Shown here: piece by piece, positions 1-64,000 of the stretch
How the letters are laid out: each line of letters begins with the position of its first letter
Position numbering within the stretch: position 1 is the first letter of the stretch
Source of the DNA: an uncultured Pseudomonadales bacterium
Lineage (GTDB): Bacteria > Pseudomonadota > Gammaproteobacteria > Pseudomonadales > Azotimanducaceae
Reading direction: 5' to 3'
Assembly (NCBI GenBank): GCA_905182095.1
Contig: CAJJAQ010000025.1
Location: forward strand, 37,363-101,362
Length of the DNA stretch: 64,000 nt
Notes under the pieces: model-generated
Databases searched by the model: none
What the model was told of the DNA's origin: nothing
Seen by the model: the letters and a program-made list of their open reading frames with translations, nothing else
Program-made: the position numbers and the translations under genes

Positions 1-1826
1 TCTCCGGGTAATGGGCCACAGCATTTGCCATAGTTAATCACGAGTCCCTCGCCGCCACGAATGGCTATCGGTCCCCCACCCTGTACTTCAACGGCCTCGT
101 ATTCAGGATTGTCAACCGCGAGCAATTTTTGTGCAGCAACGTAAGCCATGAGCTCGCCGTTGCCGATGGCCGCTAATAGCTCATCAAGTTTGCGCACGCC
201 CAGTTCGGTGAAGACTTTGCGTAGGCGGCGGAAGTCTAGATCATTGATGCTTTTGTTGGCGTTGCCCAAGGCGCGATTCAGAAGCTTTCTGCCCAACGCA
301 ACAGATTCACCCTGTTGCTGGTGTTTTAGTTCATGGCGTATTGCTGAACGCGCCCGTGATGTGACGGTGAATGTCAGCCAATCAGGGTTGGGGCGACCAT
401 CTTCGGTAGTGATGATTTCCACCCTTTGCCCGCTTTGCAACTGCTGGGAGAGCGGTGCAAGCTTTTGGTCAATACGACAGGCGATGCAACGGTTACCCAC
501 ATCAGTGTGCACGCTGTAAGCGAAATCTACCGGACTCGAGCCGTTGGGTAATTCCAATATTTTGCCGTTAGGCGTAAAGACGTAAATTTCATCGGGGAAC
601 AAGTCGATTTTCAGGCTTTCGATAAACTCTAGTGGATTACCGGCACGACGCTGTAACTCCATCAAGTCTTTAATCCACTGTCTTGCCCTTTGGTGGTTAG
701 AGTCGAACTCGCCATCACTTTTATAAAGCCAGTGTCCGGCAATACCATTTTCTGCCACCGCTTCCATTTGCTTGGTGCGAATTTGCACTTCTATCGGTAC
801 GCCGTGCATACCAAACAAACTGGTGTGTAGGGATTGATAACCGTTGACCTTAGGGATGGCGATATAGTCTTTAAAACGGCTAGCAACGGGTTTATACAAA
901 TTGTGCACTATGCCTAGAGTGCGATAACAAGCGTCTGGCTGGTCGACTACAACTCGGAAACCAAATACGTCCATGATCTCAAGGAAAGATTTCTGCTTGG
1001 ATTTCATCTTTTTGTAGATAGAAAAAGCATTCTTTTCGCGTCCCACAACTTCAGCACTGATGCCTTCGCGGTTCAGCGCAGCCGTCATGGTGTCGCTGAT
1101 TTCGTCCATAAGTTTGCGGCGATTGCCGCGTGCGGAAATCACAGCGCGCTCAATACGATCTGAGCGCAGTGGGTAGAGGGCCTTAAAGCCTAGGTCCTCT
1201 AGTTCGCTTTTCATTGTATGAATGCCCAATCTATTCGCGATTGGGGCATAGAAGTCTAAGGTTTCTTTAGCAATACGTTTACGTTGGCTAGCTGACATCA
1301 CGCCGATAGTTCGCATATTGTGCAAACGATCAGCCATTTTCACCATGATGACGCGAATGTCTTTGGCCATGGCCAAGGCCATCTTCTGAAAGTTCTCGGC
1401 TTGAGCTTCGTCGCGGTTAGCGAAAATTTTGCTTAGCTTAGATACGCCATCGACAATTTCCGCCACAGACTCACCAAACATTTCGCCAAGAGATTGTTTG
1501 CTCGCGCTGGAATCTTCAATAACGTCATGCAGCAAGGCCGCCATAAGAGTTTGATGATCCATGCGCATTCCAGCAAGGATTTGTGCAACCGCTGTGGGGT
1601 GGGTTATGTAGGGGTGACCGGTACGTCTGCTTTGGCCTTCGTGGGCCTGTGTCGCATAGCTGTGGGCAGCTCTAACTTTCTCAATTTCCTGCTCATTAAG
1701 GTAGGTGAGCTGGTCCGTGAGAGTCTCTATGGTCGCAGGGGCTGCGACCTCAGTTTGCTTAGCGTGCGCAGCAAGCTGCGCTACAAAGTATGATTCTGAA
1801 CTGGGCTCAACCCGCAGTCGACTCAT
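1..1826 (-). CDS. spoT: bifunctional (p)ppGpp synthetase/hydrolase SpoT (RelA/SpoT homologue). The N-terminal ~608 codons are present and the C-terminus runs off the left edge of the window.
   Basis: The minus-strand frame reads from an ATG at 1826. It is absent from the ORF track, consistent with an ORF that has no stop in the window. My translation gives ...[40 protein letters not shown]... (HD hydrolase domain). In the same frame at positions 53..2 it gives ...[17 protein letters not shown], the conserved RSH C-terminal CC-P-PG motif. The start overlaps the rpoZ stop. gmk-rpoZ-spoT is the canonical order. Confidence 0.9.
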
Positions 1827-2103
1827 CCTCTCCTACTCTGCCACTGTTCAGATTGCCTACACTGAAATCGATATTTATTTCTTCATCATCTGGAGAAATT
1901 TCTTGGCTGTCTAACATCTCATGACTGATAAGACCTTGAGCAATTTCTCGCAAAGCAATGACCGTAGGCTTGTCGTTTTCTTCAGGCACCAATGCTTCGG
2001 TGTTGTAGTTGCGTAAAGCACGTGCGCGACGGCTAGCCAGCATGACGAGTTCAAACCGGTTATCTACATTATCCAAACAATCTTCTACAGTTACTCTAGC
2101 CAT
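1807..2103 (-). CDS. rpoZ: DNA-directed RNA polymerase subunit omega
   Basis: [30 protein letters not shown]... is the conserved omega N-terminus. The gene lies between gmk and spoT. Confidence 0.97.
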
Positions 2104-2192
2104 GGGTCATCTCGAATATAAAATGGGAGTTGAGTTGGCGAGGATACAGACCAAGGCCTTGCTCCACAAGGCTTTGCTACGCTTTCGCTGGG

Positions 2193-2804
2193 TTATAGGC
2201 CCAGTAGTGACTTAATTTCCGGGCGCTGGGTTTGTATTGTTGTGGATTGCCTGCCGGTTCTCATCACAGAAAGCAATTGTACAAGGGCAGTGTCAAATTC
2301 GTCGTTGACAATTAGGTAGTCGAAATCCACTGCGCTGGCCATCTCTATGGACGCCTCGCTGAGTCTCCGCTGGATGCTTTCACTAGTATTTTGACCTCGA
2401 GAAATCAATCTGTCTTCTAAGGCTTGGATGGAAGGCGGCAGGATGAAAATGCTTACTGCATCGGGTAGCAGGGCTCTTACTTGAGCGGCACCTTGCCAGT
2501 CGATTTCAAGAATGACATCTTGGCCATTTTCTCGCTTGCCAGAGACTTCGCTACGCGATGTGCCGTAGTGATTATCAAATACATCCGCGTGTTCAAGAAA
2601 TTCTTCGGCGGCGATCATTTGGCTAAATTTGGCGTGATCGACAAAATGGTAATTGACCCCATTGTGTTCGCCAACGCGGGGTTCTCGAGTAGTGTGACTG
2701 ACCGCCACGACTAATTTTGGGTCACTTTCCAGCGCCGCTGAAACTAAGCTTGTTTTACCTGCGCCTGAAGGCGCAGAGACCAATATGAGTTGTCCTTGAA
2801 TCAT
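2193..2804 (-). CDS. gmk: guanylate kinase
   Basis: P-loop VSAPSGAGKTSLV and a guanylate-kinase-like body. The start forms an ATGA overlap with the upstream yicC-family stop (2801-2804). Confidence 0.96.
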   Translation of the reverse strand: MIQGQLILVSAPSGAGKTSLVSAALESDPKLVVAVSHTTREPRVGEHNGVNYHFVDHAKFSQMIAAEEFLEHADVFDNHYGTSRSEVSGKRENGQDVILEIDWQGAAQVRALLPDAVSIFILPPSIQALEDRLISRGQNTSESIQRRLSEASIEMASAVDFDYLIVNDEFDTALVQLLSVMRTGRQSTTIQTQRPEIKSLLGL

Positions 2805-3670
2805 TCTATGTTTTGCACCTGTTCCCGAATTTGTTCGATGATTACTTTGAGGTCCACAGAGGTTTGCGAACTCTCGGTCTTGATAGATTTTGCGCCGAGG
2901 GTGTTGGCTTCGCGATTAAGTTCTTGAGTTAAAAAATCTAACCGTCTGCCGTGTGGCCCAGCGCCGCCAATAAGTTCTTTCGCTTCTTCTACATGGATTA
3001 CCAGTCGGTCTAACTCTTCTCTGACATCTGCGCGTTGTGCCAGCAGTGCGACCTCTTGTTCCAGTCGGTCATTATCTACAGTCACCTCCAGTTCTGCCAC
3101 TCGCGCGAGTAGACGCTGACGCTGTTGTTGAGCTAGATCGTCGGCCAGTGGTCGAATTGCATCAACATGCCCGGCAATTAAATCGAGCTGTTCTACGAGG
3201 ATAACTTTGAGTCGTTCGCCTTCTCTAGAGCGTGCTGCAACGAAGGCAGCCAGCGCTTCTTCAAAAAGTTCTAGTACATCATTGTCTAGATCAGCATCTT
3301 GGATTGATGAAGGTTGCATTACACCGGGCCAATGTAGGATATCGATGGCGTTTAGTGCCTTGGTATCCGGGGCCAAAGCTTTCAGTTCATTAAAAGCCTG
3401 GAGCAGCTCTTGGACCTTTTCGGCGTTCAAGGTTAAGCCTTTGCTGCCGGCAGTTGATTCCACTCGAAGTGAACAATCGACTTTGCCTCGTTTGAGCTGT
3501 GCGCGGGCACTGTCCCTGATTTTTTGCTCCAGCCCTCGCAGACTGTCGGGCATGCGAAAAGCGGTTTCTAAATAGCGATGATTGACCGACTTCAATTCCC
3601 ACACCAGGTGATGCTGTTCAACGTCGCGCTCACTACGGGCAAAGGCGGTCATGCTATACATTTGGTTCAT
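2801..3670 (-). CDS. yicC: YicC family stress-induced protein
   Basis: The N-terminus MNQMYSMTAFARSE and the C-terminal ...LTQELNREANTLGAKS... are typical of the YicC/DUF1732 family. I trimmed the track ORF (to 3817) to the ATG at 3670, which gives a family-typical ~290 aa. It is divergent from rph, as in E. coli. Confidence 0.88.
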   Translation of the reverse strand: MNQMYSMTAFARSERDVEQHHLVWELKSVNHRYLETAFRMPDSLRGLEQKIRDSARAQLKRGKVDCSLRVESTAGSKGLTLNAEKVQELLQAFNELKALAPDTKALNAIDILHWPGVMQPSSIQDADLDNDVLELFEEALAAFVAARSREGERLKVILVEQLDLIAGHVDAIRPLADDLAQQQRQRLLARVAELEVTVDNDRLEQEVALLAQRADVREELDRLVIHVEEAKELIGGAGPHGRRLDFLTQELNREANTLGAKSIKTESSQTSVDLKVIIEQIREQVQNIE

Positions 3671-3939
3671 TTTTTGGCGCAATTTTAATTGGTTAAACGC
3701 TCTTAGCGTTGGAAGCAGGGATAATACTATTTTTACTAAAGCTTCGCGTGCTTTAGTACTAAAGCATTGGGTGTTAAAGGCGTTAGATTGGCCGCAGTGG
3801 AGAGTTAAAACGCACACTTTGATGAAATCGCTGTTTTCTATATGCCATTGAGTGAATAATTCACCCTCTCAGCTTTGACGGCAATATTGCCGCGAAGCAA
3901 TTTTTATAACGCCCTATTTATAAACCCTTAGGAGATACT

Positions 3940-4641
3940 ATGCGGCCAAGTGGTAGATCAACCGATCAGCTCAGAGACATTAAATTTACACGAAATTTCA
4001 CCATGCATTCTGCGGGATCCGTTTTGGTGGAGTTTGGTAATACCAAAGTTATCTGTACAGCGTCTGTAGAGAATTCAGTGCCTGGATTTTTACGCGGTAA
4101 AGGCGTGGGTTGGGTTACTGCCGAGTACGGTATGTTGCCTGGTGCGACTAACAGCCGTAATGATCGTGAAGCTGCTCGCGGCAAGCAGAGTGGTCGTACC
4201 GTAGAGATTCAGCGCCTAATCGGTCGTTCGCTGCGCGCAATGGTAGATATGAAGGCTTTGGGCGAGCGAACAATTCGTCTTGATTGCGATGTAATTCAAG
4301 CTGACGGTGGCACTCGAACAGCTTCAATTACTGGCGGTGCAATCGCCTTGGCTGATGCCATTGCCTCTGTAAAGGCGCCCGGTGCTTTGATCGGTATGGT
4401 TTCCTCAGTCAGTGTAGGTATTTACAAAGGTACGCCGGTACTTGACTTGGACTATGCAGAAGATTCCAACGCTGAAACCGATATGAATGTTGTTGCCATG
4501 GGCGACAAAGGCTTTATTGAACTGCAGGGTACAGGTGAAGAAGCACCCTTCAATAGGACCGAACTGAATGCGTTGATCGAGTTGGCGGAAAAAGGCACAG
4601 CCGAGTTACTTGCTCTGCAGCAGGCTGCATTGGCCCAATAA
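3940..4641 (+). CDS. rph: ribonuclease PH
   Basis: [20 protein letters not shown]... and ...[18 protein letters not shown]... match RNase PH. An AGGAG RBS lies upstream. Confidence 0.97.
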
Positions 4642-4652
4642 TCTGCGCCGCT

Positions 4653-4680
4653 TAGCCCCAACAAAAATTTGCTGGGGCTA
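4653..4680 (+). terminator. hairpin in the rph-pyrE spacer (possible attenuator or terminator)
   Basis: TAGCCCCA (4653-4660) and TGGGGCTA (4673-4680) form a perfect 8-bp stem with a 12-nt loop, starting 12 nt after the rph stop. The tail TTGGGGTATT is only weakly U-rich. E. coli has an attenuator at the equivalent position. Confidence 0.35.
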
Positions 4681-4768
4681 TTGGGGTATTGAGTAGGCTC
4701 GATGGCATCATTAGTTGCCTGCTTAAAGATTTTTTTACTTTGGTTGCTTCGGCAAATTTGGAGAAAAA

Positions 4769-5419
4769 ATGACCGCTATGACTTCTACAACGTCCTTTAT
4801 CGAGTTTTTAGTTGGCCAAGGGGTGTTAAAGTTTGGTGACTTCACCTTGAACTCAGGTAGAAAGAGCCCGTACTTTTTCAACCTGGGTTCAGTAGACGAT
4901 GGCCCTGGACTGCTCACCTTAGGCAGAGCTTATGCCGATGCCATTGTGGCATCTAAAGTCGAGTTCGATGTTCTTTTTGGGCCAGCGTATAAAGGCATAC
5001 CCATTGCTGTTGCAACGGCATTAGCTTTGGCTGAGCGCAACATCAATGTAGGCGTTGCTTATAATCGCAAAGAAGCCAAAGACCATGGCGAAGGCGGCAA
5101 TCTTGTTGGCGCGCCAGTGAAGGGTCGAATATTGTTGGTTGATGATGTACTGACTTCGGGCAAAGCCATTCGCACTGCAGTTGATCTCATTAAGGCTGAA
5201 GACGCGGAAATTGCCGGGGTGGTTATCGCTCTGGACCGAGCCGAATATGGACCCACTGGAGAAACCGCAGTAGACACCTTGGCGTCTGACCTCGCGGCGC
5301 CAATGATCAGCATTGCTGGTGTTGCAGATGTGATTAGCTTTTTGCAAGGCGATGAGGATATGCAGGTGGTGTTGCAGAGCATGCGTGAGTATCAGCAAGC
5401 TTATTGCAAGCTTGCCTAA
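4769..5419 (+). CDS. pyrE: orotate phosphoribosyltransferase
   Basis: PRPP-binding loop ILLVDDVLTSGKA and an OPRTase-like N-terminus (FIEFLVGQGVLKFGDFTLNSGRKSPYFFN). It follows rph. Confidence 0.97.
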   Translation: MTAMTSTTSFIEFLVGQGVLKFGDFTLNSGRKSPYFFNLGSVDDGPGLLTLGRAYADAIVASKVEFDVLFGPAYKGIPIAVATALALAERNINVGVAYNRKEAKDHGEGGNLVGAPVKGRILLVDDVLTSGKAIRTAVDLIKAEDAEIAGVVIALDRAEYGPTGETAVDTLASDLAAPMISIAGVADVISFLQGDEDMQVVLQSMREYQQAYCKLA

Positions 5420-5432
5420 CATCGGATCGGCT

Positions 5433-8341
<2,909 letters not shown>

Positions 8342-8352
8342 TAATTTTTTAA

Positions 8353-9600
8353 TTACTTATTTTCGACGAGCTGCTTGGCAAACACAGATATTATTTCATC
8401 TAGGATGTGCTCTGCTATTTGGCCCTTGCTCTGGCGAGGGTACTTGGTTTCACCATTTTTGTGGATGAAGGTTACTTCGTTGTCTTGACTGTTGAAGCCA
8501 ATGTCGTGATTTGAAACATCATTGACGATGATGGCGTCTAAGCCTTTGCGCTGGCGCTTAGACCGGGCGTATTCTAGGGTGTCGTGGGTTTCAGCAGCGA
8601 AGCCGATGACCAACCCAGCCGCCTTGCTGGCAACGACGCTGGCGATGATGTCTGGATTTTCCACAAGGCGTAGGCTCATATTCGGATCTGCTGTTTCCGT
8701 ACGTTTGATCTTTTTCTCATGAATGGCTTCTACTCGATAGTCGGCTACCGCTGCAACGCCAATGAACACATCAACATCGCCTAAACCCTGATGTACTGCG
8801 TCGTGCATTTCCAAGGCCGTGGTTACGTCTAATCTTGTGATAGATGGATTAGATTCTGGTACTCGTGGTCCGGCAATGACGCTGACTTTGGCGCCTCGAG
8901 CGAGGGCTGCATTGGCAATACTTAGTCCCTGTAACCCTGAACTGTGGTTGGAAATATAGCGCACCGGATCTATAGCTTCTTGAGTTGGCCCTGTTGTAAT
9001 CATGACGTGCAAGCCGGCCCATTGGGCACTTTTCGCGCTTTGCGTCTTAGGTGAGTAGTGCTGAGCGATGATTGTTTCGATGATCTCTTCAGGCTCAGTC
9101 ATTCTGCCAGGACCGTCGTCGCCGCAGGCTTGGTCGCCGTGGTCAGGCCCAATAAGTCGGTAGTTAAAGCTGGCCAATGTCTGCAAGTTAGATTGAGTGG
9201 CCGGGTGTTTGTACATTTGTTGGTTCATGGAGGGTGCAATACTTATTGGCGCTTGGGTTGCCAAACATAACGTCGTCAGCAAATCGTCGGCTCGACCCTG
9301 GGCTAGCCGTGCAATGCAGTTAGCGGTGGCTGGCGCTATAACAATCTGGTCTGCCCATCTTGCCAATTCAATATGGCCCATGGCGGCTTCTGCATTTTCG
9401 TCCCACAGAGTTTTGCGTACTGGACTGCCAGATACTGCTTGTAGGGCCGTTGGCGTAACAAAGTGGTGGGCATTTTCTGACATCACAACTTTAACTTCTG
9501 CACCTTGGGCGACCAAACCTCTTACAAGCGCTGGGGTTTTATACGCAGCAATGCCTGACGAAATACCAAGCAAAATATGTTGCCCTGCAAGTTTGGACAT
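8353..9600 (-). CDS. coaBC: bifunctional phosphopantothenoylcysteine decarboxylase / phosphopantothenate-cysteine ligase
   Basis: An N-terminal flavoprotein domain (ILLGISSGIAAYK) plus a C-terminal DFP/CoaB domain. I prefer the ATG at 9600 (MSKLAGQH...) to the track start at 9618. Confidence 0.93.
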   Translation of the reverse strand: MSKLAGQHILLGISSGIAAYKTPALVRGLVAQGAEVKVVMSENAHHFVTPTALQAVSGSPVRKTLWDENAEAAMGHIELARWADQIVIAPATANCIARLAQGRADDLLTTLCLATQAPISIAPSMNQQMYKHPATQSNLQTLASFNYRLIGPDHGDQACGDDGPGRMTEPEEIIETIIAQHYSPKTQSAKSAQWAGLHVMITTGPTQEAIDPVRYISNHSSGLQGLSIANAALARGAKVSVIAGPRVPESNPSITRLDVTTALEMHDAVHQGLGDVDVFIGVAAVADYRVEAIHEKKIKRTETADPNMSLRLVENPDIIASVVASKAAGLVIGFAAETHDTLEYARSKRQRKGLDAIIVNDVSNHDIGFNSQDNEVTFIHKNGETKYPRQSKGQIAEHILDEIISVFAKQLVENK

Positions 9601-9654
9601 AGCAAAACCTTGAAACATTTAAAAGATGAAAATAACCGTTGCGTTGCTGACACC

Positions 9655-10464
9655 GTGACTCACAAAAACTCGTGCAAAAGTACGTGCAAAAACTCGCACA
9701 AAAGCACAGTCGAAAGTACGCTCCAAACCACGGAAAAAACCACGGGAAAAACGTCAGCAAAGACCAAGGTTAACATTGAACCTTGCAAAGACGTAATCTC
9801 TAGATGGCAAGAAGATGAGAGGCCTCGTGAGCGGCTTTTACGCCATGGCCCAGAAAACCTCTCAACGGCGGAACTTTTGGCGCTGTGCTTAGTTTCTGGG
9901 AGTAAAGGGGAAGATGCGGTGCGGATGTCGCGTCGGCTGTTAGAGGAGTTTGGCGGGGTCGGTACATTGCTTGGTGCGCCGATTAGCGCTTTGACCAAGT
10001 TTCGTGGAGTTGGCCTGGCAAAGGCTGCCCAGATCAAAGCAATACATGAGCTTATGGCCCGGGATGTTGAGGTTGATTTAGCCAAAGGCCAGCGCTTTAA
10101 CGACCAACAGTCTGTGAGTCGCTATCTCCGTAAGCGTATTGGTCATTCGCCGCGAGAAGTATTCGCCTGCCTGTACTTAAATTCCAAGCACGAGTTACTC
10201 GCCTTTGAGATCATGTTTAATGGTTCTATTGACCGCGCTCATGTGCACCCTCGTGAAGTATTGCGCCGCGGTATTGAGCTTAATGCTGCGGCAATTATAT
10301 TGGCCCACAATCATCCTTCTGGGGTTGCAGAGCCAAGTCAGGCCGACATTTTTTTGACCAAAGAACTGACCAATTTACTTAAACAAGTAGATATCCGTGT
10401 ACTCGATCATTTCGTTGTTTGTGCGAGAAATACGGTTTCTTTGGCCGCTAGAGGCCTGATCTAG
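9655..10464 (+). CDS. radC: RadC-family (JAMM-like) protein with an unusual repeat-containing N-terminal extension. The start is uncertain.
   Basis: ...[25 protein letters not shown]... and the JAMM-type motif ILAHNHPSG. There is no ATG, GTG or TTG in frame between the 12-bp repeat block and the conserved domain. The possible starts are GTG 9655, TTG 9610 and ATG 9577, and none has a good RBS. Confidence 0.8.
9659..9766 (+). repeat. nine tandem degenerate 12-bp repeats (CGNNCAAAANNN)
   Basis: Units in register: ctcacaaaaact / cgtgcaaaagta / cgtgcaaaaact / cgcacaaaagca / cagtcgaaagta / cgctccaaacca / cggaaaaaacca / cgggaaaaacgt / cagcaaagacca. Confidence 0.85.
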
Positions 10465-10532
10465 CCTTTTTTGTTGCTCTAATTCCCCCACTTTGGTATA
10501 AACGCGCCTCAAATTTTCTAGGGATCCCGACT

Positions 10533-10769
10533 ATGTCCAAGGTATGTCAGGTCACAGGCAAAAGACCAATGGCTGGCAACAATGTCAGTCACGCAATGAA
10601 TAAGACGAGAAGGCGCTTCTTGCCTAATCTGCATTACCATCGTTTTTGGGTGGAATCAGAAAAGCGCTACGTCAAACTGCGAGTATCGTCTAATGGTATG
10701 CGTATTATCGACAAGAAAGGTATTGATATCGTTCTTAAAGACGTGCGCGCTGCAGGTCATAAGGTATAA
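10533..10769 (+). CDS. rpmB: 50S ribosomal protein L28
   Basis: [34 protein letters not shown]... is the conserved L28 sequence. Confidence 0.97.
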
Positions 10770-10879
10770 CAAGCTCTCCTTGCCAGCCAAGCTAGCAGCT
10801 TAGGTGGGTTAAAGAGTATAGTTGCTTGGCTTAGGTTGGCTGTTAATCGACCAAGCCATCAATAAAACGGATTAAAACT

Positions 10880-11035
10880 ATGCGTGATAAAATCAAACTC
10901 GTTTCAAGTGCCGGTACCGGACACTACTACACGACTGATAAAAACAAGAAGAACACACCAGACAAGATGGAAATTAAAAAATTCGATCCTGTTGTGCGCA
11001 AGCATGTGCTCTACAAGGAAGCAAAGATTAAGTAA
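10880..11035 (+). CDS. rpmG: 50S ribosomal protein L33
   Basis: It is not in the ORF track because it is under 60 aa. My translation is [51 protein letters not shown] (51 aa), a classic L33, immediately downstream of rpmB. Confidence 0.94.
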
Positions 11036-11038
11036 GGA

Positions 11039-11863
11039 ATGCCCGAACTCCCCGAAGTCGAAACGACTCGGCGGGGCATAGAGCCCTTCCTCCTTGATCA
11101 ATCGATCCTTGAGATCGAAGTCCGGCAGCCTCGCCTGAGGTGGCCGGTAGACTTGCCGCCCAACCTTGCTGGCAGCAAGGTTGTAGATGTTTCCCGACGC
11201 GGAAAATATATTCTGATTACCACACAAGTAGGCTCTTTGCTTATACACCTTGGTATGTCAGGTAGCCTCAGAGTGGTTAGTCCTCAAACCCCGCCTAAGT
11301 TGCATGATCATATTGATATCAAGCTGACTGGTGAGCATTGGCTGCGTTTTAACGATCCCCGTCGATTTGGCAGTTTTCATTTTCAGCCAGGTAATGCTCA
11401 CGAGCACTGGTTGCTTAAAGATCTCGGCGTTGAACCTTTGGAAAACGAGTTTTCTGGCGACTATTTGTTTAATAGTTCAAGGCGACGAAAGGTTGCGGTG
11501 AAGAATCATATTATGGACGGTAAAGTCGTCGTCGGTGTGGGCAACATTTACGCCGCTGAATCGCTATTTATGGCCAAAATCAGGCCTGCAACGTCTGCTC
11601 AGAGAGTGAGTCGGCTGGCCTATGAAAATTTGGCTCAAGCCATTCGCCAGATTTTGGCTAGCGCCATCAAGGTCGGTGGGACAACCCTACGAGACTTTGT
11701 CGGTTCCGATGGTCAGCCTGGCTATTTTAGCCAAAGCCTCAATGTCTATGGTCGCGAGGGCCAACCCTGCAGAGAGTGCGCCAGCACGCTTAAGGGGCAG
11801 GTATTAGGCCAGAGGAGTACTGTGTATTGCCCCAACTGCCAAAAATTCAGTGGGTGGCGTTAG
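11039..11863 (+). CDS. mutM: formamidopyrimidine-DNA glycosylase
   Basis: Catalytic N-terminus MPELPEVET and C-terminal zinc finger CRECAS...CPNCQ. Confidence 0.95.
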   Translation: MPELPEVETTRRGIEPFLLDQSILEIEVRQPRLRWPVDLPPNLAGSKVVDVSRRGKYILITTQVGSLLIHLGMSGSLRVVSPQTPPKLHDHIDIKLTGEHWLRFNDPRRFGSFHFQPGNAHEHWLLKDLGVEPLENEFSGDYLFNSSRRRKVAVKNHIMDGKVVVGVGNIYAAESLFMAKIRPATSAQRVSRLAYENLAQAIRQILASAIKVGGTTLRDFVGSDGQPGYFSQSLNVYGREGQPCRECASTLKGQVLGQRSTVYCPNCQKFSGWR

Positions 11864-11954
11864 AAGCCGCTACAAGGCGTCTATTGAGTCGGGGCGTGGG
11901 GTTCTACTAGCGAGTTTTTGTCAGTGCCGCGCTCATGGCGTTACCTCATGGCCA

Positions 11955-12452
11955 TTATTTTGCGCTCTTTGCGTTCTTTTGTGCCAATTCAGTAATGACT
12001 TCAGGGTGAACAAACTGCGATATGTCACCGCCCAAAGCTGAAATTTCTCTGACCAATGTTGAGGAGATAAAAGAGCAATCTTTTGATGTGGGTAAGAACA
12101 CGTACTCAAGCTGAGGGTCTAGAGATCTGTTCATCTCTGCCATCTGGAATTCGTAGTCGAAATCAGTGACTGTGCGCAGCCCGCGCAATACGAACCGTGT
12201 TTCTTTGGACCTAACATAGTCGACTAAGAGTGAATTAAAGCCTTCAACTGAAACTCGGTCGCCATATTGCTCGAGGACTTTTTCGCACAGAGCAATTCTG
12301 TCTGCCAAATCTACTTTCGGGTCTTTATTGATAGATGTGCCGATGGCCAAGACGACGTGGTCAAATAGGGTTAATGCCCTTTCTACAAGATCAGTATGCC
12401 CGTTAGTGATTGGGTTGAATGATCCTGGGTAAACCACAGTTCTCTTTGACAT
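11955..12452 (-). CDS. coaD: phosphopantetheine adenylyltransferase
   Basis: VVYPGSFNPITNGHTDLVERA nucleotidyltransferase motif, and a family-typical length of 165 aa. Confidence 0.96.
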   Translation of the reverse strand: MSKRTVVYPGSFNPITNGHTDLVERALTLFDHVVLAIGTSINKDPKVDLADRIALCEKVLEQYGDRVSVEGFNSLLVDYVRSKETRFVLRGLRTVTDFDYEFQMAEMNRSLDPQLEYVFLPTSKDCSFISSTLVREISALGGDISQFVHPEVITELAQKNAKSAK

Positions 12453-12553
12453 AGTCTTCTTCTCTGCGTCTTTAGACGTCTAATTTCATCGTTAGGGCGA
12501 TATTAGCCTTGGGTTTTTGCGACTGCAAGTTGATTGAAGTGAATGAAATGTGC

Positions 12554-13138
12554 TCACTGTTGCAGAGCTTTATGCGCGACCAATGCGCTAAAGGTGTTGC
12601 CGCTAGATGTTTTTCGGTTAATTTCTAGATCGTTGGAATGGCTGATTTCTTCTATCAATTGTTGCTTATTGGATTCTAGATAAATATATTTTGTTGCCAA
12701 CCTATGTTGCACAATGATCCGTACGCACGCAGCTAACAAGTCTGGTTGGGTGTACGGTGGGTCGAGAAATATAATATCAAATGGAGTATTTAGGCCGTTT
12801 AGATAATTTAGCGCATTAGCTTTAATGGCCTGACACGAGGGCTCACCAAGATCAGCCACATTTTTTTCTAGGCTAGAGAAAATTGTCGGTTCACTTTCTA
12901 CCAAAATTACTTCGCTGGCACCTTGAGAAAGCGCTTCTATGCCAAGCGCGCCAGATCCAGCACATAAATCAAGGCACTTGGTGCCTTCGATTTCTGGTCT
13001 CAACCAGTTGAATAGAGTTTCTCTGGTTCGACCCAGGGTGGGTCTTAAATCGTCAATTTCCGGAAATGCAATTTTGCGACCTCGCCACTTGCCGCCAATA
13101 AGGCGCACTGTTTGGGTTTTAGTACTTTGCTTTTTCAT
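12554..13138 (-). CDS. rsmD: 16S rRNA (guanine966-N2)-methyltransferase
   Basis: RLIGGKWRGRK N-terminus, SAM-binding LDLCAGSGALGIEALSQGA, and the IIFLDPPY motif. Confidence 0.9.
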   Translation of the reverse strand: MKKQSTKTQTVRLIGGKWRGRKIAFPEIDDLRPTLGRTRETLFNWLRPEIEGTKCLDLCAGSGALGIEALSQGASEVILVESEPTIFSSLEKNVADLGEPSCQAIKANALNYLNGLNTPFDIIFLDPPYTQPDLLAACVRIIVQHRLATKYIYLESNKQQLIEEISHSNDLEINRKTSSGNTFSALVAHKALQQ

Positions 13139-13342
13139 AGGAGATATAACGTGCAGGGCATAGTTTTGATGCCAAGTATTATAGAATGTTCCTGAGCAAT
13201 GTGCTTTAACCTTAGCGCTACTTGTTAGTGTTTTTCCTTGTGCGCTTAGGTTTGGGATTTTTGCGTTATAGTAGCTCAGTTCCTTGGAGCCATTGGCTTC
13301 AAAGGTTCGACCAAAAAGAATTTCACCAAAGATGATATCGAT

Positions 13343-14311
13343 ATGTCAGACAGCAAAGCGCCAAGCCTTTTTTCTAAACTACGCTCAGGCTTGGCAAAAA
13401 CCCGGGCACAACTCGCAGACGGTGTGGGCAATCTTTTGCTCGGCGAAAAAGAAATCAGTGACACGGTTTTAGAAGATTTAGAAACTGCCCTGATCACCAC
13501 CGATGTTGGCGTGGATACCACTCAAGACATCATCGAAAATTTGACCCAGCGTGCTCAACGCCGTGAACTTGCCAACACTCGGGCTTTGCATGAAGCCTTG
13601 CACAAATTGCTGACAGAGCGCCTGTTACCTATTTCACAAACCTTTGAACTGCCGGAGAAAAAGGCCGGCATGCCGCGAGTCATTTTCTTTGTTGGCGTAA
13701 ATGGGGTGGGCAAAACCACCACTATCGGCAAGTTGGCGAAGCGCTTCAAAGATGAAGGCAAGAGCGTTTTACTTGCTGCCGGAGATACTTTTCGTGCCGC
13801 AGCGGTGGAGCAGCTTCAAGCCTGGGGGGAGCGCAACGATATTCCGGTGATCGCTCAGCCTCAAGGCTCGGACAGCGCTTCCGTAGTTTTTGATGCTGTG
13901 CAGTCCGCTCAAGCTAGAGATGTTGACGTTCTCCTTGTTGACACGGCAGGTCGGTTGCAGGCTAAAACTCAGTTAATGGATGAGTTAGAAAAAATTCAGC
14001 GAGTGGTCAAAAGGCTGGATCCAGGCGCCCCCCATGAAGTGATTTTAGTGCTCGATGGTGGTGTTGGTCAAAATGCACTTAGCCAAGTGAAACTATTTAA
14101 TGAAGCAGTAAAACTTACCGGGTTAGTGGTGACAAAACTCGATGGAACCGCCAAAGCTGGGGTGATTTTTGCCGTCGCGAGTGGTGCCGGCGGTGTGCCC
14201 AAAGTGCCGTTATATTTTATTGGCGTAGGCGAAGGCGTGGATGATTTACGTCCTTTTGATGCAGATAATTTTGTCCAGGCACTGCTCGCCTCAGATTTAG
14301 ACGCCGGTTAG
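13343..14311 (+). CDS. ftsY: signal recognition particle receptor FtsY (short form, without a long acidic A-domain)
   Basis: SRP-GTPase NG domain with GVNGVGKTTTIGKLA, DTAGR and TKLDGTAKAG. Confidence 0.95.
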   Translation: MSDSKAPSLFSKLRSGLAKTRAQLADGVGNLLLGEKEISDTVLEDLETALITTDVGVDTTQDIIENLTQRAQRRELANTRALHEALHKLLTERLLPISQTFELPEKKAGMPRVIFFVGVNGVGKTTTIGKLAKRFKDEGKSVLLAAGDTFRAAAVEQLQAWGERNDIPVIAQPQGSDSASVVFDAVQSAQARDVDVLLVDTAGRLQAKTQLMDELEKIQRVVKRLDPGAPHEVILVLDGGVGQNALSQVKLFNEAVKLTGLVVTKLDGTAKAGVIFAVASGAGGVPKVPLYFIGVGEGVDDLRPFDADNFVQALLASDLDAG

Positions 14312-14317
14312 CCCGCA

Positions 14318-15016
14318 ATGGCCAGCATAGTCTTAGAAAACGTCACCAAGCAGTTTTCCAGCGGCTACAAAGCGCTGGTGGATGTCACGGTGGATTTTGA
14401 TTCTGGATCAATGACCTTCTTGACCGGTCATTCCGGGGCCGGCAAAAGTACGTTTTTGCGGTTACTTATTGGTGCAGACCAGCCTACCCGTGGGCGGGTT
14501 TTGGTAGGTGGCGTGAATATTAGCCAGTTAAGCACAAAGCGCATGCCCTGGTATCGACGCAATGTAGGGGTGGTGTTTCAAGACCACCACTTACTGGCAG
14601 ACCGTTCGGTGTTTGAAAACGTTGCGCTGCCCTTACGGATTGGACACTTCCCAGCAAAAGAAATTGCATCTCGAGTGCGCGGTGCATTAAGCGCAGTGGA
14701 TTTGTTGGACAAAGAGAAACTCCTGCCAGGATTTTTGTCCACTGGCGAGCAACAGCGGGTAGGCATTGCTCGAGCCGTTGTAAATAGACCAAAAATTTTG
14801 CTGGCTGATGAACCGACGGGTAATTTAGATCCGGGTTTGTCAAAGACGATAATGGATCTGTTTAGCCAATTCAGGGAGATTGGCACCACTGTAGTTATCG
14901 CCACCCACGATATAGAGTTGGTCAAGAGTATGGGTCAACCTACACTGAACTTGATTGCAGGGCGTCTTGAAGATGCAGGCGCCGGGCAAACAAAAGTCAC
15001 CGAGTTCAACAGATGA
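14318..15016 (+). CDS. ftsE: cell division ATP-binding protein FtsE
   Basis: Walker A GHSGAGKST, ABC signature LSTGEQQRV and Walker B ILLADEPTGNLD. It lies between ftsY and ftsX. Confidence 0.96.
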   Translation: MASIVLENVTKQFSSGYKALVDVTVDFDSGSMTFLTGHSGAGKSTFLRLLIGADQPTRGRVLVGGVNISQLSTKRMPWYRRNVGVVFQDHHLLADRSVFENVALPLRIGHFPAKEIASRVRGALSAVDLLDKEKLLPGFLSTGEQQRVGIARAVVNRPKILLADEPTGNLDPGLSKTIMDLFSQFREIGTTVVIATHDIELVKSMGQPTLNLIAGRLEDAGAGQTKVTEFNR

Positions 15017-15031
15017 AAAACCGGGTGCGCT

Positions 15032-16009
15032 GTGGATAAGAAGAAAGTTGAAAGTCTCGATCCTTGGGCGAAACCATCAGGCGGCTTGCTTAATTGGCTC
15101 AAAGACCATGGGCGAACTTTTAATGACACAACCCTGTTTGTCAGTCAGCGTTTAGCCAGCAGTCTGTTTGTATGGTTTCTAGTCGGTATTGCATTAGCCC
15201 TGCCAGGAATACTTTGGCTTGCTCAGGTTAATCTTCAAGCGGTTGGTGAGGGCTGGCAGGGTCGCGCTGGGTTGACGGTATATTTCGAGACCGGGGTTAA
15301 CGCCGCTGAGATAAATACGCTGTTAGGCGATTTAGAGAAAATCCCTTTGGTAGAAAAAACTTCTTTGACCACGGCGGACCAAGCACTCAAAGATTTTGTC
15401 TCCCAAACATCGGATGCCCGCGAGCTGCGCAACATAGTCGCCAACCTAGATGAAAACCCGCTGCCTGCATCCATCCAAATTACCAGTAGTGAGGGCGCTG
15501 ACTTTATTCAGCTTGAGGGTTTGCAGAGGCAGTTACGGGCCAAGTCGCAAGTTAACGATGTGGTTATTGAAAAGACTTGGTTGGAGCGCCTGCGCGATAT
15601 TACGACCTTGTTAAACCGACTGGGCTGGATATTCGGTGTACTTTTTGGTCTGGGCGCCATTTTTGTTACCTCTGCATCGGTGCGTTTAGCCATAGAGTCG
15701 CGCTTGCAAGAGATGCTTGTTTTGGCGCTTGTGGGCGCGACAAGAGGGCAGATGCGACGGCCCTTTATCTATTTTGGAGCCTGTTACGGCCTCGGTGGTG
15801 GCATTATGGCGGTGATGTTCTTAGCTCTTATTCTTAACGCAATTGAAGGCCCCCTGCAGGCACTGCTAGGTAGTTATCAAGTGCCTATAGTGGTCAGGGG
15901 TTTTGATGGCAAATTCCTGCTTAGTATGTTGATTGTTGGAATTTCTCTCGGCGTAATTGGTGCCTGGGTGGCGGTAAGACAGCGTTTACATAGCGCTCAG
16001 TTTGTCTAG
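15032..16009 (+). CDS. ftsX: cell division permease-like protein FtsX
   Basis: One N-terminal TM segment, a periplasmic domain and three C-terminal TM segments. It follows ftsE. The start is GTG at 15032. Confidence 0.9.
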   Translation: MDKKKVESLDPWAKPSGGLLNWLKDHGRTFNDTTLFVSQRLASSLFVWFLVGIALALPGILWLAQVNLQAVGEGWQGRAGLTVYFETGVNAAEINTLLGDLEKIPLVEKTSLTTADQALKDFVSQTSDARELRNIVANLDENPLPASIQITSSEGADFIQLEGLQRQLRAKSQVNDVVIEKTWLERLRDITTLLNRLGWIFGVLFGLGAIFVTSASVRLAIESRLQEMLVLALVGATRGQMRRPFIYFGACYGLGGGIMAVMFLALILNAIEGPLQALLGSYQVPIVVRGFDGKFLLSMLIVGISLGVIGAWVAVRQRLHSAQFV

Positions 16010-16095
16010 CTGAAAACACTCACCGAAAGCAGATTGATGACGCTAGCACCGGGGTTTTGCGCAGCTTTTGTCCCAATTCTGGGTCCAAATCTTTG

Positions 16096-16122
16096 TTAGC
16101 ACTCTTCAGGTTAGAGTGCTAA
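16096..16122 (+). promoter_or_regulatory. CIRCE element (HrcA operator) overlapping a putative rpoH promoter
   Basis: TTAGCACTC-TTCAGGTTA-GAGTGCTAA matches the CIRCE consensus TTAGCACTC-N9-GAGTGCTAA with no mismatches. It ends 33 nt upstream of the rpoH ATG. A candidate promoter lies inside or abutting the element: -35 TTAGCA (16096-16101), an 18-nt spacer, and -10 TAATAT (16120-16125). Confidence 0.75.
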
Positions 16123-16154
16123 TATCAAAAAATCGTGTTACCGGAAGTATCACC

Positions 16155-17006
16155 ATGACAACAAATATTATGGCAATGCCAAGCATCGCTCCAGGTCGCG
16201 ACCTCGATGCCTATCTACGCACAATTAGTCAATTCCCTATCCTCAAGCCGGAAGCAGAAAAAATCCTTGCTGAGCGTTTTTATGCGGATGCGGATTTAGA
16301 CGCCGCCCGAGAATTAGTCATGTGTCACCTGCGTTTTGTGGTGCACCTTGCTCGATCATATAAAGGCTATGGACTGTCCCAAGCAGATTTAATCCAAGAA
16401 GGCAATGTTGGGTTGATGAAGGCGGTGAAGAGGTTCGATCCCAACGTAGGTGTACGTTTGATTTCTTTTGCTGTGCATTGGATAAAGGCGGAAATTCACG
16501 AGTACATTTTACGCAACTGGCGCATTGTTAAAGTTGCAACAACCAAATCTCAACGCAAGTTATTTTTCAACCTGCGTGGTGCTAAGCGCAGTAGTGCATG
16601 GTTGACCTTGGCAGAGACACAGGCGATCGCCGAAGACCTTGGTGTATCTGCGGCTGAAGTGACACGTATGGAAGGTCGGTTGAGTGCAAGTGATATGGCA
16701 TTTGACGGTTACGGTACCGACGAAGAGTCCGCCACCGCACCAATGCACTTCTTGGCTTCTGCCGCGCCGGATCCTGCGGACCTTGTTGCTGATGAGCATA
16801 TGCAGCAGGACGCGAGCTTTCGCCTCAGCGCAGGACTAGCAGACCTTGATGAGCGTAGTAGAGATATATTGCAGCAGCGTTGGTTGAGTGATGATAAATC
16901 TACCCTGCACGAGTTGGCCGCTGAGTATGGTGTATCTGCTGAACGCATTCGCCAGTTAGAAAAGAACGCCATGAAGAAACTCAAACTTGCGATTACTGCT
17001 GATTAG
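16155..17006 (+). CDS. rpoH: RNA polymerase sigma-32 factor RpoH
   Basis: RpoH box SQRKLFFNLRG, region 2 DLIQEGNVGLMKAVKRFDP and region 4 LHELAAEYGVSAERIRQLEKNAMKKL. I trimmed the start to the ATG at 16155 (MTTNIMAMPS...), which follows a GGAAG RBS. The track start at 16068 would run through the CIRCE element. Confidence 0.93.
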   Translation: MTTNIMAMPSIAPGRDLDAYLRTISQFPILKPEAEKILAERFYADADLDAARELVMCHLRFVVHLARSYKGYGLSQADLIQEGNVGLMKAVKRFDPNVGVRLISFAVHWIKAEIHEYILRNWRIVKVATTKSQRKLFFNLRGAKRSSAWLTLAETQAIAEDLGVSAAEVTRMEGRLSASDMAFDGYGTDEESATAPMHFLASAAPDPADLVADEHMQQDASFRLSAGLADLDERSRDILQQRWLSDDKSTLHELAAEYGVSAERIRQLEKNAMKKLKLAITAD

Positions 17007-17009
17007 CGG

Positions 17010-17384
17010 ATGGCCAAATTATTCATCCTTGTGGGAGGCTCACTGGGCCTCCTTGGCGTTGTGTTTGGTGCCTTTGGCGCTCACGCTCTAAAAGAACGCC
17101 TCAGCGCTGCAGGTTTGTCTAGTTGGGAAACCGCAGTTTCCTATCAGATGTACCACGCCTTAGTTTTGCTTTTTGTGGGGTTATGGTTGTTACTCGATGG
17201 CCCTGCCTCGCTGCGTTATGCAGGGGTGTTGTTCATTGTTGGTATTGTGCTTTTCAGTGGCAGTATTTACGCACTGGTATTAGGCGCCGGTTCATGGCTT
17301 GGGCCAATAACGCCCCTTGGTGGCGTAACTTTGATAGCCGCCTGGGCCACCCTCATATACTCTTCTCTAGCAATAAATAATTAA
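17010..17384 (+). CDS. DUF423 (YgdD-like) small inner-membrane protein
   Basis: Four predicted TM helices and GAFGAHAL near the N-terminus, which is typical of DUF423. Confidence 0.75.
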   Translation: MAKLFILVGGSLGLLGVVFGAFGAHALKERLSAAGLSSWETAVSYQMYHALVLLFVGLWLLLDGPASLRYAGVLFIVGIVLFSGSIYALVLGAGSWLGPITPLGGVTLIAAWATLIYSSLAINN

Positions 17385-17416
17385 TCAGCCACTTTAGCTA
17401 CTGGGAGAAAGATTCA

Positions 17417-18172
17417 GTGCCCGAGCAGGATTCCGCCAGTAACGTCGCCAACGCCGAAAGATCCTTGCACAACGACTTTGCGCACAGCTATATTCGCCGC
17501 CGAGGGCGCTTTACTAAAGCCCAAGCCAGCGCACTAGAGCGTTTAACCCAGCACTACCGGCTAGATACGCAAAAAATCAATGCAGATTCTCGGCAACTGG
17601 GTATCGAAATCGGTTTCGGCATGGGCCACGAACTTATTGCCTGGGGCCAAGAGCAACCGCACAAGCTACTCCTAGGTATTGAACTCTATCAACCGGGTAT
17701 CGGTTCAATGCTGTCTAGACTTGAAAACCTTGCCATTGAGAATGTTGCTCTTCTCGATCAGCCTGCACAGAAAGTGCTCGCAGAACTAGCACCTGAGTCG
17801 GTGTCGGAAATAAGAATATTTTTCCCTGACCCGTGGCCGAAAAAGCGCCATTTAAAACGCCGGATTATTCAGCCGCAGTTCTTAGCGCAAATGCTTACGG
17901 TTCTGCAACCCATGGGTGTTGTGAGGTTGGCAACGGATTGGGCCGAATATGGCGAGTGGATGGCTGAGCATTTTGCCATGAATTCGAACTTCACCTGCGA
18001 GTTGGATGCTATTAGAGATCCTGCGGTAGATGAGAGTAATCAGATCAAAGACCTTGAGCCGGATTTGTCAGAAGACGCATTAGAGGTCGTTCGCGGTAGA
18101 ACAAAATTTGAAACCCGCGGCGAAAAGCTCGGCCACCGTATTCGGGACTTTACCTACCGTCGTACTAGTTAA
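17417..18172 (+). CDS. trmB: tRNA (guanine46-N7)-methyltransferase
   Basis: The IEIGFGMG SAM motif and the hallmark FFPDPWPKKRHLKRR. The start is GTG. Confidence 0.92.
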   Translation: MPEQDSASNVANAERSLHNDFAHSYIRRRGRFTKAQASALERLTQHYRLDTQKINADSRQLGIEIGFGMGHELIAWGQEQPHKLLLGIELYQPGIGSMLSRLENLAIENVALLDQPAQKVLAELAPESVSEIRIFFPDPWPKKRHLKRRIIQPQFLAQMLTVLQPMGVVRLATDWAEYGEWMAEHFAMNSNFTCELDAIRDPAVDESNQIKDLEPDLSEDALEVVRGRTKFETRGEKLGHRIRDFTYRRTS

Positions 18173-19298
18173 CGAACCGCTCCAACACTGTGTCCAAATA
18201 GCGCAGGCCCAGCTCGGTAGTACTGCAACGATCGGCTTTGACTAATCCCTGGGCGACAAGCTCGCTCCATTGCTTTTCTATGTTCTGCCAAGCTAAGCCG
18301 GTGGTTTGAGTAAAAGTTTGCTGCTCGGTGCCGTCGATTAGCCGCAGAGCATTCATCATAAACTCTAACGGCAACTGCTCATCGAGCACCGTTTGGTAGG
18401 AAGTTTTAGCTGGCTCACCCTGATAAAGTCTCGGTTGAGATGCTTTCTGCGTGCGCAAGATATTTGGTCGGCCGCTGATTTTTCCATGTGCCCCAGCACC
18501 CAAACCGACATAATCTCCAAAGGACCAATAATTGATGTTGTGTTGGCAGTAGGCCGAATCTCTTGCATAAGCGGAAATCTCATAGCGGCTGTAGCCTTCG
18601 GCTTCTAGTAGTTCGTTACCCTTGTTTTCAATTTCCGCCAGAATGCCGTCTATGGGTAGCAGTGGCGGACGTTTGGCAAATTCAGTTTTTGCTTCGATGG
18701 TCAACTGATACCAAGAGATGTGTTGGGGTGAAAGTGCGATAGCGCTTGTCAGATCAAACAGTGCATCTTCAAGTGTTTGGCCGGGCAGGCCCCACATAAG
18801 ATCTATGTTGATGTTTGTGAATCCCGCCGCTTTGGCCTTGGCAACTGCTGCCACGGTTTCATCACAGTTATGTACCCGGCCCAGTTTGGCCAGCTGACTG
18901 TTTTGAAAAGATTGCGCGCCGATGGAAAGGCGATTTATTCCTGCACCCAAATAGTGTTCAAAGTTTGTATATTCTTGGGTGCCAGGATTCGCCTCCATTG
19001 TCACTTCAGCGTCAGTGGCAAGGGGTAGTTTCTGCAGTAGCTTCGCCATCAATTGCGGGCGAAAAAGACTCGGTGTGCCGCCACCAAAAAATACAGTCTT
19101 AAATCCGGACTCCAGAGCTTTCTGGTTATCCGCATGGGCGAAAATGCTGGCGGATTGATCTTGCCAGTCCTCTAGCAGGGAATCTAAGTATCTCTGTTGA
19201 TCAACATCATCCTTAAGCGGGTGGGAATTGAAATCACAATAGGGGCATTTTTTGATGCACCACGGGAAGTGTACGTAGACGCCCGGGTTGTTAAGCAT
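18165..19298 (-). CDS. hemW: radical SAM heme chaperone HemW (oxygen-independent coproporphyrinogen-III-oxidase-like)
   Basis: CxxxCxxC cluster motif FPWCIKKCPYCDF and a HemN-like body. It lies downstream of rdgB, as in many gammaproteobacteria. Confidence 0.9.
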   Translation of the reverse strand: MLNNPGVYVHFPWCIKKCPYCDFNSHPLKDDVDQQRYLDSLLEDWQDQSASIFAHADNQKALESGFKTVFFGGGTPSLFRPQLMAKLLQKLPLATDAEVTMEANPGTQEYTNFEHYLGAGINRLSIGAQSFQNSQLAKLGRVHNCDETVAAVAKAKAAGFTNINIDLMWGLPGQTLEDALFDLTSAIALSPQHISWYQLTIEAKTEFAKRPPLLPIDGILAEIENKGNELLEAEGYSRYEISAYARDSAYCQHNINYWSFGDYVGLGAGAHGKISGRPNILRTQKASQPRLYQGEPAKTSYQTVLDEQLPLEFMMNALRLIDGTEQQTFTQTTGLAWQNIEKQWSELVAQGLVKADRCSTTELGLRYLDTVLERFVN

Positions 19299-19890
19299 TT
19301 AGGTTAAGACTTGCCGACAGCTGACTAACCAAGTGTGCACTGGCTTGACCTCGATGACTAAGTTCATTCTTGATTGTCGCAGGTAGCTCAGCCGCGCTAC
19401 GGTTTTCGCTGGCAACGAAAAATAGTGGGTCATAACCGAACCCTCCGTCTCCTTTAGGTTCTAATAGGATCTCGCCCCACCACTGTCCGTAGGCAATTAT
19501 CGGTGTCGGGTCTTGGGCCTGATTTAAAAAAACCATACAGCAAAAGAAATAGGCTGCCCGTGACTCATGGCCCGCTAGCTGACTAATTAGTTCTCTGTTA
19601 TTTTCTTCGTCCGTTGCCTCACTATGGGCAAAGCGCGATGAATAAATACCAGGCCGACCACTCAGCGCAGGTACAACCAAACCGCTGTCATCGGCTATAG
19701 CGGGCATGGCTGCAGCCAAACTCACGGCCCTAGCCTTAATCAGGGCATTTTCTACGAATGTTGCGCCGTCCTCTACAGGACTTGGAATGGTTGTATCAGT
19801 TTGGTTCTCTAGCTCTAAGCCTAAAGGCGCCAGCAAACGCTGCATTTCGATAATCTTGCCGTTATTGCGCGTTCCCAGCATCACTTTCAT
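19291..19890 (-). CDS. rdgB: dITP/XTP pyrophosphatase (Ham1/RdgB family)
   Basis: MKVMLGTRNNGKIIE... and GDGGFGYDPLF motifs. The track start at 19902 is TTG. The ATG at 19890 forms a TAATG overlap with the upstream stop. Confidence 0.9.
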   Translation of the reverse strand: MKVMLGTRNNGKIIEMQRLLAPLGLELENQTDTTIPSPVEDGATFVENALIKARAVSLAAAMPAIADDSGLVVPALSGRPGIYSSRFAHSEATDEENNRELISQLAGHESRAAYFFCCMVFLNQAQDPTPIIAYGQWWGEILLEPKGDGGFGYDPLFFVASENRSAAELPATIKNELSHRGQASAHLVSQLSASLNLNA

Positions 19891-20327
19891 TATTCTGCCC
19901 AATAGAGCTTTTGGTTGAATTTAAGCAAGGTAGACTTGCCGTCAGGTGCGCTCGCCTCAATTTTAATTCTATGCACTTCTTGATCTGCGAAGCGTATCTC
20001 TGCGAGATAGTAAATGGCGTCACCCTCCTTCACTTGTTTGAAGTCTAGATTTTGTAATTGGCCTAACAAATTCTGACTGTCGCCTGTAATGACGGCGTTT
20101 ACCGCCTTTTTCTCGCGATTGAGAACCGATACATTAATCAGTGCACGATCTTTGCCGCGAGAAATATCGTATTCAGCTGCAATACTTGGCTTCAGCATAG
20201 TGGTGGGTATGACTATATAGTGGAGTTCATATTGGCCGAAACGCTGCATTTGCTCGGCAGCGCTCAGCGGACTGAAGATGATTGCCGTTACGCAGAGCAA
20301 AATTCTTAACGGGATCTTTATGAACAT
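19890..20327 (-). CDS. DUF4426-like secreted protein
   Basis: Signal peptide [26 protein letters not shown]. The ATG at 20327 follows an AGGAAAG RBS. A small exported protein sits in the same position downstream of metW in Pseudomonas. Confidence 0.7.
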   Translation of the reverse strand: MFIKIPLRILLCVTAIIFSPLSAAEQMQRFGQYELHYIVIPTTMLKPSIAAEYDISRGKDRALINVSVLNREKKAVNAVITGDSQNLLGQLQNLDFKQVKEGDAIYYLAEIRFADQEVHRIKIEASAPDGKSTLLKFNQKLYWAE

Positions 20328-20920
20328 GCGGACTTTCCTAGTCGATAAAATGCATAGGTGCCGAAAAAATTGGGCGCCCAATTAATAAAAGCCTTTTCTT
20401 GATGGTTTGCGTCAACTACACGCCGTTGAATAATATTGATAGATTCAGTTTTACACAGTTGCTCAAAGTCGGCGAATGTACAAAGGTGAATGTTTGGTGT
20501 GTCAAACCAGCTATGTGGTAATTGTTCAGACACAGGCATTACACCCTTCAGTGCTAGCTGTGCACGACAGCGCCAATGGGCAAAATTTGGAAAAGTGACA
20601 ATACATTCTTCGCCGACGCGCAGCATATCTCTAACAAGTTGTCTTGGTTCTTTGACCGCCTGTAGTGCGTCGGTCATAACAACCATGTCAAAACTGTCTT
20701 TGGCAAAGTTGTCTAAACCTTGATCCAAATCTTGCTCAATGACATTGACACCCTTGCTCACGCAGGTTCGTATATTTTCTGCGTCGCGGTCTAAGCCGTA
20801 GCCATTTACCCGTTTGTCGCGCTGTAGATGATTAAGTAACTCACCCTCCCCACAACCCAAATCTAGTACCCGGGCGCCAGGGTTTATGAGGCCAGCGATC
20901 AGTTCTAAATCACCCCTCAT
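20318..20920 (-). CDS. metW: methionine biosynthesis protein MetW
   Basis: Methyltransferase-like [12 protein letters not shown] and a MetW-like sequence. The start forms an ATGA overlap with the metX stop. Confidence 0.92.
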
Positions 20921-22101
20921 GAAAGGTCCCCTTGAGTTGTTTGCGAGGATCTAGATATGTCTTCGAGTTCGGCGTAGGAGCGCTGCAAGAATGCACTAAG
21001 AATTTTTGTGTACCTATTAATGGGCAATAAAAACGAATCATGTCCGTGTTCAGATTCGATAATAGCTGAAGCGACATTTTTTCTTGCCCGAATTAGCGCG
21101 TCGACAATTTCTTGAGATCGCTCAGGTGAAAAGCGCCAATCTGTAGAAAACGAAAGCACCAAAAACTTTGTTGTGGTTTGTTCAAGTGCGCGAGTTAGGT
21201 CGCCGTCGAATTCTCGCGCCGGATCAAAATAGTCCAAAGCGCGGGTCATCAAGAGGTATGTATTGGCATCAAAGTACTGAGTGAAAGCACGCCCCTGATA
21301 GTGAAGATAACTCTCTACTTGGAATTCAACATCAGCGCCTTGTGCGAAATTGCCAGATTTCACGTCGCGACCAAATTTTGTTTTCATACCATCTTCGGAG
21401 AGATAGGTAACGTGCCCAACCATCCTTGCCAGCATCAACCCTTTCTCGGGGTTTTTATCAAACTGCTGGTAATTGCCCGAGCAATAGTCTTCGTCGGTTG
21501 TGATGGCTTGCCTGGCGATTTCGTTGAAGGCAATATTCTGAGCCGATAATTTAGCCGCGGATGCAATTAAAACTGCCGCATAAACTCGCTCGGGGAAGTC
21601 GATACTCCATTGCATTGCTTGCATGCCACCTAGGCTGCCGCCAACTACGGCAACAAACTTTTTGATTCCAAGATGATCTGCAAGGTGCGCTTGGCTCGCT
21701 ACCCAATCTTTAACCACAACATTGGGGAAGCTTGGACCAAATATTTCGCCCGTATTAGGGTCTATAGAGTTTGGCCCGGTGCTGCCATGACAACCACCTA
21801 GGTTGTTGAGACTGAGGACAAAAAATTGATCCGTATCTATGCACTTTCCTGGGCCTATACAAGCATCCCACCAACCTGGCTTTGCATCATCTAATGCGTG
21901 AAAGCCGGCCGCATGATGATGCCCAGATAGGGCGTGACAGATAAGTATGGCGTTAGATTTATCAGCGTTGAGCGTGCCGTAAGTTTCGAATACTAATTCG
22001 TACTCGTGCAGTTGTTCACCGTTTTGCAGCCAGAACTCCGAGTTATGCTGATAGCGCCGTGGCTCAACTACGCCTAACGAGTTTGCTTTTGATTGCGTCA
22101 T
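20917..22101 (-). CDS. metX: homoserine O-acyltransferase MetX (acetyl vs succinyl specificity not determinable by eye)
   Basis: Alpha/beta-hydrolase nucleophile elbow [10 protein letters not shown] and a MetX-like N-terminus. It is paired with metW. Confidence 0.95.
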
Positions 22102-22637
22102 TAGATAAAGGCGTATGCGTTAGGTAGCGACCTTTGAGCGATAGACAGCAGCAAAATGACCACCATAGGTGAAAAATCTAGTGGGCCCATGGATGGTAAA
22201 ATATTCCTAATCGGGCGTATCAAAGGGTCCAACAATTGATCTAACAATGATAATCCAGGATGACTATTGCCTTGAGAGACAAAGCTCGCGATAACAACTA
22301 TGAGCATTGACCACCAGTAGAAATCTACGAGCACAGAAAGGGTGCGCACAATACCAAAGACAGCGTACTGGCTCACGGAGAGCTTCCCCATGCTGATGAT
22401 GACTACAAACACTAGACCCATGAGCAAAGCGAGAAGCGCAGACGCTAGGTCGAATTTGCCGATTGCTGGTAGGAATTTTCTCAAAGGCGATGCTAAAGGT
22501 TCGCTGCCTTTGATTACTGCTTGGCTAATAGGGTTGTAGAAGTCGGCGCCACTGGCTTGGAGCAAAAACCTAATTAAGAACAGTAGCGTGGCTAAACGCA
22601 TAATAAGGTCGGCAACTAATATAAGTGTCTGAGTCAT
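22101..22637 (-). CDS. yggT: YggT family membrane protein
   Basis: A polytopic membrane protein between proC and metX, which is the usual yggS-proC-yggT arrangement. Confidence 0.8.
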
Positions 22638-23446
22638 GATTTAGCTCCAAATTCTATGGCCAATTCTTTGGCTCTATTTTCCGCCGCAGTTAATGCCTCA
22701 ACGACTGTTGCTGGTAGACCTTGCGCCAACATTAAGTTCAAAGCAGCTTCGGTAGTTCCTCCAGGAGAAGTAACGTTTTTACGTAATGTGCCTGGATCTA
22801 CATCATTCTTCTGTGCCATCAGTGCGGCGCCGAGTGCCGTTTGCTCAGTCAGCTTTCTGCTCAACTCAGCATCTAACCCGAGCTTTTGCCCTGCGGCTAT
22901 CATATTTTCCATGAGTAAGAAAAAGTACGCTGGACCACTACCCGAAACCGCAGTTACAGCATCTAAATGGGCCTCTTCGGTTACCCACGCTACTTCTCCA
23001 ACGGCCCCGAGAATGTGTGTGGCCGCGATCTTTTGTTGTTCATTGACCTTGCTGTTTGCAAACAGTCCTGTCATTCCTGCGCCTAACAAGGCCGGGGTAT
23101 TTGGCATACAGCGCACAATAGGCTGATTTTCAGGCAGCCAAATTTCTAGGCTTCTAAGGTCAATGCCGGCGACGATAGATATGATCAGCTGCTGGGGTCG
23201 CAGCCCAGATAAAGCTTCTAGCACTTGGCCAGTTACTTGGGGTTTAACAGCGAGGACTATGACATCAGCCTGTTCAATGGCTTGATCATTATTCGCAGCG
23301 GTTACCACACCCAGGGCAGCTAGTTTTTCAAGCTGTGTTGGCATAGGGTCAGCCGCGGCTATGTCGCTTGGCGAGGTACCACTTTCAAGCAGGCCATTGA
23401 TCAAACTGCCGGCCATATTGCCTGCCCCAATAAAGGCGATACTCAC
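22634..23446 (-). CDS. proC: pyrroline-5-carboxylate reductase
   Basis: Rossmann motif IAFIGAGNMA and the C-terminal P5CR signature VTSPGGTTEAAL. Confidence 0.95.
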   Translation of the reverse strand: MSIAFIGAGNMAGSLINGLLESGTSPSDIAAADPMPTQLEKLAALGVVTAANNDQAIEQADVIVLAVKPQVTGQVLEALSGLRPQQLIISIVAGIDLRSLEIWLPENQPIVRCMPNTPALLGAGMTGLFANSKVNEQQKIAATHILGAVGEVAWVTEEAHLDAVTAVSGSGPAYFFLLMENMIAAGQKLGLDAELSRKLTEQTALGAALMAQKNDVDPGTLRKNVTSPGGTTEAALNLMLAQGLPATVVEALTAAENRAKELAIEFGAKS

Positions 23447-23486
23447 TGTTCATCTCCTAACGCTAAAAAAATACTAATGTTGTAAT

Positions 23487-24173
23487 TTACTCTCGTGGGC
23501 CAAATAAAGCCGTACCTACTCTAATCATTGTCGCGCCAGCCGCTATTGCTTGCTCCAAGTCGCCGGTCATACCCATAGATAAGGTATCCCAACCCGGTGC
23601 GAACTCAGGATGTATAAGGGCTTTCAGGTCACGGTGTAATTGTGCCACGGTTTCGTAGCCGACCCTAGGGTCAGTGTCTTGACTCAATATGGCCATCAAG
23701 CCGCGCAATTTCAGATTAGGCAAATTACTGATCTGTTTAACCAAGTCCACAGACTCCTCTGCAGTGACGCCGCCCTTGTTGGAGTCGCTGTCGATATTTA
23801 CCTGCAGAAGAATGTTTAAGACTTTGTCTGGCGGACATTGGCTGCTCAAGCGTTGGGCAATTTTAAGTCGGTCTACGGTATGCACCCAGTGAAATGACTC
23901 AGCAATAACCTTTGTTTTATTTGACTGAATACTGCCGATGAAGTGCCAGATTAGAGGTTTACTTGCAAGCAGCTCAATCTTTTCGGCGGCTTCCTGTAGA
24001 TAGTTTTCGCCAAAATCGGTCAAGCCCAACTCGTGGGCTTCCACCACGCTTTGCCCAGGCTGAAATTTGGATACGCCAATAAGCTGCACGTCACTGAGTG
24101 CTCGAGCATTGCTAGCACAGGCTGTTTCGATGCGTTCTTGTAGTAGCGCCAAGCGCTGAGTCAAGGTAGTCAT
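23487..24173 (-). CDS. yggS: YggS family pyridoxal-phosphate homeostasis protein
   Basis: LIGVSKFQP (PLP lysine), HFIGSIQSNK, and a single-domain alanine-racemase-N fold of ~228 aa. Confidence 0.93.
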   Translation of the reverse strand: MTTLTQRLALLQERIETACASNARALSDVQLIGVSKFQPGQSVVEAHELGLTDFGENYLQEAAEKIELLASKPLIWHFIGSIQSNKTKVIAESFHWVHTVDRLKIAQRLSSQCPPDKVLNILLQVNIDSDSNKGGVTAEESVDLVKQISNLPNLKLRGLMAILSQDTDPRVGYETVAQLHRDLKALIHPEFAPGWDTLSMGMTGDLEQAIAAGATMIRVGTALFGPRE

Positions 24174-24225
24174 AGTTGGATCATAGTTGGATAATAGTTG
24201 GGCTAAGGTTGGTTTATAGTTTAGC
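24171..24225. repeat. five 11-bp direct repeats in phase (two identical, three degenerate) that include the yggS start codon
   Basis: catagttggat / catagttggat / aatagttgggc / taaggttggtt / tatagtttagc, contiguous from 24171. Confidence 0.8.
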
Positions 24226-24292
24226 CATGGTCTAGATCACAGATAGAGCTCAGATAAATAGTCGATATAGAAGCTGCTCACTGGCAAATTTT

Positions 24293-24368
24293 GCTTACTT
24301 ACTTACTTACTTACTTACTTGCTTACTTGCTTACTTGCTTACTTGCTTACTTGCTTACTTGCTTACTT
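24293..24368. repeat. compound microsatellite: one GCTTACTT, then (ACTT)x5, then (GCTTACTT)x6
   Basis: Read directly. GCTTACTT occupies 24293-24300, the ACTT units 24301-24320, and six perfect GCTTACTT octamers 24321-24368. It is intergenic between the ruvX stop (24453) and the yggS start (24173). Confidence 0.95.
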
Positions 24369-24452
24369 TATTCAGTTCTGGGGGAGTGTCCTTGGACTGT
24401 AAGATTGTGCGGTTTTGCTGTCCCGTTGACGGGGTGTGAACGCTTTCGAATG

Positions 24453-24860
24453 TTAGTTTAGCTCATTGAACCAGCTTTCTAAGATAAGGCAGGCAGATTT
24501 TTCATGAATTTCGCCGCCGCGAACAGTATCCCGGGTCTCTTCATTAGCTGTCCACGAGCTCAAGCGTTCGTCCATCATTTGTACTGCAATACCAGATCGC
24601 CGTTCTATTTCTTGGGCAAACTTTCGCGCTTTGCCAGACATATCTGACTCGCTCGCATCCATGTTGAGAGGCAGGCCTACGACTATTGCTGCGGGTGTGT
24701 ACTCTTCGATGATAGAAGTAATTTCCGCCCACTTAGGTTTGCCATTGCGTGCTTTGATTGTCGTCAGACCACCTGCGGTTTTAGTCACGGTTTGCCCAAC
24801 CGCTAAACCAATAAATTTGAGTCCAAAATCAAAGCCTAATACGTAACCGGTAATTGCCAT
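24453..24860 (-). CDS. ruvX: Holliday-junction-resolvase-like pre-16S rRNA nuclease YqgF/RuvX
   Basis: The N-terminus VLGFDFGLKFIGLAVG has the RNase H-fold acidic residues. It is ~135 aa and follows yqgE. Confidence 0.93.
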   Translation of the reverse strand: MAITGYVLGFDFGLKFIGLAVGQTVTKTAGGLTTIKARNGKPKWAEITSIIEEYTPAAIVVGLPLNMDASESDMSGKARKFAQEIERRSGIAVQMMDERLSSWTANEETRDTVRGGEIHEKSACLILESWFNELN

Positions 24861-24862
24861 AG

Positions 24863-25411
24863 TTAGCCATGGCCTGGTTGTGCAGCGATCAGATTGAAAT
24901 CTATACCCAATACTTGTGCGGCAGCTTGCAGCTTGGCTTCTGCCGGTGTGTCGAAGAGTATTTCGGGTGTTGCCTCAACGGTAAGCCAGCTATTACGGCT
25001 AACTTCACTTTCCAACTGCCCTTCACCCCAGCCAGCATAACCCAATGCAATTAGGAAGTTTTCTGGACCGGCTCCTGCCGCAATGGCGGTCAACGTTTCC
25101 AGAGCCGTAGATAAATGGATGCCGTCCGCTATGGCGACAGATTTGCCGAACTCTTCGCCTCCCTTGTAAAGGACGAAACCGCGATCCTGGGCAACAGGGC
25201 CGCCATCTAAAACTAACTGCTCAACCCAACGGCGCTCTGGTTCCATATTCAGTTTTGCGAGCAACTCCAAAATAGAAACGTCTGTAGGGCGGTTAACGAC
25301 GATGCCCATGGCCCCTTCATCGTTGTGCTCGCAGATATAGGTGAGCGTATTGCCAAAATAGTCCCCGGAAAGGTCTGGCATAGCCATCAAAAAGTGGTTC
25401 TTTAAGTTCAT
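24863..25411 (-). CDS. yqgE: YqgE/AlgH family protein (UPF0301)
   Basis: MNLKNHFLMAMPDLSGDYFGNTLTYICEHNDEGAMGIVVNRP is the conserved family N-terminus. Confidence 0.9.
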   Translation of the reverse strand: MNLKNHFLMAMPDLSGDYFGNTLTYICEHNDEGAMGIVVNRPTDVSILELLAKLNMEPERRWVEQLVLDGGPVAQDRGFVLYKGGEEFGKSVAIADGIHLSTALETLTAIAAGAGPENFLIALGYAGWGEGQLESEVSRNSWLTVEATPEILFDTPAEAKLQAAAQVLGIDFNLIAAQPGHG

Positions 25412-25480
25412 AGTTAACCTGATTGCTCGGCTGTTATGTGAGAGCCCGGCGAGAGCGGCCGCTGGTGTCGAGTATGCGTC

Positions 25481-26302
25481 TTAGAAATCAATGCCAGTTC
25501 CTTGTTTGGAAAATTGCCATGTACGGGTGAAATCTAGGCGATCATAACTTTTGCGCATTTCCACAGTAAATGGTTGAAACGGTGCAGCTTGGCGTACTGT
25601 AGCTAAAGCTGCTGCATCTAATTTTGCTTGACCCGACGAACGCAGAATTTTTACGCCAGCCAGACTGCCGTCGCGCAGAATACTTACCAGCATGGTCAGC
25701 TCACCCTCTAATACGCCCGATGGGTAATTATTCCGACCAATGCGTTCACATTTACGTCGCCACGTATTCAGGTAGGCCGTTTCTGGCGCGGTAAACTTAC
25801 TCAGGCTGTTGAGTTCTCTCGTGCGGTTCAGACCCTGAGTGGTAGAGCGCTGCGAATCCATATTCGTTTGAAACTTCGAAAAAGCTTTAACAAAGTTTCT
25901 GGTCTTTGCTGGTGGCGTGCGCTTTTTTTCTGTAGCGATGTTCGCCTGTTCTAGCACAGCCGGTTTTTCTGTGCGCTGTTTAATAGCGCCTTCAGTCAGT
26001 GTCTGCTCAGCGCTTAAGGTTGGTGCGCTGTCGCTATTTGACTCTAAGTTTTTGCTCAGCGCTGATGTAACTTCATTGAGTTTGCTTGATGAGTCTCCGG
26101 ACAGCCCCAGCTTTAGTGTCACGTGGGATGGTTGTTGACTGGTTTCGAGTTGGGAAACCCCCACACCAAACAGCAAGATGCCATGAACCAGTAGCGCTAA
26201 GAAAACGCTAAACCCCATACGCCCTTCGCCCCTACCTTCTCTTAACACAAAGCTGTGTTGGTTTTTTCCAGCGTTAGCGATCTGCGCCATGACTTCAGTC
26301 AA
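25481..26302 (-). CDS. tonB: TonB-family energy transducer (TonB3-like by position)
   Basis: An N-terminal TM anchor (FSVFLALLVHGILLFGVGV), a low-complexity linker and a TonB C-terminal domain (YPSGVLEGELTMLVSILRDGSLAGVKILRSSG...AAALATVRQAAPFQPF). Its position between gshB and yqgE matches P. aeruginosa tonB3. Confidence 0.72.
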   Translation of the reverse strand: MTEVMAQIANAGKNQHSFVLREGRGEGRMGFSVFLALLVHGILLFGVGVSQLETSQQPSHVTLKLGLSGDSSSKLNEVTSALSKNLESNSDSAPTLSAEQTLTEGAIKQRTEKPAVLEQANIATEKKRTPPAKTRNFVKAFSKFQTNMDSQRSTTQGLNRTRELNSLSKFTAPETAYLNTWRRKCERIGRNNYPSGVLEGELTMLVSILRDGSLAGVKILRSSGQAKLDAAALATVRQAAPFQPFTVEMRKSYDRLDFTRTWQFSKQGTGIDF

Positions 26303-27269
26303 GTTGCGCGACTACTGCATCAATGAGATCGCCAGCAATGTCGAGGTCGTATTGCTCATCGAGTTCTCTGATACAGGTTGGGCAAGTGACATTAATCTCA
26401 GTCAAGTAGTCACCGATAACGTCGATGCCAACAAACATTAAACCTCGGCGTTTTAGTTCTGGGCCAACTTGTTCTGCGATCCATTTGTCTCGTGCCGTCA
26501 GGGGTCTGGCTTCGCCACGACCGCCAGCAGCAAGGTTGCCCCGTGATTCACCAGCAGATGGAATGCGCGCTAAGGCATAAGGGACGGCCTCGCCGTTGAT
26601 CAGTAGGATGCGCTTATCTCCATCGACTATTTCTGGTAGAAACACCTGCCCCATAATTTGCTGTGCCCCGTTTTCGGTAAGGGTTTCGATGACCACTGTC
26701 AAATTAGGGTCATTCTCCATAACGCGAAAAATTGAAGCACCACCCATGCCATCGAGTTTTTTGAACACCACATTTTTGTGCTTTTTGTGAAAGGCCTTCA
26801 ATACATCCATTCTTCGACTGACGACTAAATCTGGGCAGCACTGGGGAAATGTCGTGGCGAATAACTTTTCGTTACAGTCCCTAAGAGAGCCAGGTTTATT
26901 GACCACGAATGCACCGTCGATCTCCGCGCGTTCAAGTAAATAGGTGGTATAAATATATTCCATATCAAAGGGCGGATCCTTGCGCATCATAATGATGTCC
27001 ATGTCCGCTAGTGGCCGCAATGTTTCTTCGCCAAGGCTATACCAATCATTGCCTGCGATTGCTGGGTCTAAGGTTTGTGCAAAATCTTCGCGTAGTTTTA
27101 GGTTCGATATTAGGCCGCAAACTTTGCCTTCATGAATTACCAGATCTTCTTGCCGAAGGTAGTAGACGTCTAGGTTTCGATGTTGGGCTGAACGGATCAT
27201 GGCCAAGGTGGAGTCTTTCTTTAACGATAAAGAATCTATTGGATCCATTAGAAAAGCGATTTTTTTCAT
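26295..27269 (-). CDS. gshB: glutathione synthetase
   Basis: MKKIAFLMDPIDSLSLKKDST resembles the E. coli GshB N-terminus, followed by an ATP-grasp C-terminal half. The track start at 27287 is TTG, and I prefer the ATG at 27269. Confidence 0.94.
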   Translation of the reverse strand: MKKIAFLMDPIDSLSLKKDSTLAMIRSAQHRNLDVYYLRQEDLVIHEGKVCGLISNLKLREDFAQTLDPAIAGNDWYSLGEETLRPLADMDIIMMRKDPPFDMEYIYTTYLLERAEIDGAFVVNKPGSLRDCNEKLFATTFPQCCPDLVVSRRMDVLKAFHKKHKNVVFKKLDGMGGASIFRVMENDPNLTVVIETLTENGAQQIMGQVFLPEIVDGDKRILLINGEAVPYALARIPSAGESRGNLAAGGRGEARPLTARDKWIAEQVGPELKRRGLMFVGIDVIGDYLTEINVTCPTCIRELDEQYDLDIAGDLIDAVVAQLD

Positions 27270-27566
27270 GATGTATGGCCGTAACAAGTAAATTGGGCGC
27301 CTAATCTAACTATTGGAAGTTGATAAAGGTACATTGCTAGCAGTACTTTACGCACCTTGAACTTGGTGTCTATCTTTGGGGTCTTTTTTGCGGATGCCAA
27401 TCTACGGTAATTGGCCCAAATCTAGGTACTATGTCGTCAGGCCGCAGCACGTTGCCGGTATTTGGCAGTATTTATGACTAAGCGCAAATTAATCGGGCCA
27501 AATCAGATAGATCAAGTCGGCAGGCCAACCATTTAACGAACCACATAGACCCATGGGCATAAACTT

Positions 27567-28709
27567 TTGACATTAACTAAGCACAATTTGCTCACCCCTC
27601 AGCAGCGCCAGGCCGCGTTAGGTAAAGTCAGGCGATCTTTTGAGCGAGGGCTGTTGGCGTTAATTGTTGATGAAGATCGACAAAGAGGGTTGGTTACCCT
27701 GCAACATGTGGCGCGAGGGTTAATGGAATTGCAGCCGTCGTCTCAGGCTTCTTTAGATGATGTGGTGCGATGGCTTAATGCGATTCGACACGATCAGCTA
27801 CAGATGACTGAAGACACGTTCACCATTTTACGTGGACTGGGGCAGATAATTCGCTCATGGGAATTGGTAATAATTGATGGTGAATCTGAATTTTCACCAG
27901 ATACTGAATTTCGAGAGCTTGCGGCTGGCGCTCGGGGAAGGCTGCAGCAAGTCAGTCCTTCCAGCGGTGAAGTTGTTGATTCTGCCGATACCGAGACTGG
28001 AGATGCTCTCCTACGATCCTTGGATCAGTCTCTAAGTTCAATGCAGATACTGCTGCAAGAGTGGCTAACCAACCTTGAAGATCCGGCGAAAATTGCTGCT
28101 GTTGGCCAAGGTTTTAGGGCCCTTCGAGAACTCAGTTATGGTGAAAGGTTAGCCGATGTTGCTGAAGTGGCTTGGGCCATTGAAAATATGCTTGATCGCT
28201 TAGTAGACGAGACACTAGTTGTTAGTGGTGACTTCCACGTAGTCTCTATGGCGGCGATAGATTTCCTCCTCACCCTGAGTAGTAAGCTGAGTCAGATCTC
28301 GGCTGCTGAGGGAATTTCGAGTTTTATAGACGACTATATCTATGCTGAGATTATTGAGAGCGCGGATATACTGGCTTCAGGCGGCGAACTTGGCGCTAAA
28401 AGTCAGGAGTTTGAAGAGGACTTTCCCAGTGATCCTAGTCTCGACCAAAGGTTAGATTCGTTAACAAAAGATGAATCGAATTTAGCAATACAAAACGCTA
28501 GCGCAAGTGGTCTAACGCTTTCTCTAGAGCAAACTATGGAAGTATTTCAGGCCGCAAACCGATCCTTAGATGTAGCGTTGGTGAAATTTGAGACCTCATT
28601 AGCAAGTGAGGCGGGAATGCAGTTGAGCAAACTGTTGCGCGAACAACTGACCAGTAGCCAAAGTGTTTCTGACAAGTTACGAGCACTGGTTGCAATACAA
28701 GAACAGTAG
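27567..28709 (+). CDS. hypothetical protein resembling the N-terminal Hpt-like region of ChpA/FimL, with the phospho-acceptor His not conserved
   Basis: The segment FRALRELSYGERLADVAEVAWAIENMLDRLVDETL aligns by eye to the ChpA/FimL Hpt pattern F-R-A-x-H-T-L-K-G-S...E-x-A-W-x-I-E-N-x-L-x-R, with Arg in place of His. The N-terminal LQHVARGLMELQ resembles the degenerate first Hpt-like module. The central and C-terminal regions are acidic and low in complexity. The start is TTG and uncertain. Confidence 0.45.
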   Translation: MTLTKHNLLTPQQRQAALGKVRRSFERGLLALIVDEDRQRGLVTLQHVARGLMELQPSSQASLDDVVRWLNAIRHDQLQMTEDTFTILRGLGQIIRSWELVIIDGESEFSPDTEFRELAAGARGRLQQVSPSSGEVVDSADTETGDALLRSLDQSLSSMQILLQEWLTNLEDPAKIAAVGQGFRALRELSYGERLADVAEVAWAIENMLDRLVDETLVVSGDFHVVSMAAIDFLLTLSSKLSQISAAEGISSFIDDYIYAEIIESADILASGGELGAKSQEFEEDFPSDPSLDQRLDSLTKDESNLAIQNASASGLTLSLEQTMEVFQAANRSLDVALVKFETSLASEAGMQLSKLLREQLTSSQSVSDKLRALVAIQEQ

Positions 28710-28728
28710 CCTGATGAGGTTTTTCTCT

Positions 28729-29448
28729 CTATTGCCACCCTTGGGCTTGCTGGATTAAACCCAATACCACAGCTGGCATTGTTTCTGCCCGCAAAATAGT
28801 TGCACCCAACTTATAGGCAGGTATTTGATTTTGTTGAAAAAGTTCTAGTTCGCTATCGCTCCAGCCGCCTTCGGGGCCAATAAATGCGGTGCGATTTGCA
28901 GCGGGCATATGGGTCGGAAAAGACGCTCCCGAAGGGCTGAAAACCATGCCGTTGTCCATTTGGCTAATGGCCTCGTCCAAGGTCAGTGGACCTATAAGTT
29001 TGGGTAAATAAAGTTGCCCACACTGTTCACAGCTGGCACTGATGATTCTTTCCCAATGATTTCTTTTGTTTTCTAGTCTATCTGCTTTGAGAGGCACGTT
29101 GCTGCGTTCGGCTTGGATCAATAGAATTTTGCTGACGCCAAGTTCTGTGGCCTGTTGCAGTGCACGATCCATGGCCGAGCCCTTGATTAATCCTATGGCG
29201 ATGCTCAGCGAATATGCCCGGTTATCCGCAGGGTGCTCTTCCGCAGTAATCTCTACTTCTGTGGCTCTGGCATTGGCTTGGCGTATTGTCGCTGTAAACA
29301 ACTTGCCGCTGCCATCAAAAATATTGATCTCATCGCCAATATTTAGTCGAAGAGCTCGGCAAAGATAGTTGGATCGCTCTGGGTTGAGCACAATTTTAGT
29401 GCCTAGTAGATGGGGTCCTTGAAGATAAAATAGGTTAAATCTAGGCAA
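28729..29448 (-). CDS. rsmE: 16S rRNA (uracil1498-N3)-methyltransferase
   Basis: The PRFNLFY N-terminus corresponds to the family's MRIPRFY, followed by PUA-like and SPOUT domains (GPEGGWSDSE). I trimmed the start to TTG at 29448, 10 nt downstream of the metF stop. The longer track ORF would overlap metF by 100 nt. Confidence 0.85.
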   Translation of the reverse strand: MPRFNLFYLQGPHLLGTKIVLNPERSNYLCRALRLNIGDEINIFDGSGKLFTATIRQANARATEVEITAEEHPADNRAYSLSIAIGLIKGSAMDRALQQATELGVSKILLIQAERSNVPLKADRLENKRNHWERIISASCEQCGQLYLPKLIGPLTLDEAISQMDNGMVFSPSGASFPTHMPAANRTAFIGPEGGWSDSELELFQQNQIPAYKLGATILRAETMPAVVLGLIQQAQGWQ

Positions 29449-29458
29449 TATCGGAGCC

Positions 29459-30313
29459 TCAATTAAAGTTGAGGTTCGCACAGATTTTTGAACTGGCCCC
29501 CCACCTGTTAAGCGTATAAAAATGTAGGCCTGGTGCGCCAAGCTCAAATAGGCGTTCACATAATCGTGTGACTACCTCAACACCAAATTTAGTCAGATCC
29601 GCTTCATCATGCTGTTTGTCTTGCATTGCATGATCGAGCCAGCGCGGGATATCAGCACCTGCTTTGCCGCTAAAACGTATCAACGATGCATAGTTAGTAA
29701 TGGGCATAATTCCCGGAATTATAGGAATCTCAATATTGTGTTTCTGGCAACCCTCCAAAAAATAAGCGTAGGCCTCTGCGTTGTAGAAATATTGGGTAAT
29801 TGCTGAGTTGGCTCCAGCGTCCACTTTTTCCTTAAAGAATTTGAATTCAGCGGCTGCAGATGGCGAATCCGGGTGGATTTCAGGGTACGCGCCAACAATG
29901 ATATTGAACTGATCTTGAAATTGATGTTTTACAAGGTTGATCAAATCTTTTGCGTAAGTAGGCTGTTGGCCGTGTCCGGACAGTTGGTCGCCACGCAGAC
30001 AAAGTAACTGTTTGACGCCTTGGGCTTGGTATTCTTGGAGCATTGCCAAGATGTCTTCATCGCTGGTGGTGCCGGAGGAAAGGTGGGGTACTGCATCCAG
30101 TTTTTGCCCAAGTAATCTTTGGACTATTTGTTTCGTACCTTCTTTAGTAGAGCCGCCGGCGCCGTAAGTCACTGAAACAAAATCTGGCTTTAAAGCGGCT
30201 AGTTTGTTGGCTGCACCTGCAAGAAGCTTGTCTTGGCCCTCAATGTCTCGAGGTGGGAAAAATTCGAAGCTAAGAGATTTGTTTTTAGTTTCTTGGTTAG
30301 TCCGGTGGGGCAT
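29459..30313 (-). CDS. metF: 5,10-methylenetetrahydrofolate reductase
   Basis: SFEFFPPR..., FVSVTYGAGGST and a MetF-like body of 284 aa. Confidence 0.95.
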   Translation of the reverse strand: MPHRTNQETKNKSLSFEFFPPRDIEGQDKLLAGAANKLAALKPDFVSVTYGAGGSTKEGTKQIVQRLLGQKLDAVPHLSSGTTSDEDILAMLQEYQAQGVKQLLCLRGDQLSGHGQQPTYAKDLINLVKHQFQDQFNIIVGAYPEIHPDSPSAAAEFKFFKEKVDAGANSAITQYFYNAEAYAYFLEGCQKHNIEIPIIPGIMPITNYASLIRFSGKAGADIPRWLDHAMQDKQHDEADLTKFGVEVVTRLCERLFELGAPGLHFYTLNRWGASSKICANLNFN

Positions 30314-30447
30314 GAAAATTCTCGCTAAAGCTCGGCAAATTGAGCTGTCTTTAATAGTAAAAGGTAAATTCGCGCTACCTTATAATGCCCCGATTAAAGG
30401 TGACTCCAAGCAAATCCGTAATCGGGCTTACCTAGAGTGTACTTAAT

Positions 30448-30488
30448 GACTGACAACGCTCTCAGTTACCTCTGAGCAATTGTCAGTC
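30448..30488 (-). terminator. long nested hairpin just downstream of metK (possible terminator, no U-tract)
   Basis: GACTGACAA (30448-30456) pairs with TTGTCAGTC (30480-30488). An inner pair is CTCAG (30461-30465) with CTGAG (30472-30476). The hairpin begins 17 nt after the metK stop. Confidence 0.4.
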
Positions 30489-30504
30489 GTCTAGTTTTTG
30501 CGAT

Positions 30505-31662
30505 TTAACTGGCGGCAGCTGCTAAAGCCTCAGCCTTATCAGTTCTTTCCCAGCTAAAGTCGCAATCGGTTCTACCAAAGTGACCGTATGCAGCTGTGTC
30601 TAGGTAGATTGGGCGTTTAAGGTCTAGCATCGCGATAAGGCCTTTAGGGCGCAAATCAAAGTGCTCACGCACAAGTTGAATGATCCGTTCATCACTGATG
30701 GTTGCTGTACCGAATGTGTCGATGCTGATAGATGTTGGTTCTGCTACACCAATGGCATAACTGACTTGAATCTCACAGCGCTTGGCTAGCCCAGCGGCGA
30801 CAATGTTTTTTGCGACATATCTACCGGCGTAGGCTGCTGAGCGGTCAACTTTAGAGGGATCCTTCCCCGAAAAAGCGCCGCCGCCATGGCGGGCCATACC
30901 ACCGTAGGTATCGACAATGATTTTTCGTCCAGTAAGCCCGCAATCTCCCACAGGACCTCCAATAATAAACTGGCCGGTTGGATTAATGTGAAATTTGGTT
31001 TCACTAGAAATCCAGTTCTGTGGCAGTACCGGCTTCACAATTTCTTCCATGACGGCTTCGCGTAATTGCTCTTGAGTGACGTCTGGGTCATGTTGAGTTG
31101 ACAGTACAACCGCTTCAATGGCGACAGGGCGGCCATTGCTATCGTAGCTGAAGGTAAGTTGGCTCTTTGCGTCAGGTCTGAGAAAACCAAGTGAACTGCG
31201 GCGGGCTTCTGCTTGGCGCTGTACTAATCTATGTGCAAATACGATAGGCGCAGGCATTAAGACGTCTGTTTCATCGGACGCATAGCCGAACATCAGACCT
31301 TGGTCGCCTGCGCCCTGCTCGCGGTCTGCAGTTTCGTCGACACCCATTGATATATCGGGAGATTGTTGGCCCAGGGCGTTTACAACAGAGCACGACGAAG
31401 GGTCAAAGCCGATTTCAGGCCCGTTGTAACCTATGTCACCTACGACTTTGCGGACCAAACTGTCGACATCTACTTTTGCGTTACTGCGGATTTCGCCCGC
31501 GACAACAACCAGCCCGGTTTTGATTAAGGTTTCACAGGCGACCCGAGATTCAGGGTCTTGGGCGAGCATGGCATCTAGTATTGCGTCAGAAATTTGATCG
31601 GCGACTTTATCTGGGTGGCCTTCGGAAACAGACTCCGAGGTGAACAGGTGTTTATCGGTCAT
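30505..31662 (-). CDS. metK: S-adenosylmethionine synthetase
   Basis: [37 protein letters not shown] and [16 protein letters not shown] signatures. Confidence 0.98.
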
Positions 31663-31876
31663 GCTTAACTGCCTATATTACGGATCGTTTTAGATCTTTT
31701 TACTGGAATCAATATGCGGCGCCAGTCTTTGGCGCGCCAAATGAATTTAAGCCGCCAAGTCTAATCGACAACTCAAAGTGATGAAATGAACTATTTGGCA
31801 TTTTTATATATTCATTGTTTGCAGCGAGGCGAGCAAAACTTGACAATAGCGCACCGCAAAAACCCAGAGCCTAAAT

Positions 31877-33865
31877 ATGAATTCTTCGAGATCAGTGCTT
31901 GCCAATGCCATACGCGTGCTATCAATGGAAGCGGTTCAAGCCGCAAATAGTGGGCACCCCGGCGCGCCTATGGGACTTGCTGATGTGGCCGAAGTACTGT
32001 GGCGAGATTTTCTTTCGCATAACCCTGAGGATGCCAACTGGCTAAATAGGGACCGTTTTGTACTCTCTAATGGCCACGGATCAATGTTGCTGTATAGCCT
32101 ATTGCACCTGACGGGTTATGACGTCAGCCTGCAGGATTTGCAAGATTTTAGGCAGCTGCATTCCAAGACTGCCGGTCACCCGGAATATGGTGAGTGTCCT
32201 GGTGTAGAGACCACCACCGGCCCCCTTGGCCAAGGCTTAGCTACCGCAGTAGGTATGGCCCTTGCAGAGCAAAAGCTTGCAGCAGAATTCAATACGGCAG
32301 AATTTAACTTAGTCGACCATCGAACTTGGGTGATTGTGGGCGACGGTTGCCTAATGGAAGGCATCTCACACGAGGCAGCTTCATTAGCCGGCACGCTGGC
32401 GTTAGACAAACTTATCTGTATCTATGATGACAATGGCATTTCTATAGATGGTGAAGTTGACGCTTGGTTCAACGAGGACGTTCCTGCTCGTTTTGAAGCC
32501 TATGGCTGGCGGGTAATACGTAACGTCGATGGACACGATGCTGAAGAAATTAGTAAAGCGTTGTCCAATGCGGCGAAAAGCGACGGGCGCCCAACACTGG
32601 TTTGTTGCAAAACCACTATTGGTTTTGGTTCTCCGAGTAAACAAGGCACCGCTAGCGCCCATGGCTCAGTATTGGGTCGCGACGAAATTGAGGCAACCAA
32701 AGCTGCTTTGGGTTGGACTCATGAAGGTTGGGATATTCCAGAAGATATTTATCAGGCATGGAATCAACGCCAAGCCGGTGAGGCGCGACAACTTGCGTGG
32801 CAGCAAGTACTAGACGCATATAGCGTGGCTCACCCGCAACAAGCAGCAGAATTTGTTCGTAGAATGAGTGGCGAGTTGCCCAGTAACTGGCAGCAAGCTA
32901 TTCAGGACTTTGCTGAAGAGGAACAACGCACGCCAACAAATTTGGAGACGAGAAAATCTTCTCAAGCCTGTATTTCCGCCATTGCTGCAGGTGTGCCAGA
33001 ACTTTTTGGTGGGTCCGCTGACCTTACAGGGTCTAATAATACCCGTTGGGCTGAAGCCACAGACAACCAGCATATGAGCTATGGTGTACGTGAATTTGGG
33101 ATGACTGCGATCAGTAACGGCATGCAGTTACACGGCGGCTACCGTCCTTTTACCGGCACATTCTTAATATTTATGGAGTACGCGCGGAACGCTGTGCGCC
33201 TAGCTGCATTGATGAAAGTGCCGAATATTTTCGTCTACACACATGACTCGGTCGCTGTTGGCGAAGACGGACCAACCCACCAGCCTGTGGAACAAATAAC
33301 CAATTTACGCACGACGCCAAATCTGCGTACTTGGCGCCCTTGCGACACTGTTGAATCCGCAATCGCTTGGCAATCTGCCATTGCCAGTACCGATAGTCCA
33401 ACAGCGCTCATTTTCACCCGTCAGAAGACGGTTGCTCAGGCGCGCGATAAAGCTACCTTCGATAATGTTCAACGAGGTGGCTATATCCTGTGTGACACAG
33501 AAGGCCAGCCTGACGCTATTGTTATCGCAACTGGGTCTGAAGTTGAGTTGGCAGTTACTGCTGCTAAATCTCTGGCCAGTTCTCAGGTAAAAGTTAGGGT
33601 GGTTTCTATGCCCTGCGTCGAAGCGTTTTCCGCGCAATCAGCCGAGTATAAAGAGTCGGTATTACCCAATGCAGTGCGTGCTCGCGTTGCTGTGGAAGCC
33701 GGACACCCAGATATCTGGCATCGTTTTGTCGGCTTAGACGGTATTGTGGTTGGCATCAGTTCATTCGGTATGTCGGCACCTGGCCCACAAGCAATGGCAG
33801 AATTAGGCATTACTGCTGAAAATGTTGTGCAGCAAATAAAAAATGTTGTGACTGCTGCCAGCTAG
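31877..33865 (+). CDS. tkt: transketolase
   Basis: [25 protein letters not shown], the ThDP motif [13 protein letters not shown], and a length of 662 aa. Confidence 0.98.
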
Positions 33866-33932
33866 GCTAATGTCGCGCCTAACCCTGTATTAAAGTTAAA
33901 GCATATATTTAAGAAAAACGAGAAAGGTCTGC

Positions 33933-35102
33933 ATGCAATTGCCATTTATAAGATCCGTTAGGGACGTCGATTTACGCAAACAAAGAGTGCTAATTCGAGC
34001 TGATCTGAATGTGCCAATTAAAGAGGGTGTCGTGGTTAGTGATGCTCGCATCACTGCTTCATTAGCGACTATCAAGGCGGCTGTAGATGCCGGCGCCAGC
34101 GTCGTTGTCATGTCGCACTTGGGTCGGCCCAGTGAAGGTGTCTATGCCGAAGAGTTTTCTTTAGCACCAGTGGCGCACAGGTTGGGGCAATTACTCAGCC
34201 GTAATGTGCCGTTGTTGGCGCAACCTGAAGACTGTGCTGGCATAGGCTTTGGCGAGGTCGGATTGCTGGAAAATGTGCGTTTTCTTGCCGGAGAAAAAGC
34301 TAACTCTGCCGAGTTGAGTAGGCGTTTAGCTGACCAATGTGATGTCTTTGTTATGGATGCCTTTGGTACAGCACACAGGGCCCATGCTTCTACTCATGGT
34401 GTTGCTGAATTAGCCCGTGATGCCTGCGCAGGATTATTATTAGATGCCGAACTTAAGGCATTCCAGCAAACCTTAAGAGCGCCAAAGAAGCCTATGGTGG
34501 CGATTATTGGTGGTGCTAAAGTATCAACCAAACTAGAAGTGTTGGGTTCGCTGGCGGACATTGCAGATCGCATCATTGTTGGTGGCGGTATAGCGAATAC
34601 ATTTATTGCGGCAGCTGGATATGCCATCGGTAAATCGCTTTATGAACCTGAGCTACTAGAGGTGGCAAAAACCATTGCCAGCCGCGTCGAAATTCCTATT
34701 CCAGTAGATGTTATGGTGGGCAAAGTCTTCGACGAAGCGACGCCGGCAATTGTCAAAGCCATAGGTGACGTCGCTGCAGATGAAATGATTATGGATATTG
34801 GCCCTGTCACTGCTCGAGCATGGGCAGATTCACTACTAGATGCCCAAACGATTATGTGGAATGGGCCACTAGGCGTGTTTGAATTTGATCAATTCGGTGA
34901 AGGTACCCGGATTCTAGCCCAAGCTATTGCTGATAGCAGTGCCTATTCAATTGCTGGCGGCGGCGATACATTAGCGGCCGTCGACAAGTATTCTGTGACT
35001 AACGGGATATCATACATTTCTACAGGTGGTGGAGCGTTCCTAGAACTTGTTGAAGGCAAGGTACTGCCCGCAGTAGAAGTTTTAGGCCGACGCTCGGCTT
35101 AA
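33933..35102 (+). CDS. pgk: phosphoglycerate kinase
   Basis: RADLNVP, SHLGRP and a GGGDT-type C-terminal motif ([10 protein letters not shown]). Confidence 0.97.
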
Positions 35103-35240
35103 AACCAAGTAGGGGTGCGGAGCTGACCATCGGCATTATGCCGAATGAAGGAAGAAGTTCCTTAGAACGATTTGAAACTCAAAATGGGGCATTCATGTTG
35201 GATGCTCTGAAAATGAATACAATAGATTGCGGAGAAGAAG

Positions 35241-36305
35241 ATGGCGCTTATTAGCTTACGTCAGTTACTAGACCACGCGGCAGAAAATGACTATGGCGTC
35301 CCTGCCTTTAATGTGAATAACCTCGAGCAAATGCGCGCAATTATGGAAGGCGCGCAGGAAACCCAGAGCCCGGTGATTGTTCAAGCCTCAGCTGGTGCGC
35401 GTAAGTACGCTGGCGCAAATTTTTTGCGTCATTTGATGTTAGCTGCGGTGGAAGAGTTTCCAGACATTCCCGTAGTAATGCACCAAGACCACGGCGCTTC
35501 CGCAGACGTTTGCCAGCGCTCAATGCAGATGGGTTTCACCTCTGTAATGATGGATGGCTCACTGCTGGAAGATCAAAAAACTCCAGCGGAATACGAATAT
35601 AACGTTGCTGTCACCCGCAGGGTTGTTGAAATGGCTCACGCCTGCGGTGTTTCTGTAGAGGGTGAATTGGGTTGTTTGGGTTCCTTGGAATCAGGCACTG
35701 CTGGGGAAGAAGATGGTGTCGGTGCTGAGGGAATTTTGACCCTAGAACAAATGCTCACGGATCCAGAGCAGGCCGCAGACTTTGTTGCTAAGACCGGCGT
35801 AGATGCGTTAGCCATTGCCATAGGTACCTCTCATGGGGCCTATAAGTTTAGCCGGCCGCCCACAGGAGATATTCTTGCTATCGAGCGCATTAAGGCAATA
35901 CATAAGCGTCTGCCGAATACCCATTTGGTTATGCACGGTAGCTCGTCCGTACCACAAGAATTACTCGCAGAAATTAACGAATTCGGTGGCGAAATTCCCG
36001 AAACATATGGCGTGCCGGTTGCGGAGATTCAGCAAGGTATTCGCCACGGTGTCAGAAAAATCAATATTGATACCGACCTTCGACTAGCATCCACTGCGGC
36101 TATTCGTAAGCACCTAGCTAATAATCCTAGCGAATTTGATCCGCGCAAATATTTTGCTGACTCTCAAGTTGCCATGAAGAAAGTGGTGATTGATCGGTAT
36201 GAAGCATTTGGTACTTCAGGACAGGCAGTAAAATTAAGAGCTCATTCTTTGGAAAAAATGTTTTCCTTATACGCGGCGGGTGATTTGGAGCAAGTCGTTA
36301 AGTAA
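35241..36305 (+). CDS. fba: class II fructose-1,6-bisphosphate aldolase (354-aa, Calvin-cycle/FbaA-like subtype)
   Basis: [18 protein letters not shown] and [10 protein letters not shown] metal and active-site motifs. It follows pgk, as in Pseudomonas. Confidence 0.96.
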
Positions 36306-36356
36306 TGAGTTTTGTGTTCAGAGCGCTTGTCGCGGTGTTTATGTTAGAGGTTAGTT

Positions 36357-37352
36357 GTGTTGCTTGAGGCCAGAGGCCTTGGGCAGTTCGATGACGCTAG
36401 TCTGATTCAAGCCCTGGCATCACCGCCCTTAGATGCACAAACCTGGTGCCCAATGAATAGCGGCCTACTTGATGAGTATAACCAGTTCTACAGTTTACAA
36501 TTTCCTGGCATAGACCGCGATTTAGCGCTTGTTGAAAGTAATGGCGAGCGCATCACAATACAAACCTTCGCGCCAAATGATCGGGAAATTCAGGCTTGGG
36601 CTGTGGTCTGTCATGGCTACTATGATCACGTCGGCTTATATGGTCATTTGATCAAAGACTTGCTTCTACGCGATATTGCGGTGGTGACTTTTGATCAACC
36701 TGGTCATGGCTTGTCTAGCGGCGATAGAGCCAATATTGGTGACTTCCAACAGTATGTTAATGTCATCGAAATCGTCCATAAGTTTGCAAGCAAGCGCGCT
36801 TTGACTAAGCCACTACATTGGGTTGGGCAGAGTATGGGGGGCGCTTTAGTCATGGAATATTGGCAGCAGCAGGGCGATGCTAAACCTACAGGTGAAGTGG
36901 TTCTGTTGGCGCCCTTAGTCCGCCCATACGCTTGGCCAATAATGCGCTGGGCCTTTGCATTGGCTAAACGTACCGTACAGGCGCGACCCAGAAATATGAC
37001 ATCAAATATGCTCAATCGAGAGTTTACCAACCTGCTAACAGTAGACCCCTTGCAAGCTAACGTACTTCCCGTTGCCTGGGTGCAGGCAATGATCGACTGG
37101 TTTACACGGTTCGAAAAATACCCCAGTTGTTCTTTACCGGTTAAGATTGTCCAAGGTTATGAAGACCGTACTGTGAGCTTTCGTCACAACCTGGCGGTGC
37201 TCAATAAGCAATATTCGAACGCTGGAATATACATTATCCCGAGCGCCCGCCATCATCTCGTTAATGAAAGCGCCGCTATCTATGACGAGCTTTGGTTCTG
37301 GCTCGACGATGTCTGTGATTGGCATAAAGTTAAAAGCTCAAGCTCAAGCTAA
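36357..37352 (+). CDS. alpha/beta hydrolase (lysophospholipase / monoacylglycerol-lipase-like)
   Basis: HGYYDHVGLY oxyanion-region motif, nucleophile elbow VGQSMGG and a C-terminal His (ARHHLVNE). The start is GTG and uncertain. An internal ATG at 36453 is possible. Confidence 0.8.
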   Translation: MLLEARGLGQFDDASLIQALASPPLDAQTWCPMNSGLLDEYNQFYSLQFPGIDRDLALVESNGERITIQTFAPNDREIQAWAVVCHGYYDHVGLYGHLIKDLLLRDIAVVTFDQPGHGLSSGDRANIGDFQQYVNVIEIVHKFASKRALTKPLHWVGQSMGGALVMEYWQQQGDAKPTGEVVLLAPLVRPYAWPIMRWAFALAKRTVQARPRNMTSNMLNREFTNLLTVDPLQANVLPVAWVQAMIDWFTRFEKYPSCSLPVKIVQGYEDRTVSFRHNLAVLNKQYSNAGIYIIPSARHHLVNESAAIYDELWFWLDDVCDWHKVKSSSSS

Positions 37353-37363
37353 AGCTCAAGCTA
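37334..37363 (+). repeat. five tandem hexamers AAGCT(C/A) spanning the hydrolase stop codon
   Basis: aagctc aagctc aagcta aagctc aagcta. The stop TAA (37350-37352) lies inside the third unit. The RBS AAGAGGAAG of the next gene follows directly. Confidence 0.9.
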
Positions 37364-37375
37364 AAGAGGAAGTAA

Positions 37376-38740
37376 ATGTTAGACACAATTTTTTCCCAGA
37401 AACAGATTCGCAGAGATCCAGAGAGTTTGCAGATTTGGGGCAAAGACTGGACCAATGGTTATCCTGTCGACCCCAGTGTTATCGTTTTTCCAGAGACCAT
37501 TGAGCAGGTGCAAGAACTTGTTGGCTACGCTATTAGTGAGGGTTTGAAACTTGTGCCATCTGGCGGTAGAACGGGTTTGTCTGGTGGTGCGGTTGCCAGT
37601 AATTCAGAGGTCGTAGTGTCATTCGACCGGATGAACAAAATTTTAGATTATTCAGCTAAAGATCGAATTGTGACCTGCCAGCCAGGATTGGTTACAGCTA
37701 ACCTGCAAGCTTTTGCGCGAGATCAAGGCCTCTACTATCCGGTGGACTTTGCCTCATCTGGGTCTAGCCAGATAGGCGGCAATGTGGCCACTAACGCTGG
37801 TGGCATTAAGGTTATCCGTTATGGCCTGACCAGGGACTGGGTAGCTGGTATGAAAGTAGTTACCGGCACTGGAGCATTATTAGATTGTAATGCGGGACTG
37901 GTAAAAAACGCCACGGGTTATGATTTTAGGCATTTGTTGGTGGGGTCCGAAGGTACTTTGGGTCTAATGTGCGAACTAGATATGCGCTTGGCGCCAATGC
38001 CGGAACCGCAGTCGGTGATGGTTGTGGGCGTTCCTCAAGTCGCAGACTTGCTGAATATCTTGCATGCATTTTCAGATCAAATCACATTGTCTGCTTTTGA
38101 ATTTTTCTCGGATCTAGCGCTCACCAAGGTTCAAGCCCACAGAGATCTACCAGCACCTTTAGCAGAATCTGTTGCCTATTATGCCTTACTTGAATTTGAT
38201 CAATCATCGCTGCCGTTGGCAGAAGAAGTGTTTGCTCGATGCATGGATGCCGGCTGGCTAGTCGACGGCGTTGTCAGTCAGTCAGAGGCCCAGGCGAAAT
38301 CACTTTGGCAGTTGCGTGAAGGTATTTCAGAAAGCCTAGCCTCCTATACCCCCTATAAAAATGATTTGTCCGTCCGCATAAGCGAGGTCCCAGAATTTTT
38401 GGCCGATGTGGATCGTTATGTTAGTGAGTCATACCCTGAATTTGAGGTTTGTTGGTATGGCCACATTGGCGATGGCAATTTGCACCTAAACATTTTGCGC
38501 CCAAAAGATATGAGTGTTGAAGAATTCTTTAAACACGGTCATGGCATGAGCCCAAAGATATTTGAAATCGTTGCGTCACGTCGAGGCAGCATTTCTGCTG
38601 AGCATGGCGTTGGTCTATTGAAACGTGATTTTCTTGGCTATAGCCGCAGTGAAGACGAAATTGCATTAATGCGGGGGCTCAAAGCATTGTTTGACCCCCA
38701 TCAGATACTCAATCCTGATAAGCTGCTTGCCGCGAACTGA
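37376..38740 (+). CDS. FAD-binding oxidoreductase (GlcD / D-2-hydroxyacid dehydrogenase family)
   Basis: PCMH-type FAD-binding domain (VIVFPETIEQVQELV...VPSGGRTGLSGG) and C-terminal FAD-oxidase motifs (HIGDGNLH...SAEHGVG). Confidence 0.88.
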   Translation: MLDTIFSQKQIRRDPESLQIWGKDWTNGYPVDPSVIVFPETIEQVQELVGYAISEGLKLVPSGGRTGLSGGAVASNSEVVVSFDRMNKILDYSAKDRIVTCQPGLVTANLQAFARDQGLYYPVDFASSGSSQIGGNVATNAGGIKVIRYGLTRDWVAGMKVVTGTGALLDCNAGLVKNATGYDFRHLLVGSEGTLGLMCELDMRLAPMPEPQSVMVVGVPQVADLLNILHAFSDQITLSAFEFFSDLALTKVQAHRDLPAPLAESVAYYALLEFDQSSLPLAEEVFARCMDAGWLVDGVVSQSEAQAKSLWQLREGISESLASYTPYKNDLSVRISEVPEFLADVDRYVSESYPEFEVCWYGHIGDGNLHLNILRPKDMSVEEFFKHGHGMSPKIFEIVASRRGSISAEHGVGLLKRDFLGYSRSEDEIALMRGLKALFDPHQILNPDKLLAAN

Positions 38741-38755
38741 AACGGACCAGCCAGC

Positions 38756-39457
38756 CTAAATTTTCAGTATCTTGTCAGCTGTCGCAAGAAAAGCCACGCT
38801 GGCGCATTGATGCGCAAATAGACCATTGCAGACCACACCGGGAATATCGTTGATTGCTGATTCTAACAATAGTGCATCGCTGATATTAAGGTCGTGAGTG
38901 TCGAGTATCCAATTACCATTGTCGGTCACAACACCTTCACGCCATACCGGTTGCCCACCTAGTTGGACAAGGGCGCGAGCAACTAGGCTGCGGGCCATAG
39001 GAATTACCTCAACAGGTAAAGGAAAGTTGCCGAGCTGGGTTACTAATTTGCTATGATCTGCAATGCAGACGAATTCGTCTGCGCTGGCGGCGACAATTTT
39101 TTCACGAGTGAGAGCTGCGCCACCGCCCTTAATCATTTGTCGTTGTTCATTGATCTCGTCCGCGCCATCGACGTAGACGTCCACACGGGCTGCCGAGTTC
39201 AAATCTAAGACGTGTATGCCGTGGGATTTTAGCCGGGCAGTTGAACCTTCACTGGAAGATACTGCAGCATCAAATGTATGTTTGATGGTGGCTAATGCAT
39301 CTATGAAATGATTAGTAGTGGAACCGGTGCCTACACCGACAACACTGTTGGGCCCAAGTTTCGGTGCAATGTGTTTTAGCGCAGCCTGGGCCGCAAGTTG
39401 TTTGAGCTCGTCTTGTGAATAACTAATGTTTGGCCCCTCTTGTAATAAAATTGGCAA
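38756..39457 (-). CDS. rpiA: ribose-5-phosphate isomerase A (start uncertain)
   Basis: [31 protein letters not shown] and KGGGAAL motifs. The track ORF (to 39559) overlaps ilvA. The nearest upstream in-frame start before the conserved N-terminus is TTG at 39457. Confidence 0.85.
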
Positions 39458-39477
39458 TGAAGTTGGAAAATGGTGAC

Positions 39478-40992
39478 ATGCTTGAAAATTATGTAAAGAA
39501 AATTCTCTCTTCTCGAGTATATGAACTTGCGCAAGAAACGCCCCTATCCCCTGCGCCATTGCTTAGCAGGCGCTTCGGTACGCAAGTTTTTTTAAAGCGT
39601 GAGGATCTGCAACCAGTTTATAGTTTCAAGTTGCGCGGTGCCTACAACAAAATTTCTCAGTTATCTGAAGCACAAAAGGCCGCTGGTGTGATCACCGCTT
39701 CCGCTGGTAATCACGCACAGGGCGTTGCGATGGCCTCTAAGCATTTGGGTATTAAGGCGACTATAGTCATGGGCCGTAATACGCCGAGCATTAAGATTAA
39801 TGCCGTTAAAGATCGTGGTGCTAAGGTAATTCTGCATGGTGACAACTACGATCAAGCGTCAGTACATGCAAAGGCTTTGTGTAAAGAGCAAGGCTTAACC
39901 TTCATTCCCCCTTATGATGATGCCGAGGTGATTGCAGGCCAAGGCACCATAGGGTTAGAAATTGTTAACCAACATAATGGCCCTATTGATGCCATTTTTA
40001 TCCCCGTGGGCGGTGGCGGTCTGCTTGCCGGTGTTGCAGCCTACGTCAAACATTTGCACCCGAAGACTCGGATCATTGGCGTTGAGGTGGAAGGCTCCAA
40101 TTGTATGGATGCAGCGCTTAAGGCTGGTAAACGAGTGAAACTGCCGTTGGAAACCTTAGACCTGTTTGCTGACGGTGTCAGTGTGGCCCAAGCTGGTTTG
40201 CTGCCCTTTAAGATCGCTAGCAAATACGTAGACGAAATTGTTGTGGTCAACGTCGATGAAATCTGTGCAGCAATTAAAGATGTTTTCGAAGATACCCGAG
40301 GAGTCTCTGAACCCGCTGGTGCTTTGGCCATAGCTGGCATGAAACGCTACTTGCGGGATCACCCTGGAATGTCCTCAGTGGTGGCCATTGTCAGTGGCGC
40401 CAATGTGAATTTCGATCGGCTGCGGCATATCTCCGAGCGCGCAGAGGTAGGTGAGGCAAGGGAAGCAGTTTTGGCAGTGACCATTGACGAAGCCCAAGGC
40501 AGTTTCCTGAAGTTCTGTCGCGCATTGGGTAAACGCTCCATCACCGAGTTTAACTATCGCTATGCTGATGCCACTGGCGCGCATATATATGTCGGCCTTG
40601 GCGTAGCGTCAAAAGAAGACCGACTGGCAGTTGTCGAAAATTTGCAGTCCAAAGGCTATATGGTTTTTGACATGACTGACAATGAAGCTGCGAAAATGCA
40701 TGTCCGGCATATGGTGGGTGGTCATCGGGTCAAGGCAAGTTCTGAGTTATTATACCGATTCGAATTCCCCGAGCGCCCAGGCGCATTGCTACAATTTTTG
40801 TCAGGCCTTGGTGCTGATTGGAATATTACGCTGTTCCATTATCGTAACCATGGTGCGGCTTGGGGGCGAGTGTTGGTTGGTTTTGATGCGGCGCCTAGTG
40901 ATAACGGCAAACTGCAGAAATATCTGCAGCGCATCGGCTATCGATTTTGGGCAGAGCAAGACAACCCAGCCTATAAACTATTTCTTGAATAG
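39478..40992 (+). CDS. ilvA: biosynthetic threonine dehydratase
   Basis: PLP site [10 protein letters not shown], plus two C-terminal ACT-like regulatory repeats. I trimmed the start to the ATG at 39478 ([16 protein letters not shown]). Confidence 0.95.
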
Positions 40993-41009
40993 ACCGCTGG
41001 GCCGTTGGG

Positions 41010-41543
41010 CTATTGCGGGGAGAATTTTAGCCACTCTTCTTCGAAGACGAGTTTTGTTGTGTCAGTGATGTGATCTATGTAAAGGCGTCCGTCTAGGTGA
41101 TCGAACTCGTGTTGGACAACTGTGGCCAGAAACCCCTTAAGCTCTAGGTCGGCAGCCTGCCCTTGTAAATCGGTATAGTGCACTACTAAATGCTGTGGGC
41201 GTTCCACGAACCCTCTTAGGCCCGGTACTGACAGGCAACCCTCCCAATAGCCGGCAACCTCTGGATTGAGTATTTCAATGACCGGGTTGAAGAACACCGT
41301 CAGCGGAATAGCTTCAATTTCGCCATAGCGACTTGGTCCTCCAGGCACCTCAATAATAGCCATACGCAGCGGCTCATCGATTTGGGGTGCAGCTAAACCA
41401 ACACCGCCATAATCTCTCAAAGTATCCGTCATATCTAACAAAAGGCGCTGCATCGCTGGGCTGCCAATGAACTCTTCGGCGACGTTATCCGCTGGTATGC
41501 GTAAAGACGGGTGTCCCATGCGGATGATCTTTCTAATAGCCAT
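41010..41543 (-). CDS. def: peptide deformylase (stand-alone copy, no adjacent fmt)
   Basis: All three PDF motifs are present: GVGLAAPQ, EGCLSVPG and QHEFDHLDG. Confidence 0.9.
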   Translation of the reverse strand: MAIRKIIRMGHPSLRIPADNVAEEFIGSPAMQRLLLDMTDTLRDYGGVGLAAPQIDEPLRMAIIEVPGGPSRYGEIEAIPLTVFFNPVIEILNPEVAGYWEGCLSVPGLRGFVERPQHLVVHYTDLQGQAADLELKGFLATVVQHEFDHLDGRLYIDHITDTTKLVFEEEWLKFSPQ

Positions 41544-41634
41544 AATTATCTCCTTCTAGTTCGCTGGGTTTTCATATCTTGCAGGGAAACATAGCTGATT
41601 CGGTTGTATGCTATAGCTGTTAGATGAGTTGACT

Positions 41635-42264
41635 CTAATCGGCATGATTGAATTCGGTAAAGCCGGATTCAGTAATCACAGCATCCAGTGCTACATCCCA
41701 GTGGCTTTTCTCTAGGGGTTCAATACTTTGTTGTGCGTCAAAGCAAACGCCAAGTAGGTAGGGCCTGTCTACTTCGCTGGAAAAAAAGCGATCGTAATAA
41801 CCGCCCCCCATGCCCAGCCGAGTGCCGTATTTGTCGAAGGCAAGCAGCGGCAGCAAAACACAATCTAGGTCTGCGGCGGCTATGTGTTCAGAGGCCTCAG
41901 GCTGAGCGAGAGTTCTCAAATTGTAGTGGCCGAGTACTGTCTGCGTATTTTTGGCGTACCGGTAAAAGCCCATCTGCCCTTGCTCTTCCTCAACAACCGG
42001 AACGAAAATTTGTTTTTGCGAATGCTGCCATGCCTCAGCAATCCAAACATCTAGCGACGCTTCATTGGCACTATTTAGGTAGGCTGCGATACGGGTGAGT
42101 TTCTGGGGTTGCTGGTTTGGCGTTCGCTGTTGGGCAAAAAAGGTTGCCAAGTGTCTGCTGATGGCTGCGCTGGCCTGCTGCTTTTCGTTAGCTGACAGAT
42201 TGTTTCTGATCGCGCGAAATTTATTGCGCTGTTGCTGCCTAAGGCTGGGGGAAGAATTTGTCAT
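41635..42264 (-). CDS. ygfA: 5-formyltetrahydrofolate cyclo-ligase
   Basis: MTHFS-family C-terminal motif GMGGGYYDR. I trimmed the start to the ATG at 42264. It lies downstream of 6S RNA, as in the E. coli ssrS-ygfA unit. Confidence 0.85.
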   Translation of the reverse strand: MTNSSPSLRQQQRNKFRAIRNNLSANEKQQASAAISRHLATFFAQQRTPNQQPQKLTRIAAYLNSANEASLDVWIAEAWQHSQKQIFVPVVEEEQGQMGFYRYAKNTQTVLGHYNLRTLAQPEASEHIAAADLDCVLLPLLAFDKYGTRLGMGGGYYDRFFSSEVDRPYLLGVCFDAQQSIEPLEKSHWDVALDAVITESGFTEFNHAD

Positions 42265-42299
42265 GGTACGTAGTCTGGAGATAACTAGTGACAGTTTAA

Positions 42300-42480
42300 A
42301 AGTGCTCCCGGAAATGCCGCTGTTGGTTTGCCCTGAACCGTCGAAGCTCAAGGCGGAGAATCAAGCAAAATCTAAGGCGCCCCATAAGGTTGGGTATGCA
42401 CACCGACTCTGCGGAGAATCTCCTGACGTTTATTTAACGGCTCAAGGACTTGACCACTCGCAAACATCCCAGGAACAGTG
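42300..42480 (-). ncRNA. ssrS: 6S RNA
   Basis: The minus strand reads CUGUUCCUGGGAUGUUUGCGAGUGGUCAAGUCCUUGAGCCGUUAAAUAAAC...GGUUCAGGGCAAACCAACAGCGGCAUUUCCGGGAGC. This parallels E. coli 6S (CUGAGAUGUUCGCAAGCGGGCCAGUCCCCUGAGCCGAUAUUUCAUA...GGUUCAAGGGUUACAGCCUGCGGCGGCAUCUCGGAGA). The 5' and 3' ends pair to form a closing stem. The zapA-ssrS-ygfA synteny is conserved. The ends are approximate (+/-5 nt). Confidence 0.82.
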
Positions 42481-42482
42481 CC

Positions 42483-42510
42483 AGTATAACGATTTTGTAC
42501 CTCAGGCAAA
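42483..42510 (-). promoter_or_regulatory. putative sigma-70 promoter of ssrS
   Basis: On the minus strand: TTTGCC (-35, 42510-42505), a 16-nt spacer, and TATACT (-10, 42488-42483). This is about 7 nt upstream of the predicted 6S 5' end. Confidence 0.4.
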
Positions 42511-42695
42511 CAACGAACTTTGCTTATCTTTTAACTAAATGAAAGACACTCACGGCCTAATTGGCCGCGGCTTGGAAGCAGACAGAGAAAAGCTGTCGTT
42601 AAGTGGAATTTCGGCGAAACAAAGGCCACAAGAGTGAGCAAAACCGGAGGAAGCGCTGCTTGTTTTTGGTTTAGTTGGGGGCTTTCGCCTAGAGT

Positions 42696-43010
42696 TTAAG
42701 TTTGCTGCTGTTCCGAGCTTGGTAGGATGTTGGCGATTTTTTCATTGAGCATTTTTATCCGCCTGTTAGCCACATCTTGATTTGAACTGGCGTTCTTGCT
42801 GCCCATTAAGAGATCATTGGTAATGTTCAATGCGGCCATGACGGCCACGCGGTCCACACCCACAACTTTGCCGGTAGAGCGAATTTCCAACATCTGCTCA
42901 TTCAAATAGCGCGCCGAGCGCTTCAGTGCGTCTTCTTCATCGGCTGGGCAAGAAATTTGGTATTCCTTGTCCATGATATTGACGCTTAGGGTTTTTATGT
43001 CATTACTCAT
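42696..43010 (-). CDS. zapA: cell division protein ZapA
   Basis: 104 aa. SVNIMDKEYQISCPADEEDALKRSARYLNEQM...AVMAALNITNDLL is the conserved ZapA pattern. Confidence 0.92.
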   Translation of the reverse strand: MSNDIKTLSVNIMDKEYQISCPADEEDALKRSARYLNEQMLEIRSTGKVVGVDRVAVMAALNITNDLLMGSKNASSNQDVANRRIKMLNEKIANILPSSEQQQT

Positions 43011-43080
43011 TCATCACCGACCGTGGGCCTATTTTGGAGCTTCGTTTGCAAGTTGTGCGGGGCGCATTTTTCTTTGGCAA

Positions 43081-43302
43081 TCAGTCTTTTTCAAGAGTCT
43101 TTAGCCTTCCGATCATTGATTCAACACGGTTTTTTGCGAGTTCATTCTTTTCAATAAGTTTCGCTCGCTCAATAGTCCAATTGCTCTGCTGAGTCTTTAG
43201 TGCTTTGTTCTCATTGGCAAACAAATGCACTAGCGCAATAAGATTGTCGACTTGTCGTTCAAGACGATTAAGTTCTTCATTTGGATATAATGGATCTGTC
43301 AT
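43081..43302 (-). CDS. small coiled-coil protein (ZapB-like, the family commonly found upstream of zapA in pseudomonads)
   Basis: About 73 aa with a heptad-rich sequence (LERQVDNLIALVHLFANENKALKTQQSNW...RLKTLEKD). I prefer the ATG at 43302 to the track's TTG at 43311. Confidence 0.6.
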   Translation of the reverse strand: MTDPLYPNEELNRLERQVDNLIALVHLFANENKALKTQQSNWTIERAKLIEKNELAKNRVESMIGRLKTLEKD

Positions 43303-43379
43303 GACGAGCAACTGGCAATTAGGCTAATAGTAGAGGATAGTTTGCGCCGTTTAGAATCTTTTGTGTAGCCCCTACTGAC

Positions 43380-43925
43380 GTGACAGAATTATTTATAAAA
43401 GCAGAACTCGCCTCCTCCGCTCTTGTGCCAGCAGAATTGCATGGCATGGTTTGTGGTATGGCGGTGAATGGTACGCCCGAGTTCGTTGTGGCGGACTTAG
43501 TTGCCCTTGCGGGCCCAGACACCCTCAATGATGAAGAAGCTCTAGGCGCCTTTATCACTGAGGCGCTAGATCAACTTTATGATCAGGAGATGTCCTTTGT
43601 GCCGCTGATTCCCGAAGACGACGAACCGTTGTCGGTCCGGGTTGAGGGCGTTGTGGAATGGAGTGGTGGGTTTTTGGCTGGATTTGCAGCAGGACTAACC
43701 GCCAGTCGCGACGAGTTACCGGTGGATGTGCAAGAAATCATTCGAGACTTTGCAGGGCTTTCAGGCATGGATGCTTCGGACTATGCAGATCAAGAACGCT
43801 TTGATTTGGAAGACATCGAGGAAAGCGAAGCTTCGCTAATGGAAATCTACGAATATATCCGCGTCAGCGTAGTGCTGATTATGGCCTTAATGGATGAGCA
43901 TCAAGCTCAGGAAGCAGCTGATTGA
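43380..43925 (+). CDS. ygfB: UPF0149 family protein YgfB
   Basis: ELHGMVCGMAV and an acidic C-terminal half. It lies immediately upstream of pepP-ubiH, as in E. coli and Pseudomonas. The start is GTG. Confidence 0.82.
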   Translation: MTELFIKAELASSALVPAELHGMVCGMAVNGTPEFVVADLVALAGPDTLNDEEALGAFITEALDQLYDQEMSFVPLIPEDDEPLSVRVEGVVEWSGGFLAGFAAGLTASRDELPVDVQEIIRDFAGLSGMDASDYADQERFDLEDIEESEASLMEIYEYIRVSVVLIMALMDEHQAQEAAD

Positions 43926-45253
43926 GTGTGGTCTCGATCAGTTCGAGTGAATATGCTCGCCGCCGTCGGCGTCTAATGAATGAAATGGAACCCGGTTCCA
44001 TCGCCGTGATTCCAGCAGCAACGCTGCAACGTCGCAACCGCGACATCTTTTACCCCTTTCGCCAAGACAGCGATTTCTATTACTTAACGGGTTTTTCTGA
44101 ACCTGATGCACTGTTGGTTTTGGTTCCCCTGCGTGAGCAAGGTGAGGCAATTCTATTTTGTCGCGAAAAGGATCCCAAGCTGGAGCAGCGCGACGGTGTA
44201 ATTTTGGGGCCAGAAGCGGCTGTGACAACCATTGGTGTGGATGACGCTTTCCCTGTTGCGGATGAAGATGAAATTTTGCCGGGCCTGCTTGAAAGTCGCC
44301 ATCGCATTTACATGACCATGGGCGAATACCCGTCCTTCGATGCGCGTATTTTAAGTTATGTCGCGCATATTCGAGGCCGAGAATCTGGTGGCGCTCAGCC
44401 TCCGGGCGAGTTTGTTTCGCTCAAGCATCTACTGCACGAACATCGTCTTTTTAAGTCGCCAATGGAAATAGCGCTGATGCGTCAGGCGGCTGAGATCAGT
44501 GCCAATGCTCACCTGCGTGCCATGCGTAAAGTTCGCCTTGGTATGCTTGAAAGCCAGCTTGAAGCAGAATTGGTCTACGAATTTATGCGCAGCGGTGCGG
44601 TTGCTGCAGCCTACCCGTCCATTGTGGGTGGCGGTGAAAACGCCTGTGTTTTGCATTACACCGACAATAATTGCACGCTCAATTCCGGCGAACTTGTGTT
44701 GATAGATGCCGGCTGCGAATACCAGCATTACGCCGGGGACATAACGCGAACCCTACCCATTAATGGCAGCTACTCGCCGGCGCAAAAAGCTTTATACAAC
44801 ATTGTACTTGCAGCCAATAAAGCAGCCATTGAGCTGTGTCGTCCCGGCCAGCATTTTAATGCGCCACATGAGGCTGCAGTAACGGTCATGGTGGAAGGCC
44901 TAATTAAATTAGGAATTTTGCAGGGCGTCAGAGACGAGATAATTGCTAACGCCGACTACCTGGCTTTTTGTCCCCATAAGAGTTCTCACTGGTTGGGTAT
45001 TGATGTTCATGATGTGGGTGACTATCGCCTTCATGATGAATGGCGACCACTGCAGCCCGGGATGGTTTTAACCATTGAACCCGGAATTTATATACCGCGT
45101 ACTGCGCAGACGGCAAAGGTGCCTGAACAATATCGAGGCATGGGCATACGTATTGAAGATGATGTACTGATTACCGAGGCTGGTTACGATGTACTCAGTT
45201 CATCAGTTGCCAAAGAAACGGCTGCTATTGAAAAGTTGATGCAAGTTCAATGA
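43922..45253 (+). CDS. pepP: Xaa-Pro aminopeptidase
   Basis: An N-terminal creatinase-like domain plus an M24B catalytic domain with metal ligands (LIDAGCEYQHYAGDITRT, HWLGIDVHD, TIEPGIY, IRIEDD). Confidence 0.95.
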   Translation: MSVVSISSSEYARRRRRLMNEMEPGSIAVIPAATLQRRNRDIFYPFRQDSDFYYLTGFSEPDALLVLVPLREQGEAILFCREKDPKLEQRDGVILGPEAAVTTIGVDDAFPVADEDEILPGLLESRHRIYMTMGEYPSFDARILSYVAHIRGRESGGAQPPGEFVSLKHLLHEHRLFKSPMEIALMRQAAEISANAHLRAMRKVRLGMLESQLEAELVYEFMRSGAVAAAYPSIVGGGENACVLHYTDNNCTLNSGELVLIDAGCEYQHYAGDITRTLPINGSYSPAQKALYNIVLAANKAAIELCRPGQHFNAPHEAAVTVMVEGLIKLGILQGVRDEIIANADYLAFCPHKSSHWLGIDVHDVGDYRLHDEWRPLQPGMVLTIEPGIYIPRTAQTAKVPEQYRGMGIRIEDDVLITEAGYDVLSSSVAKETAAIEKLMQVQ

Positions 45254-46479
45254 CGATTTCTTCTGCGTCTTTGGCGCAAATTCATTTAGCGGTGGTGGGT
45301 GCCGGCCCGGTGGGTGCTACAGCGGCTTTGTTGCTGTCCAAACAAGGCTACAAGGTGACGTTGATTGATCGGCAGGAACCTCAGCCGGGGCCTACTGGTC
45401 TAGGTATGGATATTCGTAACGTGGCGCTTTCGCCGGCATCTGCGCAGTTACTTGAAGACATTGAGGTTTGGCCAGAAGAGTGCGCTGCGGCCTACGACAC
45501 CATGCAAATTTGGGAGCAATGGGGGGTAAACGATTTGGTTTTCAATGCTGCTGATGTTGACCGCCCTGCGCTTGGCTGGATTGTTCAGGTGGCACCGTTA
45601 CTATCGAAACTTTGGCAACAGCTGCATCTGCAAGCAGATTCTACAGCGCCCCTTAATTTACTCTTGGGCCAAGTTCAGAGTATTCAAACGTCAGCGACTA
45701 AAAGCGCCAAAGTTGAATTAGTTATTCAGCAAGAAGATGCTGTTAAGCACTTAAGCGTTGATCTCGTGGTGGCAGCAGACGGCGCTGAATCTGTTGTGCG
45801 CAAATCATTAGCGGTGCCGGCAAAACTGATACCTACCGGGCAAATGGCACTAACGACGATTGTGCGCTGCGAACACACCCATCAAAACACCGCGTGGCAA
45901 AGATTTTTAGTCGACGGCCCATTAGCATTGTTGCCTGCCAGCGATGCTAATTTATGCTCAGTAGTTTGGTCTCAATCCGAGCAATCTTGTCAGCGTAGAC
46001 TGGCCCTCAGCGATGCTGCTTTTTGCCGTGAGTTAGAGCATGCTTTTGAAAGCCGGTTGGGCAAAATTCAGGCCGTGGCTCAGCGCCAAGCATTCCCTTT
46101 GCGTCAACAGTTGGCAGACACGGCTATGCCTCACCCCAGAGTTGTTCTTATCGGTGATGCCCTCAGAGTAGTGCATCCATTGGCGGGCCTTGGCGTTAAC
46201 CTTGGATTTGAGGATATCGCTGCGTTGCTGAAAATCATTCATGCTAATCCGCACTTTCTTCTCGATGACCCGAGTTCAGAGTTGAATAAATTTGCACGAC
46301 AACGGCATTTGCGCTCAGAATCAATGCTGCGGGCGTTAGATGGCTTGAAACGACTATATGGCCAAGATAACCCTGGTATTAGTTGGTTACGTAACGTCGG
46401 AGTGGGATTTTTTAACAATCAGCTGTGGCTTAAGCGACAAGTTATGCGCGAGGCAATGGGACTGACGCCCAAGCTCTGA
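45250..46479 (+). CDS. ubiH: UbiH/UbiF/VisC-family FAD-dependent ubiquinone-biosynthesis hydroxylase
   Basis: FAD fingerprint VVGAGPVGATAALLL and the later LIGDALRVVHPLAGLGVNLG motif. The start forms an ATGA overlap with pepP. Confidence 0.88.
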   Translation: MTISSASLAQIHLAVVGAGPVGATAALLLSKQGYKVTLIDRQEPQPGPTGLGMDIRNVALSPASAQLLEDIEVWPEECAAAYDTMQIWEQWGVNDLVFNAADVDRPALGWIVQVAPLLSKLWQQLHLQADSTAPLNLLLGQVQSIQTSATKSAKVELVIQQEDAVKHLSVDLVVAADGAESVVRKSLAVPAKLIPTGQMALTTIVRCEHTHQNTAWQRFLVDGPLALLPASDANLCSVVWSQSEQSCQRRLALSDAAFCRELEHAFESRLGKIQAVAQRQAFPLRQQLADTAMPHPRVVLIGDALRVVHPLAGLGVNLGFEDIAALLKIIHANPHFLLDDPSSELNKFARQRHLRSESMLRALDGLKRLYGQDNPGISWLRNVGVGFFNNQLWLKRQVMREAMGLTPKL

Positions 46480-46523
46480 TGCTAAGGCTCTGCGTTCGCG
46501 AATCTGCTGCTACTGCTAAGGCG

Positions 46524-46551
46524 AAAGCTGAGCCGTGAGCAGCTTTTTTTT
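46524..46551 (+). terminator. rho-independent terminator after ubiH
   Basis: A stem of AAAGCTG and CAGCTTT with a 9-nt loop, followed by a run of T residues (agcttttttttat). Confidence 0.6.
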
Positions 46552-46602
46552 ATTTGCATTTTCTAAATGCTATTTGGCAATTAACGGTATAAGAGATCGG
46601 TA

Positions 46603-47676
46603 ATGACAGAAAAAACACCCCTATACGAATCACATTTGGCTGCCGGTGGGCGCATGGTTGATTTTGCTGGTTGGATTATGCCGGTGAACTATGGCTCGCA
46701 GATTGAAGAGCACACCGCGGTGCGTACGGATGCCGGAATGTTTGATGTGTCGCATATGACGATTATCGACATTGAAGGCCCAGATGCTGAAGATTTTTTA
46801 CGTTCTACAATTGCCAACGACGTGGCCAACTTGGTGGTCAATCAAGCCCTTTATAGCGCGCTACTTAACGAGCAGGGCGGTATTTTGGACGACCTTATCG
46901 TCTATCGCTTGGCAAACAGTTTCCGTTGTGTAGTCAACGCTTCCACTCGGCAAAAGGTTTTAGCTTGGTTTGCGAAGCATGCTTATACCAATATGACATT
47001 TACCCACAAACCCCAAATTATGCTCGCGGTGCAAGGTCCTAACGCGATTCTGCGATTGTCTGAAGTCCCCGGTGGGCCTAAGTTGAGCGAGCTGAAGCCT
47101 TTTTATGCTGTGGCTTTCGGTGATTGGCTGATCGGTAGAACAGGTTACACCGGTGAAGACGGTGTTGAGGTCATGCTACCCGTGGAGCAAGGCATCAAGC
47201 TCTGGCAACAACTGCGTGATGCGGGTGTTGCACCCGCCGGTTTAGGCGCTCGAGATACATTGCGCTTAGAAGCCGGGCTGAATTTGTATGGACAGGATAT
47301 GGATGAGACGACGTCACCACTGGTCAGTAACATTGGCTGGACTGTTGCTTGGAACCCTCCTGAACGCGTCTTTATTGGTCGCTCAGCTTTAGAGGCGCAA
47401 AGAGGTAACGTCGGAGAAAAATTGGTCGGCTTAGTTTTAGAAGATAAAGGCATTTTGCGCCATGACCAGAAAGTCATCACCAATGCGGGCGATGGCATTA
47501 TTACCAGTGGAACCTATTCGCCCAGTCTCGAATACAGTATTGGCCTAGCACGAGTGCCAGCTAATGCGACCGGTGAATGTCAGGTAGACATCCGAGGCAA
47601 GATGAAAAAGGCGCGGCTGGTCAGGCCACCCTTTGTGCGCAAAGGTAAAGATCTTGTGGCGAAAAAACCGCTCTGA
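46603..47676 (+). CDS. gcvT: glycine cleavage system aminomethyltransferase (T protein)
   Basis: TPLYESHLAAGGRMVDFAGWIMPVNY, DVSHM and GYTGEDGVE motifs. Confidence 0.96.
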   Translation: MTEKTPLYESHLAAGGRMVDFAGWIMPVNYGSQIEEHTAVRTDAGMFDVSHMTIIDIEGPDAEDFLRSTIANDVANLVVNQALYSALLNEQGGILDDLIVYRLANSFRCVVNASTRQKVLAWFAKHAYTNMTFTHKPQIMLAVQGPNAILRLSEVPGGPKLSELKPFYAVAFGDWLIGRTGYTGEDGVEVMLPVEQGIKLWQQLRDAGVAPAGLGARDTLRLEAGLNLYGQDMDETTSPLVSNIGWTVAWNPPERVFIGRSALEAQRGNVGEKLVGLVLEDKGILRHDQKVITNAGDGIITSGTYSPSLEYSIGLARVPANATGECQVDIRGKMKKARLVRPPFVRKGKDLVAKKPL

Positions 47677-47834
47677 CCTTAGCAGCGGTCAAGGGCGGGT
47701 AAAAACTAAGACTGCTTGAAAAAAAACCGCAAAAAAAGCTTTTGTAAAACAAATAAAGCTAGGCGAGAGATTGCCAAAACAGGCAAAATACCGAGAAAAT
47801 TCATATGTCCCAACAGTCAGAGAAAAGGTATAGC

Positions 47835-48233
47835 TCCATGAGTGAAATCCCCAATGAAATGAAGTTTGCAGCAACCCACGAGTGGGCACGTCTAGAAGAG
47901 GATGGCACTGTCACTGTGGGCATTAGCGATCATGCTCAACAGGCATTGGGAGACGTGGTCTTTGTTGAGATGCCCGAATTGGGGTTGACCATTTCTGAGG
48001 GTGAGGAAGCTGGCGTCGTGGAATCTGTGAAAGCCGCATCTGATATTTATGCGCCTATTCGTGGTGAAGTCATTGAAGTAAATCCGAAGCTTGATGATGC
48101 ACCAGAAACAGTTAACGAAGACCCCTACGGGGAGGGTTGGTTTTTCAAACTCCAACCCCAAGATCTTTCTGATCTTGATGAACTTTTAGACGCCGAAGCC
48201 TACGCTGAAGTGTGCGATTCAGAAGAACACTAA
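47835..48233 (+). CDS. gcvH: glycine cleavage system H protein
   Basis: Lipoyl-lysine context ESVKAASD and the N-terminal [11 protein letters not shown] trimmed the start to the ATG at 47835, downstream of an AGAAAAGG RBS. Confidence 0.95.
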
Positions 48234-48302
48234 AATTTAGAAAAAAATTGTTCAGCAACAAGTGCTGTGACTGGTTGTAGTTGTAATTTCCCGGAGAGTT
48301 AA

Positions 48303-49721
48303 ATGCCCTTTATCCCCCATACTCAGGCGGATGTGGATGTCATGTTGGCCGAAATCGGTGTTGCAGATATCGATTCTTTGTTCGATGAGATACCCAAAGA
48401 ACTAACAAGTGACCGACTGGATCATGTGCCCGAGGGCATGAGTGAGTTGGCCATGTTGCAACATATGGCTGAGCGCGCAGAACAGGACCAGGGCTATACT
48501 TGTTTTCTCGGAGGTGGCAGCTATGACCATCACATACCTTCGGCGGTTTGGGACTTAACCACCCGGGGCGAATTCATGACGGCGTATACGCCGTATCAGG
48601 CCGAAGCGAGTCAGGGTACGTTGCAACTGATATATGAATATCAATCCATGATGGTAGCGTTAACTGGCATGGATGTGTCGAACGCTTCGGTTTATGACGG
48701 CGCCAGTGGTCTTGCTGAAGCGGTATTGATGGCCATCCGGGCAAATAAGAAAAACAAATCTGGTCGAGTATTAATCGCTCAGACTGTGCACCCTCATTAC
48801 ACCCAAACCACGCGCAATATTGTGCAGAACCAAAATGTGCTTATCGAAGCACTGCCTATGCATGGCGACGGTGCGGGTGGCGTGCTAGATCTGTCGGCGC
48901 TTAACGCTGGCGCAGCCCAAGGCGAAGCGCCTGGGGCCATTGTTATCCAGCAACCTAACTTTTATGGCCGCATGGAAGATGTGGATGCGTTAGCCGATTG
49001 GGCTCACGCGCAAAATACTTTAGTTATCGCCGTGGTCAACCCGATGTCTTTAGGTGTGCTTAAGCCGCCCAGTGAGTGGGGTAAAAATGGCGCCGATATC
49101 GTTTGTGGTGACGGGCAACCCTTTGGTGTGCCCATGGCTTCTGGCGGACCATCGTTCGGATTTATTTGTTCGCGTAAAGAGTACATGCGTCAATTGCCGG
49201 GGCGGATTATCGGTAAGACCGAAGATTTGGATGGGCGTACAGGTTATACATTAACGCTACAAGCCCGTGAGCAGCACATTCGCCGTGGTAAGGCGACATC
49301 AAATATTTGTACTAATCAGGGGCTTTTGGTCACCGCGGGTACTATTTACATGAGTTTAATGGGCCCCCAGGGAATTCGTGAAACCGCAATCACCTGTCAC
49401 CGTCGCGCGGTGGAATTACAGCAACGACTGCTGCAAATTGATGGTGTGGAAGAATTCTTCACAGGACCTTTCTTCCATGAGTTTGCCCTGCGCTTACCTA
49501 TACCAGCTGTCAAAGTGGTTGAAGCTATGATGGCGGAAGGCATTCTGCCCGGACTGGTGCTTGCAGATTTTAGCGATGGCAGTCTGGAGCACGCGAAATA
49601 TGGTTTATTGGTAGCAGTCACAGAAAAACGTACAAATGCTGAGATAGAACAATACGTCACAATGTTGACGCGAGTTTTACAGCAAAGCGCCTCGTCCACA
49701 AATGTACAGGCAGGGAGCTGA
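48303..49721 (+). CDS. gcvPA: glycine dehydrogenase (decarboxylating) subunit 1
   Basis: MPFIPHT... N-terminus, with [16 protein letters not shown] typical of the alpha (N-terminal) half of P protein. It is a separate ORF from the beta half. Confidence 0.93.
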
Positions 49722-49725
49722 ACAA

Positions 49726-51228
49726 ATGCTAAATATGGATCCAACAAATAAGGCCGACCAGGGCAAAACAATATTTCAGCGCAGCTCCACTGGACGACGA
49801 GCCATGGCGCAAAGAGTAGATGGCACTAATGAAAAGGATTTAGCAGATATTCCTCAGGAGTTTTTGCGTGAACTACCGCCGCAGTTGCCCGAGGTGTCTG
49901 AATTACAGGTGGTAAGACACTATACCAACTTGTCCCAGCAAAATTTTTCTATCGATACGCAGTTTTACCCTCTGGGTTCCTGCACCATGAAATACAATCC
50001 TCGTGGTGCTCATAAAGCAGCCAGCATGCCCGGATTTTTGGGTCGTCATCCTTTGGCGCCTGAAGCTGCTAGTCAGGGTCACCTAGCTTGCATGTTCGAT
50101 TTGCAGGAAATTTTGAAAGATGTCACCGGCATGAAAGGTGTATCCCTAGCACCAATGGCTGGCGCCCAGGGTGAGTTCGCCGGGGTTGCTATGATTCGTG
50201 CTTACCACGAAGCCCGGGGTGATGACGCGCGGACAGAAATTATTGTCCCCATCGCAGCTCACGGTACTAATCCAGCTACGGCGGTAATGTGTGGTTACAA
50301 GGTGACCGAAGTACCAGTGAATGCAGATGGTGATGTAGACCTAGCCGCGCTGAAAGAAAAAGTAGGTCCGCAAACAGCGGGTTTGATGATGACCAACCCT
50401 TCTACTTGTGGGGTATTTGAGCGTCAGATTCAAGAAATCGCCGCAACGGTCCATGGGGCCGGCGGACTGCTTTATTATGACGGGGCCAATCTGAATGCCA
50501 TTTTGGGCAAGGTGAAACCCGGGGACATGGGTTTCGATGTGTTACACATGAACCTGCATAAAACCTTTGCTACTCCCCATGGTGGTGGTGGACCTGGTGC
50601 TGGACCTGTAGGCGTTAGTGAGCGTTTACTACCTCATTTGCCTATTCCTGTAGTAGAGAAAAATGACCTAGGCTATCGATGGATGGGTAAGGAAGACCTG
50701 CCGTTAAGTATTGGTACGCTGTCTGGTTTTTCTGGCAACGCTGGCATTTTGCTTCGAGCATTAGCCTATGCATTGCTACTCGGTCGAGAAGGCATGCATC
50801 GGGTTGGCCAGTATGCAACTTTGAATGCCAACTACATGGCCGCTCGATTTGCCAAGGCTGGGTTCCAGTTGGCATATCCGGAAAGGCGCGCAACCCATGA
50901 GTTTATTTTGACCTTCCAAAAGGAAGCAAAAACCCTCGGCGTTAACGCAATGGATATTGCCAAGCGGTTGTTAGACTACGGTGTGCATTCGCCCACAACC
51001 TACTTTCCCCTGTTAGTGCCAGAGTGTTTTCTTGTGGAACCTACAGAAACAGAAAGTAAGGAAGAGTTGGACGCCTTTGTAGAAGCTTTGATTAAGGTTA
51101 AAGCCGAAGCCGAGGCTGATCAGGAGTTTGTTAAACTGGCCCCGTATACAACACCGGTCAGGCGATTAGATGATGTGAAAGCGGCTCGGCAACTAGACTT
51201 GGCGTGGCACGCCAACCAACCCTCCTGA
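49726..51228 (+). CDS. gcvPB: glycine dehydrogenase (decarboxylating) subunit 2
   Basis: [12 protein letters not shown] and the PLP-lysine region [16 protein letters not shown]. The ATG at 49726 follows GGGAGC and lies 4 nt after the gcvPA stop. Confidence 0.93.
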
Positions 51229-51254
51229 GCCGTTGGCAGGGGCAGATAGCATTC

Positions 51255-51278
51255 AGTGGCAGCTATTAGCTTGCCACT
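51255..51278. terminator. palindromic hairpin between the convergent gcvPB and yyaL-like genes
   Basis: AGTGGCA (51255-51261) pairs with TGCCACT (51272-51278). The stem is extendable through AGCT/AGCT with one bulge. There is no clear U-tract on either strand. Confidence 0.4.
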
Positions 51279-51316
51279 AAGTTATTGCTACCTATTTCGC
51301 GTGGCCTAACTTTTAG

Positions 51317-53422
51317 TCAGTCATTTAATGCTTTTTTGAACAACTCTAAATCGGTTATTGGTTTAGCGCATTCATCTCCATCATGAATAAAGGCACTGAC
51401 CCTGTTTTTGGTTTCCGAGCTCACCAGCCCCGGTAAGTAGCTGGGAATAGTCCTGCTGTCATCGTAGGGAATTGCATAGCAGCTGCGCCAAGGCGCGTAG
51501 TTGCTGCCTATAACATCTTGCCATTCACGCATTTTCTCACGAGGTCCGCGCAGCACGATCTGTACGATTGGTTCGTTGGCATCTTCAAGCGCCATGATCA
51601 GACCGTAATGACTAGATGGATATTGCTCCATGATGGGTCTTGCCCAACGTAAGGTGTTGGTTGCCACATCTAAGTACTCGGTTTTGCCAAGTAAGTGGCC
51701 GAGGCGATTGAGTGCCAGTGCTAATGTTGCATTACCCGGTGGCACAGATTCGTCCAAGGTCGGCTTTGGTCGAAACAGTAGGTTTTCTTGGTCTTCGTGG
51801 CTGAAGAAAAAACCGCCGTGGTCGGTATCGTAAAAGCCGCTAATGACAGCATCGGCCAAGGCAACGGCAAAAGCTGCGTCTTGTTCTCTCCAGCGGCATT
51901 GTAATAAATCCAACAGACCCATAATGACGTTGGCATAGTCGTCTAAAAACCCATGGCTGTGTTCGCTATGGTTGCGCCAATTTGCGGTTAAAGCTTTGCC
52001 ATTCCAACATTGGCTATAAAGGAAGTCCGCCAGTTGCTCTGCGCTGCTGATCCATTCAGGACGTTCCATTACTGTACCTGCTTCCACCAGCCCACTGATC
52101 AATAAGCCATTCCAGCCAGTAAGGATAGTTTCGTCTATTCTTGGCACTGTGCGTTGTTGTCGCTGCATCAAGAGTTTCTCTTTGCCGCTGGTCAATAACT
52201 GATTCGCTGCTGCAGTTTGCATGGATAGCCGTTCCACCACTGAGCGATAAGAGTCTCGGCGGTGCAGGCTCCAATGGTTATTCAGATTCGCCGGCTTATC
52301 TAATTCGTATAATGTTTCAATCAGCAGGTATTCATCTTCTTCAAGGAGTTTCTTAATTTCATCGCGACGCCACAGGTAGTATTTACCAACACCGTTGGAT
52401 TGCGTCAGAAGCGCGTCTTGGGATGCATAAAATCCGCCGTTTGCATGACGCATTTCACCCATCAGCCAAGCGATGGTATCGCTGATGGCATCCTGGAACA
52501 GCGGATCAGGCCCCAGTCGCAACGCCTCAGCAAAAATCGATAGCAGCTGGGCGTTGTCATATAGAACCTTTTCAAAATAGGGTGTTCGCCACTGGCGATC
52601 TGTTGTGTAACGAAAAAAACCGCCGCCTAAATGATCGTAAATGCCACCTCTGGCAATTCTTGTGAGTGTTGTCATAACCACTTCTAGGGCATTTTTGTCA
52701 TTGTCTTTATGCCTTCTTGAAATTGCCCAATGTCGGAGCAAACCCTGCAACCTGACGGTCATGGCAAATTTGGGGCCTTGGCCAAATCCCCCCTCGCTCT
52801 CGTCAAACTGATTAGCTACCTGATCCTTGGCTAAAAAAATCAGCTCAGCGTCGGGCATATTTGGATCAAGGAGCGGTGGGTACATTTGCTTCACGGCTTG
52901 AGCCATCTTTGCTGATTGTGTGCGCAAATCTTCAGCTTGATCGGTGAACGCTTGGCTTAAACGCATTAACAAGTCAGCAAATCCTGGCATCGTACTTGTG
53001 GCATTTTTGGCAAAGTAAGCGCCACCAAAAAACGGCGTCAGATTTTGTGGGTCTATGACTACTGTCAAAGGCCAACCACCGTTGTTTTTGTTCAAAAGTT
53101 GCAGTGCGCTTTGGTAGACTTTGTCTAAGTCCGGTCTCTCTTCGCGGTCGACCTTTATATTTATAAAATGCTCATTCATGATTTGCGCGGTGCTAGGGTC
53201 AGAAAATGACTCTCGGGACATTAACTCGCACCATGGATTAGTGGCGTAACCAATGGACAGCAAAATCGGCTTGTTCTGTTCTTTCGCCTTGGTCAGGGCA
53301 TCCGCACTCCATGGGTGCCAATGGACTGGTTGAGTTTGGTGATCTAATAAGTAGAGGCTAGTTTCGCCACTGAGATGGTTAGGCATAGATTGTGAGTTCG
53401 ACTGAAAAGAGAATTTTCGCAT
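51317..53422 (-). CDS. thioredoxin-domain-containing protein (YyaL/DUF255 family) with a C-terminal six-hairpin glycosidase-like / N-acylglucosamine-2-epimerase-like domain
   Basis: N-terminal region ETSLYLLDHQTQPVHWHPWS...KPILLSIGYATNPWCELM, followed by a ~500-aa alpha-alpha toroid-like region. The alternative start ATG at 53386 (MPNHLSGE...) is equally plausible. Confidence 0.82.
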   Translation of the reverse strand: MRKFSFQSNSQSMPNHLSGETSLYLLDHQTQPVHWHPWSADALTKAKEQNKPILLSIGYATNPWCELMSRESFSDPSTAQIMNEHFINIKVDREERPDLDKVYQSALQLLNKNNGGWPLTVVIDPQNLTPFFGGAYFAKNATSTMPGFADLLMRLSQAFTDQAEDLRTQSAKMAQAVKQMYPPLLDPNMPDAELIFLAKDQVANQFDESEGGFGQGPKFAMTVRLQGLLRHWAISRRHKDNDKNALEVVMTTLTRIARGGIYDHLGGGFFRYTTDRQWRTPYFEKVLYDNAQLLSIFAEALRLGPDPLFQDAISDTIAWLMGEMRHANGGFYASQDALLTQSNGVGKYYLWRRDEIKKLLEEDEYLLIETLYELDKPANLNNHWSLHRRDSYRSVVERLSMQTAAANQLLTSGKEKLLMQRQQRTVPRIDETILTGWNGLLISGLVEAGTVMERPEWISSAEQLADFLYSQCWNGKALTANWRNHSEHSHGFLDDYANVIMGLLDLLQCRWREQDAAFAVALADAVISGFYDTDHGGFFFSHEDQENLLFRPKPTLDESVPPGNATLALALNRLGHLLGKTEYLDVATNTLRWARPIMEQYPSSHYGLIMALEDANEPIVQIVLRGPREKMREWQDVIGSNYAPWRSCYAIPYDDSRTIPSYLPGLVSSETKNRVSAFIHDGDECAKPITDLELFKKALND

Positions 53423-53659
53423 GATTTGCTGTGTAGGGGTCGAATAGATCTTAGATTAGCGCGAATTTGCACAACTGAATTTGCTGCTGGCGCGCCTCTC
53501 CGAGTTGTTTTACGGTCATAGTTTGTGTGCCTTGGCGCGTCAATCTGGCGCGCTCCACCATAGTCGACGTTTTGCCCCGAATATTCCCTCGTTGACATTT
53601 CTGCTTCACATTTTAGGGTATGGTGTTGAACTCTATATGACCGCTTCACGAGGCATTTG

Positions 53660-54214
53660 ATGTTAGATCAAGAAGGATACAGGCCTAATGTAGGCATCGT
53701 ACTCATTCAACCGCGCGGGTTTAATGCACAGACTGACAATGTAGAGGCGCTAGCCATCAGTTCATCGGTGCAAGGCGAGATCTCTACAGATAAGGTATTT
53801 TGGGCTCGGCGTGTGGGTGGTCATGACGCTTGGCAGTTTCCCCAAGGCGGTATTAACGAAGGCGAAACCCCTGAGGCTGCGGTTATGCGAGAACTGCATG
53901 AAGAAATTGGAGTTGCAGAAGGTTCTGTGAAGGTCCTCGGTCAAACCAGTGGTTGGTTGAAGTACGAGCTACCGCTGCATATGCGTCGCAATAACTCCAC
54001 GCCAGGCTTTGTTGGTCAAAAACAGAAATGGTTTCTACTGGAAATGCTTGCCGGTGAAGCTTCTGTGCAAATGGATATCACGGACAAGCCGGAATTCGAC
54101 GATTTTCAATGGGTCAGCTACTACTACCCCATAACTCAAGTGGTGGATTTCAAGCGCGAAGTTTATCGCAGTGCCCTTGTTGAGCTAGCCCAGTATTTGC
54201 CGGGCAAGCAATAA
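53660..54214 (+). CDS. rppH: RNA pyrophosphohydrolase (Nudix)
   Basis: [15 protein letters not shown]-terminus and Nudix box [22 protein letters not shown]. It lies upstream of ptsP, as in E. coli and Pseudomonas. The ATG at 53660 follows a GAGG RBS. Confidence 0.92.
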
Positions 54215-54217
54215 GCC

Positions 54218-56515
54218 ATGTTAGCGACGTTACGAAAAATTGTTCAGGACGTAACCCAGGAGGGTAACTTCACTGCATCTGTGCAACTACTGGTTTCCAG
54301 CGTTCGCAGCGCCCTAGGTACAGAAGTGTGTTCTATTTATTTGGTCAGTGCAGATCGAGCCGGTTATGTTCTGGCCGCCACCGAAGGTCTAAATAAGGCT
54401 CAAATTGGTCAAACGGTATTATCTAGGTCTCAGGGTTTAGTTGGCTTAGTGGGTACTCGAGCCGAACCCCTGAATTTAGATGCAGCTCCGAGTCACCGGA
54501 GCTTTCACTACGTACCAGAAATTGGCGAAGAACCGTTTAATTCCTTCTTAGGTGTACCCATCCTGCATCAAGGGCGAGTTCTTGGTGTACTCGTTGTACA
54601 ACAGCGCGACCCGCGTCGGTTCGACGAATCTGAAGAAGCGTTTTTGGTTACCCTATCTGCCCAACTAGCTACGGTTGTTGCACATGCCGAAGCAATTGGT
54701 AGTGATTATCTCAGTGGCGTACAGCGCGACATTATTCACGACGGCAATTTCCGCGGCTTTCCTGGTGCACCGGGTATTGGTATAGGCATAGGTATTGTTG
54801 TTCATCCGGTAGCGGATCTCGACGCTGTGCCACTGCGTCCTGCGGCAGATATTACAGTTGAGCTCACTCTGTTAGATCGAGCATTAGAGGCTGTGCGCAA
54901 TGACATTCGCAGCATCATCGAAGATTTTCAGGTCAGCTTACCCCAAGAAGAACTAGCCCTATTCGATGCCTATTTGCACATGCTCGATGACAATGCATTG
55001 GCAGGGGATATAAGAGAAAAAGTGCGTTTAGGTCAGTGGGCTCAGGGCGCATTGAAATTGGTTATTCGCGAGCATGTGAATCGCTTTGACATGATGGATG
55101 ACCCTTATCTGCGTGAGCGTGGCAGTGATGTCAAAGATCTGGGTGTCAGAGTTCTTGCCTATCTTCAGCGTATTCGTGAGAAAAAAACCCAGTTTCCAAA
55201 GAATACTGTACTCGTTGGCGAAGAAGTTACCCCGTCAATGCTGGCCAATATCCCAGCGGATCACCTGTGTGGTGTTATCTCTGTGCAAGGCTCGGGCAAT
55301 TCTCATGTCGCCATTTTGGCTCGAGCCATGGGTGTTCCTGCGGTTATGGGTGCGGTTGATATTCCAGCCTATGAGCTAGAAGGCATTAAGCTGATAGTTG
55401 ACGGCCACTACGGAGAAGTGTTTACCAACCCAAGTCAGCAGCGTATTGATGAAAGCGAATCGCTCATTGATCAAGAGCGAATGTTCGAAGAAGAACTAAC
55501 AGAGCTAAAAGAATTGCCCTGCATTACCCAAGATGGTTGGCGTGTGCAATTATGGGTGAATATTGGTTTGAGTGGCGATATCACTCGATCGTTAGATCGC
55601 GGGGCGGAGGGCATTGGTTTGTTTCGTACCGAAATACCCTTTATGTCCCAAGACAGATTTCCTACCGAAGCAGAGCAGCGCGCCCTGTATAGAGAACATA
55701 TGGAGGCTTTTGAACCGCGTCCTGTGACAATGCGTACATTGGATATCGGTGGTGATAAAGCACTGTCCTATTTTCCCATTAACGAAGAAAATCCTTTTCT
55801 AGGGTGGCGTGGTATTCGTGTCACCTTAGACCATCCAGAAATCTTTCTTGTGCAAATTCGCGCCATGATTAAAGCCAATGCGGGCTTGCTTGGTGACCTG
55901 CGTATCATGTTGCCAATGATCTCAAGTTTGTCAGAACTGCGCGCTGCGAAAGTGCTCATTAATCAGGCTTATGCGGAAGTGATTGAAGAGGGTGTCAAAG
56001 TCAAAACACCACAAGTTGGGGTGCTAATTGAAGTGCCGGCGGCAGTTTATCAGGCTCGATTATTGGCTAAAGAGGCCGATTTTATCGCCGTGGGGTCTAA
56101 TGATCTTACTCAGTATATGCTGGCGGTAGATCGCAATAATCCCCGAGTGGCGGGCTTATACAAAGAAGTCCATCCAGCGGTTTTGAGTGCGCTGCGGGAA
56201 GTAGCCAGGGCTGTGCATGCTGAGAAAAAACCGTTAGGTATTTGTGGCGAGTTAGCCGGAACGCCTACCGGAGCCGTACTTCTTATGGCTATGGGGTACC
56301 ACGTGCTCTCTATGAACGCCACCCACTTACTGAAAGTGAAATGGGTGATTCGTAACATAAAGCGTAGTGATGCCCGGCGCATATTGGCCCGAGTGCTGCG
56401 TATGGATACCGCTGAGGAAGTGGAAGATTATGTCCAACAACAATTGATCAATGCAGGCCTTGGTAAGGTCGTGCGAACGAAGAAATCAAGACAGCTTGTA
56501 ACTCACGGGGTTTAG
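54218..56515 (+). CDS. ptsP: phosphoenolpyruvate-protein phosphotransferase PtsP (EI-Ntr) with an N-terminal GAF domain
   Basis: A GAF domain (residues ~1-160) plus EI domains, including the phospho-His region GSGNSHVAILARAMGVP and the C-terminal PEP-utilising motif GSNDLTQY. Confidence 0.95.
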   Translation: MLATLRKIVQDVTQEGNFTASVQLLVSSVRSALGTEVCSIYLVSADRAGYVLAATEGLNKAQIGQTVLSRSQGLVGLVGTRAEPLNLDAAPSHRSFHYVPEIGEEPFNSFLGVPILHQGRVLGVLVVQQRDPRRFDESEEAFLVTLSAQLATVVAHAEAIGSDYLSGVQRDIIHDGNFRGFPGAPGIGIGIGIVVHPVADLDAVPLRPAADITVELTLLDRALEAVRNDIRSIIEDFQVSLPQEELALFDAYLHMLDDNALAGDIREKVRLGQWAQGALKLVIREHVNRFDMMDDPYLRERGSDVKDLGVRVLAYLQRIREKKTQFPKNTVLVGEEVTPSMLANIPADHLCGVISVQGSGNSHVAILARAMGVPAVMGAVDIPAYELEGIKLIVDGHYGEVFTNPSQQRIDESESLIDQERMFEEELTELKELPCITQDGWRVQLWVNIGLSGDITRSLDRGAEGIGLFRTEIPFMSQDRFPTEAEQRALYREHMEAFEPRPVTMRTLDIGGDKALSYFPINEENPFLGWRGIRVTLDHPEIFLVQIRAMIKANAGLLGDLRIMLPMISSLSELRAAKVLINQAYAEVIEEGVKVKTPQVGVLIEVPAAVYQARLLAKEADFIAVGSNDLTQYMLAVDRNNPRVAGLYKEVHPAVLSALREVARAVHAEKKPLGICGELAGTPTGAVLLMAMGYHVLSMNATHLLKVKWVIRNIKRSDARRILARVLRMDTAEEVEDYVQQQLINAGLGKVVRTKKSRQLVTHGV

Positions 56516-56646
56516 CCAAAAGTTTTGATTTAACCGCATGGCGGCTACACGCTGTCCGCGCAACTCCAAATATGCCGTTTGCGAACGAGTGAGCTGTGGC
56601 CTAAATGCTCGTCGGGGTCCGCTGAATTTCGATATGCCAACGCCAG

Positions 56647-57438
56647 CTATTGGCGGAAAAATGGATTAAATAGCGACCATCGTAGTTGAGTCGGCTTTTC
56701 ATTTTGCGAACGCTCCAAGCCAATTTCTATTTGCTGTTGGCCCCTTACTGGCTTAGGGCGGTAAGTGTTGAACAACCGATCCCAGATAGAGAGAAAGTTG
56801 CCGTAGTTAGAGTCCGTCTCATGAGGCTGAATTGAATGATGTATTCGGTGCATGTCTGGGGTGACAATTAGAACCCGAAGAATTCGCTCCACCCCTGGAA
56901 TGATGCGCAAATTGGCGTGACTAAAAACAGCCATAGCATTGAGTATTACCTCGCAGACAAAAACTACCCACGCTGGCAGCCCCAGTAGAAGAATAAAAGT
57001 GGCTTTATAAATCAGTGAGAGCAAAATTTCCATCGGGTGAAATCTAATGCCAGTAGATATGTCAAAATCGATGTCGCTGTGATGAACTCTATGCAGACGC
57101 CAAAGAAAGTGAACTTTATGGGTGATGAGGTGTTGAAGCCAAATAGCCCAATCAAACATCATGATTGAGAGCGGCAGGACAATCCAAAGTGGCATTGTGG
57201 TCCAGTGAAAAAGACCGAACTTGAGATTCTCGGCCAAGACCGCGGCGGCTATGGTTATTCCCGGTAGCAGTAAGCGGACCATGAAGGCGTCAATAATTCC
57301 AAGACTAATGTTGGTTATCCACCGGCGTTGGGTTAACCGGCGCGCGGTTCTTTTTGGAAGAAAATATTCGGCCAAAGCGAATAACGAAAAAGTACTAAGA
57401 AAGACCCACAGGCGTGCAGCTTCGTGAAATTCAAACAT
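56647..57438 (-). CDS. fatty acid hydroxylase / sterol desaturase family membrane protein
   Basis: Histidine boxes HLITHKVHFLWRLHRVHHSD and HRIHHS in a polytopic membrane protein. Confidence 0.8.
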   Translation of the reverse strand: MFEFHEAARLWVFLSTFSLFALAEYFLPKRTARRLTQRRWITNISLGIIDAFMVRLLLPGITIAAAVLAENLKFGLFHWTTMPLWIVLPLSIMMFDWAIWLQHLITHKVHFLWRLHRVHHSDIDFDISTGIRFHPMEILLSLIYKATFILLLGLPAWVVFVCEVILNAMAVFSHANLRIIPGVERILRVLIVTPDMHRIHHSIQPHETDSNYGNFLSIWDRLFNTYRPKPVRGQQQIEIGLERSQNEKPTQLRWSLFNPFFRQ

Positions 57439-57635
57439 TAGATGCCCTCCGGTTTTGGTTTAGCAAGAGAACACTAGGGCCGGGGATCGGCCGTGGTGAA
57501 TACTTTCCGATGATAGGTAGGTAATGCTATGACGACGCTGCCGAAATTATTGCTCAGAATAGAGGTTGTATCGAGCACGTAAAACCCTCCACAGCCCTCT
57601 AATCTTTTATTTACTGCGTCAGTCGCCAGTTAACG

Positions 57636-58439
57636 CTACAGCGCCTTGGACAACCCGCCGTCCATATTGATGGCACAGCCGGTAATGTAGGAGGCGCGGT
57701 CGCTGGCTAAGAACAGCGCGAGATCTGCGGCTTCTTCCGCCTTGCCCATTCTGCCCATAGGTAAACCCTTGCCTGCTTTAGCAATGAAATCTTCAAGGCT
57801 TACATTGCTGTCGCTGGCTTCATGACGGCGGCGGATTTGGTCGCTTTCAATAAAGCCGATTAACATTGCATTCACTAGGATGTTGTCTGCCGCACCTTCG
57901 GCGCTTAAAACTTTTGTTAGTGCCATGCCGGCGGCTCTAGAAATTGACGTGGGTGCAGTGCCTGCATCAGGTAGCTTGGCGTAGACATTCAGGAGGTTGA
58001 TTACTCGGCCCCATTTTTGCTCTGCCATATTTGGCCATACCAGTCGGGTTAGCCTCACTACCGCCATAAGTTTCAAATCAAGGTCCGCTTGCCATTCATC
58101 GTCAGTGATTTTGGTAAATGGCTTTGCTGCGGATTGACCTGCGTTGTTAACCAGAATGTCGACGGTGCCAAGCTTTTCTACTATTGCCTTGTGGGTCGCA
58201 ATGATCGCCTGTGGATCTGTGACGTCGCAGACGAAGCTAGCAATGGCGCAGTTGGCTTTAGCATCATCCGGCACTGACAGAGCCTGAATTTCTACTTCGG
58301 CTTGGCTCAGTGCGTGGGTGTCTCTTGCCAAGATAGCTACTTTCGCGCCGGCCAGGTAATAGGCTTTAGCCATCGCCAATCCAAGGCCTTTGCTGCCACC
58401 AGTAATCAGTGCTACTCGTCCGTTTAATGAAGTATCCAT
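57636..58439 (-). CDS. short-chain dehydrogenase/reductase family protein with a non-canonical active site
   Basis: The cofactor motifs TGGSKGLG and NNAG are present. The positions expected for catalytic Ser/Tyr/Lys read N151, T164 and R168 (INLLNV...PTSISRAAG) by spacing from NNAG. Confidence 0.85.
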   Translation of the reverse strand: MDTSLNGRVALITGGSKGLGLAMAKAYYLAGAKVAILARDTHALSQAEVEIQALSVPDDAKANCAIASFVCDVTDPQAIIATHKAIVEKLGTVDILVNNAGQSAAKPFTKITDDEWQADLDLKLMAVVRLTRLVWPNMAEQKWGRVINLLNVYAKLPDAGTAPTSISRAAGMALTKVLSAEGAADNILVNAMLIGFIESDQIRRRHEASDSNVSLEDFIAKAGKGLPMGRMGKAEEAADLALFLASDRASYITGCAINMDGGLSKAL

Positions 58440-58560
58440 CGTGTTCTCCTGGTTTGCCGAATTTGCCTATAACTGTCTCGCGCTTTGATCTCTAAAATTC
58501 ACAAAGGCGCTTTGCATAAAATGTTGTTTGCCTGCTTGCGTTTGCGCCGTTGAACTGGCC

Positions 58561-59319
58561 CTATCGCTCGAGCTGAAAACGCACCAGACCTGTTGCTACT
58601 CCGCCAGCCGCATAACTTTGTTCTGCAAAAGTTATTTGCTCTTTACTCAGAATAAACGCTGTACAGGCTCGGGTGCCGTATTCGTCGCCGACAATAAAGC
58701 AGGGGGCTAATCTACGCTCATGCTCGATGGGCTGACCGCGTTTGGGCAATGCCGCGTCATCAGGCTGTTGCCGATTATTTAACATTGCTAAGAGGTCTTC
58801 TGGGTCGAAATCATCCTCTATGGTGGCTGCGAGGTTTTCTGAACCTGTAACGCATTTTGGCCAGCGTGCACCCAGTTCTGCATTGCTTAAAGCGTAATAG
58901 CCGGGGCTCAACACTTGGGTCGGTGCGGTGCCAGGCACTTCAATGTTAGAGGTATAAACCAGCTCATTGCCGTCGAATAAGAATAAGTTGTAGCCCGCGT
59001 ATTCGTCACCGGGTAAACCTTGGGCGTATTCTAGTGCACTTAAACCGCCAACCAAAAAGTCATGAACCAAACTACCACGAGACCTTGCTGTAGGGGCTTC
59101 ACCGCCTTGGTTAAAGTTGGTCAGGCCTGCGAATTTGCCCGATTGGGTGCAGCCAAGCCAAGTGCCGCCGGCGACTAAGTCTTTGCCGGCTAGTAATTCA
59201 GGGTATTGTGGCCAAAATTCCGCCGCCGCACTGGCGCGTTGGTGAAATTCGTCTCTGTTCGCAGCAACCACTAGTGGGCGGTCTGAATCAGGCTGGTAGC
59301 CCACTAATATTAAGCACAT
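58561..59319 (-). CDS. NRDE family protein (TANGO2-like)
   Basis: N-terminal MCLILVGYQPDSDRPLVVAANRDEF is the family hallmark. I trimmed the track start to the ATG at 59319. It is divergent from lgt. Confidence 0.8.
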   Translation of the reverse strand: MCLILVGYQPDSDRPLVVAANRDEFHQRASAAAEFWPQYPELLAGKDLVAGGTWLGCTQSGKFAGLTNFNQGGEAPTARSRGSLVHDFLVGGLSALEYAQGLPGDEYAGYNLFLFDGNELVYTSNIEVPGTAPTQVLSPGYYALSNAELGARWPKCVTGSENLAATIEDDFDPEDLLAMLNNRQQPDDAALPKRGQPIEHERRLAPCFIVGDEYGTRACTAFILSKEQITFAEQSYAAGGVATGLVRFQLER

Positions 59320-59400
59320 AAATACGACCAAAGGGCGAATTATAGCAGCACTTTGCGTTATTCTGCTCCTCACCGTGGCCAATGAGCGATTCGGAACACT

Positions 59401-60234
59401 ATGCATTACCCCATTATCGATCCAATTATTTTTTCCATAGGGCCCATCGCGTTGCGTTGGTACGGTCTAATGTATTTGCTTGGGTTCGCCGCCGTTTATT
59501 GGCTGGGTACCCGGCGTATGCGCACCGATCCAGGTGGCTGGGATAGCGAGCAAATTTCTGACCTGGTTTTCTATGGTGCCCTTGGCGCTGTGCTTGGAGG
59601 TCGGGTGGGTTATGTCATTTTTTACAATTTCAGCAACTTTTTGGCTGACCCTTTATATCTGTTCAAAGTTTGGGAAGGCGGTATGTCATTCCATGGCGGG
59701 TTTTTGGGTGTTTTAATTGCCTTGCTGTTATTTGCTGCCAAAACTAATCGGCATTTTTTGCACGTGTTAGATTTTCTTGCGCCTTTATGTCCTATTGGCC
59801 TGGGCTTAGGGCGTATTGGTAATTTCATTAACATGGAACTGCCGGGCAGGGTTACCGACAGTGCATTTGGCGTTATTTTTCATTGCGATGCGGTGCGTGG
59901 GCTAAGCGCTTTGTGTTTAGGCTCTTGGGAGAGCGTTGCGCGACACCCTTCCTCTCTGTATCAGGCTTTTACTGAAGGGTTACTTCTCTTTTGCCTGCTC
60001 TGGTTTTTCTCAGCTAAGACCCGGCCCATGGGTCAAATCACTGGGTTGTTCCTAGTCGGTTACGGCTCTTTGAGATTTATGACCGAGTTTTTCCGCTCAC
60101 CAGATTCGCATATAGGTTTTGTCCTACTTGATACGTTCAGCATGGGGCAATTGCTCTCATTACCTATGATCGTGGTGGGTGTGCTTTTAATTCTCTGGGC
60201 GCACAAACGTAGTGCAGTTAATCCGCAGCCGTGA
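59401..60234 (+). CDS. lgt: prolipoprotein diacylglyceryl transferase
   Basis: IDPIIFSIGPIALRWYGLMYLLGF N-terminus, the GGRLGN-type motif (LGRIGNFINMEL), and a polytopic topology. Confidence 0.95.
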   Translation: MHYPIIDPIIFSIGPIALRWYGLMYLLGFAAVYWLGTRRMRTDPGGWDSEQISDLVFYGALGAVLGGRVGYVIFYNFSNFLADPLYLFKVWEGGMSFHGGFLGVLIALLLFAAKTNRHFLHVLDFLAPLCPIGLGLGRIGNFINMELPGRVTDSAFGVIFHCDAVRGLSALCLGSWESVARHPSSLYQAFTEGLLLFCLLWFFSAKTRPMGQITGLFLVGYGSLRFMTEFFRSPDSHIGFVLLDTFSMGQLLSLPMIVVGVLLILWAHKRSAVNPQP

Positions 60235-60430
60235 ATCTTAGGTGGCGCAGGAATGTGTTGGCTTGAATCGTCGCAGGTATGAGCCAAGGCTGGTATTCTT
60301 ACGAAGCGCTAATAGTGTGCTTTACACGCGCAGATTGAAGCCAAGTATTGGCACTCGAGCAATAAAAAGAAGAACGTCATAGAAAGCACTGAGCCCTGTT
60401 GAACAACAAAGATGGAATGAACAGTAAGGT

Positions 60431-61225
60431 ATGCGACAGTATTTAGATTTAATGCGCCACGTGCGCGCAAATGGCACATTCAAGGATGACCGGACGGGCA
60501 CTGGCACCTATAGTGTTTTCGGCCATCAAATGCGCTATCCGCTGGCTGATGGGTTCCCATTAGTCACCAGCAAAAAGGTCTTTTTAAAGGGCATTATTCA
60601 CGAACTTCTGTGGTTCTTGGCAGGCTCTACTAATATCAAATACCTACTCGACCACGAGGTCCATATTTGGGATGAATGGGCAGATGAGCAGGGTGAGTTA
60701 GGCCCAGTTTATGGCTCTCAATGGCGTTCTTGGCCGGGTCCAGATGGTTCAACAATTGACCAAATTGAAGGTTTAGTGGCGGGTATTCGTAACAACCCGG
60801 ACAGCCGCCGGCATATTGTCAGTGCTTGGAATGTCGCTGAAGTAAACAACATGGCGCTGCCACCTTGTCATACTTTATTCCAGTTTTATGTGGCCGATGG
60901 CAAGTTGTCTTGCCAGTTGTATCAGCGTAGCGCCGATATTTTTCTTGGCGTGCCTTTCAATATTGCTTCTTATGCATTGCTGACCATGATGATTGCTCAA
61001 GTATGTGATCTAGAAGTGGGTGATTTCGTACATACCTTGGGCGACGCCCACCTGTATTCAAATCATATTGAGCAGGCCGATAGGCAGTTGGCAAGAGAGC
61101 CGTTGCCAATGCCCCAGATGCGCATCAATCCTGAAGTAAAAGATATCTTCGCTTTCAAGTATGAAGATTTCGAACTCCTCAATTACCAATGCCACCCAGG
61201 CATCAAAGCTCCAATAGCGGTCTGA
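60431..61225 (+). CDS. thyA: thymidylate synthase (ThyA type)
   Basis: [18 protein letters not shown] and the active-site PPCH ([12 protein letters not shown]). Confidence 0.98.
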
Positions 61226-61226
61226 T

Positions 61227-61727
61227 ATGCACATTTCTTTAGTATGGGCCATGGCCGAAAATAGGGTTATAGGCCGAGATAACACCCTGCCCTGGCGACT
61301 GCCTGACGATATGCGTCACTTTATGAATACCACCATGGGTAAGCCCGTGTTGATGGGGCGTAAAACATTTGAGTCTATGAAATCCGCACTACCTGGGCGA
61401 ACAAATATTGTTATGACTCGAGACCCTAGTTGGCAGCGCGAAGGCGTCAAAGTGGTAGCTGATCTCGAGGCAGGTATAGAGCTTGCTGAGTGCCAGGGTC
61501 TAATTGATGGCGTAGATGAAATTATGGTCATTGGCGGCGCTGAAATTTATGCCTTGGCGTTGCCTCGGGCTACTCGTCTATACCTCACTCGGGTTCATGC
61601 AGAACCAGAAGGCGACGTTTTTTTCCCTGAGTTGGAGTTATCTGCTTGGGAAATGATAATGCAAAAGAAGTGTTATGCCGATGACCGTCATAGCTGTGAC
61701 TATACATTTGAGAATTATCAACGCTAA
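61227..61727 (+). CDS. folA: dihydrofolate reductase
   Basis: ISLVWAMAENRVIGRDNTLPWRLPDDMRHF, VLMGRKTFES and VIGGAEIY motifs. It starts 1 nt after the thyA stop. Confidence 0.94.
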   Translation: MHISLVWAMAENRVIGRDNTLPWRLPDDMRHFMNTTMGKPVLMGRKTFESMKSALPGRTNIVMTRDPSWQREGVKVVADLEAGIELAECQGLIDGVDEIMVIGGAEIYALALPRATRLYLTRVHAEPEGDVFFPELELSAWEMIMQKKCYADDRHSCDYTFENYQR

Positions 61728-62749
61728 TGTCTAACGGTAAACTTGCGCTCTGTGTGAATCCTATGTCTGGCCGTGATGTCAGGCGTCTTGCTGCTCGTGC
61801 CTCTAATATGACTCACGAAGCCAAGCGCGATATTGTTGCTAGAGTGGCTGCTGGTGCAGACGCTGCTGGGGTCACAGATATCTATATTGCCCGAGAGCCG
61901 TTCCGTATTGCATCACTCGCGTTAGAGTTGATGCCACTCAAAGCTCGGGTACATATCATAGATGTGCCTATTACCAATTCCGCCAAAGATACTGAAGAAG
62001 CGGTAAAGCGCTTTAAGGCCGAGGGCTGCAATACTATGGTATCGCTAGGTGGCGACGGCACCAACCGCGCCATTGTTAGGGCGTGTTCGGATATAGACCT
62101 TATCCCCATTTCTACCGGCACCAACAATGTGTTCCCGTCGCTTATGGAGCCGACTATTGCTGGCATGGTTGCGGGTCTAAACTGTTTAGGGCGTTTTGCT
62201 GATGCGCCACCTGCCCTCAGGCAAGCGGCCAAAGTACTGCATCTTATTACTCCCAAGGGTGCAGATGTGGGGCTGATCGATGCGGTACTTTTGCGCAACG
62301 ATAGTGTGGGTAATTTGTTGCCTTTTGATGCCCAGCGTCTGAGTCGCATGGTGCTCACTAGAGCAGAGCCTAGTGCCATAGGCATGTCACCGATTGGCGG
62401 TTATATCGATCCTGTTTATGGCGAAGACGATGTCGGCCTAGTCGTTGATATGGGTCCCGGTGGCGAAGCAGTTTTAGCTCCGCTTTCGCCTGGGTTCTTT
62501 AAAACAGTAAACGTGCTTTCTACGCACCGAGTGGCGTTTGACGAAGAAGTTGTCCTGCAAGGTCCAGGAATAGTTGCGTTAGATGGCGATCGAGATCATA
62601 AGATTAACGCCGGTGAACAGGCATTAGTCCGCGTCAGGCGCGACGGCCCGAATGTGCTAGATGTGGACGCAGCCATGCGCTGGGCCGTATCGGCAGGTAT
62701 GATGGCGCCCGCCATTACAACATCCACCCACTCGAACCAAGGGAAATAG
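61727..62749 (+). CDS. ATP-NAD kinase / diacylglycerol-kinase-fold protein (AcoX-like), function unknown
   Basis: GGDGT motif (VSLGGDGTNRAI) and a downstream GTNN loop (ISTGTNNVFPS). The start forms a TAATG overlap with the folA stop, and fabV starts 1 nt after this gene's stop. Confidence 0.65.
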   Translation: MSNGKLALCVNPMSGRDVRRLAARASNMTHEAKRDIVARVAAGADAAGVTDIYIAREPFRIASLALELMPLKARVHIIDVPITNSAKDTEEAVKRFKAEGCNTMVSLGGDGTNRAIVRACSDIDLIPISTGTNNVFPSLMEPTIAGMVAGLNCLGRFADAPPALRQAAKVLHLITPKGADVGLIDAVLLRNDSVGNLLPFDAQRLSRMVLTRAEPSAIGMSPIGGYIDPVYGEDDVGLVVDMGPGGEAVLAPLSPGFFKTVNVLSTHRVAFDEEVVLQGPGIVALDGDRDHKINAGEQALVRVRRDGPNVLDVDAAMRWAVSAGMMAPAITTSTHSNQGK

Positions 62750-62750
62750 A

Positions 62751-63941
62751 ATGATTGTAAAGCCACGTATTCGCGGTTTCATCTGCACAACTGCGCATCC
62801 AACTGGTTGCGCCGCCCATGTCGGCGAGCAAGTAGATTATGTTAGCCAAATGGATTCGATTTCCACCGGCGAATTTAAAAACGTACTGGTTCTAGGCTGT
62901 TCTGGTGGTTACGGACTCGCCAGTAGAATTGTTGCTGGCTTTGGTTGCGGTGCCAATACTCTAGGTGTGTCTTTTGAAAAAGCGCCCAGCGAAACTAAGA
63001 CCGGCTCGCAAGGTTGGTACAACAATGCGGCCTTCGAAAAACAAGCCAAGGCTGCTGGCCTTTATGCCAAAACAATGGACGGCGATGCGTTCTCTGATGA
63101 AATGCGTAGCCAAGTACTAGACACCATTCGTGCTGACATGGGAAAAATCGATTTAGTTGTTTACAGCCTAGCGTCGCCAGTTCGTCAGCACCCTAAGTCT
63201 GGTGTGCTGCACCGTTCGAGCATTAAACCTTTGGGTGAAGTGCTCAGCATAAAGACAGTGCATGTTGAAAAGGGCGTAGTTTCAGAGGTTAGTTTAGAAC
63301 CTGCAACGCCTGAGGAAACAGAAAATACCGTCACGGTTATGGGTGGTGAAGACTGGGAATTTTGGATGCAGGCTTTAATCCATGCTGATCTTTTAGCGCC
63401 TCAAGCAAAGACAGTGGCGTATACCTATATTGGTAGTGAACTTACCTGGCCTATTTATTGGGAAGGTACCCTGGGCCAAGCAAAGTTAGATCTAGACAGA
63501 GCCAGACAAGCCATTAGTGAAAAATTAGCCGATATTGATGGCGATGCTCGCGTGGCGGTACTTAAGGCGATAGTTAGCCAGGCTAGTTCTGCAATTCCGG
63601 TGGTGCCTCTTTATGTTGCCTTGCTCTTTAAGGCCATGAAAGATCAGGGTTTACACGAAGATTGCATTGCCCATATCCATCGCCTTTTTGCTACGCAGCT
63701 AAAAGGCGGCGCTTCTATGCGCTTAGATGATACGGGGCGTATTCGTGTCGATGATTTAGAGTTGTCTGAACCGGTACAAAATATTGTTAAACAACGTTGG
63801 CCGTTGGTGACGACGGAAAACTTAACCGAATTAGGTGATCTCGCTGGCTTCCGCGAAGATTTTTTAAAGATCTTTGGCTTTGGTATTGGCGGCATTGACT
63901 ATGATGCTGAAGTAAATCCGTTGAGCATTGAGTCGCAATAA
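62751..63941 (+). CDS. fabV: trans-2-enoyl-ACP/CoA reductase FabV
   Basis: MIVKPRIRGFICTTAHPTGC N-terminus, VLGCSGGYGLASRI, and the Y-x8-K-type active region (YIGSELTWPIYWEGTLGQAKLDLD), typical of FabV/TER. Confidence 0.93.
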   Translation: MIVKPRIRGFICTTAHPTGCAAHVGEQVDYVSQMDSISTGEFKNVLVLGCSGGYGLASRIVAGFGCGANTLGVSFEKAPSETKTGSQGWYNNAAFEKQAKAAGLYAKTMDGDAFSDEMRSQVLDTIRADMGKIDLVVYSLASPVRQHPKSGVLHRSSIKPLGEVLSIKTVHVEKGVVSEVSLEPATPEETENTVTVMGGEDWEFWMQALIHADLLAPQAKTVAYTYIGSELTWPIYWEGTLGQAKLDLDRARQAISEKLADIDGDARVAVLKAIVSQASSAIPVVPLYVALLFKAMKDQGLHEDCIAHIHRLFATQLKGGASMRLDDTGRIRVDDLELSEPVQNIVKQRWPLVTTENLTELGDLAGFREDFLKIFGFGIGGIDYDAEVNPLSIESQ

Positions 63942-64000
63942 CAAAATGTTAAAACAATGATATGTGCTGAATCGAAAATATTTCGGGCTCAGCGAGCGTA

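Follow-up and report, generated by a model that had tools for sequence, protein, structure and literature searches.

[quoted passage not shown] We consider it likely that this 27-bp palindrome is a functional CIRCE operator which overlaps the rpoH promoter and places rpoH under the control of HrcA and GroEL. This model is anchored in the perfect operator, its position, the purifying selection on its arms and a conserved -10-like extension, each of which is read directly from the loci compared.

The sequence at 16096-16122 is TTAGCACTCTTCAGGTTAGAGTGCTAA, and it matches the CIRCE consensus (TTAGCACTC-N9-GAGTGCTAA) at 18 of 18 arm positions, which bears out the perfect CIRCE reported in a first-pass annotation of this DNA. 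The left arm TTAGCACTC occupies 16096-16104, the 9-bp spacer TTCAGGTTA 16105-16113 and the right arm GAGTGCTAA 16114-16122; no strand is assigned to the site as a whole, which we take as a putative HrcA operator. With up to 3 mismatches tolerated it is the sole CIRCE-like match in the window, and shuffled sequences give an expectation of 0.04 matches even at that tolerance, so that the earlier judgement that a chance match was very unlikely holds. The CIRCE lies in the 145-nt ftsX-rpoH intergenic region, where its two ends stand 59 and 32 nt before the rpoH ATG, in agreement with the annotated distance of less than 60 nt from the start of a heat-shock regulator. It is thus found in the promoter/5' region of a heat-shock gene, the location by which an HrcA operator is recognised.

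The downstream gene is a bona fide rpoH: its 283-aa product (16155-17006, + strand) scores 388.6 bits against NCBIfam TIGR02392, above the cutoff of 323.1, and the RpoH box QRKLFFNLR is seen in the translation, which together identify it as an RpoH equivalog. The start of the gene is the ATG at 16155, not 16156 (first ATG of the ORF). A protein identical to the window RpoH is the sigma-32 of a Candidatus Azotimanducaceae MAG and is found in marine assemblies, including Tara, and an RpoH labelled 'OM182 bacterium' is 82% identical to it. MAGs with the window RpoH are represented by the NCBI proteins MEZ7818080.1 and MFQ3363977.1, and an OM182 relative by RZO72421.1; in the NCBI taxonomy the family Candidatus Azotimanducaceae belongs to the Pseudomonadales. 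Upstream of rpoH lie ftsY (13343-14311) and ftsE (14318-15016), both with NCBIfam matches, and ftsX (15032-16009, + strand; NCBIfam FtsX_Gneg), which ends the ftsYEX group and forms the upstream boundary of the regulatory region. Downstream, a gene for a DUF423/YgdD-like small membrane protein (17010-17384, + strand) starts 3 nt past the rpoH stop; no terminator-like site was found between the two genes, and the order rpoH-DUF423-trmB is conserved among rpoH loci both with and without CIRCE. The DUF423 gene is probably co-transcribed with rpoH, and would then ride as a passenger on an HrcA-controlled transcript. The genes around rpoH are housekeeping genes (rpoH-DUF423-trmB, hemW, rdgB, metW, metX), in an order that we take to be Pseudomonas-like. 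Elsewhere in the window, a 6S RNA (SsrS) gene is found at 42301-42478 on the - strand (Rfam RF00013, 89.7 bits against a gathering score of 46.4), and NCBIfam gave no match for three ORFs on the same strand, at 51317-53422, 22101-22637 and 19890-20381 (701, 178 and 163 aa), the shortest of which corresponds to a DUF4426 gene listed under Pfam.

Conservation of the palindrome was evaluated against related rpoH loci. In the closest relative, L124, RpoH is 96% identical to that of the window and the fourfold-degenerate sites of rpoH are 53% different, which indicates that neutral positions are near saturation. Between the same two loci the CIRCE arms are identical at 18 of 18 positions and the spacer at 6 of 9, against only about half of the positions in most of the intergenic region. 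Since the arms are identical and the spacer is not, despite near-saturated neutral sites in rpoH, these alignments indicate that the CIRCE site is under purifying selection. The arms are likewise kept, with at most one mismatch, in the OM182-clade loci L204-206 and in three further relatives, L208 (a 6.1-Mb genome), L125 and L126, the RpoH proteins of which are 66-82% identical to that of the window; throughout the OM182-clade and sister loci (L204-L210, L125, L126) the arms are retained and the flanks are unalignable. Conservation in related rpoH upstream regions, on which the first-pass annotation had made its proposal depend, was therefore found, with invariant arms and a free spacer.

On a broader scale, a metagenome scan with RpoH showed a CIRCE (at most 2 mismatches) in 31 of 80 rpoH loci, ending about 28-80 nt before the ATG, and it was present at all metagenomic loci with upstream sequence and an RpoH identity of at least about 63%. 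Where ftsX lies directly upstream of rpoH, a CIRCE is present in 36 loci and absent from 39. Perfect CIRCEs were also sampled from GTDB species genomes: of 120, about 44 stand before groES/groEL, 31 before hrcA and 8 before rpoH, these last being mostly from Betaproteobacteria (Roseateles, Ramlibacter, Deefgea) together with one gammaproteobacterial MAG. For a comparison between classes, 46 non-redundant rpoH-linked CIRCEs (33 perfect, 10 with one mismatch and 3 with two) were set against 78 CIRCEs that stand before other heat-shock genes (groES, groEL, hrcA, dnaK).

This comparison bears on the promoter that appears to be embedded in the operator. A putative sigma-70 -35 element, TTAGCA (4 of 6 positions), is read from the sequence at 16096-16101 (+ strand), inside the left arm as the first-pass annotation had it; this hexamer is not separately assessable, because the left arm is already fixed by the CIRCE. 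The right arm was also said to run into a -10, and the hexamer TAATAT is present at 16120-16125. It forms part of a putative extended -10, TGcTAATAT (TGCTAATAT, 16117-16125, + strand), in which the six bases TGC and TAA close the right arm and TAT lies beyond it; the TG is at 16117-16118, and the spacer between -35 and -10 is 18 nt long, the optimum being 17. A generic promoter scan made no call at this site, where 8 of 12 hexamer positions match and 9 are required, and found nothing else resembling a promoter between ftsX and rpoH in the window. The case for the promoter therefore rests on the TG extension and on conservation across loci.

The third base after the CIRCE (+3) is T in 44 of 46 rpoH-linked sites and in 11 of 78 other sites (Fisher p about 1e-20), that is, in 96% of the rpoH class as against 12% of groES sites and 10% of hrcA sites. 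Position +2 is A in 76% of the rpoH-linked CIRCEs, and the resulting hexamers are TAATAT (13), TAAAAT (11), TAACAT (5), TAAACT (5) and similar forms. The mirror position, -3, is unconserved at these sites (A in 15%), which shows that the +3 feature is directional and no extension of the palindrome. These data strongly back the view that an operator of the rpoH class ends in bases that also serve as a putative extended -10; in the groES and hrcA classes, by contrast, the -10 is not fused to the right arm in this way. Within the clade of the window a constant 31-33 nt separate the CIRCE from the ATG, in keeping with a transcription start near 16131-16133 (+ strand), as predicted from promoter geometry about 6-8 nt past the -10, and a leader of ~23 nt. 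Full-text searches of the literature returned no description of an operator/-10 fusion, nor of a fusion with a sigma-E promoter.

A role as an RNA hairpin has been reported for CIRCE in Bacillus subtilis transcripts. Here the palindrome might be transcribed, either because transcription of ftsX runs on into it or from a promoter further upstream that escaped recognition, and act mainly as a 5'-leader hairpin on mRNA stability or translation. It does fold strongly (-9.3 kcal/mol and z = -5.75 in a DNA model) and an RNA model folds it too; moreover, the terminator-like site at the end of ftsX is only weak, as are the hexamers of the embedded promoter. Nevertheless, we regard such a role as improbable. 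All 16 arm deviations among the 46 rpoH-linked sites are one-sided, the partner base being unchanged, and this argues for sequence-specific recognition of the DNA by a protein and not for maintenance of a stem. The T at +3, conserved, directional and specific to the rpoH class, indicates a -10 instead, and the fixed distance to the ATG in the window clade fits a start just downstream of the CIRCE.

Recognition by HrcA raises the question of where the hrcA gene is. A tblastn analysis of the 64-kb window found no hrcA, groES, groEL or dnaK; a homologue search with the Thiohalomonas HrcA returned Thiohalomonas relatives only, and further HrcA homologue searches and cluster look-ups gave none attributable to Azotimanducaceae or OM182. 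In these searches HrcA was widespread in Gammaproteobacteria, and the accession prefixes of the marine HrcA proteins differed from those of the RpoH-bearing MAGs. One marine HrcA locus, L211, has recN-nadK beside hrcA-grpE-dnaK-dnaJ-dapB; it was considered as the source of the window organism's hrcA and rejected, since a GC content of 36.5% and a tetranucleotide correlation of 0.56 with the window point to a different organism. The gene order in L211-L214 (about 9938-15026) is smpB, bamE, fur, recN, nadK, a CIRCE with 2 mismatches and then hrcA-grpE-dnaK-dnaJ-dapB, in a low-GC marine gammaproteobacterium, and it presumably resembles the Pseudomonas order with nadK and hrcA inserted. The low-GC metagenomic rpoH loci L129, L186 and L190 are without a CIRCE, suggesting that rpoH belongs to the regulon in some HrcA-bearing lineages and not in others.

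It could be argued from these searches that the palindrome is a relic, or the binding site of some other factor, in a lineage that has lost hrcA as Pseudomonas and Escherichia coli have. The Pseudomonas-like gene order around rpoH would be in keeping with this, Pseudomonas being without HrcA to our knowledge. We give this reading very little credence: perfect arms persist across lineages in which neutral sites are saturated, which is not expected of a relic, and we know of no CIRCE-binding factor other than HrcA. From the strong purifying selection on a site whose only known ligand is HrcA, we infer that the window organism has this repressor. As for the palindrome being due to chance, or being the intrinsic terminator of ftsYEX, to which a stem-loop positioned after ftsX might lend itself, the conservation data effectively refute both, since what dozens of rpoH loci conserve is the exact CIRCE sequence and not a mere stem; the low expectation in shuffled sequences stands against the former, and the lack of a T-run after the stem and of any call in a terminator scan against the latter.

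With the palindrome as an HrcA operator, control of rpoH would follow the known HrcA-GroEL mechanism, in which titration of GroEL by unfolded proteins causes HrcA to lose its activity. The left arm would provide the weak -35 TTAGCA, and the extended -10 would be made up of the final six bases of the right arm and the three that follow, so that an HrcA dimer, kept active by GroEL and bound to both arms, would cover both promoter elements and exclude RNA polymerase. Bound HrcA would hold down transcription of rpoH and, probably, of the DUF423 gene behind it. When unfolded proteins titrate GroEL, HrcA would become inactive and be released, and rpoH would be derepressed, probably together with the DUF423 gene; sigma-32 would then rise and induce its regulon, free GroEL would recover and repression would be restored. 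An hrcA gene in the genome, the binding of HrcA, the start of transcription and the physiological response are the parts of this scheme that we infer.

An arrangement of this kind is already known or predicted in other proteobacteria. Permina and Gelfand are said to have predicted, in 2003, CIRCEs at rpoH in beta- and some gammaproteobacteria, and the CIRCE-rpoH case of Geobacter was reportedly studied experimentally by Ueki and Lovley in 2007. For Geobacter sulfurreducens, a CIRCE upstream of rpoH is listed at position -51 (Rodionov et al. 2004, Table 8, PMC545781), in a paper that cites Permina and Gelfand 2003 for beta-, gamma- and epsilon-proteobacteria; in our full-text literature searches it was the only source to state a CIRCE upstream of rpoH. 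The comparisons support the reading of the first-pass annotation, save for its hrcA gene, and it was correct in mentioning earlier computational predictions of CIRCE at rpoH. In view of these predictions the arrangement is less novel than first judged and reveals no new kind of system; what is new here is the uncultured marine lineage.

As in Geobacter, a perfect TTAGCACTC-N9-GAGTGCTAA stands tens of nt before the start of rpoH, with the same apparent wiring of HrcA onto sigma-32. The case differs from Geobacter and the others in its host, an uncultured marine member of OM182 / Candidatus Azotimanducaceae, and in its ftsYEX-rpoH context, and it is known here from sequence, without a located hrcA. 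With respect to the classical HrcA/CIRCE regulon (groESL and hrcA-grpE-dnaK-dnaJ of Bacillus subtilis; proteobacterial groESL), the sequence and geometry of the operator are identical and the GroEL-dependent repressor mechanism is presumed to be the same, but the target is a sigma-factor gene and not a chaperone operon. The gene order ftsYEX-rpoH is shared with Escherichia coli, which has neither HrcA nor CIRCE; many related CIRCE-bearing loci keep an element like that of the E. coli P3 promoter, GGAACTT-N16-TCTAA, whereas the window is without it. In E. coli, rpoH is controlled through multiple promoters, including the sigma-E-dependent P3, through an mRNA thermosensor and through turnover by DnaK/FtsH. 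OM182 / Azotimanducaceae would thus join those proteobacteria where HrcA, a repressor that senses chaperone status, apparently controls whether rpoH is transcribed, in contrast to the textbook enteric control of sigma-32, which acts mainly via translation and proteolysis. Such wiring appears to be common, with about 40% of the sampled environmental rpoH loci carrying the site, and the fusion of operator and promoter is stereotyped.

The P3-like element was looked at across both classes of site. A sigma-E-type -35 (nGAACnn, with at least 5 of 7 matches to GGAACTT) has its end 7-10 nt upstream of the CIRCE, most often at 9 nt, in 29 of 46 rpoH-linked sites as against 0 of 78 other sites; the loci that carry it include L004, L035, L064, L069 (from Deefgea rivuli), L126, L130, L131, L141, L144, L145, L158, L178 and L189. 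In the rpoH class the first three bases of the spacer are enriched for T-A-A, which leaves GGAACTT-N16-TC-TAA, divided at the junction of left arm and spacer, nested in the operator with a spacing that we take to be the geometry of E. coli rpoH P3. A GGAACTT-type motif also occurs in 12 of 44 CIRCE-less rpoH loci, 72-134 nt before the ATG (most at 72-96). A sigma-E-like promoter (GGAACTT-N16-TCnnA) was not found in the window between 16010 and 16154, and for this reason a sigma-70-type promoter alone is proposed there.

These observations allow a more speculative proposal, which we put forward tentatively and hold to be rather doubtful as a whole: in many beta- and gammaproteobacterial lineages rpoH may be a compact three-input node, with a sigma-E and a sigma-70 promoter nested in one HrcA operator, and the clade of the window may have dispensed with the sigma-E input and acquired a conserved leader block, perhaps with a role in translational control. 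In such a node the sigma-E -35 (GGAACTT) would lie 9 nt upstream of the CIRCE and its -10 (TC-TAA) at the left arm/spacer junction, and the sigma-70 extended -10 would be TGcTAAnAT at the right arm. If this were true, the input from envelope stress and the housekeeping input to sigma-32 would both be subject to chaperone status.

The leader block, GTGTTACCGGAAGTATCAC (16135-16153, + strand), is clade-specific and contains the Shine-Dalgarno sequence GGAAG (16143-16147). It is invariant in relatives with an RpoH identity of at least 66% and absent elsewhere, and between the window and L124 the 23 bases up to the ATG are identical (23 of 23), with neutral sites near saturation. The block is conserved without covariation. 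A hairpin that it can form, which includes the Shine-Dalgarno sequence, is weak and melts at ~37-42 C in the model, and with z = 0.82 it is no better than shuffled sequences, which lends no support to an RNA thermometer. An extended thermosensor like that of E. coli found no support either: the first 270 nt of the rpoH mRNA show no excess folding (z = +1.54), and Rfam gave no match.

A further stretch of the intergenic region, GGTTTTGCGCAGCTTTTGTC at 16053-16072, was not seen in relatives more distant than L124. It shares 18 of 20 bases with L124 amid diverged intergenic sequence, and could be a second regulatory site.
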